The notes: generated from the letters alone by a model not told the origin. A stretch of DNA of 64,000 nucleotides from Octopus sinensis (GCF_006345805.1 NC_043014.1:9114001-9178000), one strand, 5' to 3'; shown: positions 1 through 64,000, numbered from the stretch's first letter. Numbers and translations: made by a program.

Positions 1-1067
1 CTCAATTTAAAATGTCGAATATAAATATACCATATGGATAGAGTATATATTTTTGATTTTTGATTTTGATTTTGACTCTTGAGCGCTATGATGGATTTTG
101 ATTTTGTTTCCAAGCTATGCGGATCTTAATCCGTATAGCAAAGTCTTATGTTTCTACATATATATTAGGAAAAACCTACAAACTTTGTTTTCATGTTATT
201 GTATTGCATAGGATTACCTTGATTATTTATATTACCTTGATTATTTATAAATGACCCAAAATAGGATGTTATATTTTATTTTATATGTCTTTCGTATATA
301 TTTTTATTAATGCACCCATTTTTAAAAGCAATGTTTTTTAAAAAAAAGCAATGTTGTCAAAATTAGAATGTTTATATAAGTATGTGTATAGCAAAGTATA
401 TGTATTTGTAAGCATGCGTATCTGTAAGTGAAAGTATGTTTGTGCTTAAGCACACATATACACGACGGTATGTATATGTATCCATTCAAACTTGTGTATG
501 TATACTGGTCTCTATAGATGCCAATAACATAGTTACACTGCTTGTATACATAAGTTTTTTTCCCCACCCCTCCTTCGTTCCTTGTTCTCTCTTTCCCTTT
601 CTTTCGTTCCCCCTCCTTGCTCAGTATATGAGAATTGCTACATAGATGAATTTTAGCTTGCGTGCGAGACGGTTTGCGTGAATATATGTACACATGCTTT
701 TATGTGTATATTTAGATTCATATTCATACGTCTGTATATGTATGTATGGCGTTTACGCGCATCCTTTTGTGTATGTTGATATATATATGTAGATTTTAAT
801 ATAAATATGTATTGCAGTATTTATAACAGGTTTAATTCTATGCATTAATTTGCACTGTCTTCATTAACGTCAATAGGTTTTTTCCTCGGATTTTATAATT
901 TTTATAAGTTTTTTTATATATATATACATATATTTTTGACCTTTTTGTTTATCGCTCGAAGATTGACCGTTTTTTCTAAAGGGCCAATCAAACAAGTCCA
1001 TTTCTTTTTAAAGGTGTAGCGTTTGTAAGAGTATAGATTGAATTGATATATCAGTTACATTCTAGCA

Positions 1068-1114
1068 AAAACTGTCTGATGAACGGCAACGAGAAACTCG
1101 GAGTAACAGATTTT
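1068..1114 (+). ncRNA. Minimal type I hammerhead ribozyme motif, stem II degenerate (Penelope pLTR-like context)
   Basis: ctgt-CTGATGA-acggcaacga-GAAAC-tcgga-GTA-acag. Stem I ctgt/acag; stem III act/agt; closing pair of stem II is A-A. Confidence 0.55.
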
Positions 1115-1240
1115 GTTGAATTTTCTGCTGCTTTAAATAAAGCATATTACTCTACCACTGGTATTTGAGTACTCTTTTTTCCACCTTGTTTCACATTTAT
1201 GTGTTTACTCCGGTATATATATATATATATATATATTTGC

Positions 1241-1464
1241 CGGCGAGCTGGCAGAATCGTTAGCACGCCGGGCGAAATGCTTAGCAGTACTTCGTCTGCT
1301 GTTACGTTCTGAGTTCAAATTCCGCCGAGGTCGACTTTGCCTTTCATCCTTTCGAGGTCGATAAATTAAGTACCAGTTACGCACTGGGGTCGATGTAATC
1401 TACTTAATCTGTTTGTCTGTCTTTGTTTGTCCTCTCTGTGTTTAGCCCCTTGTGGGTAGTAAAG

Positions 1465-1469
<5 letters not shown>
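1241..1469 (+). mobile_element. SINE-A (tRNA-derived SINE)
   Basis: A-box-like agctggcagaatcgttagc, B-box gagttcaaattcc, tail gccccttgtgggtagtaaagaaata; >15 similar copies in window. Confidence 0.85.
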
Positions 1470-1505
<36 letters not shown>

Positions 1506-2313
1506 TATAATCTACATACGTAAATATACGTAAACAAGCGTATATACACACGCGAATATATTTAAAACCGTTTGTCAGGTATATTGAATATTAAAATAAT
1601 ATAACTTCAAATTGTAGATTGAAAGAAAGAATCGATAATATAATTAGAGGGATAGTGTAATAACATAATGTAAAATAAATTTTGGCCTCGGCGAAATTTA
1701 AATGAGAAAATTTAGTGACTGCCGAAAATCATCAAAAATTTTTTACTAAGTTCATTAAAGTTCTATCATCACCATCGAATTACAATCAATGATACTAAAA
1801 ATGATAAATAAATACAATGGAAGTTATTAAATAAATAATAAAAATAACAATGATAAAATTATGATAAAGAATGATGTAAAATAAAAGGAATCCATTCTGG
1901 TTTTCGATGTCTTTAAAAACACATTTTGATCGGCTGTAAATATTCGATATCTGTACAACACACATTAAGCGATTGTAAAAGGGCTTTCGAGATGTGCAAT
2001 AAAAATCAAAATTGTGAGGTATATTGTAGGCTAAATTGCATTGTAAGAAAAAAAAAAACAATGAAATAACTGAAAAAGGTGCATTTAAAGATAACGGTTA
2101 CAAAAAAACAATGAAAATGAAATAGAAATTAAATAATAATAAAACTTTGTAAACAGTCGAAGGTTTTTTCTTGATGGTCTAAAAGTGTGTAATGTAAGGG
2201 GAGATAAATGAACGATGAATGTTAAACAAAATGATGCCTATTTGTAGGTGGGAAAGCCAAGTTCAAATGCGAAAGTCAAATATTATTATCTGTATGGTAT
2301 TTTATCAGTTGAG

Positions 2314-2545
2314 AAGGCGGAGAGCTGGCAGAATCGTTAGCACGTCGGGCGAAATGCTTAGCGGTATTTCGTCTGCCGCTACGTTCTGAGTTCAAATTCC
2401 GCTGAGGTCGACTTTGCCTTTCATCCTTTCGGGGACGATTAAATAAGTACCAGTTACGCACTGGGGTCGATATAATCGACTTAATCCGTTTGTCTGTCCT
2501 TGTTTGTCCTCTTTGTGTTTACCCCTTGTGAGTAGTAAAGAAATA
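2314..2545 (+). mobile_element. SINE-A with 17-bp TSD
   Basis: TSD ggtattttatcagttga at 2296-2312 and 2546-2562. Confidence 0.9.
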
Positions 2546-2809
2546 GGTATTTTATCAGTTGACATTTTATACCTCGTAGCATGTCGTCAGGAATTCAGAA
2601 GCTCCAGCCATTGGTTCAATGCATATTTATCCTGGAACTGGTTGAAGAGCTATTCGGTCTGTTACAAATTGTACCTCATAAGGCGTCTATATGCTCCATG
2701 TCTATATGGTGCAACTTTCTCCAAGGTCACCCCTCCCCTGATATTGAATGGGCTTCTAAATATCAGTCATATTTAGCAAGACTGGTTCCTGTCATATTTT
2801 CGGGGTATC

Positions 2810-3160
2810 GAGATCAGTGACGAAAAGTTACTGGAAAAACGATATAAGTATTTCCATTGAGACTGCCTTTCATCGAAAACCAGTGATTGTCGTACGCTGA
2901 TGACAGGTCAAAACCTAGAAACTGCAGTCCGTGCGTATCACTTAGGTTGACGAGGGAAGGATGACCTCCCTTTGCAAATACCATAAGGTCACAGAGAATG
3001 TGTCTAAAGCCAGCTGGAGACGGTGTTCTCCTGGGGCTACAAGCTACAGTAACACCCACCCTTAGTGGTTAGCCATATTGAGATGGCAAGTATACCTCAC
3101 ATTGTCGTGCAGTTACTGTTTATACCTCGTTCAGAGATTTATTATTGAACTGAATTTCAA
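2810..3160 (+). mobile_element. Retrozyme-like ~350-bp monomer (copy 1)
   Basis: Colinear with the 54069-54497 element in circularly permuted order; contains a hammerhead motif. Confidence 0.7.
2891..2935 (+). ncRNA. Minimal type I hammerhead ribozyme
   Basis: cgtacg-CTGATGA-c aggt caaa acct a-GAAAC-tgca-GTC-cgtgcg. 6-bp stem I, palindromic loop III TGCA, C-A mismatch at base of stem II. Confidence 0.75.
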
Positions 3161-3347
3161 TGGGAATATAACCCAAATTTAAAGGAATTTTCTGTAGCTC
3201 ATGTATATGTTTTGTATTCTTCTGAGCCATCAATTTGTATCCTACTCTACATCCTGTATTCGAGTACTATTTTTTCCCACTATGTTTCACACATATGTGC
3301 TTACTTTGATGTATAGTATATATGTATATACATCATATACATATATA

Positions 3348-3348
<1 letters not shown>

Positions 3349-3416
<68 letters not shown>
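3349..3416. repeat. (GT)n microsatellite
   Basis: Direct reading. Confidence 0.95.
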
Positions 3417-3420
<4 letters not shown>

Positions 3421-3619
3421 TACTACTGCTTGCCAACCATTGTCGGTTTATTTACATCCACGTAACTTAACGGTTGGGTCACAGATGCCGAGCGAAAGGC
3501 ACCTGGTTTATAAGAAAATAAGTCCGTGGATATATTTTTTTGTCTAAAACCTCTCAAGGCGGTGCCCCAACATGGCCGCAGTTAAATGACTGAACGAAGA
3601 TAACAGTTATATATGTATA

Positions 3620-3790
3620 GGCACAGGAGTGGGTGTGTGGTAAGTAGCTTGCTTACCAACCACATGATTCTGGGTTCAGTCCCACTGCGTGGCACCTTGG
3701 GCAAGTGTTTTCTACTATAGCCCCGGGCGGACCAAAGCCTTGTGAATGGATTTGGTAGACGGAAACTGAAAGAAGCCTGTCGTATATATG

Positions 3791-3821
<31 letters not shown>

Positions 3822-4020
3822 TTATATGGCTGTGTTTGTCCCTCCAACATCGCTTGACAACCGATGCTGGTGTGTTTACGTCCCCGTAACTTAGCGGTTC
3901 GGCATAAGAGACCGATAGAATAAGTACTAGGCTTACAAAGAATAGGTCCTGGGGTCGATTTTCTCGACTAAAAGGCAGTGCTCCAGCATGGCTGCAGTCA
4001 AATGACTGAAACAAGTAAAA
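3620..4020 (+). mobile_element. SINE-B (tRNA head, ccttgggcaag core, internal TA/TG microsatellite, gagtaaaa-type tail)
   Basis: Matches the other copies (11168, 18034, 31737, 51035); A-box tggtaagtagc, B-box ggttcagtcc. Confidence 0.85.
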
Positions 4021-4047
4021 AATTTTTAAAAAAGGGAAAAAAAATAT

Positions 4048-4237
4048 ATAGCATTTTTTCCGATGGCCGGATAACTGAAGAGATGGCGGCGTGGGTTTCT
4101 GCCCCGATATCCGAAACTCAGAATTTTATCATGGCTACCGAATAATTGTCACATATTACATTTACAGATAACCTCCTCTATTTACATAATATCGAGGTCT
4201 CTTTAATTCTTTTGTTGTCTTACCATTTCTATCAATA
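4048..4237 (+). mobile_element. Short hammerhead-containing repeat (Penelope pLTR-derived)
   Basis: gataa-CTGAAGA...GAAAC-tcaga-ATT-ttatc at 4070-4130; same family as both arms at 23003-23301. Confidence 0.65.
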
Positions 4238-4574
4238 CACACACACATATATATATGCGCATGCGTGTGTGATTATATATATGGATAATATTGAAACAAG
4301 TTCACTCAATCGATAACTAAGGCTGTATGCTGTACGACGTTTGTTATACAACATTACTGATAGCGCTAAAATAAAAATGATAAAAAGTTATTCCAATTTG
4401 AATCTTTATTATTTTATATTTTATTGAAAGAATATCGACTGACTTGAAAATTTTTACTTTCTTATCAATGAATTCGATATCTCGATAATTAAATATTTGC
4501 ATTTATTTCGCAAATTTTGGACAGATTTGTAATATTTATTTGCTTTCGAATGTTGAAGTTTGATAGTTATATAA

Positions 4575-5522
4575 TCTTTTCTACTCTAGGCACAAGGCCC
4601 GAAATTTTGGGGGAGGGGGGCCAGTCGATTAGATCGACCTCAGAACGCAACTGGTACTCAATTTATCGACCCTGAAAGGATGAAAGCAAAGTCGACCTCG
4701 GCGTAATTTGAACTCAGAATGTAAACATGGACGAAATACCTATTTCTTTACTACCCACAAGGGGCTAAACACAGAGAGCACAAACAAGGACAGACAAAGC
4801 GATTAAGTCGATTATATCGACGCCAGTGCGTAACTGGTACTTAATTTATCGACCCCGAAAGGATGAAAGGCAAAGTCGACCTCGGCGGAATTTGAACGCA
4901 GAACGTAGCGGCAGACGAAATACCTATTTCTTTACTACCCACAAGGGGCTAAACACAGAGAGGACAAATAAAGACAGACAGACGGATTAAGTCGATTATA
5001 TCGACCCCAGTGCGTAAGTGGTACTTATTTAATCGACCCCGAAAGGATGAAAGGAAAAGTCGACCTCGGCGGCATTTGAACTCAGAACGTAGCGGCAGAT
5101 GAAATACCTATTTCTTTACTACCCACAAGGGGCTAAACACAGAGAGGACAAACAAGGGCAGCCAAACGGATTAAGTCGATCATATCGACCCCAGTGCGTA
5201 ACTGGTACTTATTTAATCGACCCCGAAAGGATGAAGGAAAAGTCGACCTCGGCGGCATTTGAACTCAGAACGTAGCGGCAGATGAAATACCTATTTCTTT
5301 ACTACCCACAAGGGGCTAAACACAGAGAGGACAAACAAGGGCAGCCAAACGGATTAAGTCGATCATATCGACCCCAGTGCGTAACTGGTACTTATTTAAT
5401 CGACCCCGAAAGGATGAAAGGCAAAGTCGACCTCTGCGGAATTTGAACTCCGAACGTAACGGCAGGCGAAATACTGCTACACATTTCGCCCGGCGTGCTA
5501 ACGATTCTGCCAGCTCGCCGCC
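4575..5522 (-). repeat. Head-to-tail array of five SINE-A units (one head, ~184-bp headless units)
   Basis: Junction gaaatacctatttcttt at 4733, 4917, 5101 and 5284. Confidence 0.9.
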
Positions 5523-6067
5523 TTAGTGTTATAACTCTACAATGCTCTAGACATATATCTGTTATCTTTTACCTTTGTCATATTTCAGTCATTCGACCCT
5601 CTCTAGTACTTGGATTTCTTTTTTTCTAAATCCTGATACTTATTCTATGGAGAACATTTGCTGAACCGCCAAGTCATGAGGTCGTTAACGCACCAGCACT
5701 AGTTGTGAAGTGGTGCCAAGGGAAAAAAACGCAAACACAAACAAGCACGTATATATATAGTTATACTGCGGGCTTCTTTCAGTTTCCACCAATTAGGTCA
5801 TCTCACAGCGCCTTCGCTGGCTAGAGGCACTTTAAAGACACATATAAAAACGCATATATGAAGACACATATTTAAGGTGCCGGACAGTGAGAATGAACCC
5901 TGAATTATATGGTTGGGAAGTAAGCTTCATACCACACAGCCACGCATTCGATCATCGGGCCCTTTGCAGTAAGAAACCCATGATTATAGAAGTTCCACTT
6001 GTGGCCTTCCCGTTCGGTATTGAGCTATATTACATGTACCACTATTTTATGGAATACGCTTTTGTAA

Positions 6068-6545
6068 GGCGCCGAGCTGGCAGAAACGTCTGCCATTACG
6101 TTCTGAGTTTAAATTCCGTCGAGGTCGACTTTGCCTTTCATCCTTTCGGGGTCGATTAAATAAGTACCAGTTAATCCGTTTTTCTGTCCTTGTTTGTCCT
6201 CTCTGTGTTTAGCCCCTTGTGGGCAGTAAAGAAATAGGTATTTCGACTGCCGCTACGTTCTGAGTTCAAAATCCACCGAGGTCGACTTTGCCTTTCATCC
6301 TTTCGGGGTCGATTGATTAACTAATCAAACTTCGATTTCATAAATGATGACTTATGCATTTCATGGTCCGGTTGGCGCGTATTTGCTACGAGATCTGTTT
6401 AAACATAAGGCGGCGAACTGGCAGAAACGTTAGCAAGCCAGACGAACTGCTTAGTACCAGTTACGCACTGGGGACGATATAATCGACTTAATCCGTTTGT
6501 CTGTCCTCTCTGTGTTTGGCCCCTTGTGGCTAGTAAAGAAATAGG
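6068..6545 (+). mobile_element. Cluster of partial SINE-A copies
   Basis: SINE-A consensus blocks with internal deletions and the same aaagaaata|ggtatttcg junction at ~6235. Confidence 0.75.
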
Positions 6546-7380
6546 AATACGTTTTTGTTTTGATCCACACTGTTTGTTTATTATTGTGATTTAGAGCTGT
6601 CACTTCAAATTCAAGACATGTGGAACGTCTTTCTTTTTTATTGATCGATCGTTCTACTTATGACGGAATTCTGAAAAGCTCCTGGCTTTAAGGGTTTCTC
6701 AAAACGCCTGACTTGAGGCCCATACTTCCGAGTTCTTTTATGAGACTTAGAAAAACTGAAAGACGGCTGCATTAAGTGTTTGAATCTGAAAGGAAAATTT
6801 GTTGAATAAAGCCATAATTAACTGATCCTTCAGCATTTTATTCTACACAAAGCCATGAACTCTTCAGTACTATTCATTGTTATTAAACCTTCAGTCAACC
6901 GTGAGCGTTCAAAGTTTGATAATAAGCGTTTCACCTATGAACATGTATCAAAAATATTAATTTGGTTTATCCACATCAGCCATTGTGATTGCGCGTGAAC
7001 TAGTGGATAGGTTGAAGCACTCTCGATCACAAGGTCAGGGTTTCGATTCTCGGAACGAGTGGTGTACATTGCAAAACCATTTACATGACGTTGGTCCAGA
7101 GTTAAATGTATAACCTTGCGACGGACTCGCGTTCTATCAAGAGGGTATGTTGTAATCTTGGTCGGTTGACCATACGTCACGGCAAAAGGCTTTGTGAGTG
7201 TTGGCTTGAAAATGTCCAGTGGCTCACTTACTTCATCATCCGGGCCCTGATAGTGATTTCCAAACTCTAATATGCCAAATTGAGCGTTGAGTGCGATTTG
7301 GCTACTATTTCTAGCTGAACCAACGACTGGTTAGAGTTTCCTCACTCAGTCAGTATTCAACTATGTTTGCAGGTATTTAT

Positions 7381-7805
7381 TTCTACTCTAGGCACAAGGC
7401 CCGAAATTTTGGAGGAGGGGGCAGTCGATTATAACCACCCCAGTACGCAACTGGTACTTAATTCATGGACCCCGAAAGGATGACAGGAAAAGTCGACCTC
7501 GGTGTAATTTGAACTCAAAACTTAAAGACAGACGAAATAGCGCTAAGCATTTCACCCGGCGTACTAACGTTTCTTATTTCTTTATCACCCACAAGGGGCT
7601 AAACATAGAGGGGACAATCAAGGACAGACAAAGGGATAAGTCGATTACATCGACCCCAGTGCATAACTGGTACTTATTGAATCGACCCCGAAAGAATGAA
7701 AGGCAAAGTCGACCTTGGCGGAATTTGAACTCAAAACGTAAAGACAGACGGAAAACCGTTAAGCATTTCACTCGGCGTGGTAACGTTTCTGCCAGCTCGC
7801 CGCCT
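7381..7805 (-). mobile_element. Two adjacent SINE-A copies with different 3' tails
   Basis: Reverse-complement consensus; tail type 2 at 7381, tail type 1 at ~7576. Confidence 0.75.
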
Positions 7806-9124
7806 TACGTTTGTACTTATTTCCTCGATAAGTTGTCAATTTACTAAATTATGTAAGCAAGCAAGATTAACGATTTATGTATCCAAATGATTAGAAACGA
7901 AAACCTCCCGCAGGGCATATAATTCTTCGAATAATGACATTTTTTTATACTGACGAAACTCTGCAGTCATTCAAAATTAACTCTAGTTTATTACTATTTC
8001 TCGACTCACAGGAATGAAAGGCAAATGCGAACTTAAGTGAGATTCAACATCAAACAGAAATATTTTCTTCGACTCGTTAGTGCTTTTGGTATTCTACTAC
8101 ACCTAATTATGTTAAATGGTCACAGATTTCGACAGACAAATACAGTCGATTACATCTTATCAGTTAAATATTTTCTCAATTCCTTATGAAAGGCGAAATA
8201 CTCCCCAAGGGAGTTTCGAACATAAAGGAAGAAATATAAATTCATTCCACAAATTAATTTCTCTGCTACTCTATTAATTCTGCCGTCGTCCACCCTGGCA
8301 AATATATAAATATACACTGATTGATTTATCATTATCTTTGGTTGATCTAGCTTCCCCTGTTATAGTCTGGTGAGAGATTTTAAAATTGCACTAGGCAGAA
8401 ATACCAGTCTATATTATATAAGTTCCAAATATCATTAGCTTCAAGAAAGTTTATATATCTTGTCTTAAATTTCATTAGGTATTGTACCAATTGAATAAAA
8501 CATTTCCTGTGATGTCTTTTGAAAGAGTCACGGCTGCTCTGTAGTTTGGAATTTCTCAATATAAAGCATGTATTCCGGACTCTTATGCAATGTAAGCACT
8601 CTGTTCTGTATCCCCAGAAATGTGAAGACATGGAAAATGTAATTTAATAGGATTTATATTAGAAATTAAACTTTATTTCGCCAGTAAATAACATGTTGTT
8701 ATGAAAGAGCAAATTTATTACGATATCTTTCAAATTATAACGATACTGTTAATTATATTTTTGCTGCGATGAATGTGACCAGTGGAAGAACAGAATTCTT
8801 AACAAGACCCAAACTTCGCAAATGCTTATGTATATACATTTTGATTATATAGTAGGCATCTATGTATGTATGTGTGTATGCACGTATGTGCTTGTATTAA
8901 GGTAGTGGGTAGCGATTTTCTTCACTACTTCGTCGCGGGCTCAGCTAGCTCCGGCTGATTACCTGGTATGGGTCCCTATCCAGGGTTACAGAAAGGAGAC
9001 AACCTTCAATGAAATCCGGAGTGGAGCCCCGTAGCCGGTTTAGTGTTCGACTCGAAACTCTTCCGGCAGCTCCTGCAACCAGGCTGGTGCTCATTTCCCT
9101 GTTACTCTTCGGGATAGTATTTAT

Positions 9125-9383
9125 ATGGTTCTTTATTACCCACAAGGGGCTAAACATAGAGGGGACAAACAAGGTCAGGCAAACGAAGATGCATGAGGAA
9201 CAAAAAAACGGATTAAGTCGATTACATCGACCCCCGTGCGTAGCTGGTAGTTCATTTATCGACCTCGAAAGGATGAAAGGCAAAGTCGACTTCGGCGGAA
9301 TTTGAACTCAGAACGTAACGGCAGACGAAATACGGCTACGCATTTGGCCCGGCGAGCTAACGGTTCTGCCAGCTCACCGCCTT
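9125..9383 (-). mobile_element. SINE-A with 14-bp TSD
   Basis: ggatagtatttata occurs on both sides (~9112 and ~9388). Confidence 0.8.
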
Positions 9384-10387
9384 CACCGGATAGTATTTAT
9401 AATGCGTGAGTTATCTGATCGATTTCTTTTTCTGATAACCCTAGCTTATCCAGATTGTCACTCGAGCATTTAAAACCAAAACAAATTGCGCCAAGTATAA
9501 AAATCTAAATATGAAATCTCGATATAAAAGCGGGAGGTTTCGAAGCTTTTCTGCAGAAGGGATATTCACATCACCAGGTCAGCTAACCTCTGTGACAGTG
9601 CATAGGTTTTCGTTTCAGTGCCAAACAACAATATACCGCCAGATATGTTCACATTTGACAGAGATTTTGATGGAAAAGTTCTATCTGTAACCTTTGTGTT
9701 AATGTTTAGAATTGGCTGGGTGGTAAGTAGCTTGCTTACTTCAGTACAGAATGGACGCGTTCTTTTCGCGGTGGAAGTCAAGTCATGTCTCAGTGTCGTG
9801 AAATAGTGAAGCACGACTACTAGGAAAGACATCTGTTTTTTGTAACTTAATGGCCGTCTGTTGCTTGTATTATTTATGTTTTCCGCATATTTTCAACTCA
9901 TAATTTTGCCACGTGCTGTATACTGAATCTCCAGTATTTTTGCTCCTTTTATATTTTGCTATATGTATGTATATATATATATATATATAAATATTGGAAG
10001 GTTTGGAAATGATGTACAGGTATTTTATATTAGAAGAAATGAGGTACTCAGAATTTCGGCTGGTCTTATATTTACAGATATTTATTTGTATATCACATGT
10101 TTTTATACATCACATAACTTATATCATATATCATATATTAGCGCTTTCGCCCATTCTATTGAGGTTTTCAAATCGAACTAAGTTCCTGTGAAAAAGTGTT
10201 GACCATTTTATAGTGTTATTGTATATATAAACATATAATATATATTATATATACATATTAGAGGGAAACCACTATGTGGACACCCTTATACTAGAAATAG
10301 ATTCGCTATGGTCTTACGACTAAGGAATGTTCTCAACAAAAATTTAGTAAAACAACCAAAACGTAATCGAGCACGACAAAAGAAAAA

Positions 10388-10413
10388 GCATACATATATA
10401 TATATATATACAC

Positions 10414-10460
<47 letters not shown>

Positions 10461-10910
10461 TATTTATATTTATATATATATACGTAATATATTTATATAT
10501 ATATATATATATACGTATATATATTTATATATATATATATATATACACGTATATATTTATATATACACGTATATATATTTATATATATAATACACGTATA
10601 TATATTTATATATATAAACACGTATATATATTTATATATATATATACACGTATATATATTTATATATATATATATACACGTATATATATTTATATATATA
10701 TATACACGTATATATATTTATATATATATACACGTTATATATTTATATATATATATACACGTATATATATTTATATATATATATATAACTATATATTTAT
10801 ATATATATACACGTATATATATTATATATATATATATATATTATATATATATATATATATTATATATATACACACACGTATATATTTATATATATACATA
10901 CATATACACA
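10388..10910. repeat. Compound (TA)n minisatellite, ~22-26-bp unit cacgtatatatatttatatatata
   Basis: Direct reading. Confidence 0.9.
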
Positions 10911-11167
10911 CATACAACAGAGACATGTATATACATATATACATACATAATTATATACATACATATATGTGTGTGTGTGTGTGTGTGCATGTATTTCAAT
11001 TAAACCACACGCATATACACGCACAGCGACACACGCATATGTTCCTTACCACAGACAATTCTGTAAGCTAGAAGCACTTCTCAAATCGTATTCTAAACCA
11101 CGTCAGATAATTCTATCCCTTTTCAATTTCCCCGGGAAGTAATTCCGATATAATCTACGCATCTTCT

Positions 11168-11592
11168 ACAGAAGCAGGAGTGGCTGTGTGGTAAGTAGCT
11201 TGCTAACCAACCACATGGTTCCGGGTTCAGTCCCACTGCGTGGCATCTTGGGCAAATGTCTTCTGCTATAGCCCCGGGCCGACCAATGCCTTGTGAGTGG
11301 ATTTGGTAGACGGAAACTGAAAGAAGCCTGTCGTATATATGTGTATATATATGTATGTGTGTTTGTTTGTGTGTCTGTGTTTGTCCCCCTAGCATTGCTT
11401 GACAACCGATGCTGGTGTGTTTATGTCCCCGTTACTTAGCGGTTCGGCAAAAGAGACCGATAGCATAAGTACTGGGCTTACAAAAAAAGAATAAGTCCCG
11501 GGGTCGAGTCGCTCGACTAAAGGCGGTGCTCCAGCATGGCCGCAGTCAAAGGACTGAAACAAGTAAAAGAGTAAAAGAGAGAGTAAAGAGTA
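11168..11592 (+). mobile_element. SINE-B
   Basis: Full consensus with gagtaaaa tail. Confidence 0.85.
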
Positions 11593-12364
11593 AGCAATCT
11601 AATACAGAATAAGAGGAGATCATTCTGATCAACAAATACACTGTATTTTCATTGGAGATGGATCTTTCCACAAAGCTGATTACTTATGTATCTTTAAATT
11701 TCCCTTTGTGGATCTGTATTAACATGGTAGCATTCATTTTCAATTTCCTGAATACCATCTACCAATTCTTAAAAAATGTTATATTGATATACAGCAAGCA
11801 ATAAACAATTTATAAAATTTATTTATTGCTTGAACGAAAATATATACTTGATTAATTCATATAATTAAATTGAATCTAGTTTTTCAGATTCTTTTTTCAA
11901 TTAGGCCCGCGTTTAATTGACGAATAAACATTATAAAACAAAAGCTTTTAAAATCTCAATGAGATTTTTTCTCATAAATCTGATTTGTGTCGTAGCAATT
12001 ATAACACGCAACTAGATTCAGCCATCATTTGAAAATCACTGATTTTGTGCTTCTCTTGTATAAAAGTCTTCACGGGATCGTTCTACAAGCAGCACAGGAC
12101 TTCTGATGTATAAAGCAGGTTTCTATTCCGATAGCCCCTCACATGTACTTTTTATCCCATGAATTACATTTTTGAGCAGTAAGATCTACCTTTTATAAAG
12201 GGACAGTGGTAATTTTTTAAGAATATCATTCGGACGGTCTTATAAATAAGCAAATTGTAGTTGCAAATTTCGTTCAGTTGTGTACACGATAAATGCAGAA
12301 AGCCAGCATCTACATTTGCCCCATCAAAATGGTCCATATAAATTCACTATCTACGGGAAGTAAG

Positions 12365-12770
12365 CCAGCGAGCCGGCAGAAATGTTACCACGCCGGGCGA
12401 AATGTAGCGGTATTTCGTCTGCCGTTACGTTCTGAATTCAAATTCCGCCGAGGTCGACTTTGCTTTTCATCCTTTCGGGATCGATTAAATAATTACCAGT
12501 TACGCACTGGGGTCGATACAATCGACTTAATCCGTTTGTCTGTCCTAATTTGTCCCCTCTGTATGTAACTCCTTGTGGGCGGTAAAGAAATAAGTAACGT
12601 TAGCACATCTGGCCAAATTCTTAGCGATATTTCGTCTGTTTTGACGTTCTGAGTTCAAATTCCGCCGAGGTCGACTTTGCCTCTCATCCTTTCGAGGTCG
12701 ATAAATTAAGTACCAGTTGTATACTCGAGTCAATGTAATCGACTGGCCCGCTCCTCAAAACGTCGGGATT
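12365..12770 (+). mobile_element. Two tandem SINE-A copies
   Basis: Consensus match. Confidence 0.75.
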
Positions 12771-13405
12771 TGTGTCAAGAGTAGAAACGAATGTATTCTA
12801 ATTCAGTCAGGGCAAACATATAGGACTAAAAACTGTATTCAACCAATATCAACCGGGTTGTTGACAAATAGTTCAGTGAACTAAGCGTTCATACTGTCTA
12901 CTGGGCTACTGAATTGTAATTAATTATTGGTAAAGTGGATGCCTTTAATTAGTAGAGCGAATTATCGAATTTTAATTAAAACTACTTTGTTAGCTTAAGT
13001 GGTTTATTTTAAGCAATCAACATTTCTTAACTCATTACATTATATATTAGCGGACACGAAACTGATTAAGAATTGTTTCCCGTTTTGGCAGAATGACAAA
13101 TATTTTTAAGGCAAGGGATTGATCGATTTCATTGATCGCAGATGTTACTAGCTCTTCATTTTATTGAGCACAGAGCAATGACATGTAAAGTTAAGCTCGT
13201 TAGCTCGGCCCTCTAACGATTTTGTCAACTGCAACCTAAACTTAAGTAAAATAATTAATACTATCTACTATAGGCACAAGACCTTAAATTTTCAGGTGTG
13301 TGGCGGGGCTAGTCGATTACATTACTCTCAGTGTTTTGCTGTTCACAGAATGTTATATAAAATAGAAACAGCTGAGGTAGGTTCTGTACGCTTATATATA
13401 TATAT

Positions 13406-13635
13406 TTATTTACTGCCCACAAGGGGCTAAACATAGAGGGCACAAACAAGGACAGACAAAGGGAGTAAGTCGATTACATCGACCCCAGTGCGTAACTGGT
13501 ACTTTTTCATCGACCACGAAAGGTTGAAAGACAAAGTGGACCTGGGCGGAACTTGAACTCAGAACCTAAGGAGGGACGAAATGCCGCTAAAAAGTTCGGC
13601 TGATGTGCTAACGGTTCTGCTAGCTTGCCGCCTTA
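13406..13635 (-). mobile_element. SINE-A
   Basis: Reverse-complement consensus match. Confidence 0.75.
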
Positions 13636-13765
13636 GCTTAATGAAAAGTATTTAGTAATATTTAATAATATACTTTTGGATAGATCGCTACATTACCTCA
13701 ATTGTTGTTTTACTATTTTCATGCAGCAACAGCTCTCAGTAAATGTCTTACATTTTTATTAATTA

Positions 13766-14073
13766 CTAGCAGTATCGCCCGGCGTTGCTCGGGTTTGTAA
13801 GGGAAATAACTATATAAGCATTTTTAGAGAGTTACTTCCCTTATATAACCCGAGCAAAAATCATTAAAAATGCGGAAAAATTATGGTAAATATTTTTTTA
13901 AATCGTGGACTCATCGTAGACGCACGCTAATACCCAGAAGGGCTCGATATGAATGACGACTATAAGATACCCGCTTTTGGTTAAACTGCACCGCAAAATG
14001 TGGGAGTAGTTAGGAATCTAAACGGATGAGACAGAGTCTCACACACACAACTTCAATTTTATATATAAAGAGA
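13766..14073 (-). mobile_element. Non-autonomous Helitron
   Basis: On minus strand: 5' TC(tctttatatataaa), 3' hairpin cccgagcaacgccggg then CTAG, inserted between A and T; second copy at 45359. Confidence 0.8.
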
Positions 14074-15071
14074 TTTTGGCAAGGCACATTTAGTGCGTAG
14101 GATGTTCGGCTCACGATTGCCTGGTCGTGCGTTTAAACGTTGCTCCAGCCCACTCAGATGGCAAAAATGAGTTGTATCTGTTATTCTAAGGGTCATTCTG
14201 TTTCACACTGAGTCTCCCTGAGAACGTTAGCGGTACGTATGTCTGTGGAATGCTCAGTCACCTGCATGTTAACGGATGGACTTGAACACTTGTCTTCGTA
14301 CCGACGGAGTACCAGTTCTTTTTTTAGTATTTTTAGACACTAGTATAATGCCATGTCAGAAACCGAACACGATCTGTGGTTCTCTAGGGCAAACTTTTTT
14401 TCGGTAATTTTGTTCATTTGATTATCTTATCATCTCGTTCGGAATTAGCATACTAAATAAATAACTGAACGTCATTATTATTTTAATTAATGACTTTTGG
14501 AAAACACAGGTAATTGTTGAAGACAGGTAGCAAATGCCTACACACGGTTTCTTTATTAGTCACAAGGGCCTAAACATAGAGGGGACAAACAAGGACAGAC
14601 AGTACACCACAGAGGGTACAATACTTAGACCGAATATGATGAGATGATTATACAATAATGGGGTTATGAATGGCTGCATGCGCCCCTCATCACATGCATT
14701 AACATTAATATTTTTAAACTGTCCGTTTTTATCATGTATTTAACTAACACTTAATTATCGTCTACCATTACAATTATTTGAACCGTTATGTACGTTCTAT
14801 AAAATTCTTCTATTTTCTGATATTATTAAACATAACATAAAACACTGTTTCTTTTTCCTTTTTTCTCCTTTTTCTTTTTCCTGTGGATTTGACATATTTA
14901 CTTTTTAGTAATATTTCATTAGTGGTTCGATTTCTACTAATTCCACTACTGGTGGCAATTCTTTGAATTCCACCCTTACTCCTGATGGGTCAACATTATC
15001 TCCACACATTTCTTGCAGTCTCTTATAACTTTCCTCTTCAATTACTATCGCCTTCATGTTCTCTGCATATA

Positions 15072-15432
15072 CTCTTTTACTTGTTTCAGTCATTTGACTG
15101 CGGCCATGCTGGAGCACCGCCTTTAGTCGAGCAAATCAACCCCGGGACTTATTCTATCGGTCTCTTTTGCCGAACCGCTAAGTGACGGGGACGTAAACAC
15201 ACCAGCATCGGTTGTCAAGCAATGCTAGGGGGACAAACACAGACACACAAACATATACACACACACTTATATATATATATATACATATATACGACAGGCT
15301 TCTTTCAGTTTCCGTCTACCAAATCCACTCACAAGGCTTTGGTCGGCCCGAGGCTATAGCAGAAGACACTTGCCCAAGATGCCATGCAGTGGGACTGAAC
15401 CCGGAACCATGTGGTTGGTAAGCAAGCTACTT
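15072..15432 (-). mobile_element. SINE-B, 3' part; its 5' end lies at 16944-16978, split by the gag-only element
   Basis: SINE-B sequence resumes exactly after the duplicated agcaagctactt. Confidence 0.85.
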
Positions 15433-16943
15433 TATTTCAACTATTTTGCCATAAAGGCATTACATAGGGGGACACTACAAAAACATGTGGGGACATATAA
15501 CAATTAAAAATAAATGGTACTGTGAGTGACATGAAAATGAACGTGAGAAAATAAATTAAGTTTATGATAACATGCATGATATCTGAAAATGAAGTATGAA
15601 ATATGACGAGTGCTGCTCTCTCACCCCCTTTGAGCACACACCACTCGCTGCCTTTGAGTCTGAATTCTTCTCTAATCTCTGGTCTAGTCCTTCTTTTTCC
15701 ATTCTCGCTATCACTTAAAGACAACTTTCTTTCGCAACCTTTTTCACCGGGGGAGGGGTTTTCTGAATTCTGTGGTGTCTGCTCTTTTTTCTTTTTCTTT
15801 TTTCTTGTGGGGAAAGGGAGTGGGTGGGTCTGGTGTCTGTATGGGGCGGGTGGGTCTGAGTGGTCTTGGGTGGGATGGAGTTGGACTGGGGTACCATTTC
15901 ACACTCAGTGTTCTTTCTTTTCTTCCTCTTCTTACTTCTGCTCTTGCTACTATCCATCTCTTCCTCCTTTCGTCCGTCTTTGTCTTCGTCCTCTTTTTTC
16001 TTCTTTGTCTCCGCAACTGGTTCATCTATTTTTTCCCCTTTTTTCTTCTTAGGGGGCAGTGTGCTCTTTTCTTCTGTAGGGGGCAGTGTGCTCTAATGTG
16101 GCCTTTTTGGCCACATATAAAGCACCGCGGGGTTCTGCCTTCTACCCATACTCTCAGTACCATTTCTCCCACTGACACCGTTTCCGCCAAATTTTCCAGC
16201 TCCTTCGCCTCCGCTTGTATGGTCATTTCCAGTAGTTTTCCTTTGTAACTTCTTTCCTCTGTCTCTGTGGCTTGGAGGACAGTCAACCTCCTCACTTCCA
16301 ACGAGGACGGCTGCCGCAACCCAAGCCACCTTTATGTCAGGTGGAATTCCTTCTACCCTCACCTTAGAATTTTTTCCTTCCAAGATAAGAGGGTAGAAGC
16401 AGCAGTTCCTCAGCTTTTACGGTTGCACTTGCCAGCCTTCTCGCCTCCTCCTCTGTTTTAAACTGGACAACCACCGTCCCATATCCGCTTCCGTTTGCTA
16501 TGTATGTTACTTCGTTCGAAAGCCCCTTGAGAGCTTTTTCTATTTTTTCCATATTCATCTGCTCCACTCTCCTACTCTCCACTGAGTGCACCTTGTAGGT
16601 GATGGTTTTTCTTTCCATATTCATCATGACCGTTTTCGGGGGTAGTAACTTTACGTCACTTCCCACCTTCTGTGTCATCTTATACAGCTCCTTCAGTTCA
16701 GTCAGGTCCACTTCCTTTCTCTTCACTCCCGCCGGTCAGCGCAGCAACTCTTCATTTTCTCCAAATGTTGGTCCATCCTGTTCACCGCCTTAACGAGCTC
16801 CTCCGCAGATGTGGACAGCTCGTACTCGCTAAGGTCCGAATACATTATTTTCCACTCGCCAACAAACCGCTGGCGAGCAGCTCAAAGGATTCTGTCCGCC
16901 TAGTCAAAACTTGACACAGTAAACAACTCGACGCATGCGCGTT
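15433..16943 (-). mobile_element. gag/ORF1-only retroposon, copy 1 (~1.5 kb, 12-bp TSD)
   Basis: TSD agcaagctactt at 15421-15432 and 16944-16955; no RT or endonuclease between the TSDs; ends ...gcc tttat ggc aaaatagttgaaata. Confidence 0.85.
15437..16845 (-). pseudogene. Frameshifted ORF1/gag-like protein (RRM-like region + CCHC knuckle RCFICGQKGHIRAHC)
   Basis: Segments in different frames (MYSDLSEYELSTSAEELVKAVNRMD; 16364-16726; 16093-16383; 16026-16319; 15437-15724) are colinear with the copy 3 protein. 24-bp duplication RAHCPL at ~16053-16094. Confidence 0.8.
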
Positions 16944-17359
16944 AGCAAGCTACTTACCACACAGCCACTCCTGCGCCTTATATATGTATGCTAGTACTTT
17001 CACTCTTACTATTTGATTAAACTTGGGTATTTTCTTCCCTGTTTCTACATTCTTCGGGTAGGTTACGTAATATCATACACCATTTCCTCTTTTATTTTCT
17101 TTCTTTATTTTGACTTTTCTCTTCTCTCTTTTCGTCCTCGACACTAAACACTCTCCATCTCTTCTTTGCCCAGCTGAATTTCCGAATCCTTTCCCACCGG
17201 ACCAACTGGGATCTTTACTTGTAGCTCCACTTTCTTTTTACTTTCTTTCTCTGTCACCCTCTTAGCTTCCTTCCTGATGACCTCCTTCACAGTTTCTTTC
17301 CTCATATCTTCTCTCTTCTTTTTCTGTTTCTCTGGCCAAGAACCTATCCCTCTCCTCCT

Positions 17360-17755
17360 CTCTTTTATTCTTTTACTTGTTTCAGTCATGTGACTGCGGC
17401 CATGTTGGAGCACCGCCTTTAGTCGAGCAAATCGACCCCGGGACTTCTTTGTAAGCCCAGTACTTATTCTATCGGTCACTTTTTGCCGAACCGCTGATTT
17501 ACGGGGACGTAAACACACCAGCATCGGTTGTCAAGCAATGCTAGAGGGACAAACACAGACACACAAACATACATATATATAATATATACATATATACGAC
17601 AGGCTTCTTTCAGTTTCCGTCTACCAAATCCACTCGCAAGGCATTGGCCGGCCCAGGGCTATAGCAGAAGACACTTGCCCAAGATGCCACGCAGTGGGAC
17701 TGAACCCGGAACCATGTGGTTGGTAAGCAATCTACTTACCACATAGCCACTCCTG
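17360..17755 (-). mobile_element. SINE-B inserted in gag copy 2
   Basis: Consensus match; probable aataaa TSD. Confidence 0.85.
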
Positions 17756-18033
17756 TTTATTATTTTTTTTTTTACAATAGTTGTATCATCATCTGCTTCC
17801 TTTGTCTCGACTTGTTCTACCTGGTCCCCGCTCTCTTGTCTCTCCACCTGCTCCGCTTGTTGCTTTTTCTGGGTGCACCATACCTTCATGTGGCCCTTAT
17901 CACCACATCCACAACATATAGGCGGCCTGCCCTCTACCTCCATTCTCAATGCAAAGCCGTCAGGCAGCACTATCTCTTCCGCAATCCCATTTAAGTCGTC
18001 CACTGTTGCCTGGATAGGAAGCTCTATCCTATA

Positions 18034-18207
18034 TAGGCGCAGGAGTGGCTGTGTGGTAAGTAGCTCGCTAACCAACCACATGGTTTCGGGTTCAGTCCCA
18101 CTGCGTGGCATCTTGGGCAAGTGTCTTCTGCTATAGCCCCGGGCCGACCAATGCCTTGTGAGTGGATTTGGTAGACGGAAACTGAAAGAAGCCTGTCGTA
18201 TATATGT

Positions 18208-18281
<74 letters not shown>

Positions 18282-18507
18282 ATGTGTGTGTTTGTGTGTC
18301 TGTGTTTGTCCCCCTAGCATTGCTTGACAACCGATGCTGGTGTGTCTACGTCCCCGCCACCTAGCGGTTCGGCAAAAGAGACCGATAGAATAAGTACTGG
18401 GCTTACAACGAATAAGTTCCGGGGTCGATTTGATCGACTAAAGGCGGTGCTCCAGCATGGCCGCAGTCAAATGACTGAAACAAGTAAAAGAGTAAAAGAG
18501 TAAAGAG
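18034..18507 (+). mobile_element. SINE-B inserted in gag copy 2
   Basis: Full consensus from ggcgcaggagtggc to the gagtaaaa tail. Confidence 0.85.
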
Positions 18508-18843
18508 TATATCCCCAGTAGTCGACCTTGTTGGTTCCAGGCAGCAAATGTCTACACACTTTTTGTAATAAATCATGATTCTTTCATGTTTCCCCTTCGT
18601 TGGCTCTCTCTGCTGTACCTCACCCCTCTTTACCTCTGTTGCTAGTAATCTCGTCTCTGCTTGCCCTTCCTTCTCACTCATGTCTCGACACTGATTTCTT
18701 TATTACCCACCAGGGGGCGACGTAGAGTGGGACACTACAAAACATTGGGGACATAGAACATAACAATTAAAATTATGAAGAATGAATTTTTAGATGAAAA
18801 AATGATAATATGAAAGCGATGCTAACGGCCCCATCCGTCAGCA

Positions 18844-20203
18844 TCACTTACCTGTCCTTTGGTTTTCACTTTCACTCAGATGTTCATTCCCAATACGAAG
18901 ACCATCCATATCCATTCTTACTCCGAAATACTCCTCCATATTTTCCACGAATTCATCGCTCATTCTTGTGTCTTTCACCTCCCAATTCTCCCTTTCACAC
19001 CTCGACATAAACTCATCTATTCTCTTCTTTTCAATCACTGCATACCTGGTCTCGCCTATTTCATACCATTTATACTCCTCCATTACCCTTTTAACTTCCT
19101 TCTCTTCCGTCATAGTATAAATGTTCGGTATGGGTTCGTTTTCTATGTGTTGTTTTTGCGTGTTCTTTTTTTTGTTTTCTTGTTGGAGGGGAGCGGGTGG
19201 TTTCACTGTCTGCAGGGAATGGGTGGGACTCAGAGGGTGTGGGTGGTGTTGGGGTTCAATATTGTTCGGTCTTCTTCCTCTCTTTCTTTTTCTCCTCTCC
19301 TCGACCCATTCGTTTTGGTCTTCCTCTCCTGTTGTTTCACACTCTGCCTGCTCTTTGTTTTCTTTCTCTCCTTGTATCTCCGTAACGGTTTCCTTGGGGG
19401 TGGGGGAGGGCAGAAAGCTCTTATGTGGCCCCTCAGACCACACTTATAGTACCTTGGTGCGCTGCCATCCACCCACACTCTCATGACGATGTTTCCTATA
19501 TAAATATTATCTGCTATCCTTTTAATTATCTCCTCCTCTGCTTGAATACTTATTTCCAGCGTTTTTCCATGCCATCCTTCGCTCTTTACGGTGGCCTGTA
19601 GTATGTCCACCTCCTCTTCTAAGTCCTTTATCACTGCTGCTGTGACCCATTCTCCTTCTATGTGGGGAGGGGTATCCCCTCCACCCTTATCCTCGTTGTT
19701 CTTTTATTCTTGTATGTTGGTAGCATATATACTTTATCTGTTTTTAACGATTTAGCCGCCATCCTTCTCGCTATACTTTTACTACCAAACTGTACCACAA
19801 TTGTTCCGTATTCCATTCCTCTTGCTACGTACACAACTTCCTCCTCCACTCTTTTTAATGCCTCCTCTATGTCTTCCATCTTTACTGTTTCCACTATTTT
19901 GTTGTCTTTGACGAATGTTCTATATTTTATTACTCTTTCTTCGAACCATTGGCTCCGCTTTTCTGGCGGTAGTAGTTTTACTTCACCTCCCTCCTTTGTC
20001 ATATAGGCTTGATAGCCTGGTAGCTTTTCCAGGTCTATCTCTTTATCTCCTGTTTTTCTTGCAGCTCCCGCATATGTCTTCCCGGGCTTTACGTCCATCT
20101 TCTTTACGGCATCCATCAATTCGTCCTCGGAGGTCGACACCTCCGATAGACTTACGAACAGTCTTTCCTCGTGCGTCTCTCCCATTAGGGAGGGGCGGTC
20201 CAT
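18844..20203 (-). pseudogene. Near-intact ~450-aa ORF1/gag-like protein with two frameshifts
   Basis: ORF pieces 19658-20203, 19230-~19660 and 18844-~19400 join at two C-rich runs. Has KTYAGAA motif, RRM-like region, and knuckle RYYKCGLRGHIRAFC (first Cys replaced by Tyr). Confidence 0.8.
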
Positions 20204-20271
20204 TACTCTATGTCTGTCTCAATAGACAGACACCGGCCGACAGCCCAACAACAGTGCGACAAGGTCGCGCG

Positions 20272-20350
20272 TATAACAAAACGTAAAAAATCCGAATAAC
20301 AAAACGTAAAAAATCCGTATAACAAAACGTAAAAAATCCGTATAACAAAA
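20272..20350 (-). repeat. 3.4 x 23-bp tandem repeat in the 5' UTR of gag copy 3
   Basis: tataacaaaacgtaaaaaatccg at 20272, 20295, 20318, partial at 20341. Confidence 0.9.
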
Positions 20351-20634
20351 AGGTACAGTTCAACAATAAATCCAAACAACAAAATATCAATAACTCACGC
20401 GATAGTCATGTCTCGACACTCTGTCTTCAAAAAATTCTATGTCGATTTAAATCCTATTTAAAAATAAATACTGGTATTCATATAATGGACTAAACCACGC
20501 CAATGGAATGCCCCAACATAACCGCAGTCTAAAGGTCAAAGTTCGTAAAAGAATAAAGTTACATGCAACTTTTGAAAATATTTTCCCCTTTTATCATATC
20601 TCTTTTTGTCTTATCCTTTTTTCTTTTTTTTTTT

Positions 20635-21018
20635 GGAAGCACTCCGTCGGTTACGACGACGAGGGTTCCGGTTGATCCGAATCAACGGAACAGCCTGCTC
20701 GTGAAATTAACGTGTAAGTGGCTGAGCACTCCACAGACACGTGTACCCTTAACGTAGTTCTCGGGGATATTCAGCGTGACACAGAGAGTGACAAGGCCGA
20801 CCCTTTGAAATACAGGTACAACAGAAACTGGAAGTAAGAGTGAGAGAAAGTTGTGGTGAAAGAGTACAGCAGGGATCACCACCATCCCTTGCCGGAACCT
20901 CGTAGAGGCTTTAGGTGTTTTCGCTCAATAAACACTCACAAGGTCCGGTCTGGGAATCGAAACCGCGATCCTATGACCGCGAGTCCGCTGCCCTAACCAC
21001 TGGGCCATTGCGCCTCCA
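20635..21018 (-). mobile_element. SINE-C (tRNA head ggaggcgcaatggcccagtggttagg), tail type 1
   Basis: Near-identical copy at 43453-43836; A/B boxes present. Confidence 0.85.
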
Positions 21019-21253
21019 CTTTGTCGTATCCTTTACTTGATTGAGTGATTATATTGTGGCCATGTTGGGGCACCGCATTCGAGAATGCTTATCTGAATGT
21101 ACCGATCTCCAATACTTTTTTGCAGCCGATCTCTTTTACCGAAGACTGCTAAACTATAAGGAGGTAAAGGAACCAAACAGCAGTTGTTAAGCGTTGGTGG
21201 GCAACCATGTGGATAGGAAACAAACATTTTACCACACAGCCTCACCTGCGGAC

Positions 21254-21360
<107 letters not shown>

Positions 21361-22148
21361 CATACACACACGACGGACTTCTTTCAGTTTCCGCCAAACA
21401 AATTCCACGCAAAAGGCTTCGGTCGGTCCGAGGTTATTGTAGAAGACACTTGTCCAGGGTGCAACGCACTGGGGCTGAACACGGAATCATGTCGCTGGAA
21501 ATCAAACTCCTTACCACAAAGCCACGGCCTGCGCCTACGATCTCAAACGAAACCATTTGCGAGGGAGAACATAAACTCAAAGTAATAAAAACAGCAACGC
21601 TGTTTTGTTCATTAATAACGGGCCTTTTGATTTAACCTTGATGGGAAATTGATAAAATGCCTTAATGGTGGAACGGAATCTAATCAGTGTAGTCATGTGT
21701 ATAATACTATAAAAGTAATTTAATCTTTAATTTATTCGCTATTCATTACAGTATGGATATTTTATGGTTCCAATTACAAGCATTTATTAAAACACGGTTG
21801 GCGTTTAATTTAACAAACATAAATCGTTCTATGTATGTAATGTACCTTTTTTTTTCTTGCTTAAATACTGAAAAAACAAAGCAATTACTCGTATACCTAT
21901 CTGCAAGTGTTCCTGTACGTGGTTGTTAGAAACAGCAGTCATGTCTTATTTATATTACCTGTTACCCTATTTAGAAACGGAAATCTTTGCTCGGATGAGA
22001 GGTAAGAAGTTTGCTTCCCAACCATATTATTCCGCGTTTAGTCACGCTTCGTGGTACCTTGGACTAGCTTCTTCTAACAAAGCGACGGACCGACCAAAGC
22101 TTTGTGAATGGTTTTGGTTTTGGCAGAAAGAAACTGAAACAAGACTGT

Positions 22149-22201
<53 letters not shown>

Positions 22202-22385
22202 TACAAAATTAGAAAATGGAGAAACATACTTAAATCAATCAAATATCAACCATCAGATGATACCCAATCAATACTTTATACACCATTACATAACAGTAAA
22301 GGCATTATACAAAATATATAGTAAATATAATTAGACAATGAAATAGACATATAAATATAAAAATATAATATATAATTATATCATA

Positions 22386-22496
22386 TCTGACAGCTGTTTC
22401 GGCCGTAAGGGCAAGCATACCTCATTTAACCTATAAGCCATATAAGGCAGGTATAAATGAGACATTAACAAGGATGCCCCACGGCCTCTTCAGAGA
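22386..22496 (-). ncRNA. Hammerhead ribozyme with intact core and extended stem II (Penelope type)
   Basis: tct-CTGAAGA-ggccgt...acggcc-GAAAC-agct-GTC-aga; palindromic loop III AGCT; long internal hairpin. Confidence 0.8.
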
Positions 22497-22962
22497 ATTT
22501 GATTTATTATAAGTGTGAAAAAAAAAATTTTTATACATATAAATATAAAAATATAAAATATAAAAACGTGTGCATAGACACTCATAATACTACACACATA
22601 TATATATATATATATACTCATTAATACAATAATACAAAATAAACAAAACAAAATATATCAATATATATTAACAAACACAGTTATTCTACATATTGGGCTA
22701 CTAGTTCTAAAAACTAACACACAGGAAAATATATGCACACTCACATCTAAATTAAAATTAGACCTATACATGGAAAATAATTAAAAAACACACAGTTCAG
22801 TTCATAAAAATATAAACCTGTAAAAGTCAATAAAAATTACTATGAATATTATAATAATATAATAATATAATATAATATAATAATAATAATATAATAATAA
22901 TAGATACAATTATGTCTGTACCAAGTACATCCATCGGACATCGACATAATATATATCTATCT

Positions 22963-23002
<40 letters not shown>

Positions 23003-23005
<3 letters not shown>

Positions 23006-23298
23006 ATAAAAATGGTGAGACAACAAAAGAATGAAAGAGAACTCGATATTATGTAAATAGAAGAATTTATCAGTAAATGTAAAATGTGACAATTATTCGG
23101 TAGCCATGATAAAACTCCGAGTTTCGGATTCAGAGGTGGAAATTCAGGCCGCCAGCGCTTCAGTTATCCGGCCATCATTTTTCATAGCATTTATTCCGAT
23201 GGCTGGATAACTGAAGAGATAGCGGCCTGAATTTCCACCTCGGCATCCGAAACTCGGCGTTTTATCATGGTTACCGAATAATTGTCATATATTACATT

Positions 23299-23301
<3 letters not shown>
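23003..23301. mobile_element. Inverted pair of hammerhead-containing pLTR-like repeats
   Basis: Arms 23073-23176 and 23198-23301; hammerhead motifs at 23108-23168 (-) and 23207-23267 (+). Confidence 0.75.
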
Positions 23302-23360
<59 letters not shown>

Positions 23361-23447
23361 AAGGGTAAGTTAGGAAAATAAACAAAAGACGAAGGCAGGT
23401 GAGTACAAACAAACAAATGTATTAGTATAGCGCTCAGGAATAAAAAG

Positions 23448-23485
23448 TCTTTTACGTTTCGAGCCTACGCTCTTCGACAGAAAGA
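23448..23485 (-). ncRNA. Variant ultra-minimal hammerhead-like motif
   Basis: tcttt-CTGTCGA-agagcgtaggctc-GAAAC-GTA-aaaga; A6 replaced by U; no loop III. Confidence 0.4.
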
Positions 23486-23564
23486 TACACAGAAAAAACA
23501 AGGAGAGAAACAAAGAGACAAAAAATATGCGTATAGGAGCTAACGATCTATCATATATATATAT

Positions 23565-23610
<46 letters not shown>

Positions 23611-24050
23611 TGTTTGTATGTATGTATGTATGTATGTATGTGTGTGTGTTCTTGAATCTGTATCTGTCCCCATCACCGCTTCCCACCCGGCGTTGATAGA
23701 TTTACGCCTTAGTAATATAGCGGTTCGGCGAAAGAGCCCGATAGAATAAGTGCTAAACCGAAAACGAATCAAGTCCTGGAGTCGATTCATTCGACTGAAT
23801 TTTCCTCAAAATGGTGGCCCAAAATGGCTGCCGTCTAACGAGTGAAAGATGTAAAAGATAGCATCTGGGAAAACAATACTGTAATATGATTGGTTCGTCA
23901 TGGTTTGTTGAAGTCTGATAACCCCGCCTCCAGCCGGTCAGTGCAACACACGGTCCGAACAAGAAAAGCTATTGCGACAAATACACACATATTTATGTCG
24001 ATAGGTGTAAGAGAATACATGTCTGTATGCATGTCGGTATGTGTGTAGAA

Positions 24051-24644
24051 ACGAGCTGGCAGAAACGTTAGCACGCCGGGCGAAATGCTTAGCGGTATTT
24101 CGTCTGTCTTTACGTTCTGAGTTCAAATTCCGCCGAGGTCGACTTTGCCTTTCATCCTCTCGGGGTCGATAAATTAAGTACCAGTTACGCACTGGGGTCG
24201 ATGTAATCGACTTAATACCTATGTCTGTCCTTGTTTGTCCCCTCTGTGTTTAGCCCCTTGTGGGTAGTAAAGAAATAGGTATTTCGTCTGCCGTTACGTT
24301 CTGAGATCAATTTACGCCGAGGTCGACTTTGCCATTCATCCATTCGGGGTCGATAAATTAAGTACCAGTTACGTACTGGGTCGATGTAATCGACTTAATG
24401 CCTATGCCTGTCCATGTTTGTCTCCTCTGTGTTTAGCCCCTTGTGGGTAATAAAGAAATAGGTATTTCGTCTGCCGTTACGTTCTGAGTTCAAATTCCGC
24501 CGAGGTCGACTTTGCTTTTCATCCTTTCGGGGTCGATAAATTAAGTACCAGTTACGCACTGGGGTCGATGCAATCGACTTAATCCGTTTGTCTGTCCTTG
24601 TTTGTCCTCTCTACCTTTAGCCCCTTGTGGGTAGTAAAGAAATA
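24051..24644 (+). repeat. SINE-A head-to-tail trimer
   Basis: Junction aaagaaata|ggtatttcg at 24278 and 24461 (183-bp period). Confidence 0.9.
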
Positions 24645-25319
24645 GGTATATGTGTACTTTAGTTTGGTTTCGTGTATGTGCCATTAATTAATGATGGCAA
24701 TCGGAAACTGAAATTTAATGATTGAGACAATCGCTAGGTGGTGCATAGTGTTAATGCATATTTCTTAATATTGAAATTCCTAGCGGTACCGCAAGAATTC
24801 TGTTCAGGTGTAGCAATGGTCTATAATGAGAGTGACGTCATTATTTTAGATGACGTCCATCAAGCGACAATTTATTCATCGGTCGACAACTGACACCACA
24901 CAACCGCAATGCCACTGCACGCACGCACACACATCTACACATACACACACACACAAACACACACCCAGATAATTGCATTCCAGAACTTTCCAGACTTTTT
25001 CAAGAGAGATAATTATTCACCTGAAAGAAGTACACTACTCTAATTTCCTTCAAAGTAGGATCGTCTGCCTTCAATGAAATTGCCGTGAACCATCCACTTC
25101 CTGAAGGCCCCATGGCAGTCCCCAATATGAAGATGCCAACGACACATCATAGCTTCTTTCATCATCTTCAAAACAGCTGTCCCTGAAGTTCTCCTCCAGT
25201 TTGGGGAACAATTGAAAGTCAAAGCGAGCAACGCATGGATTATACGGATGGTGAAAGAGGCGTTTCTGATACCCATCTCCGTCAAATATTTGGTTACCAC
25301 TGTTCTCGTTACAGAGCAA

Positions 25320-25700
25320 CCTCTTTACTCTTTTCTCTCTTTTACTTGTTTCAGTCATTTGACTGCGGCCATGCTGGAGCACCGCATTTAATCGAGCAAC
25401 TCGACCCCCGGGACTTATTCTTTTGTAAGCCCAGTACTTATTCTATCGGTCTCTTTTGTCGAACCGCTAAGTAACGGGGACATAAACACACCAGCATCGA
25501 TTGTTAAGCAATGCTAGCGGGACAAACACAGACACACAAACATATACACACATTTTCCGTCTACCAAATACACTCACAAAGCTTTGGTCGGCCTGAGGCT
25601 ATAGTAAAAGATACGTGCCCAAGGTGCCACGCAGTGGGATTGAACCCGCAACCATGTGGTTGGTAAGCAAGCTACTTACTACACAGCCACACCTGCGCCT
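25320..25700 (-). mobile_element. SINE-B
   Basis: Reverse-complement consensus match. Confidence 0.85.
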
Positions 25701-26185
25701 ATATATATATCTTTGATCTTATCTTTAGCGCACATTCTATCTAGTTCATTTCTGTCACAAGTTAGTCAAAGTGAGATTCTGACAGTTAAAAGCATCTCTT
25801 GCATGTGTGACCAACTGTGAGAACCAACTGCAGTGAAAGCAAACATCTTTACCAACACAAATATATTAGCAATGCCAGTCGCAAAGCGTATAAATTAAAT
25901 ATCTCCATGTTAAATAAAACTTTAACGCGGAAAAGTAGTTGATATGTTGAAATCAATAAAGCGTTCCATGAAAAGAAAAACAACGAGAGAAAAACAAACA
26001 AAATATATAAAAAAAAACAATAGCAACAGAGAATAAAGTGATATTTAATGTAGAACGATCAAATGAAGTTTGTAGAAAGATATTAATAATGTCAATGAAA
26101 GAAAGAGCATTGCTTGTTATCTCTTAGGTCGGCACGCGATGGATCAAAGGCAAGGCTGCGCGTTTGACAAAAAGGCATACGGGAA

Positions 26186-26592
26186 ATAGTAGTAGTAGTA
26201 GTAGTAGTAGTAGCAGTAGTAGTGGTGATGGTGGTGATGGTGGTGGTGGTGGTGATGGTGGTGGCATGGTTGTAGTAGTAGTAGTAGCAGCAGTAGTAGT
26301 AGTGGTGGTGATGGTGGTGGTGGTGACGATGGTTGTAGTAGTAGTAGTAGTGGTAGTAGTAGTAGTAGTGGTGGTGGTGGCGATGGTTGTAGTAGTAGTA
26401 GTAGTAGTAGTGGTGATGGTGGTGGTGGTGATGGTTGTAGTAGTAGTAGTGGTAGCAGTAGTAGTAGTGGCGGTGGTATTAATGGTGGTGGTGGTGGCGA
26501 TGATTGTAGTAGTAGTAGTGATGGTGGTAGTGGTGATGGTGGTGGTGGTGGCGATGGTTGTAGTAGTAGTAGTGGTGGTGGTGGCGATGGTT

Positions 26593-26631
<39 letters not shown>

Positions 26632-26640
26632 ATGGTGGTG
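26186..26640. repeat. Compound (GTA)n/(GTG)n trinucleotide repeat
   Basis: Direct reading; source of the poly-V and poly-L/P ORFs. Confidence 0.95.
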
Positions 26641-26784
26641 TCATCAAACTATGTCAATTCCTCTTGCACTGGATCTGTCGGTCTCACTCTCTCTATCTCC
26701 CCACCACGCACAATATAAATCTATGTATACATATATACACATATATACATATATATATGTATGTATGTGTCTGTCTGACTGTAA

Positions 26785-26821
<37 letters not shown>

Positions 26822-26899
26822 TTACCATCTCGACATATATATATAAGTTGTTAGCCAAACTGAGATTATGAGAGAAAAAGTACCTCTCACGTGAGTATT

Positions 26900-28430
26900 C
26901 GACTGTGAGAAACAACTGCAATGGAAGCAAACATCCTACCTTAACTTCTCATCCTCCCACCCTACCCACCCTACCCACACCAAACTCTCCATTCCCCACT
27001 CTAAATCCCTCCGTCTCCGCAGGCTCTGCAGGGAGGACCGTGAATTTGACACTCAGTCTCAACTCATGGTTCTCCAATCCACCCTACGTTGAAATCGCCT
27101 CACCATTACTCACACTGCCCTTGTCCGGGCACGTTCTCCGGACAGTTCCTCTGCACTTTCTCCTCTATTTCTTTACTACCCACAAGGGGCTAAACATAGA
27201 GGGGACAAACAAGGACAGACAAACGGATTAAGTCGATTATATCGACCCCAGTGCGTAACTGGTACTTATTTAATCGACCCCGAAAGGATGAAAGGTTAAG
27301 TCGACCTCGGCGGAATTTGAACTCAGAACGTAACGGCAGACGAAATACCGCTAAGCATTTCGTCTGGCGTGCTAACGTTTCTGCCAGCTCACCGTCTTTC
27401 TCCTCCCTCTGCACTTTCTCCTCGTACCCACTCCACCCTTACCCGTCTCCCGTTTCCCTAACCTACCACTCCTCCCCTCCCCTGCAACGCCCCATTCTTC
27501 GAACCTTCTGGCGACATCGGTCCGACCACTACACATCGTGCATCTTCTTTGACCTCGCTCTTCCCTCACCTGCGTGACCTCCTGGCTCACAGTTTCTTCC
27601 CTACCCCTGCCTCCCAGCCTGGCTCCCTCCCCAACTCCCGCCCACGGTATCGCACCTGCCCCTATCTCTCCAACACAAACACTGGTACCCATCACCGTTT
27701 CAGTGAAGTCACCGACTCCTTTATCTGCACCTTTAGTAATGTACTCCTTTAGTACTGCATCTCTTGCTCTCCCTGTCCTTCGCTGTACTCTCTTTCTTTT
27801 ACTCTTTTACTTGTTTCAGTCATTTGACTGCGGCCATGCTGGAGCACCGCTTTTATAGTCGAGCAAATCGACCCCGGGACTTATTCTTTTGTAAGCTCAG
27901 TACTTATTCTATCGGCCTCTGTGGCCGAACCGCTAAGTAACGGGGACGTAAACACACCAGCATCGGTTGTCAAGCAATGCTAGGGGGACAAACACAGACA
28001 CACAAACATACACGCACACACATATATATATACATATATACGACGGGCTTCTTTCAGTTTTCGCCTACCAAATCCACTCACAAGGCATTGGTCGGCACTA
28101 AAAGAAGTGACACACAAATCTTTTATCTTTTTGTTTCCTGATGGGGTCGTAGCGTACGTCCAAGACATCAAACTCGGCAATAACACCCAGATCTCGCCCC
28201 ATTTCCACTCTACTGGGCATTCGGTACAATATCTGTCTGCATTCGGACTGTCTCTGCAAAGGAGCCACACCCCTCCCACATTCGAATACCTCACTCCACC
28301 TACACACCAACATACCGCCTACCGCGGTACTCTCAATACTCACACAAACACCACTATACAAACCCCCATACGCACTGTTCAACCCATTACTAACACAAAC
28401 ACCTTTCAACTCCACATACTAACACCGTCC
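26900..28430 (+). pseudogene. Penelope-like element C-terminal/GIY-YIG endonuclease remnant, interrupted by SINE-A (27166-27396) and SINE-B (27790-28096)
   Basis: LRDLLAHS..QPGSLPNSRPRYRTCPYLSN..DSFICTFSNV and VQDIKLGNNTQISPHFHSTGHSVQYLSAFGL resemble PLE endonuclease regions. Confidence 0.65.
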
Positions 28431-28457
28431 ACTTCTCAGCACCCACATCACTCAGCA

Positions 28458-28485
28458 TACTACTACTACTACTACTACTACTACA

Positions 28486-28522
<37 letters not shown>

Positions 28523-28710
28523 TACTACTACTACTACTACTACTACTGCTACTACTACTACTACTACTACTACTACTAATAATAATAATATAATAATAAC
28601 AATAACAACAACAACAACAATAATAATAATAATAAACATAATAATAATAATTATCATTAATATTATCATTATTATTATTATTATATTTTTTTATAATAAT
28701 AATATTATTA
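28458..28710. repeat. (TAC)n/(AAT)n/(ATT)n compound microsatellite
   Basis: Direct reading. Confidence 0.95.
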
Positions 28711-28711
28711 T

Positions 28712-28882
28712 GAAAAAATGTGGCATCTCAAGGCGACTACAGTACAAGTGATTTTAGGAGCTCCAGGAATAATAAAAAAAGGTACTGAAACCTATTTGAA
28801 AATGATTCCAGGCTTACCATCGTGAAAAAAAATCGTGTTAACTGGAACGGCTCATGTACTGAGAAGAGCATTATCGCTGTGA
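28712..28882 (+). pseudogene. 3' end of an RLE-type (R4/NeSL-like) non-LTR retrotransposon
   Basis: Translates as KMWHLKATTVQVILGAPGIIKKGTETYLKMIPGLPS*..IVLTGTAHVLRRALSL*, typical of RLE C-termini. Confidence 0.65.
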
Positions 28883-29653
28883 AAACAACATCCATCCATG
28901 AATTTATTTATTTATTAATTTTTAAATACATATTTTATCTGTGAATTTGCGCGTGTAATCTGGGAATGTATACAATGAGCTTCTCTGCCCTAGGTGTACG
29001 GAAAACACTCGGCGAGAAACGGAAGAAAATTTGAAAAAATTTGAATAAAGAAAAAAAAAAAAGTAATAATAATAATAATAATAAAAATAATAATAATAAA
29101 GAAAAAATATATAAAAAAGAATTTGAGAATGTGTGAAAGAAAGAACTGAATTATTTCAAATGGGGTAAAAGTACATTCTAGTAATTGATTTATGTGTGAG
29201 AGATACAAGAATTTAATGTCGAGCCCAAGTTATTGGCTACATGACTGATTGCAAGCTATGTAATTTTCCGAGCTAATGAAATTAATTAACCTATTATGAC
29301 TGCAATGATGTAACGGCTAAGGGAATGCTGGTAGGCGAATCTCACTCAATCTGAATTCTGTAATCTTAAAAAAATACAAATATGACGATATATTGCTAAT
29401 GTGATTAAAAATGGGCAATGTCTATAAAAAGATGAGCAAATGGTAACATGAAATGGTAAATGGAAACGGTGGTTCATCAGCATGGCCACAGCTCTGAGCT
29501 GAAACTAGAGGGGAAAAATGATAGAAATGCATTTTTCACATCGGTCAGTTAAAGCTGGTCTAAATAACGACGATATCATCGAAAACAGCAGACATTTTCT
29601 ATTGTTTTTAAGGTATGGCTCAATGAGACACCTGAAGAAGGCTGGAGGGTATA

Positions 29654-30290
29654 TCAACCGAAACGTTGTGTTGACAACAAACAAGATGAGGACAAATATT
29701 CGCCGAATGTAAATAATGTAAATTGTGTACGCAATTCTCGTACTACTTTGAAAGTACCGTCGCAAAACCACTCACTTGAAGATTGGAAGAGGCGCATATT
29801 TCTCTCAGTAGAAAACAAAAGTATGTGGTTCTCACCGGGTCCAGTATCGTAAAGTAAGAAATTTTCCTCATTGCATTTTTTTTTGTGTGTTTCTTCTGGA
29901 ATGATCTTGTCATGCAAGGTTCTCGGTATAGGATGCGGAGCGTCTATAGGTTCCTTATATCGTCTCATTGAACACCTAATAGTACACATGGCTGGTAGCT
30001 GAGTAGAAATTCTTCCCGAAACATTATGTAAAGTTTGTGTTATGATTTATTGTGAACTTTGTTGGGTTGTAATAGCTTTCTCCTTCATTTTCTCACGTAC
30101 AGATAGGAGATCTTGACAAAGAACATCTGCAGCGTGAGTATGCTCATGTGACTGGCTGATTATTTCTTCTCCACACAGTATAATTTTGGTCTTGCAGTTG
30201 TTATGTCGGCGGCTTTCACATTCGTAGAACCTATTTCCAGATGACAAGCACTTTTTCTTAACGTAGACGTAACCAGTATGGAAAAGCTAT
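29654..30290 (-). pseudogene. Mutator/MULE transposase remnant (FLYWCH-like finger + start of MULE domain)
   Basis: GYVYVKKKCLSSGNRFYECESRRHNNCK..HEHTH; FLLYDTGPGENHILLFST..WFCDGTFKVV. Confidence 0.75.
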
Positions 30291-30588
30291 AGAGTTTCTG
30301 CTAGATCACCGCCTGCGGTATAACATGCAGTAAACACACAGCAGCATTGGAGCTTTTAAACGTGCATTATACATACTTACACCCATATGTGACCGCGTGT
30401 GTATCGTTGGCGATTTTTTCCTCCATCGTCTTGGATCTTTCCTTTTCCTATGTTTCTGACGAAGAGCTCCGCTCGAAACGTTAGATCCTCCTTCTTTCAT
30501 TCTTTCCTGAGCGTCCAATAACACTATACTTGTTCCACGTCCTCGCAGTGTTGTATTTTCTCTTTGTGTTTTGAAGTTTGGATTAACT

Positions 30589-30870
30589 TTACATACATAC
30601 ACACATATACATACATACATACATACATACATACATACACACATACACACATACATAAATACATACACACACATACATACATACATACATACATACATAC
30701 TTACATACATACACACATACATAAATACATACACACACATACATACATACATACATACATACTTACATACATACATACACACACAATAATACATACATAC
30801 ATACATACATACATACATACATACATACATACATACATACATACAATACATACATACATACATACATATA
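30589..30870. repeat. (ACAT)n microsatellite
   Basis: Direct reading. Confidence 0.95.
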
Positions 30871-30895
30871 TACGTATGCATATAGAATATGTATT

Positions 30896-31070
30896 ATGTG
30901 TGAGCGTGTTCTGTTATCGAAAGTAGGATATGTGAATCATGTGAAATCACATGAAAACGGAAATGACCAGCTGCGTAATGATCTTGAACGCCAACCGCCT
31001 CTTATGATTTGTGTCATATGTCACAAAACTTGTAAGACAATATATGAACTTAAGAGATACATAGAGAATA
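30896..31070 (+). pseudogene. Degenerate C2H2 zinc-finger pair, probably a LINE C-terminal remnant
   Basis: CERVLLSKVGYVNHVKSH and CVICHKTCKTIYELKRY. Confidence 0.4.
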
Positions 31071-31736
31071 CCAAACTCATTCCCTATGGATACCGTATTT
31101 ATTACAACGAGTGTCTTGTAAACGTATCTAACGAGCGAAAGCGAGTTAGATACGTTTACAAGCCACTCGTTGTAATAAATACGGTATCCATAGGGAATGA
31201 GTTTGGTATTTTATTTATTACACACGAATAAACGACCATATTTTATTAACCCAATAACTAAATTCTTCCCGTTTAGTTGTAACTTATGAATGACAAAAGT
31301 AGTGCCGTCACCGTGACCTCGGGTCATCACCATGGATTGACCAATCAGAAGCAGCGCTCGCAGTATCTGACATATGTTAGATACCAAAAATATCTCAAAG
31401 TGTTCTCACTCACATATGTGTAATAAATGCTAGTTCACAAAAACACTACTTCACACTCAGATTCAAAAGGGTAAAGTTGTAGAAGAAACTCGAGTAATAT
31501 CTTTCACTTGTGATTTAAACCCTGTCAGTCAGCAGCTGGTCTCAAAACTCACTCAATCGCTCATCAACGGAAGGATTGTGCTGCGTGATGGGTGGGTGTA
31601 TTTTTCTTGTGAGTAGACTTGGCTGACAAGGCCGATACGAGACTTACACATCTTGTGGCTCCCGAGGGCCTAAAACTTACCACGAACAGCAACCAAATAT
31701 ACGATTATATTAAGTATAACTTTAATATAAATCTTA

Positions 31737-31903
31737 GGAGTGGCCGTGTGGAAAGTAGCTTGCTTACCAGCCACATGGTTCCGGGTTCAGTCCAACTGCG
31801 TGGCACCTTGAGCAAGTGTCTTCTACTATAGCCTCGGGCCGACCAAAGCCTTGTGAGTGGATTTGGTAGATGGAAACTGAAAGAAGCCCGTCGTATATAT
31901 GTT

Positions 31904-31936
<33 letters not shown>

Positions 31937-32125
31937 TTGTCCCCCCAACATCGTTTGACAACCGATGGTGTGTGTTCACGTCCCCGTAACGTAGCGGTTC
32001 GGCAATAGACATCGGTATAATAAGTACTAGACTTACAATGAATAAGTCGTGGGGTCGATTTGCTCGACTAAAAGGTGGTGCTCCAGCATTACCGCCGTCA
32101 AATGACTGAAACAATTAAAAGAGTA
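31737..32125 (+). mobile_element. SINE-B
   Basis: Consensus match. Confidence 0.85.
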
Positions 32126-33087
32126 AAGAAGTAATTGCTATATGTGATCTATTATTTATAAAAAAGCTATTGAAGGATGACCCAGGGTTATATAACTCTA
32201 ATGCACTTTACTATGAACCTTATGATCGTATCTAAGAGCAAAATATGAATGACTGCTCACAGTCTGTGATTTTGATTCTGAGTATTTTTAGCAGAGACTT
32301 CTGTTTCTTTAAAAAGTGATTTCGTTGCCGTAAAATTTCTTGTGTATTCTGCATATGGCAAGAATAATAAAACTGAATTTTCATCGTGTTCTGAATATTC
32401 AAATAATTAGCTAAAAGTAACAGGCATGTCGTAAAGCAAGAAAAAAAATACCATTTTTGAGATCATATTTATAAGACATTTAATTTTGTTTGCCTCGGTA
32501 TTTTCCACGATAAATTAACGGTCAATTAAGTATGGTAATAATTGCGCAACGAAAGAGACGTGTAAAGGTTGCAAATCGCTGTGTCACCATCCAAGTTTCT
32601 TTGGCTCGAAAACTTAAGTTGAATGGCATTTAAAATTGCTACCGGTTCGGTTCATTAAAAGTACTTGACATTGAAGCAACGGTTTTCTTACAAAAATGTG
32701 AAAGTTAGCAATTGACTTGCTTCAAATGCAAATGAGAGCATGTTTTCATACGCATCTTTTGTTGCATATGCATTTCTGTTTATGCTGGTTCACGTGTGTA
32801 TATATATATATATATATATATATGCGTACTGTAGACGATTGACGAGAAATCGTCAATACGATAGGATGAGAGTGTGTGTATGCGTGAGTGAGTGAGTGTG
32901 CGAATGCTCCGGCATCTTATATTTAATCAGATTATATTATATTCTGCTGTTGTCTGGGGAGAGTCATTTTCTTTTTGTGCCTTATAATGTAACACACACA
33001 CCGTAAAATCTTGCAAACCAAGTCCAAAAACGAAATCATATTCTGCGTTATGTGAAAATACATGTAATCCAAACCATGCAAGACAGG

Positions 33088-33119
<32 letters not shown>

Positions 33120-33159
33120 TATGCTTTTGTATATATATATATATATATATATAAGTTTG

Positions 33160-33190
<31 letters not shown>

Positions 33191-33297
33191 GTATGTATGT
33201 ATGTATGTATATATGCATGTAAATATGTATGAATGTATGTATGTATGTATGTATGTATGTATGTATGTATGTATGTATGTGTGTGTGTGTGTGTATG

Positions 33298-33331
<34 letters not shown>

Positions 33332-33629
33332 TGTATGTATGTATGTATGTATGAAGGAATGTATCTATCTATCTAGATAAGGTAATGGCGAACTTCTGCT
33401 GACTCTTTCGCCACAACTTTCTCTCTCTCTTTCCTCCTGCATCTTGCAGCTCACATGCGACGGACCGGCGTCTCGTCTAGGCGGGGAACCTATACGCCAA
33501 GGAAACGGGGAAACCGGCCCTTATGAGCCAGGCATGGCTCGAGAAGGAACAACTATCGGTGAGATATCATACCAGAAAACTCGAACGCATATATCTCCAC
33601 ATGCAAGGATACATATAAACACATACATT

Positions 33630-34452
33630 ATACTCTTTACTCTTTACTCTTTTACTTGTTTCAGTAATTTGAGTGCGGCCATGCTGGAGCACCGCCTTTA
33701 TTCGAGAAACTCGACCCCGGGACTTATTCTTTTGTAAGCCCGCTACTTATTCTATCGGTCTCTTTTGCCGAACCGCTAGGTAACGGGGACATAAACACAC
33801 CAGCATCGGTTGTCAAGCAATGCTAGGGGGACAAACACAGACACACAAACACACACACGCATATATATATATACATAGAACTACGGGCTTCTTTCAGTTT
33901 CCCTCTACCAAATTATCCACTCACAAGGCTTTGGTCGGCCCGAGGCTATAGTAGAAGACACTTGCCCAAGGTGCCACGCAGTGGGACTGAACCCGGAACC
34001 ATGTGGTTGGTAAGCAAAGTTACTTACCACACAGCCACTCCTGCGCCTAATACCAAAGAAGACATTATATATGCATATATAAGACGGGCTTCTTTCAGTT
34101 TCCGTCTACCAAATCCACTCATAAGGCTTTGGTCGGCCCGAGGCTATAGTAGAAGACACTTGCCTAAGGTGGGTGCCATGCAGTGGGACTGAACCCGGAA
34201 CCATGTGGTTGGTAAGCAAAGTTACTTACCACACAGCCACTCCTGCGCCTAATACCAAAGAAGACATTATATATGCATATATAAGACGGGCTTCTTTCAG
34301 TTTCCGTCTACCAAATCCACTCATAAGGCTTTGGTCGGCCCGAGGCTATAGTAGAAGACACTTGCCTAAGGCGGGTGCCATGCAGTGGGACTGAACCCGG
34401 AACCATGTGGTTGGTAAGCAAGCTACTTACCACACAGCCACGCCTGCGCCTA
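33630..34452 (-). mobile_element. SINE-B with local tandem re-duplication of its 5' half plus flank
   Basis: Three copies of the head region joined by taataccaaagaagacattatatatgc spacers. Confidence 0.8.
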
Positions 34453-35548
34453 TGTGTATTCACATAAACAATCTTACGCTTAGAACAAAATCTATATGAA
34501 GACAAACAGGTATTAACAGATAGCATAATCATAAAAAGAAAAAAAAATTAAAATAAAATAAACAGAAACTGCAAACAAACAATTAAATAGAAAATACTAA
34601 CACAAAGACATCCACCCCAATTCTACCGTTTTCATTGCTGAAAATCAAGTAATATTTAAACTAATTTTCATTTGACTGCTGCGTTTTATTAGACATTTGA
34701 ATATATTTGAATATTGAGTAATGTGTTGTTTACCAGACTGAAATTTAATCTTTTAGTATTCGCCTTTTTCATCTTATATAAAATAAATTCACAGTTTGTA
34801 AATTCACAAATAGTTGTCACTTTAATATTATTTGATACCATTTTTATATATTATTGACTGTGTAAATATCAAAAGACCACATTTAATCAATTTTATATTT
34901 TATTTTTACCTCTTCACCTATAAGATTTCGCAGAATATTACAATTGTGCAATACCGCAGCAAAATAGATTGAAAAATTTCATAGATTTCTTAGTTCCAAT
35001 AAGTAACTAAGGTGAGAATGCTTATTTATTATAAGAAAGGATTGTGTGTGATATATTGTCGGCTGATATACGGGAAAATGATATACGCTGGGTCAAGAAA
35101 AGAAAATTGCTTTTCTGATCGAGGCATGTATCCAAATCAATAAACAATAATTGGAATCACTGAGGTTTAAATACACAAAATCACAAAATAGAGGCCAAAT
35201 ATATGCACATTCTGTATTTATATTACTCTTTGAATTCTTTCAATCATTAGCCTATGGCCATGCTGGGACACTGCCACGTAGATATTTCTCGTCGAATGTA
35301 TCAACCCCAGTACATGGGTCTATTCTCAAAGACGGTTACTTATTCTATCCGGTCTATTTGGCCGAACCCATACAACACACACACACAGATACATACATCT
35401 GTATATATATATATGATCACGTGACTGACCAGACCATCAGATGTTGTTACACACCGCTGGTCACAATGCGCTTCACATTGTTTTAGCCTTCGAATGACGC
35501 CACCCCGCTGGCTAAGCGAGCAGGCCAACATATATATATATATACAGA

Positions 35549-35579
<31 letters not shown>

Positions 35580-35699
35580 GTATATACATATGTATATGTA
35601 TATATATATGTATATATATAGTATCTATCTATCAATCAATCTATCTATCTGTAATATGTATATGATATGAATATGTATATATATGTATATATATATATG

Positions 35700-35768
<69 letters not shown>

Positions 35769-35801
35769 CATATATATTATTCATATAATTGTGTCCCTCT
35801 G

Positions 35802-35832
<31 letters not shown>

Positions 35833-35895
35833 TCATATATTGTGTCTCTCTGTATATATATAGGATAGATTAATATATGTGTGTGTGTGTCTCTC

Positions 35896-35932
<37 letters not shown>

Positions 35933-36008
35933 TATATATATATGCTGTATATATATATATTATAGGTAATATATATATATATTATATATATATATATCTA
36001 TATATATT

Positions 36009-36042
<34 letters not shown>

Positions 36043-36421
36043 TTTCAGTGTTCAGATTGATATATTTATATCTTTCGAGCAGAACACATTTTCATAATTT
36101 CTCTTTCATATCTAATTCCTATTTTATCAACTTCATCATTTTCTAAATATCTTCCAAAGATAATTGCGATCTACCCCTTTCGCCCCGGGTGTTTATAACT
36201 CTCTTTCAATATTCTCAGCTTCAGCAAATTTTCCATTTCGCGTATACATATACCTGTACATACACACACACACCTGCATCAATTCATAATGCATGTATAC
36301 TTCAATTTTATATTAAGAATGACCGGCAAAAAGCCAGCGGGCTTTTATATCACTACACATATACAATAGTAACTCACATACTGCTGTATGTCTCTTTATA
36401 TCTATGGCTGTGAATACATCC

Positions 36422-36466
<45 letters not shown>

Positions 36467-36481
36467 TATACATATATATAT

Positions 36482-36808
36482 TGTTATATTTAGGAATGGT
36501 CATTTTGCCAGTTTAGCCAATAAAAACACACGCACTATATATTTGGTGTTACTTTGCTTCAGTGTTATTTATTTTTTACATTAATCATAATCTTATTTCG
36601 GCGTTCACGGTTAGTAAGGAGAGACACAAATAAGTGAGAATAAAACAAAGGACCACCGATGCGGTCACAGGAGTGTGACGAAAGAACTTTGGCCGAAATA
36701 AGATTAAGATTAATGTAAAAAATAAATAACACTGAAGCAAAGTAACACCCAATATATAGTGCGTGTGTTTATTGGCTAAACTGGAAAATGACCATTCGAA
36801 ATATAACA
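36482..36808. mobile_element. Foldback/MITE-like element with ~120-bp inverted arms in a TA microsatellite
   Basis: 36482-36602 is the reverse complement of 36692-36808 with few mismatches. Confidence 0.8.
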
Positions 36809-36854
36809 GTATATATATGTATATATATGTATATATATGTATATAAGATATATG

Positions 36855-36885
<31 letters not shown>

Positions 36886-36942
36886 GTATATATATAGATA
36901 GGTATGTATAAATATATGTATGTATATATGTATATATATATA

Positions 36943-36988
<46 letters not shown>

Positions 36989-37084
36989 GTATATATATAA
37001 GTATAATATATATGTATATATATTATATATATATAATAATGTATATTATATATATATGTATATATATATGTAATATTATATATA

Positions 37085-37119
<35 letters not shown>

Positions 37120-37121
37120 TG

Positions 37122-37158
<37 letters not shown>

Positions 37159-37188
37159 GTATATATATATATGTATATACATATATGT

Positions 37189-37226
<38 letters not shown>

Positions 37227-37387
37227 TAGCTATGTTTCTACATTCATTCTCTGTGTGTATATAGTGTACTTTGTGAGTGTATAAATGTACGAAAAATGTA
37301 CCAGATCTGGTGTAGATAACTATTATTTATATAAACAAAATAATATACATTCATGCACACACACACATACACACACATATATATATA

Positions 37388-37620
37388 AGGCGGTGAGCTG
37401 GCAGAAACTTTAGCACGCCGAGCGAAATGCGTAGCCGTATTTCGTCCGCCGTTACGGTCTGAGTTCAAATTCCGCCGAGGTCGACTTTGCCTTTCATCCT
37501 TTCGGGGTCGATAAATAAAGGACCAATTACGCACTGGGGTCGATGTAATCGACGTAATCCCTTTGTCTGTCCTTGTTTGTCCCCTCTATGTTTAGCCCTT
37601 TGTGGGCAGTAAAGAAATAT
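37388..37620 (+). mobile_element. SINE-A
   Basis: Consensus match. Confidence 0.85.
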
Positions 37621-38220
37621 AAATATATATATATATGCATTTATAATTACAGTTTTATATTTAAACTAACAGATAAATCTGCTGAACTCTTAGGTTGCCA
37701 GATTGCTAATAGTACTTACAATGTTTATATATATATATATTATACAAACTCCGGGCGAGAATCCCATAAACTGCTACAGGCGCAAATTCAACTAAAACAG
37801 TTGCAATTTCCCATGGATATAAAAACTAATATATGCTAGACGAAGGAGATGTGTATTACATAAGAGTGTATGATAACATCATCAAATGAATCAATACGGA
37901 GATCAGTATTATGGCGGATCGATTGCTGACGGTGGAAGGGAGCTGAGAATATTTTGGAAAACCAAAATATGATAAACTAATAACTGTTATACCCAACGCC
38001 GTCATAGAATCATTATAGGACCCCAAGAAATGCATATCTTTGGGATCTATTTTGTTTGTCTAATGGCTGCAAACAAAAGCAAACATGGGTCAAATTTGAG
38101 CACCAAGACCTGTCAGAGCGCCGGGGGAAACTCCCTTAAAGTTATTGGCCTTTTAAACTTTGCCGACAAAATACATACATACATACATCATACAACCATT
38201 ACATACATACATACTACATA

Positions 38221-38265
<45 letters not shown>

Positions 38266-38560
38266 ATATATATATACTATATATATATATATAAATATAT
38301 ATACATATATATACGCGTAGGAGTAGTAGTGTGAAACAGAGGCGACTGAAGAAGGGGATTTCCCTGTGTTGTATGTCCTGTACTCTATTTTTTCGTTGTT
38401 AAGAAAAATGTCCATTTCCTTGGTTTAGCGTTCATGTTTTCGTTTCTCATTGTGTTCGACGTTTTTTTGGTGTCCTGTACCCATATCTGCATGTATATAT
38501 ACATATAGATGTGTAGGTACGTACATATATGTATGTATATATGCATATGTTTTATTTATC

Positions 38561-38591
<31 letters not shown>

Positions 38592-40289
38592 CTCAAAAAG
38601 CAATAAAGATTCAAGTTAATTTAAATGAATTTACTTGAATATGGTACCTAACTTAGATGCACCAAAAAAAACTATACTGTTTTAACAATACAGTAATGTG
38701 GGGTGATTATAAGCGAGAAATAAGCAACAAGAATGGATAGGTTTTTAGTACAATCGTTTCATACAAGGACAGGCTTTATTAAAAGTTGCAAAAAATTACA
38801 GCATATAAACGTGTCCCGTACTCATCAGCTAAAATACATGTGAGTTCTCTAGACATCCTAGTGGTTGAGGCTATACTCATGAAGTAATGTAGATAATTAA
38901 GTAACATAAACAGATTTCCAAAGTTCATTAAAGTTCTTTAAAGATGATGTACAGTCTTATCACAGAATTTTAAAAAAGTTTTAATAGCATCACAGAGAAA
39001 GTGACCTAATCCATAGTGCACATATGAATTTCCAGAGATATGAGGAGGGATTACATACTCACAGACGACAAATTTATCCATTGTTAATCACAACGAGGTG
39101 GGTCTCAATTCCTGCTTATTAGCATTACAGAGAGGGTGAATTAATCCTTTGTATAGATGCACAATTTCCAATGGTGTAGATGTAAATTTCCAGAGAAATG
39201 AAGAGGAATTTCATATTCACAGGCAATAAATTATCAATGGTTGAACACAATGAGGTAGGTATCAATTCTTGTTATATGATTAGGTATTTGCCACATAATC
39301 ACATTACTGCTATTTACAAGAGGCTGTAGCTATTTAACTTTTAAGGCTGAAGGGCTTTCTAGAGAGGCAAAGAACATAAAAGGGAAGGGAATAGAAGAAA
39401 AGAGAGAAAATAAAGGAGGAGGGAGCAAAAAGGGGGGGGAGGGGGACTAAAAGAGAAGAGAAAAGGAAAGAGAGAATAAGAAGAAAGAAAAAGAAAAAAG
39501 AGAAAGAAATAGGGAAAGAAGGGAAAAAAGAAAAAGAAAAAAAAAAGAGGGTTCTAGTTATACAAGAATTAGTAGACGGCAAGTCTGGTTTTAATTTACA
39601 GGCATCTAGGAACTAGAGGAGAAATATTCTTTGACCAGTAAAACAGCTAATTATTGCTGTTGAAATCAGCTATGAATTTAAAGAGAATCTAAAGAGATAA
39701 CACGGTCAGGGGTTTAGGGGTCAGAGACTAAAATCAAAAGAAAATACATTAGGAAAATCTAAGTATAATCTTATCAAAAAGTCATTAAAATTATTATTTA
39801 ATTTATTCATTTATTGTCTTAAGGAGTGCCGTTATTATTCATACATTGACGGACTACAGGTCAAATCTTAGAAGATCATTTACAAGGTGTTAGGGAATTG
39901 TCTATCATAATGAAGATAATCATATTTTCACCGAGGGAGTAGCCTTATTTATTTAATTTTGAAATAGAATTATGGGGCTTTAGTAACTCATTTTATTTTA
40001 TTAAAGTTATGCTACTTAAATTAGATTAAGTTAAGAATTAAAATTAAAAATTACAATTAAGATTTAAATTAAGATTTAAACTTATGAGTTTGAAATTAAA
40101 TAAAGCCTCAATTAAGCAGCGTATAAGTACTATTCGTTTCCCTGTTCTCAAAAAAAACTGATGCAGATATAAGGAAAAAGATAACTGTAGTGTGAGAAAC
40201 TCTTAGTTATCTACTTAAAGCAGTGCTATACTAGTAAAAATCAAGTTATATCTGTCTATCTATCTAGTTACGATATTCTAATCATTTTA

Positions 40290-43135
40290 AATATTTTAAA
40301 GTCTTCAATTTAGCGTGGACACAAACTTGACCTAGTTCGATATGGTATTCAATAAGTTCTATGTTTTCTATGCTTTAGAATTTCATACGTCTCCATGGAG
40401 CATAGTTGGCAACCAACCCTACTATTTTTATACGGAATGCTCTCCTAACTATTTCCCAATTAAGGTTATAATAATTATTATTATTTTTGAGTTCCCAGAT
40501 TTTGTTTGAAAGTGTGGTTGGTACCAGCTTTATGACGTATTTAAAAGACGAGATGTGATTTCTAACTCTGGCTAGAAAATTAATTGTACATCCAATGTAA
40601 AAATATTTGTTATTCTCCGTGGATATGGTACATTTATAGATTACATTATTTTCCCCGCATAGACCAGGTGCCGGGCATTGATTTTATTCTACACTTACAC
40701 ACAGAGGAACAACTTCAGGTTTGGATTATTCTGGGTAGATGTCTTAGGTTCCTATTATTTTGATTATCATGAGTATAATTGTCCTTATTGTTATTAATAT
40801 TTCTATAGTTGGTGCTGATATCTAAAGTATTGCTATTATTTATTGATCCTTCTGTTCATCATTTAGGTCTAAAGTCCTACCATGATTTCTTATATTATTG
40901 GTAATGTTACTATTATTGTTAGTCTTTTTATCCGACTGCATATTGTTGTTATAGATATCACTGATATTTTCATTCTCCTTATTTCTCCATTAGCCTTATT
41001 TCTATATTATTTCATTATTAACATTATTACTTCTATTAATATCGGCATTGTTATTATTACTTAATGTTAATGTTATTAGTCATTCTGTGGTTAATAATTT
41101 CACCTATGTTTTGATAGTTACTATTGCTGTTTTTATTGTTGGTAGTATTATTATAATTGCTATGGTATTCATGCTGATATTATTATTTTTATTTCTATCT
41201 TTCCTGGCTAGTTTAATGTGTTGTTATTATTAATCTTAGCTATTAAAGTGGACATATTTGGGAGGGTTGAATAAGAAATCCTAACTGTTTTCCTAGAAAT
41301 GATTCTATGATATCTATGAGAGATAGGGAATTTTTTTCCAGAATTACTTTGAATTTGTTCTGTATATCCGATTGTATCGCACAGTTGAAAGGAATATTCA
41401 GCCATAATATATCTTTTTTTTAAATTTAGGGTCGTAGAATTATTACTATTCATCTCACCGGAGTATTGTATTTATTACCATTATTTTAATTTTATTTGTG
41501 TGCATCTTAGGTTTATTTACTTCGATATTATCCGAGTTACCTATGTTCTGGTCAATGCTTCTATTGAATTGTTGGGCCTGTACGTTAGATTAGCGTTTAC
41601 CGTTAATTTGATTCTACTTTTATTTCGGGCTTGGTCTGTATTGCTGCTTACGTGATTACTGATAATTCTTCATTAGGAATACGTGAGTTCTCCTTATCAA
41701 CGAATGTAATCTTTTGGTTGTATCCAGCCTTAGTTAACGCCGCATTATAATGCTCAGAATGGGAGTTAAATATATCCTTATTGGATTTTAATTTTGAAAT
41801 TCTTAATGAAATATTTCTTACTAAAGATTCAATTATATTTGGGGGATGATTTGATAATTTTTTTACGTAATTCGTGATTTCGCCTTCCTTTCTAAATGGG
41901 TAATGCAGCTTGGAGTTAAGGTCTAGCGTAATATCTAGGAAGTTAACTATTTTAGTGCCCGGTTCATACGTTATATGAGGTTGAAATCCTTAAAGAACTT
42001 ATTAATTTTCTTTCTAAATCTTTCTATAACAGATTTATTATTACTAGGGATAACAAACAGAGCATCATCCCTATATAGACCCCCCTGTATTTCTGGGATA
42101 TCCTTGCTTATGCATTTTATAGATATGCGCTTACTAGGTTGGTTACCTCAGCCGAATCACTGGAACCCATTGGTATTATCAAAATAATTAGTGTATATCT
42201 GCTCTAGTCATAATTTATCTTCAAATTCTATAAATGTCTTCCTAGCTAGTAGCACAATATTGATTTCTTCTCTAGATATGAGGGAGCGGTTCATGGCAAA
42301 TATTAGTGTTTTGTTGAGTAAGATAGGGGAAATACTAGAGTAATAACTATTAATATCGAAAACTGAATTATGGAAAGACTACTAATTAGTTAGAGAGTTT
42401 TAAACATTTTAGAACTTCGTCCGTACTTAGCCATAGGTTTAAGGGGAGAAGAGGGGTTATTGGGGGTAGAACAGTATCCAGGATAGATTTACTAAGTCGG
42501 CAATGTCCGACTTAGTTGGACAGATCAGCCTTACCGAAGGGTTTTCCAAGAAATCTTTTTTGTGTCTCTTTAAGGTTGATCCTGGGCTCACACGGTTTAA
42601 GTGGCTCTGTTCTATCCGTTAAATTTAGTTTCTCCATGATCCTTTCATTTCCAGGTTAACTTTTTTCAAATTGTTCTTAGTCGTAATTTTATATTTGGAG
42701 TTTAGTTCCTTCCTAATTAATTTGCTATAAATATCGAATCAACTCTATACATATTACCCGTTTTATCTGCGGTACTAGGATTCCATGTTTGCACCGGGTT
42801 GACTGAATAAAGTTCCTAAGTGTCTAAGGTGAGGGTTATATCTTAACGGGTGTTCCTTGAAGCTAATATCATCTATAAGATTCAGCAAGTCTTTCTCAAA
42901 GTTCTCCAGGAATGGGTTCTGAGGTGGACTTTTTCCTCTTTAAAAATTCTTCTAAAATTCTTTTCGGTATTCTTTCCTGTGGTTTCTTCTTCTGTTTGAC
43001 ATCAAAATGGTACGTTTTCCACCTGATTCTTCTAATGAAATCGTTAATCCTATGAATGAGAAGCCAATATATTCATCTATATACTATGTAAGGGGATGTC
43101 TTTAGGGGAGAACTCAATGTTTACTTTTTCCATTC
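40290..43135 (-). pseudogene. Decayed Penelope-like element ORF (RT + C-terminal GIY-YIG)
   Basis: NDFIRRIRWK; RLICPTKSDI; FDINSYYSSI; MGSSDSAEVTNLV (42170); GLYRDDAL (42064-42075); VRISYSTLPNM; NVIYKCTI..FYIGCT..RVRNH (40560-40650); CQLCSMETYEIL. Many stops and frameshifts. Confidence 0.85.
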
Positions 43136-43452
43136 TTGTTGAGAAATTAAGTACCAAAAACATACAGACTGTATGGAATATATTCAAAAAGCAATAAATA
43201 TATATATATATATATATATTCGATGGGTTTCTTTCATTTTCCCTCACCCAAATCCCGTCACAAGGCTTTGGTCGGACGAGGTTACAGTAGAAGGCACTTG
43301 TCGAAGGGTCACGCGGTTGGATTGAACTCGGAAACATGTGGTTGGGAGGCATGCGTATATTTCTGTATGTCTATGCATACTAGATGCACATGACTACCAT
43401 TAATGATTTATGGAAAGAAGGGCAACGGTGCCAGAATACGATATATAACTGG

Positions 43453-43836
43453 GGAAGCACTCCGTCGGTTACGACGACGAGGGTTCCGGTTGATCCTAAT
43501 CAACGGAACAGCCTGCTCGTGAAATTAACGTGTAAGTGGCTGAGCACTCCACAGACACGGGCACCCTTAACGTAGTTCTCGGGGATATTCAGCGTGACAC
43601 AGAGAGTGACAAGGCCGGCCCTTTGAAATACAGGTGCAACAGAAACAGGAATTAAGAGTGAGAGAAAGTTGTGGTGAAAGAGTACAGCTGGGATCACCAC
43701 CATCCCCTGCCGGAGCCTCGTGGAGCTTTAGGTGTTTTCGCTCAATAAACACTCACAACGCCCGGTCTGGGTATCGAAACCGCGATCCTATGATCGCGAG
43801 TCCGCTGCCCAAACCACTGGGCCATTGCGCCTCCAC
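43453..43836 (-). mobile_element. SINE-C with 11-bp TSD
   Basis: TSD gatatataact at 43440-43450 and 43838-43848. Confidence 0.88.
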
Positions 43837-44289
43837 GGATATATAACTACAAAGATCATCATTCGTGGTTCGAGCGATTGATTATCCAAGGCAGCAAATT
43901 GAATGTTAGGACGGGTTTGATTGATCGATGAAAGTTATTTAACAAAATATCACACTTCTGAATACTGGATGCAGCCTCAGGATGTAAAACAGCTGCCATT
44001 GTAATTAAAAAAATCACGTGATATTCTACGTCAATGACTTAAAGAAGTTGCTATGATCTGCGTGTATACGTCCGGTGTAAAATAGTATTACCCAAATAAA
44101 TATTTGGAATATGGTTATCCGGAATAACCTATCGCAGAAATCTTATATTCACCCAGAACGCACTTCGTACTACTCGAATGTAGATACCAACACACTTCGC
44201 ACTAACACAGTAACCAATACTGTCGACCAACACTGCCAAATACCGTAGACAGTTCACACCATTCTTTATTTATTGAAATCCGTTACTCA

Positions 44290-44950
44290 CTCTTTTATTC
44301 TGTTATTCTTTTACCTGTTTCAGTAATTTGACGGCGGCCATGCTGGAGTACCGCCTTTAATCGAGCAAATCGACTCCAAGACTTATTCTTTGTAAACCTA
44401 GTACTTATTCTATAAGTCCCTTTTGCTGAACCGCTAAATTACGGGGATGTAAACACACCACCTTCAGTTGTCAAGCAATGGTGCGAGACAAACACAGACA
44501 CACAAACATATACACACATACATACATATATATACATACATATATAGTAGGGCGGCGAGCTGGTAGAAACGTTAGCACGCCGGGCGAAATTCGTAGCAGT
44601 ATTTCGTCTGTCGTTACGTTCCGAGTTCAAATTCCGCCGAGGTCGACTTTGCCTTTCATCCTTTCGGGGTCGATAAATTAAATACCAGTTACGCACTAGG
44701 GTCGATGTAATCGACTTAATCCGTTTGTCTGTCCTTGTTTGTCCCCTCTATGTTTAGCCCCTTGTGGGTAGTAAAGAAATATATATATACGACGGGCTTC
44801 TTTCAGTTTCCGTCTACCAAATTCACTCACAAGGCATTGGTCGGCCCGAGTCTGTAGTAGGAGACACTTGCCAAAGGTGCCACACAGTGGGAATGAATCC
44901 GGAACTATGTGGTTGGTAAGCAAGCTACTTACCACACAGCCACTCCTGCG
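44290..44950 (-). mobile_element. SINE-B interrupted by SINE-A (+, ~44530-44780) in its internal TA tract
   Basis: SINE-B consensus continues on both sides of the SINE-A. Confidence 0.8.
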
Positions 44951-45358
44951 TTAGTTCACTTTCAGTTACGTGGGAGTCTACAGGATTCTCCCATAACGCA
45001 AGTATATGAAATGAATCAAAACGAAGCTGAAGTAAACCGTCCTGACTTGATTCTTATCAATGCGATCGTTTATGATGGCCATCTGAACGAAATGTTACCG
45101 CACCGGAAAAAAAAGTGCTGAGCCTAAATTCTACCAACTTTACCTTCTGAGCTCAAATGCTGCCTGGAGTCGACTTAGCCTTTTGTCCTCCTGATGTTGA
45201 TAAAAATATGACCATTTGAGCAGTGGGGGCGATGTAACCCCACCTCTACATTTGCTGACCTTGTGCCCAAATTTGTAACCACTGGAAACGTTATTCCTTG
45301 AAATTATTATTTTAATGAAATCAATCCTCATTCAGAATGTTAATTTTTTTATATCATA

Positions 45359-45752
45359 CTAGCAGTATCGCCCGGCGTTGCTCGGGTTTGTAAGGAAATA
45401 ACTATACAGCATTTTTAGAGAGTTTTATACCAAAAATAGCAAAAAAATGCATTAAAAATGGAAAAAAATATGATGGTAAATTTTTTTTAAATCGTTGACT
45501 CATCGTAGACATTTTTAGAGAGTTACTTCCCTTTAAAAAATATGCATGATGAAAATGGAAAAAATGATGGTAAATTATTTTTAAAATCGTAGACTCATCG
45601 TAGACGCGCGCTAATACCCAGAAGGGCTCGATATGAATGACGACTATAAGATACCCGGTTTTGGTTAAACTGCACTGCAAAATGTGGGAGTAGTTAGGAA
45701 TCTAAATCGAAGGGGACAGACACTCACACAACTACAGTTTTATATATAAAGA
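45359..45752 (-). mobile_element. Non-autonomous Helitron (second copy, internal duplication)
   Basis: Same termini as 13766-14073 (TC...hairpin-CTAG, A|T insertion site). Confidence 0.8.
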
Positions 45753-46059
45753 TATTTAAATATAATTGTAAATGCCTATATTTATTTACATTATTTATTA
45801 TGATTAATCATTATTCACAATGATTTTATTGATTTCATCATTGTCATGAAACGCGCGTAGTCTATATTAAGTATAGCATATGATTTGGAATAAGAATTGA
45901 AGGTATTAATTTTGATAACATTTAGCCTTATATGTGGCTATCGTGGATAATATCATTCAATGATGATTGAGTTGCTTGAGGATGCAGATATTATTTAGTT
46001 CTACAGAATATACAGATGGAATAACGCTTATTCCTGCGGCATATAGACTCATAGGACCG

Positions 46060-46255
46060 GTTTTTTCGGATTTCGTGGAATATAGATTCCCTACCTGGAC
46101 GGGACTCCAGTCCCTCACATGATTAATCATTTTTGCCAGCTGAGTAGACTGGAGCAACGTAAAACGAAGTGCTTTGTTCAAGAAGGAAACGAAACCAGAA
46201 TCTTTCGATCATGAGACGAACACCCAAACCGCTAAGCCACGCGCGCCTCCACCCT
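46060..46255 (-). mobile_element. Old tRNA-head SINE with V-domain-like segment
   Basis: Minus strand gtggaggcgcgcgtggcttagcgg...tgagggactggagtcccgtccagg. Confidence 0.5.
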
Positions 46256-46977
46256 ACTGAGCATATGATTGGAAAATTACTTCGCATGAAGCCATTGAGC
46301 GTTAGCTTTCTTTATAAGCCTGCTATTGTTCATTCAAGAGCTTATCCGCTTATATAGCCTTTCTGTTCGTGATGTTGTATGATAAAAAGCACCGCAGTCA
46401 TTGCTATCTTGTCATATGTCTGATATTTCATTGTCGAATATCTCTCGATTCCTTGTCTGAAAGAGTATTGGATGTATTTTACAATAAGCTCTGTTGCAAT
46501 TTCTATCAGATCGATTGAGTCTGTTGCGGTTTAACTGCTGATTGGAATGTATAACTTTGAAAAGAATCACGGAATGAAGTTACTATCACTTCATTGTTCT
46601 GATTAGAGAGAAACGTTGGCACACGAGCAAGAAATCGGAACGAGTATGGGAACAATGCCATTCTGAGAGAATGAAAGTTAGAACAACGAAAGAAATAAAG
46701 CTGTGTTAATGCGGTAATGAATCTAATATTTAGTGCTCATCGATCCTTCGATCAAAGCGATTGTGCTGATGACAAAGGACATACAGAGTAAACATTTCAA
46801 AGTTGCAATAATTAATAGAAAGTGAGGGATTGATTTTTTCCAGTTGATTAAATTTTAGAGTTCAATGCCACGGGTTGAGATTTACGATTCGGTTCAATTG
46901 ACCTATTCATAATTATTGGATTTGAATTTATAATGCAGTCTAGTAACCCCAGCCGACATGTGTGATATCCAGAATAA

Positions 46978-47455
46978 AGGCTGCGAGCTGGCAGAAACGT
47001 TAGCACACCGGGCGAAATGCGTAGCCGTATTTCGTCTGCCTTTACGTTCAGAGTTCAAATCCTCCGAGGTCGACTTTGCCTTTCATCATTTCGGGGTCGA
47101 TAAATTAAGTACCAGTTACGCACTGGGGTCGATATAATCGACTTAATCCGTCTGTCTGTCCTTGTTTGACCTCTCTGTGTTTAACCCCTTGTGGGTAGTA
47201 AAGAAATAGGTAAAATACTTTAAGGCGGCGAGCTGGCAGGAACGTTAGTACACAGGGCGAAATGCGTAGCCGTATTTCGTCTCCCTTTACGTTCTGAGTT
47301 CAAATTCCGCCGAGGTCGACTTTGCCTTTCATCCTTTCAGGGTCGATAAATTAAGTACCAGTGACACACTGGGGTTGATGTAATCTACTTAATCCGTTTG
47401 TCTGTCCGTTTGTCCCCTCTGTGTTTAGCCCCTTGTGGGTAATAAACAAACAGAT
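46978..47455 (+). mobile_element. SINE-A dimer inside a single 13-bp TSD
   Basis: gatatccagaata at 46964-46976 and 47460-47472. Confidence 0.8.
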
Positions 47456-48936
47456 GCGAGATATCCAGAATATTCGATACATATATATTATGTTTGGTGG
47501 AATAAATTTAACAAGTGTATGGTGGAAGCATTCGTATTACGTGCCGTTCTTACGAGAGGCAACATTTATAGGTCTGCTGTATAAACCAGTATAGAAAATC
47601 AGTTGTGTTCCCTGTCAGCATATGTGTTTATTAACATTTCGAGCATCCTTTTCTTCGGAAGCAAATCTAAATTACGAAGTAAAAATACCCTGAAGAGCGT
47701 GTGCGAGAAAGAAAGGAACACGAGGAAAGAATGAAAGAGGGTGAGCTTAACCAGGTGACTATGGATAAATAATAGGTTAGGTAGCAGAACAAGGCAGTAA
47801 AGGTAAGAGAGAGAGAACAATAAATGGATAGATGGAGTGAGTGAGCGAGCGAGAGAGATAGAGAGAGATAAATTCTACGGTTACTAAAATGTAGCCATAG
47901 GTGTTTCGATATGCTATGCAACTTATTAATATTTAGAAGCAGTAACAAGCTTGATAAGAATTTACCGCCTAAAGTTTGTACATAATTGGAAATACATCAA
48001 TTTGAAATAACCTGACAGTTTCAAATGGAAGATGGTTCAAATTTACTGATGGCTCAATGTAAAAATATGCTCAACCAAATGATCGCTTCGACGATTTCTA
48101 ATTTCAGTTCTGAATTAGGCCCAGCTGATTTTCAATGAAATAGCGTAGAGGAAATTCATGGAAATGTGGGATTTCCTGTGCTGAAATTTCAGACAGGTTA
48201 TTGTTGGGATACTTCAGAAAAAGATGAGGCGGCGAGCAGGAAGAATCGTAAGCACCCCGGGAAAAATGCATAGCGCCATACCATCCTTCTTTACGTTGTG
48301 AGTTCAAATTCCGCGGACGTCTATTTGCCTTCCATCCGTTCGGCGTCGATGAAATAAGTACAATTTGAGCAACGGGGTAATCGACTGGTTCCTTCCGACA
48401 AGTTTCAAGCTTTATGCCTATAACAGAAATGATATTGTTGATATTCATGTCGCATCTCTCACCATACTTACCTCACCTTCCGGTAGACACCATGCCCCTT
48501 AACAATGACGCCTTACTCATACCATCTCCAGGATATCACTACGTACACAAGACGAGGTTTATATTACCCACTACTGAAGACACACATCGAAAAAATGGAT
48601 TACATATTTATAACTCAGGTTCACACGCCATACCCCCTCATATATATACTCTCTTTACTCTTTTACTCTTTTACTTGTTTCAGACATTTGACTGCGGCCA
48701 TGCTGGAGCACCGTCGAGCAAATCGATCCGAGGACTTATTCTTTGTAAGTCTAGTACTTAGTATATCGGTCTCTTTTGCCGAACGTCTAAGTTACGGGGA
48801 CGTAAACACACCAGCATCTGTTGTCAAGCGACGTTGGGGGGACAAACACAGACATACAAACATATATAGATACACACACATACATACATATATGTATACA
48901 TATATACGACAAGCTTCTTTCAGTTTCCGTCTACCA

Positions 48937-49036
48937 NNNNNNNNNNNNNNNNNNNNNNNNNNNNNNNNNNNNNNNNNNNNNNNNNNNNNNNNNNNNNNNN
49001 NNNNNNNNNNNNNNNNNNNNNNNNNNNNNNNNNNNN
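48937..49036. other. Assembly gap (100 N)
   Basis: Direct reading; SINE-B halves of opposite orientation flank it. Confidence 0.98.
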
Positions 49037-49508
49037 GTATATATACAGGCGTAACTGTGTAGTATGAAGCTTGTTTCCCAACCACATCGTTCCGGGTTCC
49101 TACCCACAGCGTGGCCCTTTGGGAAAAAGTCTTCTACTACAGTTTTGGGCTGACCAAACCTTGTGAGTGAAATTGGTAACTGAAAGAAGCCTGTCGTATA
49201 TAATATATATTTGTGTGTGTGTGCGTCTGCGTGACGGTCTTTGTCCCCTTGCCATTGCTTGGCAACCGATGTTGGTGTGTTTACGTCCCAGAAATTTAAC
49301 GGTTCGGCAAAAGACCGATGAATTAAAGACTATAACAATAAGTTCTGGGGTCGATTTCTTAGACTAATGGCGGTGCTCCAGCATGGCCGTAGTTAGATGA
49401 CTGAAACACGTACAAGTATGAAAGTATAAAAGAATGACACCCCCCCATATATATATATTCATAGTCTATAATATAATATATTATATATAATATATATATA
49501 TATATATA

Positions 49509-49559
<51 letters not shown>

Positions 49560-50070
49560 ATAATATATATATATATGCGGTGGGTGGAGACGGAAGGTGG
49601 AATATACGAGAATTTTTATTACCCACGGCAAATGTTTCGACCTATCTACTGTAGAAGCCTTGCCGGTGGGATACTTAGCATCGCGTTCAGGAGCACCCGA
49701 GTGTGCAGATGCGTCTCGTCGGCTGATAAATAAATATAAATCGCTAAAATAACATTTCCGAAATGTATCTTCTCTGTTTGTGTAATGAAAAAAAACAAAT
49801 TGGTGTCTACAACTTCATTTATATAGAAAATCAATAATCAAATAATAGATGCAAAAAACAAACGAACACGCAGTGTAGCGAAAACAAAATATATTAAATA
49901 TATCCGTTAACGGATATGGATGTATAAGCGCCCTCGCGTAGGTTGTATGGAGCATGTATAGTTACTCATACAAGCATTAACCAAATACATAACATACATT
50001 TTTAACAGTGATCGTGCTTTACTAGTATGTTACTAGGTAGAAACCATACGTATTATTATATTGTATCATA

Positions 50071-50107
<37 letters not shown>

Positions 50108-50110
<3 letters not shown>

Positions 50111-50341
50111 TCTTTTATTTGTTTTAGTCATTTGACTGCAGCCATGCTGGAGCACCGCCTTTAGTCGAGAAAATTGACCCGGGACTTATTCTTTGTAAGC
50201 CCAGTACTTATTCTATCGGTCTCTTTTGCCGAACCGCAAAGTGACGGCGACGTAAACACACCAGCATCGGTTGTCAAGCAATGCTAGGGGGACAAACACA
50301 GACACACAAACATACACACGCACATATATATATATATATAG

Positions 50342-50388
<47 letters not shown>

Positions 50389-50555
50389 TATATACGACGG
50401 GTTTCTTTCAGTTTCCGTCTACCAATCCACTCACAGGCTTTGGTCGGCCGAGGCTATAGTAGAAGACACTTGCCCAAGATGCCACGCAGTAGGACTGAAC
50501 CCGGAACCATGTGGTTGGTAAGCAACTTACTTATCACACAGCCACTCCTGCGCCT
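50108..50555 (-). mobile_element. SINE-B
   Basis: Reverse-complement consensus match. Confidence 0.85.
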
Positions 50556-50568
50556 ATGTATATATATA

Positions 50569-50930
50569 CAATAAGAGGCTTCCAAATAGGAAAGCGTTGT
50601 GCTAGAAAACAAAAAAGGGATAAATTCACGAAAGGAATGAAAATTAAAAACAGTTACCATCGGATATGATTTGCGTCTGCGCAGAGGCTTGAAAAGTTAG
50701 GATTTACAAACCGTTAGATCTGTGGATCTAGCAGGCTGTACGTCAGGATTATGAAGGCTGTCCCACTGAAGAAACTTGCCTTCAGCAAATATCTTTTTAT
50801 GGAAATAGTTAGAATCCGTCGGACTGGGATATAGTTGAAATGGGAAATGTTTTAATTTTCATTCCTTTCGTGAATTTATCCCTTTTTTGTGTTCTAGCAC
50901 AACACTTTTCTATTTGAAAGCCTCTTATTG
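50569..50930. mobile_element. MITE with ~90-bp TIRs and TA TSD (Tc1/mariner-like)
   Basis: TA|caataagaggc...gcctcttattg|TA. Confidence 0.75.
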
Positions 50931-51034
50931 TATTTCTATGTGAATAATATATTGTCTAATGACTAATTCGTTTTTTGTGCTAGGCCACTGGTAAAAATAA
51001 TTTATTATTACCCTATTTTATTATGTTTATATAA

Positions 51035-51415
51035 TGGAGTGGCTGTGTGGTAAGTAGCTTGCTAACCAACCACATGGTTCCGGGTTCGTCCCACTGCGTG
51101 GCATCTTGTGCTTCCGGGCCGACCAATGCCTTGTGAGTGGATTTGGTAGACAGAAACTGAAAGAAGCCTGTCGTATATATGTATATATATATATGTATGT
51201 GTGTGTGTGTTTGTGTGTCTGTGTTTGTCTCCCTAGCATTGCTTGACAGCCGATGCCGGTGTGTTTATGTCCCCGTCACTTAGCGGTTCGGCATAAGAGA
51301 ACCGATAGAATAAGTACTAGGCTTACAAAGAATAAATCCCGGGGTCGATTTTCTTGACTAAAGGCGGTGCTCCAGCATGGCCGCAGTCAAATGACTGAAA
51401 CAAGTAGAAGAGAGT
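51035..51415 (+). mobile_element. SINE-B flanked by a ~70-bp direct repeat
   Basis: aatgactaattcg...ttattatgttt at 50958-51028 and 51418-51486. Confidence 0.85.
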
Positions 51416-51501
51416 CCAATGACTAATTCGTTTTTGTGCTAGGCCACTGGTAATATAATTTATTATTACCCTATTTTATTATGTTTGAATAAATTAAATA
51501 A

Positions 51502-51549
<48 letters not shown>

Positions 51550-52307
51550 TATATAATATATTTATATATATATATATATTAACTTCGTTTGTCTAAACTT
51601 TGTCTTTATTGTTCACTGTTGTTATTTGTTGAAACTGGCAGAAAGTTTGCGATTTGATATCGCCTTCAACATAGGTAATACCTAGTTGGTCAAATAATTT
51701 CAGACAAGATAATTCGTTAAAACTAATGAGGCAATGATGTTTTAATCGTAATAAATTAACAATTCGTGTAGATTAACCCCCGGGAAATGAGATTTGTTTT
51801 TCTATCTACCACGTAAATGTTGTATTTATTATTGAAACAAGAAAAAGAAATTCTTTTTTCTCAAGAAAGTTTTAGAATTTAATTGTGTGCACGAGATAGA
51901 AATGTAATCAGTCGCCAACGCAGAAAATGATATTAACTACAATTACTATACATATATACTTTCAGTGAAAAGTAATTTGCTTTGGGTTACAGTTAATAAA
52001 CTCGTAGAGATAATAGTATGTATTGATTTGTTGTATACGCTTCTAAAGTAGATAAAAAAGCTTAGGTAATTCAGACGAGAAGGCGAGTAACGAATTATTT
52101 CATTCTTACATATATTTCAGAAAAATCATCAACTGTTCTCTAGACAGATTTTAATTGACATTTCAACTAGTCTTGTAACTTTATTTATTTATTTTTTCCT
52201 GTGCGAGTGACATCTGACAATGTCAACGAAACGAATCCGACACATCGCGTTTTCTACAGGTCTGTATAAAAACAAGAAACTGGTAAAGAAATTTTAAACA
52301 ATTTCTT

Positions 52308-52722
52308 TCAGGAGTGGCTGTGTGGTAAGTAGCATGTCTACCAGCCACATGGTTCCGGGTCCAGTCCCACTGCGTGGCACCTTGGGCAAGTGTCTTCTAC
52401 TATAGCCTCGGGCCGACCAAAGCCTTGTGAGTGGATTTGGTAGGCGGAAACTGAAAGAAGCCCATCGTATATATGTATATATATTTGTATGTGTGGGTAT
52501 ATGTTTCTGTGTCTGTGTTTGTGTCTGTGTTTGTCCACCTTGCTTGACAACCGATGCTGGTGTGTTTATGTCCCCGTAACTTAGCGGTTCGGCAAAAGAG
52601 ACCGATATAATAAGTACTGGGCTTACAAAAGAATAAGTCCCGGAGTCGAGTTGCTCGACTAAAGGCTGTGCTCCAGCATGGCCGCAGTCAAATGACTGAA
52701 ACAAGTAAAAGAGTAAAGAGTA
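52308..52722 (+). mobile_element. SINE-B
   Basis: Consensus match from caggagtggc to the gagtaaaa tail. Confidence 0.85.
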
Positions 52723-53136
52723 AACTATGAGAAGTAAAATTTACAATACTGCTGCACTCTAAATGTGTGGTCAGTGTCAGGTATAAATTGAAGGCAATAT
52801 ACCGTGAAATCGATAGAAGCGGTACACGCAAGTGCGGGCGTAGCTGTGTGGTAAGACGCTCGCTGCCAAACCACATGGTTCCAGGTTCATTTTCACTACT
52901 GCGTGGCACCTTGGGCAAGTGCCTTATGCTATACCCTTGGGCCAAACAAAGCCTTGTTAATGGATTTGGTAGAGGGAAATTGAACGAAACCCGTTGTCCT
53001 GAGCGTTATACTAACACATCTGTTTGTTTCGTACACCACCTGTCTTCGTCTTTTGTTTTTTCGTAAACTTCCGCACTATACATACATAACATACATACAT
53101 ACTACATACATACATACATACATACACACAAACACA

Positions 53137-53211
<75 letters not shown>

Positions 53212-54068
53212 ATATATATATATATATAATATATATATATATATAAATAAATAAGTATGTATACATTAGGGGGTAGGCAGTGAAAAAGTAGCTTTCGAAA
53301 TTGGTAATCAAGAATCGATATTGCAAATTGGGGTTAAAGGAAATGTGTACAAAGAACTTTGCGGTTAGATATATATTTTCAGGCCCCGCAAAGCAATTGA
53401 AAATTCTAAAAATCGCTGTTTTGTTCAACGTTTTTGATTACATGGATAGGAAATCGTAAAGAATACATATTTGTACATAGCAGAATGCAGAACCGTAAAT
53501 ATGGTGTCCTTAAAAGGCTGTATACCTTAGTTTCAATACAATTGAGTAATATCTTGACTATAAAAAAAGGGAGTGTGATCCATAATGAGAAGGAGAGTGT
53601 GAACTCCAGTGTCGCTGCTACGGTCATTACCTGTGGACGTATATCGCAAGTCAGTGAAGTTTTCTGCTTTGACTTTCATTTTAGCCTATTTTATTAAAAT
53701 TAATGATAGTGTTAAATTTAGTGTTGTTTAAATTTAGTGATGACTCATAAGCCAATTGTATGTCCAATATTTGGTACTCCATGTGATCTTAGCGAGGGAA
53801 TTTTGCCAACAAACAAGGACGTAATAAAACGTGTTTTATTTGAACGACAAAAAGAAAAGAATGTTGTTAAGAAAGATCTTTCAATTAAATAAATTGTCAG
53901 GATTATAGCAGAGAAGATCTGTCTTCTTTGGCAAAAAGCATTCGTCCCTTGTGTTACGATTGAGTCAGTTAAACCGAAAATCTTAACCATTTATCTAAAG
54001 TACCTAGCATTACCAACATCTGTGAAACATAGAAAAAATATGCCATCGTCTCAAACAAAGTGTAATAT

Positions 54069-54497
54069 AGGTATCTTCCTGGGGCTGCAAACTACAGTAG
54101 CATCCACCCTTACGGGTTAGCCATATTCAAATGGCAAATATGCGTCAAGATGTGTTACCGCTACTGTTTATAACTTGCTCTGAGATTTATCATTGTTTGA
54201 TTTCACTTTTTCAATATCAGTGTCAATCGACACTGGAAAAAGTATATGTATTTGTGAGGGAAACTGAATTCTCGTCGACAACTATGCTTGTCACACGCCG
54301 ATGATAGGTCAATACCTTGAAACTCGAGTCCGGTGTATCATAAGTTGAAGACGGGAAGGATGACTTCCCTTCACAAATACTGATAGGGCACAGAAAGTGT
54401 GTCTATAGCCAGCTGGAGGAGGTATCTTCCGGGGGCTACAAACTACAGTAGCATCTACCCTTAGGGGTTAGCCATATTCAAATGGCAAATATGCGTC
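54069..54497 (+). mobile_element. Retrozyme-like element: 351-bp monomer + 77-bp terminal redundancy, 14-bp TSD
   Basis: TSD acaaagtgtaatat at 54055-54068 and 54498-54511; 54070-54146 repeated at 54421-54497; hammerhead motif CCGATGA-taggtcaatacctt-GAAAC-tcga-GTC at 54298-54330. Confidence 0.8.
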
Positions 54498-56097
54498 ACA
54501 AAGTGTAATATGTTTATGAACAATGCATAAAAAGATTTCACATTTCCTGTTGTAAGTGCAACTCCCTTAAAAACTGAAACTGCAATTGAAGTAGAGACAA
54601 AAAAAAATACCACATGGAGAACAAAATTATTTACAGTATCAATGGGCAATCAAACATTGATCATTGGCGGAAAACATGAAGCAGTATATAAATAGAATGT
54701 TCAGAGGCTGATTAGAAAGAATCGGTCAGATCACGGTCACGCTTCTACTTCAGCAAAGGATTCTGGGATGTTAATTATTTTTATCACCAAAATGTGTGAA
54801 GAGTCAAAATTTGGCATACACGTAATTTTATTTTAATCTGTGTGTAATCTAAACCACGTGTAACACATAAATTTGTGACCTAGTATTAAAAATAATAAAA
54901 ACGGATTCGAGAAGTCTCTCTATTTCACATAATTTCGAAATTTAAGATCGTTGCGGAGCCTGAAGATATAAATTAGAGAGCTTAGAATTTTAACAGTCTT
55001 GTTTTCTAATGATGTTGCAAACGAAATTAAATTCGTCACAATGATTGCAAAAATAAAATGAAGAAATGCAAGCGAGTTATAAATTTATTTTTCGCTCATT
55101 ATTCAAATTTTCAAGTGGGCTGCGGAGAACAGAAGATATAAATTTAAGGTCTTCTGATTTTAACACAGTTGTTTTGAAATAATTTTGCAATAGAAAATCT
55201 ACTTGGAACTATATGGAGTAGGGGAAGATTCCAGATGAACCTACATCAGGGTAAATAATCAAACTCCTTCCTTCACTAAAAGCCAATAACAAGAGAATGG
55301 CCATTGAAAATGTGACAATACAGGCGGTGCTCCAGCATGGCACAGCCTTTGGGCTGAAACAAATAAAGGAATAAAGCAATAAAAGAATATATGTACCGGG
55401 ATAAAAGTTGCATATTTGGAAAACCTGTGTAAAAAGTACCTTTTTCGCTCCACCCTTATACACGTGTGTGTGTGTTTGTCAGTATATGTTTGGGTGTGTG
55501 TTTGTGAGTCTGTGCATCCTTGTGTGTCTGTTTGTGTTTGTGTGCCCCAGCACTGCTTGACAAGTATATTGAGATGAGTAACACGGGAAATATTAGCTGT
55601 GCATACAAAGGCTCACCTTTATAAATACTTTACGGAGGCGAGCCGAGATGGCGCTGACGTTTAAATAACTCTGGTTAGCTACCGAGCGACAAAGATGCTG
55701 ATAACATTTTATCAATTTCTTGCAAGCTAGGAAATTGTTGGGAGGCAAAATGTCTTAGACTGAAGACGCCTTACTACTGCTAACCGTTTTAAGAAATGTT
55801 AGGTTTCAATCAACCATTCTCCCTATCAATCTTAATGAAATATTTTTGCGACGCCAACAAGGAATTTATTTACCAAAAGAACTTAGAATTCTTCCAGACT
55901 CATTGCATCGGGAACGACTTTTCCAGAAATTTGGAATTTTGTGTTTTGGCGACTGCATAACTCACTTTGAGAGTAGTAATGACACTGCCATGAACTGCAT
56001 CCTTAAGGCCCGTCATGCTTCCGAAATCCGCCGAAACTACACCTGATTATATATACACTTTAGATGAGTTGTAGTGCACCTGAGCACTGATTACACA

Positions 56098-56135
<38 letters not shown>

Positions 56136-56509
56136 GGTATTATTATTATTATTATTATTATTATATTATTATTTTAATCTATAATGTATTACTGGCCCTT
56201 TCTTTGAACCTATTACATCATACTACACGAAATGTGGTAGAAAACCCTCCAGGGAAATATAAAACAACGGAGGTAGATCTCACTGCAGTTGGTTCACGAA
56301 CCTTATCAGATTCCAATATCAACTACGCACACAATTTCATTTAATTTCGGATTATTGTCTCCTTGCTATTTCAAACGATATCAGAATAAATAAAATCAAC
56401 GACGATCTCAAGGAAAATCTTAGAAATTCTTTTAATCTAATGTACTGAATTACCTTGCCAATTGTTGCAAACGCAAAGCAAATAAATGAAATATATCTTG
56501 TAAAGTCTG

Positions 56510-56511
56510 TG

Positions 56512-56605
<94 letters not shown>

Positions 56606-56610
56606 CATAC

Positions 56611-56668
<58 letters not shown>

Positions 56669-56689
56669 CTATCATCCATCTATCCATCC

Positions 56690-56732
<43 letters not shown>

Positions 56733-56734
56733 CC

Positions 56735-56802
<68 letters not shown>

Positions 56803-56850
56803 CATACCTATCTATCTATCTATCTACATACCATCTATCTATCTATCTAT
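56510..56850. repeat. (TCTA)n microsatellite
   Basis: Direct reading. Confidence 0.95.
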
Positions 56851-57085
56851 TTCATTTTTATTTTATTTATTTATTTTTTTCTTCCCTTTTACGATCCCTC
56901 TTGATCGAAAACCTACGCCACCCCCTTTTTTTGTTTCTTTTGTTTTTTGTTTTTTTCATCCCCCAAAAGAAAAGCTCTACCTTGTAACTTGTCCCATCTG
57001 TGTGCAGCCCTGTGTGGCCAATAAAGAAACTTATCTATCTATCTATCTATTTATACATTACTTCATATATATATATTATATATGG

Positions 57086-57620
57086 CGTAATGGCGCGATG
57101 GCCCAGTGGTTAGGGCAGCGGACTCGCGGTTGTAGATAGGCGGCGAGCTGGCACAAACGTTAGCGCGCCGGACGAAATGCTTATCTGTATTTCGTCTGCC
57201 GCTACGTTCTGAGTTCAAATTCCGCCGAGGTCGACTTTGCCTTTCATCCTTTCGGGGTCGATAAATTAAGTACCAGTTACGCACTGGGGTCGATGTAATC
57301 GACTTAATACCTATGTCTGTCGTTGTTTGTCCCCTCTATGTTTAGCCCCTTGTGGGTAATAAAGAAATAGGTTGTAGATTCCCAGATCGGGCGTTGTGAC
57401 TGTTTATTGAGCGAAAACACCTAACGCTCCAAGAGGCTGCAGCAGGGTGGTGGTGGCGATCCCTGATGTACTCTTTCGGCACAACTTTCTCTCACTCTTT
57501 CTTCTGTTGGCCTGCTCGCTTAGCCAGCAGGGTGGCGTCATTTGAAGGCTAAAACAATGTGAAGCGCATTGTGACTAGCGATGTGTAGCAACATCTGATA
57601 GCCTGGTCGGTCACAGTGAT
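57086..57620 (+). mobile_element. SINE-C (tail type 2) with nested SINE-A (~57140-57369, 10-bp TSD ggttgtagat)
   Basis: SINE-C head and body resume after the duplicated ggttgtagat. Confidence 0.8.
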
Positions 57621-57779
57621 ATATATATATGTGTGTGTGTGTGTATACATTGTTACCCGATTAGCGTATTGAATTGCAAGTGTTTGTATGTATGCATGTA
57701 TGTATGTATGTAAACACAAACACACACACACTAGTTTCTTTATTCATTGCGCGGTGGTCGGTTATGACCTTTAAGCTTA

Positions 57780-58138
57780 TATAGATGTTTTCGATCTTGT
57801 TTGGATTCTTTGCCATCAAATTTGAATTCCTTGCAATCAAGTTTGAAGTTTCAATTGGTGCTCAAGCCTTGAAAAAAAAAAGCAGCCGTGAGGGAATACA
57901 TGTTTATCTTATCTAACTCGTCCAGTAGAGCCTACCAATTGATATCTGAAAAGTTCGATGAAATAACACATGAACATTGAGATAACTTCTACCAAAAGAT
58001 GCTTCATTAAGTCGACCGGTCTGAGATAATAAACGAATGATTCTTTTTCTATTATCTCCCAAATGAAAAATTCAAATTTGATTGCAATGAATTCAAATTT
58101 GATGGCAAAGAATCCAAATTAGATCGAAAACATCTATA
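57780..58138. mobile_element. MITE-like element with ~80-bp TIRs
   Basis: tatagatgttttcgatc...gatcgaaaacatctata. Confidence 0.7.
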
Positions 58139-58299
58139 AAATGATATTATTATTATTTACAGAATTGTAAACATCAACACAGCTTAACAAACTCCATATA
58201 TATATAACTTAGATATGTTTCGACCAAAGATTGGTCCAGGCCATGTCTAACTTAATAGCACCACCTGATAGGATTATTCGAATCCTGTTTAAGTCGAGT

Positions 58300-58500
58300 T
58301 TTGTTCAAGTAGTGAGTTCTGTTGGGTGAGTTGTATCAATTTTGTTCAAGTGTGAGTTCTCTTGTTGGGTGGTGTATCCAATTATGGGTGGCTTATCTGG
58401 TATTCTTTGAAGGAATCTATCCAGACTCCGTTTAAAGTTGATGGGATCCTTTTCCGCTTTGATCTCACCCGGGACGTCAATTCCTAAAAAAAATCGTGAA
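58300..58500 (-). pseudogene. 3' end of a CR1/L2-like LINE ORF2
   Basis: FKRSLDRFLQRIPDKPPIIGY...NS motif. Confidence 0.6.
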
Positions 58501-60229
58501 GTAAAATTATGTAGCAACACCAAATGACGGTGCCCCAGCATGGCCACAGCTCTTGAACCGAAACTAGATGGAAAAAAGAATTATTTGTGTGTGTGTGTGT
58601 TTAGGTATGTATATATACAGATTAAAAGTTTTTGATTGACATTATAAATGATGATAAATAACAGGATTCTATAGAAATGACGAAGAAATCATTAATAGAC
58701 GATCGCAAATATATTTTTAACAATCGGAAGTGAACCAATAACCGGTCAAGTCTTGATATTTAGGATAATATTAATAGCCAACTAATGCTCGCAAAATAAG
58801 CCATTTCCATAATCAAATTCACATGGATTCATTAAAAGAGATAAACAGCAACAATCATATATGTAATGTACAGAAATATCATTAAATGCTTTCGAAAGTT
58901 CACTTTATTACTATATAAACAGAATGCTATAAAACTAATATTGAAAGATAATCAATTTGGAAAGCATCAATTAGCTGAGACTCGTTATGGCGGAAATTAA
59001 AAATTAAGATAAAAATTGATGTCAAGATCATTTCCTATGCAATACCGCTACTGGTAACCAATTATTAAATGAAAACTTGGAAAAAATAATGTTTTTTAAA
59101 GCAGCAATTAATCTTTAATTGTTTCCGCCTGAACCATAGGACATATGTTTGTTTTACGCAACCTAATGTTACGTTTTTCGTTAATGTTATTTCTTAAAAA
59201 AATAAAGTAATCTTCTGGAAATATCACACACAAACAAAAACACACACATACACTCACACACATACACACACGCACAAACACAAACACTCACACACAAATT
59301 AAAACAGAATGTTTTTATTTACGATTTAGAATTCTTAATTGGTTGCTATTTCTTGCTATACATTATTTTCATCATTTAAAAACTGTTAATTATTTGCAGA
59401 ATACTTATCTGTTGTCTATAAAACCCATTTCGAGTTACGTAAGAATACTGTTTGCTTTTTAAGCTGTAGATATCGGTCTTTTCGAAAAGCTACTTTGATT
59501 CAGCCAACCATTGTCTTTCAACATGGAAACTTAAAGTACACCTAGATAGAAACCTCGTGTCATAAGGAATGTTCGGAATCCTGTCCTTTCGAGACAAGGT
59601 CGTTTCTCTAAAATTAATATCAATATATAACACAGTTTATCATCGGAGGAAGAAAAGTAGGTAGATGTGATTGGGCGACATAATGAATTTCATCATTGCT
59701 GAACAGACAGTTTTCATAAGGCAGTTTCAATCCCTAGCTGAAGATATTGCCTTTGAAATAAGACGTTAAATTTCTGGGACGTAAGTACACAAAAAACATT
59801 GATCCCATAGCCTTCTATTCTGTAACATTATTAAACAAATCAAATATTCTCTAGCAGGTGACCATCTGACTCGTGCCGTTCTCTTTACGTCGGTTGCTGT
59901 TTGAGTGAGAAACGTATGTGTCATAATGAGTGTAATCAGGGTTTCCGAAACCCGTAGTTGTAAGAAAAATGTCAAATGGAAAAGGTATGCCATTTTATTT
60001 TTTACTTCAATTGTGGACAGTTCCACAAAGCTCTTATACAGACTCTCATTTCATAATAAATATACATACATTTTTGTATATAAACTCTTACTGCCCCGAT
60101 ATGATTTTAACCTGTGGATAGTACGGGAAAAGTTAGTCCCATAGTTCGAAGAAAATGGCTCACTGAAAGTGCACAAAAGTGTTTTCAGCAAATAGTTAAA
60201 CCTGATGTGTTCTTCGGCAATTATTGATT

Positions 60230-60950
60230 GATTATTGACTACATCGAAATACAGGAAACTGAGGTAATGTCAGCCATTCATAAAATGAGATTAAACTCAT
60301 CCAGAGGCCACAATGGATTTCCGGCAATCCTCCAAAACAAATGCAAAAGGGTTTTGGCAAGACCACAGCTTCCTTGCTGATGGGAGATTTCCCAGAAGGT
60401 TAAAGTTTGTCATAATATGTCCTATACATAAAAGAGGTAGGAGAGCGAATGCAAATTACGTGTCTGTTAATAATGTCATGGAACGCGCTGCCAGGAGTAA
60501 GCTGATCACGTTCCGAGGAGATAATGGCTTTCTCCTTGACACCCAGCATGAATTTTGCACAGGAAGAAGCTGACTTACACAGCTTTTGCAGCATTATGAC
60601 TGGGTGTTGAAATAATTAATAAATCGCTCGAATGTGTATGTGGTATATATATGTGGTACTGCTCACAAATGTGTTCCTCCGACATAGTCGAAATAATAGC
60701 AGAGTATGAGGCAGTTCAGCGGTTCTACACCAGAAGGTCTCATCGATGGAACAGCTGAACTACTGGGAGAGACTGAAAGAATTACGACACAACTCCTTGG
60801 AACGAAGAGACGAGAGATATACAGTGATATACATATGGCCGAGCATAGAGGGGTTGTCATCAAACTTTGGCATTGAAAGTTATACCAACTTTAAAAATGG
60901 ATCTCACAGCATGGTTACAAAGTTTCTAGCCTGTCTAGGGTGAGGGTCGG
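60230..60950 (+). pseudogene. Degenerate CR1/L2-like LINE RT fragments
   Basis: IEIQETEVMSAIHKMRLNSSRG; LNYWERLKELRHNSLERRDERYTVIYIW. Confidence 0.6.
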
Positions 60951-61784
60951 CTACTGCAATAGTTAGTATATGAAAATCTTACAATTAAGAAATTTGAGAG
61001 AACTATATGGAGTAGGGGAAGATTCCAGATGAACCTAAATCAGGGTAAATAATCAAACTCTTTCCTTCTCTAAAAGCCAATAACAAGAGAATGGCCATTG
61101 AAAAGTTGATGATATTGGCGGTGCTCCAGCATGGCACAGCCTTTGGGCTGAAACGAATAAAGGAACAAAGCAATAAAAGAATATATGTAACGGGCTAAAA
61201 TTTGTCTGTAAATACACAAAGGCACGAACACATCATAATTATATACATACATACAACCCTGCATTTACACTCACACACTAATGCACACACACACACACAC
61301 ATACACACACACAAACAAACACACACACACAAGCACAAGCACATACACAAGCATCAGCTATTAGTGATTCAGTTGGCAGTACTATTGCTGATTGGTTATA
61401 ACACAAAACCTAAACCTACTTATGAAAGTATTATAAAAGTGCCGTAATGCTGCAGTACTCCAGCTGATGAAGAGTTGTCCGGTCTAGCAGTTGATTGCGA
61501 CACGAGTACCTGAATAGTTGCTGTTTATCTATACATGAGGGGAAGACAGATTTAGACACCATGCTGCTCATGAAGCGCAAACATTTCCGAAATTACGTGA
61601 TACATTAGATCCACTACCGGTATTGGAGATTCCTCGTCTGCTACCATTAATACTTTGATTCCATGCACTAGCAATGTATAACAGAGATCTTCTCAAGAAC
61701 AATATTGCAAGATTGCGACACACCTGTAATACATTCATATTAATCAGAATACAGAAACTGCCATATATTACACCTAATCTTTTA

Positions 61785-62135
61785 CTTGTCTCAGTCATTT
61801 GACTGTGGCCATGATGGAGCACCGCCTTTAGTCCAGCAAATCGACCCCAGGACTTATTCTTTGTAAGCCTAGTACTTATTCTATCGGTCTCTTTTGCCGA
61901 ACTAAGTTACGGGGACATAAACACACCAGTATCCGTTGTCAAGCGATGTTGAGAGGGCAAACACAGATGCACAAACATATACACACACATACATACATAT
62001 ATACGAGGGATTTCTTTCAGTTTTCGTCTACCAAATCCACTGACAAGGCTTTGTTCGGCCCGAGGCTATAGTAGAAAGCACTTACCCAAGGTGCCATGCA
62101 GTGGGACTGAACCCGGAACCATGTGATTTCTAAGC

Positions 62136-62140
<5 letters not shown>
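61785..62140 (-). mobile_element. SINE-B
   Basis: Reverse-complement consensus match. Confidence 0.8.
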
Positions 62141-62170
<30 letters not shown>

Positions 62171-63099
62171 CCATTCATTTTGATATAAGTAGCATATCGC
62201 AGAATGGTTGCACACGTTCTATGAATTCCATAGTGAATATATATGGTTTTCTTTTTCAAATTTTATGACTGTATCACGACGAATGTGCTATGTATTACAT
62301 ACGAAATATATTGTCCTCTTTGATAGATCTACTCTATTTATTACTTACTGTGAACAGAAACTATAACGCAAGAGTAATTTGTTTCCAGCTTTTATTACGC
62401 AGAAACGTAATCAACTACGAATTCCCAATTTCCGACATTTTGTACAATTGTTATCGACTGTTGATATAGTATTCACATCCAGCGTAGGCTTCAAATGAAG
62501 CATGTGATTATGACTAATCTTTTGCTAATACCGATGATTTTTCTGTTTTTAGTAGGATTTGCACGACGTGTGTTTGCACTAACTGACATTTTTAGAACCT
62601 TAGATTTGACATTCCGTTCTTTCACTTTGGCTGAATATTGGGATTTAGCCTAGAATCACTTCCTGTTTACAGAGCTCAGAAATTAAATTAAGGAAAGCAA
62701 GACATGACAGTTAAGTCACTAAAATTGAAGCAACTCTTCGTTAATGCACTGCTTATATAATAAAACACAAGAATTTATACTATGGGGCTAAAGTAGGTTG
62801 TAACCATAATCCTTCCTCGTTGGTAAAGTACAGAACAAATATTTACATTACAATGAACTTATTCTTTAATTCTTTTACTTGTTTAAGACTGTGGCAATGC
62901 TGGAGCACCGCCTTAAAGGGTGTTTTTTTAAGTCGAGGAAAGCATAGTTCGTATTGTATCGGTCTGTTTTGCCGAACAGCTAGAAAACTGGGGCGTAGAC
63001 GCACAAACAATGCTTGTCATGCGATGTTGGGGGAAAACAGGCACAGTGACACACAGACACGCACACACATACGTACATACATATCACGTGACCGCTAAA

Positions 63100-64000
63100 C
63101 ATTCCGTCCGGCGTGCTCACGATTTTGCCAGTTCGCCGCCTTCTTTTCTACTCTAGGCACAAGGCCCGAAATTTTTTGGGGTGGGTGGGGGTGTGGAAGG
63201 TACCAGTCTATCATATCGACCTTTGTACGCAACTGGTACTTAATTTATCAACCACAAGAGGATGAACGGCAAAGTCGGCCTCGGCGGAATTTGAACTCAG
63301 AACTTGAAGACGTACGAAATGCCACTAAATATTCTACCCGGTGTGGTAATGATTCCGCCAGCTCGCCACCTTTAACCAAATTCTTTTTTACTCTAGGCAC
63401 AAGGCCCGAAATTTTTGGGGTGGCGTGGGGAAGGTTCTTGTCGATCAGATCGATCTCAGTACGGAACTGGTACTTAATTTGTTGACCCCGAGAGGATGAA
63501 CGGCAAAGTCGACCTCGGCGGAAATTGAACTCAGAACGTAAAGACAGACGAAATATCTATTCCTTTACTACCCACAAGGGCTAAACACAGAGAGGACAAA
63601 CAAGGACAGGCAAACGAATTAAGTCGATTACATTGACTCCCAGTGCGTAACTGGTACTTAATTTATCGAACCCGACAGGATGAAAGGCAAAGTCGACCTG
63701 GGCGGAATTTGAACTTAGAACGTAACAGAAGACGAAATACGGCTACGCATTTCGCCTGGCATGCTAACGGTTCTGCCAGCTCGCCACCTTCCAAATATTC
63801 ATACATACATTCATATATACATAAATGTATGCAAATATATATACACATACATACATGTATACATATACATACGTACATGCATACACACACATACATACAT
63901 GTGTGTGTGTATGCATTTGGGGTGGGGTGGGGAAGGGGCCAGTCGATCAGATCGACCGCAATACGCAACTGGTACTTGATTTATCGATCCCGAGAGGATG
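63100..64000 (-). mobile_element. Cluster of SINE-A copies with both tail types
   Basis: Repeated reverse-complement consensus blocks running to the window end. Confidence 0.75.

What the first reader, a model, noticed from the sequence alone, without database searches (positions are those of the whole stretch)
15433..20405. Family of gag/ORF1-only, TSD-flanked retroposons with no RT
Seen: two complete units, 15433-16943 (TSD agcaagctactt) and 18693-20405 (TSD tcatgtctcgacact), each holding only a 5' UTR, one RRM-like/CCHC ORF and a short 3' UTR. Both 3' UTRs share atgttttgtagtgtccc and end in a small stem-loop plus gaaat(a/c). A third, more diverged member lies between them. The proteins are clearly homologous but divergent, so this is an old family, not one accidental LINE truncation. 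5'-truncation removes ORF1, not ORF2, so keeping ORF1 plus a 3' tail is the reverse of normal LINE decay. Known analogues are HAL1 (half-L1) and Drosophila HeT-A. Inference: a coding non-autonomous retroposon that supplies its own RNA-binding protein and borrows RT in trans; I know of no description in cephalopods.
Basis: partly seen in the sequence, partly recalled or inferred. Interest (0 to 1): 0.88.

Follow-up and report, generated by a model that had tools for sequence, protein, structure and literature searches.

The report
ORF1-only "half-LINE" retroposons in octopus
The window holds two target-duplication-flanked copies and one wrecked copy of an octopus mobile element that keeps only the RNA-binding ORF1 gene of a LINE plus that LINE's 3' end, so it must borrow a reverse transcriptase; this kind of element is known from mammals and insects (HAL1, HeT-A, Ag-Sponge), and I found no description of one in cephalopods.

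Summary
Both units lie on the minus strand: unit 1 at 15433-16943 (12-bp TSD) and unit 2 at 18693-20405 (15-bp TSD). Each has a 5' UTR, one ORF1 (two RRM-like domains plus a CCHC knuckle) and a short 3' UTR, with no endonuclease or RT. Both ORFs are broken by frameshifts or stops.

Related DNA from the Octopus vulgaris assembly shows this is a real, recurrent family. At least eight independent loci on seven chromosome records carry the same ORF1 stop, ~150-nt 3' UTR and tail, and never an ORF2. Some copies have intact 453-470-aa ORFs. dN/dS among dispersed copies is 0.15-0.47. At least two more ORF1-only lineages exist.

A full-length partner LINE was found: a homologous ORF1 followed by APE, RVT_1 and zf-RVT, an L1/Tx1-like architecture. 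Its only DNA similarity to the ORF1-only elements is the last 40-58 nt. An abundant tRNA-like SINE in the window ends in the same tail (16 copies).

The best reading is a protein-coding, non-autonomous LINE derivative, mobilised in trans through the shared tail. This is a new member of a known kind (HeT-A, HAL1, Ag-Sponge), not a new category. One feature stays unexplained: these elements often sit in precise head-to-tail arrays.

The parts
15433..16943 (-). Unit 1: decayed ORF1-only retroposon copy (5' UTR, broken ORF1, truncated C-terminal domain, 3' UTR and tail)
   Evidence: no APE/RT
15421..15432 (.). Unit 1 TSD, copy next to the element's 3' end (AGCAAGCTACTT on +)
   Evidence: empty site rebuilt
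16944..16955 (.). Unit 1 TSD, copy next to the element's 5' end
16029..16845 (-). Unit 1 ORF1 remnants (N-terminal region, two RRM-like domains, CCHC knuckle CFICGQKGHIRAHC), in four frame pieces
   Evidence: Pfam zf-CCHC 8e-4 and RRM_3 2.7e-3
15433..15485 (-). Unit 1 3' tail: TTGTAGTGTCCCCC...TGCC-TTTAT-GGCA...GAAATA; the hairpin arms are compensated relative to the consensus
18693..20405 (-). Unit 2: ORF1-only retroposon copy of the 'HO' subfamily (5' UTR, ORF1 with C-terminal domain, 151-nt 3' UTR)
18678..18692 (.). Unit 2 TSD (TCATGTCTCGACACT on +), copy next to the element's 3' end
20406..20420 (.). Unit 2 TSD, copy next to the element's 5' end; the target was the start codon region of the third member
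18844..20203 (-). Unit 2 ORF1, about 452 codons in three frames (20203-19661; 19667-19410; 19431-18847; stop 18844-18846): N-terminal region, RRM-like 1, RRM-like 2, CCHC, K/E/P-rich linker, about 90-aa C-terminal domain
   Evidence: model pLDDT 85.8; tandem-RRM fold matches
20204..20405 (-). Unit 2 5' UTR, with three 23-bp direct repeats at 20270-20350
18693..18745 (-). Unit 2 3' tail: TTGTAGTGTCCCAC...GCCC-CCTGGT-GGGT-AATAAAGAAATC; 83% identical over 41 nt to the 3' end of the full-length LINE
17760..18030 (-). Third member, CCHC-containing piece (approximate bounds)
   Evidence: tblastn 36% over 69 aa, E 1e-8; ORF list
18510..18692 (-). Third member, N-terminal coding piece starting at ATG 18681; unit 2 separates it from its 5' UTR and a SINE (about 18037-18505, +) separates it from the CCHC piece (approximate bounds)
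16996..17345 (-). Probable K/E-rich C-terminal remnant of the third member, downstream of a second SINE insertion (about 17355-17757); assignment is tentative and no recognisable tail remains
57120..57371 (+). Example of the tRNA-like SINE that ends in the same tail (…GTTTGTCCCCTCTATGTTTAGCCCCTTGTGGGTAATAAAGAAATAG); 16 such tails occur in the window

Best explanation
These are copies of non-autonomous, protein-coding LINE derivatives, here called half-LINEs. Each transcript carries a 5' UTR, a complete ORF1 and a short 3' UTR. ORF1 has two RRM-like domains, a CCHC zinc knuckle, a charged linker and a small C-terminal domain. The last ~50 nt of the 3' UTR are the recognition tail of an octopod L1/Tx1-like LINE.

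Shown: the family is a recurrent, TSD-flanked unit without APE or RT. Its ORF1 is homologous to ORF1 of a full-length LINE found in O. vulgaris. The ORF has been under purifying selection while the family diversified. The LINE, at least three ORF1-only lineages and an abundant SINE share the same conserved 3' tail, which has a 4-bp hairpin just before AAUAA(A/U)(G/A)AAA.

Inferred: the element's own ORF1p coats its RNA. The partner LINE's ORF2p recognises the shared tail, nicks the target, primes reverse transcription there and leaves 10-16-bp TSDs. This is what a SINE does, with a self-supplied chaperone added. The window copies are dead relics, nested in one another and in SINEs.
For: Structure and TSDs.

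Recurrence without RT:
- Unit-2-type copies occur at L001 (OX597839.1), L002 (OX597815.1), L004 (OX597816.1), L005 (OX597830.1) and in arrays at L003 (OX597821.1) and L008 (OX597827.1).
- All have the same 5' start, the same ORF1 stop, a ~150-nt 3' UTR and the terminus GTGGGTAATAAAGAAAT.
- L002a has a 15-bp TSD with one mismatch and L001a a 16-bp TSD.
- L007 (OX597833.1) is a further ORF1-only lineage with a 10-bp TSD.
- The '493-type' lineage also ends in the tail without an ORF2.

Coding state: intact ORFs of about 453-470 aa are present in L003f, L003h, L004a and L005a.

Selection: dN/dS is 0.15-0.47 among dispersed copies. Between the window copy and the O. vulgaris copies, pN is 0.25-0.28 and pS 0.65-0.72. 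Array neighbours give about 1.

Partner LINE: ORF1 of 438 aa at 30-38% identity, then Exo_endo_phos, RVT_1 and zf-RVT. The best solved relative is human L1 ORF2p, E 2e-37.

Tail:
- The only DNA similarity between the half-LINEs and the LINE is the terminal 41-58 nt, at 83-97% identity.
- In 14 of 15 tails the hairpin pairs fully, with arm variants GCCC/GGGT, GTCC/GGAT, TGCC/GGCA, AGGC/GCCT, AACC/GGTT and GCTC/GGGC.
- The same tail ends 16 SINE copies in the window.

Fold: AF2 model pLDDT 85.8. Top PDB matches are tandem RRMs such as IMP3 RRM12, E 2e-5.

ORF1 homologues from O. vulgaris, O. sinensis, O. bimaculoides and Argonauta hians are short stand-alone proteins with no RT domain.
Against: - No functional evidence: transcription, ORF1p production and trans-mobilisation were not tested.
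- The loci sampled were reached through annotated protein fragments, so they are not a random genome sample. Copy number is unknown.
- The LINE subfamily found ends ...AATAATAAAACAAC, whereas unit 2 and the SINE end ...AATAAAGAAAT. The exact driver of the unit-2 lineage may be a LINE subfamily I did not see.
- No 5' UTR similarity to the LINE was detected, so the 'bipartite internal deletion' origin is not demonstrated at the 5' end.
- The hairpin is tiny and not more stable than shuffled sequence.
- Part of the amplification is clearly DNA-level tandem duplication, not retroposition.
- The window's own species was not identified. Its unit 2 is only about 57% identical in protein to the O. vulgaris copies.
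Confidence: 0.85

Rival explanations
1. These are accidental, independent internal deletions of full-length LINEs that removed ORF2, not a self-propagating family.
For: [quoted passage not shown] Internal deletions of LINEs are common.
Against: The same ORF1 stop, 3' UTR and terminus recur at eight or more independent loci on seven chromosome records, and in the window copy that has diverged to pS about 0.7. ORF1 is only 30-38% identical to the LINE's ORF1, and outside the last ~50 nt there is no DNA similarity. The split is therefore ancient, and the ORF1-only state has been propagated. dN/dS is well below 1.
Confidence: 0.03
2. These are retrocopies or duplicates of a domesticated host gene (an L1TD1-like ORF1-derived cellular gene), not a transposable element.
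For: Intact ORFs under purifying selection. Gene models in O. vulgaris include these sequences.
Against: UTRs and exact termini are conserved along with the ORF. TSDs flank single copies. The terminus is the LINE/SINE tail. Many decayed, nested copies exist. The gene models are chimeras that splice element pieces to unrelated exons over 5-500 kb.
Confidence: 0.03
3. The family spreads mainly at the DNA level, as a tandemly repeated satellite-like unit amplified by unequal crossing-over, and retroposition is marginal.
For: Homogeneous head-to-tail arrays occur: L003 (about 1.72-kb period, 97-98% identity), L008 (at least 9 units) and the LINE array L006 (5273 bp, 99.4%). dN/dS is about 1 between array neighbours.
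Against: Solo, TSD-flanked insertions lie in unrelated targets: window units 1 and 2, L002a and L007. L004a is also a solo copy in unique flanks, slightly 5'-truncated, but no TSD of at least 8 bp was found for it. Arrays cannot explain dispersed copies on many chromosomes or purifying selection between them. This is a complement to retroposition, not an alternative.
Confidence: 0.08

Closest known systems
HAL1 (half-L1) of mammals
   Same: A non-autonomous LINE derivative that encodes only ORF1p and depends on the parent LINE's ORF2p. HAL1 arose several times independently (PMC5753468), as several ORF1-only lineages did here. The partner LINE's ORF2 is L1-like (APE, RT, zf-RVT; best solved relative is human L1 ORF2p).
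   Different: There is no Transposase_22/L1-type ORF1; ORF1 here has tandem RRM-like domains plus a CCHC knuckle. There is no poly(A) tail. Instead, a specific ~50-nt tail with a small hairpin is also used by a SINE, which is the 'stringent' type of recognition. The host phylum is different.
HeT-A of Drosophila (with TART/TAHRE)
   Same: It encodes only a Gag/ORF1-like protein with CCHC, borrows RT from a related autonomous element, and is found in oriented head-to-tail arrays mixed with its autonomous partner. The L005 chain HO-493-493-LINE and the arrays in L003 and L008 resemble this.
   Different: HeT-A belongs to the Jockey clade, has a poly(A) end and is telomere-specific without TSDs. 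Here the loci are interstitial in the assembly and solo copies have ordinary TSDs.
Ag-Sponge of Anopheles (CR1-derived), and the class 'ORF1-present bipartite non-autonomous LINEs' (Kojima 2018, PMC5786205)
   Same: It retains an ORF1p-coding region plus the LINE 3' end in a LINE group that uses a specific 3' tail rather than poly(A). This is the recognised category the octopus elements fall into.
   Different: Different LINE clade and host. 5'-end identity with the partner LINE was not found here. No sequence comparison with Ag-Sponge was possible with these tools.
tRNA-derived SINEs that share a LINE 3' tail (stringent SINE/LINE pairs)
   Same: The terminal tail is the only DNA shared with the LINE. 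The octopus SINE in this window carries the very same tail.
   Different: The half-LINEs are 1.5-1.9 kb, have no pol III tRNA-like head and encode a selected protein.

Membership tests
ORF1-present non-autonomous LINE derivative (kind: HeT-A / HAL1 / Ag-Sponge) | Encodes a protein homologous to ORF1p of an autonomous LINE | tested here: met
   tblastn of LINE ORF1 against the half-LINE copies gives 33-38% identity, E 1e-40 to 1e-43. Alignment A1 has 20 invariant columns, including the CCHC.
ORF1-present non-autonomous LINE derivative (kind: HeT-A / HAL1 / Ag-Sponge) | Lacks endonuclease and reverse transcriptase | tested here: met
   There are no APE/RT hits in the window. In all unit-2-type, 493-type and L007 copies the ORF1 stop is followed by 150-510 nt of UTR and the terminus.
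ORF1-present non-autonomous LINE derivative (kind: HeT-A / HAL1 / Ag-Sponge) | 3' end shared with the autonomous partner | tested here: met
   The terminal 41-58 nt are 83-97% identical to the LINE 3' end, and nothing else is similar.
ORF1-present non-autonomous LINE derivative (kind: HeT-A / HAL1 / Ag-Sponge) | 5' end shared with the autonomous partner ('bipartite' origin by internal deletion) | tested here: not met
   blastn (word size 7) finds no 5' UTR similarity between any half-LINE and the LINE. Only protein-level ORF1 homology links the 5' halves, so the 5' UTR may have been replaced or have diverged.
ORF1-present non-autonomous LINE derivative (kind: HeT-A / HAL1 / Ag-Sponge) | Dispersed copies with target-site duplications and a recurrent unit structure | tested here: met
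   TSDs of 12 and 15 bp in the window, an empty site, and TSDs at L001a, L002a and L007. Common ends are shown.
ORF1-present non-autonomous LINE derivative (kind: HeT-A / HAL1 / Ag-Sponge) | Mobilised in trans by the partner's ORF2p | not testable with these tools
   Needs a retrotransposition assay or polymorphic insertions.
HAL1 proper (mammalian L1-derived) | L1-type ORF1 (Pfam Transposase_22: coiled coil, RRM, CTD) and a poly(A) 3' end | tested here: not met
   There is no Transposase_22 hit at E up to 1 or 0.01. The elements end in ...GTGGGTAATAAAGAAAT(A/C) with no A-run. It works like HAL1 but is not a member.
HeT-A / telomeric Jockey-clade elements | Terminal (telomeric) head-to-tail arrays, no TSD, poly(A) junctions | tested here: not met
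   Arrays exist but lie at interstitial assembly positions. Solo copies have TSDs, and junctions have no poly(A).
LINE ORF1p with RRM plus CCHC architecture (Khazina and Weichenrieder type, recalled from memory) | RRM fold(s) followed by a CCHC zinc knuckle | tested here: met
   The AF2 model (pLDDT 85.8) has two beta-alpha-beta-beta-alpha-beta modules. Foldseek top hits are all tandem RRMs, E 2e-5 to 1e-3, probability about 1, though TM is only 0.25-0.40 because the domain orientation differs. Pfam zf-CCHC scores 24.6 bits against a cutoff of 20.8 in the 493-type and 19.9 bits in unit 1.
L1/Tx1 group (partner LINE) | One ORF2 with APE, RT and a C-terminal zf-RVT/CCHC motif, plus placement in the L1/Tx1 clade on an RT tree | tested here: inconclusive
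   The domain architecture is met. The best PDB relative is human L1 ORF2p, but other APE-LINE clades have no solved structure and no RT phylogeny was run. L1-Tx1 is reported as ubiquitous in molluscs (PMC10294476).
SINE | Short, non-coding, with a pol III promoter head derived from a small RNA | tested here: not met
   The elements are 1.5-1.9 kb with a selected ORF of up to 493 codons. Only the tail is SINE-like.

The most novel reading that the evidence does not exclude
The LINE, its several ORF1-only derivatives and the SINE form one tail-sharing community. Its members integrate preferentially right at the end of an existing tail or at the 5' end of a resident element, or are concatenated by RT template jumping. 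This would build oriented, mixed head-to-tail chains and long homogeneous arrays at interstitial sites. It would be a HeT-A/TART/TAHRE-like array-building system outside telomeres and outside insects, with the ORF1-only elements as the main array formers.
Probability: 0.2. Interest if true: 0.7.

Novelty: new member of a known kind. Interest (0 to 1): 0.45.

Why it matters
Octopus genomes are roughly half repeats, and their LINE activity has drawn attention. Published work on octopus LINEs, however, describes only RTE and Dong elements (PMC9115989). This finding adds three things:
- an L1/Tx1-like LINE with an RRM-CCHC ORF1;
- several long-lived ORF1-only parasites or partners of that LINE;
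- the link to a very abundant SINE through one shared 3' tail.

It gives a natural system with three grades of dependence on one reverse transcriptase: full LINE, ORF1-only element and SINE. That system could be used to ask what a self-supplied ORF1p buys a non-autonomous element.

On the practical side, these elements contaminate current O. vulgaris gene models. ORF1 pieces are fused to HAUS1-like, Cep192/HYDIN/CFAP-Ig-like and other host exons, so a curated consensus would improve annotation.

Tried and rejected
- Word-indexed protein search with the unit-2 protein found only 7 O. vulgaris models, all matching the C-terminal domain. A profile of seven ORF1s found one more. The index is too insensitive for this family. 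The exhaustive HMMER search was needed and gave 200 hits.
- PDB sequence search with ORF1 gave nothing meaningful.
- The first AlphaFold run, with an 8-row alignment, was poor (pLDDT 42). It was redone with 66 homologues.
- RNAalifold on the tail alignment gave only a 3-bp stem. MAFFT put the diverged tails out of register, so the count of structure pairs could not be used fairly. Arms were instead read per sequence in a script.
- Single-sequence folding shows no unusual stability.
- No TSD of at least 8 bp was found for L004a or L005a.
- Looking up the window's own 199-aa ORF to identify the source assembly found nothing.
- The P0004 locus could not be fetched because the gene model spans 500 kb.
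- TRF cannot see the 1.7-kb arrays because its period limit is 500. Self-blastn was used instead.
- P0005 appeared to fuse the C-terminal domain to an endonuclease motif. That suggested an ORF2 follows, but the gene model spans 11 kb and stitches separate elements together.

Full report
**1. What is in the window**

Both units read on the minus strand.

- **Unit 1** occupies 15433-16943. It is flanked by AGCAAGCTACTT at 15421-15432 and 16944-16955.
- **Unit 2** occupies 18693-20405. It is flanked by TCATGTCTCGACACT at 18678-18692 and 20406-20420.
- **Empty site.** Unit 1 interrupted a tRNA-like SINE. Joining its flanks with one TSD copy restores that SINE at 95% identity to the intact paralogue at 17355-17775.
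- **Nesting.** Unit 2 landed on the start codon of a third, older family member. Two SINE insertions also split that member.
- **Layout.** Each unit has a 100-200-nt 5' UTR, one ORF1-type reading frame and a 3' UTR. In unit 2 the 3' UTR is 151 nt.
- **Coding state.** The reading frames are dead. Unit 2 needs two frameshifts to read about 452 codons. Unit 1 has a stop and frameshifts and has lost most of the C-terminal domain.
- **Similarity.** The two proteins are 32-39% identical (E 2e-40), and the DNAs are 53% identical.
- **No enzyme genes.** A tblastn search with LINE endonuclease and RT queries finds nothing in the whole 64-kb window.

**2. The protein**

- Pfam gives zf-CCHC near or above threshold and a weak RRM_3 hit.
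- An exhaustive HMMER search with the unit-2 RRM-CCHC region found 200 relatives. They are mostly stand-alone proteins of 100-600 aa.
- The ten top hits I looked up are from O. vulgaris, O. sinensis, O. bimaculoides and Argonauta hians, plus two unnamed records. They are named 'uncharacterized' or 'CCHC-type domain-containing'.
- None of the 66 relatives I aligned has an RT or endonuclease domain.
- With those 66 as an alignment, AlphaFold gives a confident model (pLDDT 85.8, pTM 0.71). It has two beta-alpha-beta-beta-alpha-beta modules followed by the knuckle.
- The best PDB matches are all tandem RRM proteins: IMP3 RRM12, Raver1, NONO/PSPC1 and hnRNP A1 UP1. E-values run from 2e-5 to 1e-3.

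'RRM-like/CCHC' is therefore correct. More precisely, the protein has two RRM-like domains plus one CCHC knuckle.

**3. It is a recurrent RT-less family**

Seven O. vulgaris gene models match the unit-2 C-terminal domain. I fetched the DNA around five of them, plus the loci of two ORF1-core homologues from the HMMER search. All are from assembly GCA_951406725.2.

- **Distribution.** Unit-2-type copies, which I call HO, occur on OX597839, OX597815, OX597816, OX597830, OX597821 and OX597827.
- **Common structure.** An alignment with flanks shows the same 5' start, the same ORF1 stop, the same ~150-nt 3' UTR and the same terminus ...GTGGGTAATAAAGAAAT(A/C). Beyond those ends the flanks are unrelated.
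- **No ORF2.** No copy is followed by an ORF2.
- **Intact copies.** Four copies have intact ORFs of about 453-470 codons.
- **TSDs.** L001a has a 16-bp TSD, and L002a a 15-bp TSD with one mismatch.
- **More ORF1-only lineages.** There are at least two more:
  - The '493-type' has an ORF of 493 aa with a different C-terminal domain and a ~300-345-nt 3' UTR.
  - The L007 element has an ORF of 379 aa, a ~510-nt 3' UTR and the TSD GCTGGGTTCG.
  - Window unit 1 may represent a further lineage.

**4. Selection**

I computed Nei-Gojobori estimates.

| Comparison | Result |
|---|---|
| Dispersed HO copies | dN/dS 0.15-0.47 |
| Window unit 2 vs O. vulgaris copies | pN 0.25-0.28, pS 0.65-0.72 (ratio about 0.2; dS is saturated) |
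| Neighbours inside one array | dN/dS 0.99 |

The ORF was therefore needed while the ORF1-only lineage diversified, and it decays neutrally after insertion or duplication. All these copies share the same RT-less architecture, so that state predates their divergence.

**5. The partner LINE and the tail**

- **Full-length LINEs.** L001 and L005 carry full-length LINEs, and L006 carries three in a row.
  - Each has an ORF1 of 438 aa, 30-38% identical to the half-LINE ORF1s.
  - ORF2 follows immediately and has Exo_endo_phos, RVT_1 and zf-RVT.
- **Clade.**
  - The closest solved relative of both the endonuclease and the RT is human L1 ORF2p.
  - RT homologues include Argonauta.
  - This is an L1/Tx1-like architecture. 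L1-Tx1 is reported as ubiquitous in molluscs (PMC10294476).
  - I ran no RT tree, so the clade is not settled.
- **Shared DNA.** The only significant similarity between the LINE and the half-LINEs is the terminal 41-58 nt. It is 83% identical for HO and window unit 2, and 97% for the 493-type.
- **Tail consensus.** The tail reads TTGTAnTGTCCC..TCTnTGT..GCCC-CTTGT-GGGT-AATAA(A/T)(G/A)AAA.
- **Hairpin.**
  - The 4-bp stem just before AATAA can pair fully in 14 of 15 diverse tails.
  - Compensated arm variants include TGCC/GGCA in window unit 1 and AGGC/GCCT in L007.
  - It is not thermodynamically unusual, so the support for it is comparative only.
- **SINE.** The same tail ends an abundant tRNA-like SINE, with 16 copies in this window.

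The LINE, the half-LINEs and the SINE thus share one 3' recognition module. This is the classical signature of trans-mobilisation by a 'stringent' LINE.

One caveat remains. The LINE subfamily I saw ends ...AATAATAAAACAAC, as does the 493-type. HO and the SINE end ...AATAAAGAAAT. The exact driver of HO may therefore be a sister LINE subfamily that I did not sample.

**6. Mechanism**

*Shown:* the architecture, the TSDs, the homology to LINE ORF1, the absence of RT, purifying selection and the shared tail.

*Inferred:*
- The element is transcribed from its 5' UTR and translated into ORF1p.
- ORF1p coats its own RNA in cis.
- The partner ORF2p binds the tail, nicks the target and carries out target-primed reverse transcription, leaving 10-16-bp TSDs.

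Several TSDs begin with (G)AAA(T/C)- or AAG-like bases resembling the element's last bases. This hints at microhomology priming, but the sample is too small to call it a preference.

**7. Comparison with known elements and novelty**

Kojima (2018, PMC5786205) explicitly recognises 'ORF1-present' bipartite non-autonomous LINEs. The examples are HeT-A (Jockey clade), HAL1 (L1 clade) and Ag-Sponge (CR1 clade). HAL1 arose several times (PMC5753468). The octopus elements belong to this functional kind.

They are not members of the named families:
- They are not HAL1: there is no Transposase_22 ORF1 and no poly(A).
- They are not HeT-A: the loci are not telomeric, solo copies have TSDs, and the clade is different.

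The 'bipartite' criterion of a shared 5' end was tested and not met.

Octopus LINE papers that I could search describe RTE and Dong elements only (PMC9115989). Repbase and Dfam could not be queried. My verdict is a new member of a known kind, with multiple parallel lineages and a three-tier LINE/half-LINE/SINE tail community as its most interesting aspects.

**8. Unexplained: head-to-tail arrays**

- **Homogeneous arrays.**
  - HO forms arrays at L003 (15.7 kb, period about 1.72 kb, 97-98% identity) and L008 (at least 9 units).
  - The LINE forms a three-unit array at L006 (period 5273 bp, 99.4% identity).
  - The SINE forms 183-184-bp arrays in the window.
- **Mixed chains.** Mixed, same-orientation chains also occur: HO-493-493-LINE-X in L005, and HO-493 in L001 and L002.
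- **Junctions.** Each complete tail abuts the next element's 5' end without a spacer.
- **Shared end point.** Three chains end against the same unrelated, decayed LINE, called X here.
- **Location.** All these loci are interstitial in the assembly.
- **Interpretation.**
  - The high identity and dN/dS of about 1 fit DNA-level amplification of the homogeneous arrays.
  - The mixed chains need another explanation, such as tail-directed integration or RT template jumping.
  - I could not discriminate between these.

Noticed in passing
window 57120-57371(+), 27173-27400(-), and tails at 1453, 7582, 9133, 44765, 47192, 47436, 63565: An abundant tRNA-like SINE (head GGCGAGCTGGCAGAAACGTTAGCACGCC...GTTCAAATTCCGCCGAGGTCGAC) ends in the same ~50-nt tail as the LINE and the ORF1-only elements. 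There are 16 tails in the window. It may correspond to one of the octopus SINEs described in the 1990s (OK/OR; recalled from memory, not checked).
   Followed up: partly
window 4623-5474 and 24094-24649: These are tandem arrays of a 183-184-bp unit (4.6 and 3.0 copies, 90-92% match). The unit is that SINE truncated at GGTATTTCG and joined directly to the preceding tail ...AAAGAAATAG. The same junction recurs at window 63565(-) and at L001 30221(-), so it is either a SINE-derived satellite or a recurrent microhomology junction.
   Followed up: partly
L003 5237-20991 (OX597821.1) and L008 1-15651 (OX597827.1): Long head-to-tail arrays of the ORF1-only element (period about 1.72-1.75 kb, 97-98% identity, with a three-unit higher-order periodicity of 5186 bp in L003). 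Some units have intact ORFs. Both arrays end against the same unrelated decayed LINE ('X', 5' CATGGAGGAAAGCACC...).
   Followed up: partly
L006 2438-17026 (OX597840.1): Three full-length copies of the partner LINE (ORF1, APE, RT) lie in a head-to-tail array with a 5273-bp period and 99.4% identity.
   Followed up: partly
L005 8650-18905 (OX597830.1); L001 8848-12335; L002 8760-12290: These are mixed same-orientation chains (HO-493-493-LINE-X, and HO-493 twice on other chromosomes). Complete tails abut the next element's 5' end with no spacer. The first L003 unit and L005a also share about 170 nt of upstream flank.
   Followed up: partly
O. vulgaris gene models P0003, P0004, P0005, P0008, P0001/P0002 (loci L004, L001, L003, L008): Annotated 'hypothetical proteins' are chimeras that splice pieces of the ORF1-only element to unrelated exons: HAUS1-like, Cep192/HYDIN/CFAP-Ig-like, a large extracellular-domain protein, and an endonuclease fragment 11 kb away. 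Others string three array units together as exons. These are probably annotation artefacts from unmasked repeats, although exonisation was not excluded.
   Followed up: partly
window 15060-15432 + 16944-16990(-), 17355-17757(-), 18037-18505(+), 33883-34452: A second, different tRNA-like SINE (GGCGCAGGAGTGGCTGTGTGGTAAGTAGCT...) contains an internal (TA)n/(TG)n microsatellite and ends ...GACTGAAACAAGTAAAAGAGTA. It is the target of unit 1 and an invader of the third member. A 202-bp tandem array of its 5' part lies at 33883-34452.
   Followed up: no
window 56990-57050: A further tail variant (…CTTGTCCCATCTGTGTGCAGCCCTGTGTGGCCAATAAAGAAAC) runs straight into a (TATC)n microsatellite. The second LINE in L001 (tail near 20000) likewise ends in (TATC)n. 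This suggests a related LINE/SINE lineage with microsatellite-extended 3' ends.
   Followed up: no
window 20270-20350(-): The 5' UTR of unit 2 contains three 23-bp direct repeats (TTTTGTTATACGGATTTTTTACG). They are absent from the O. vulgaris HO copies, which have a (GTT)n stretch there instead.
   Followed up: no
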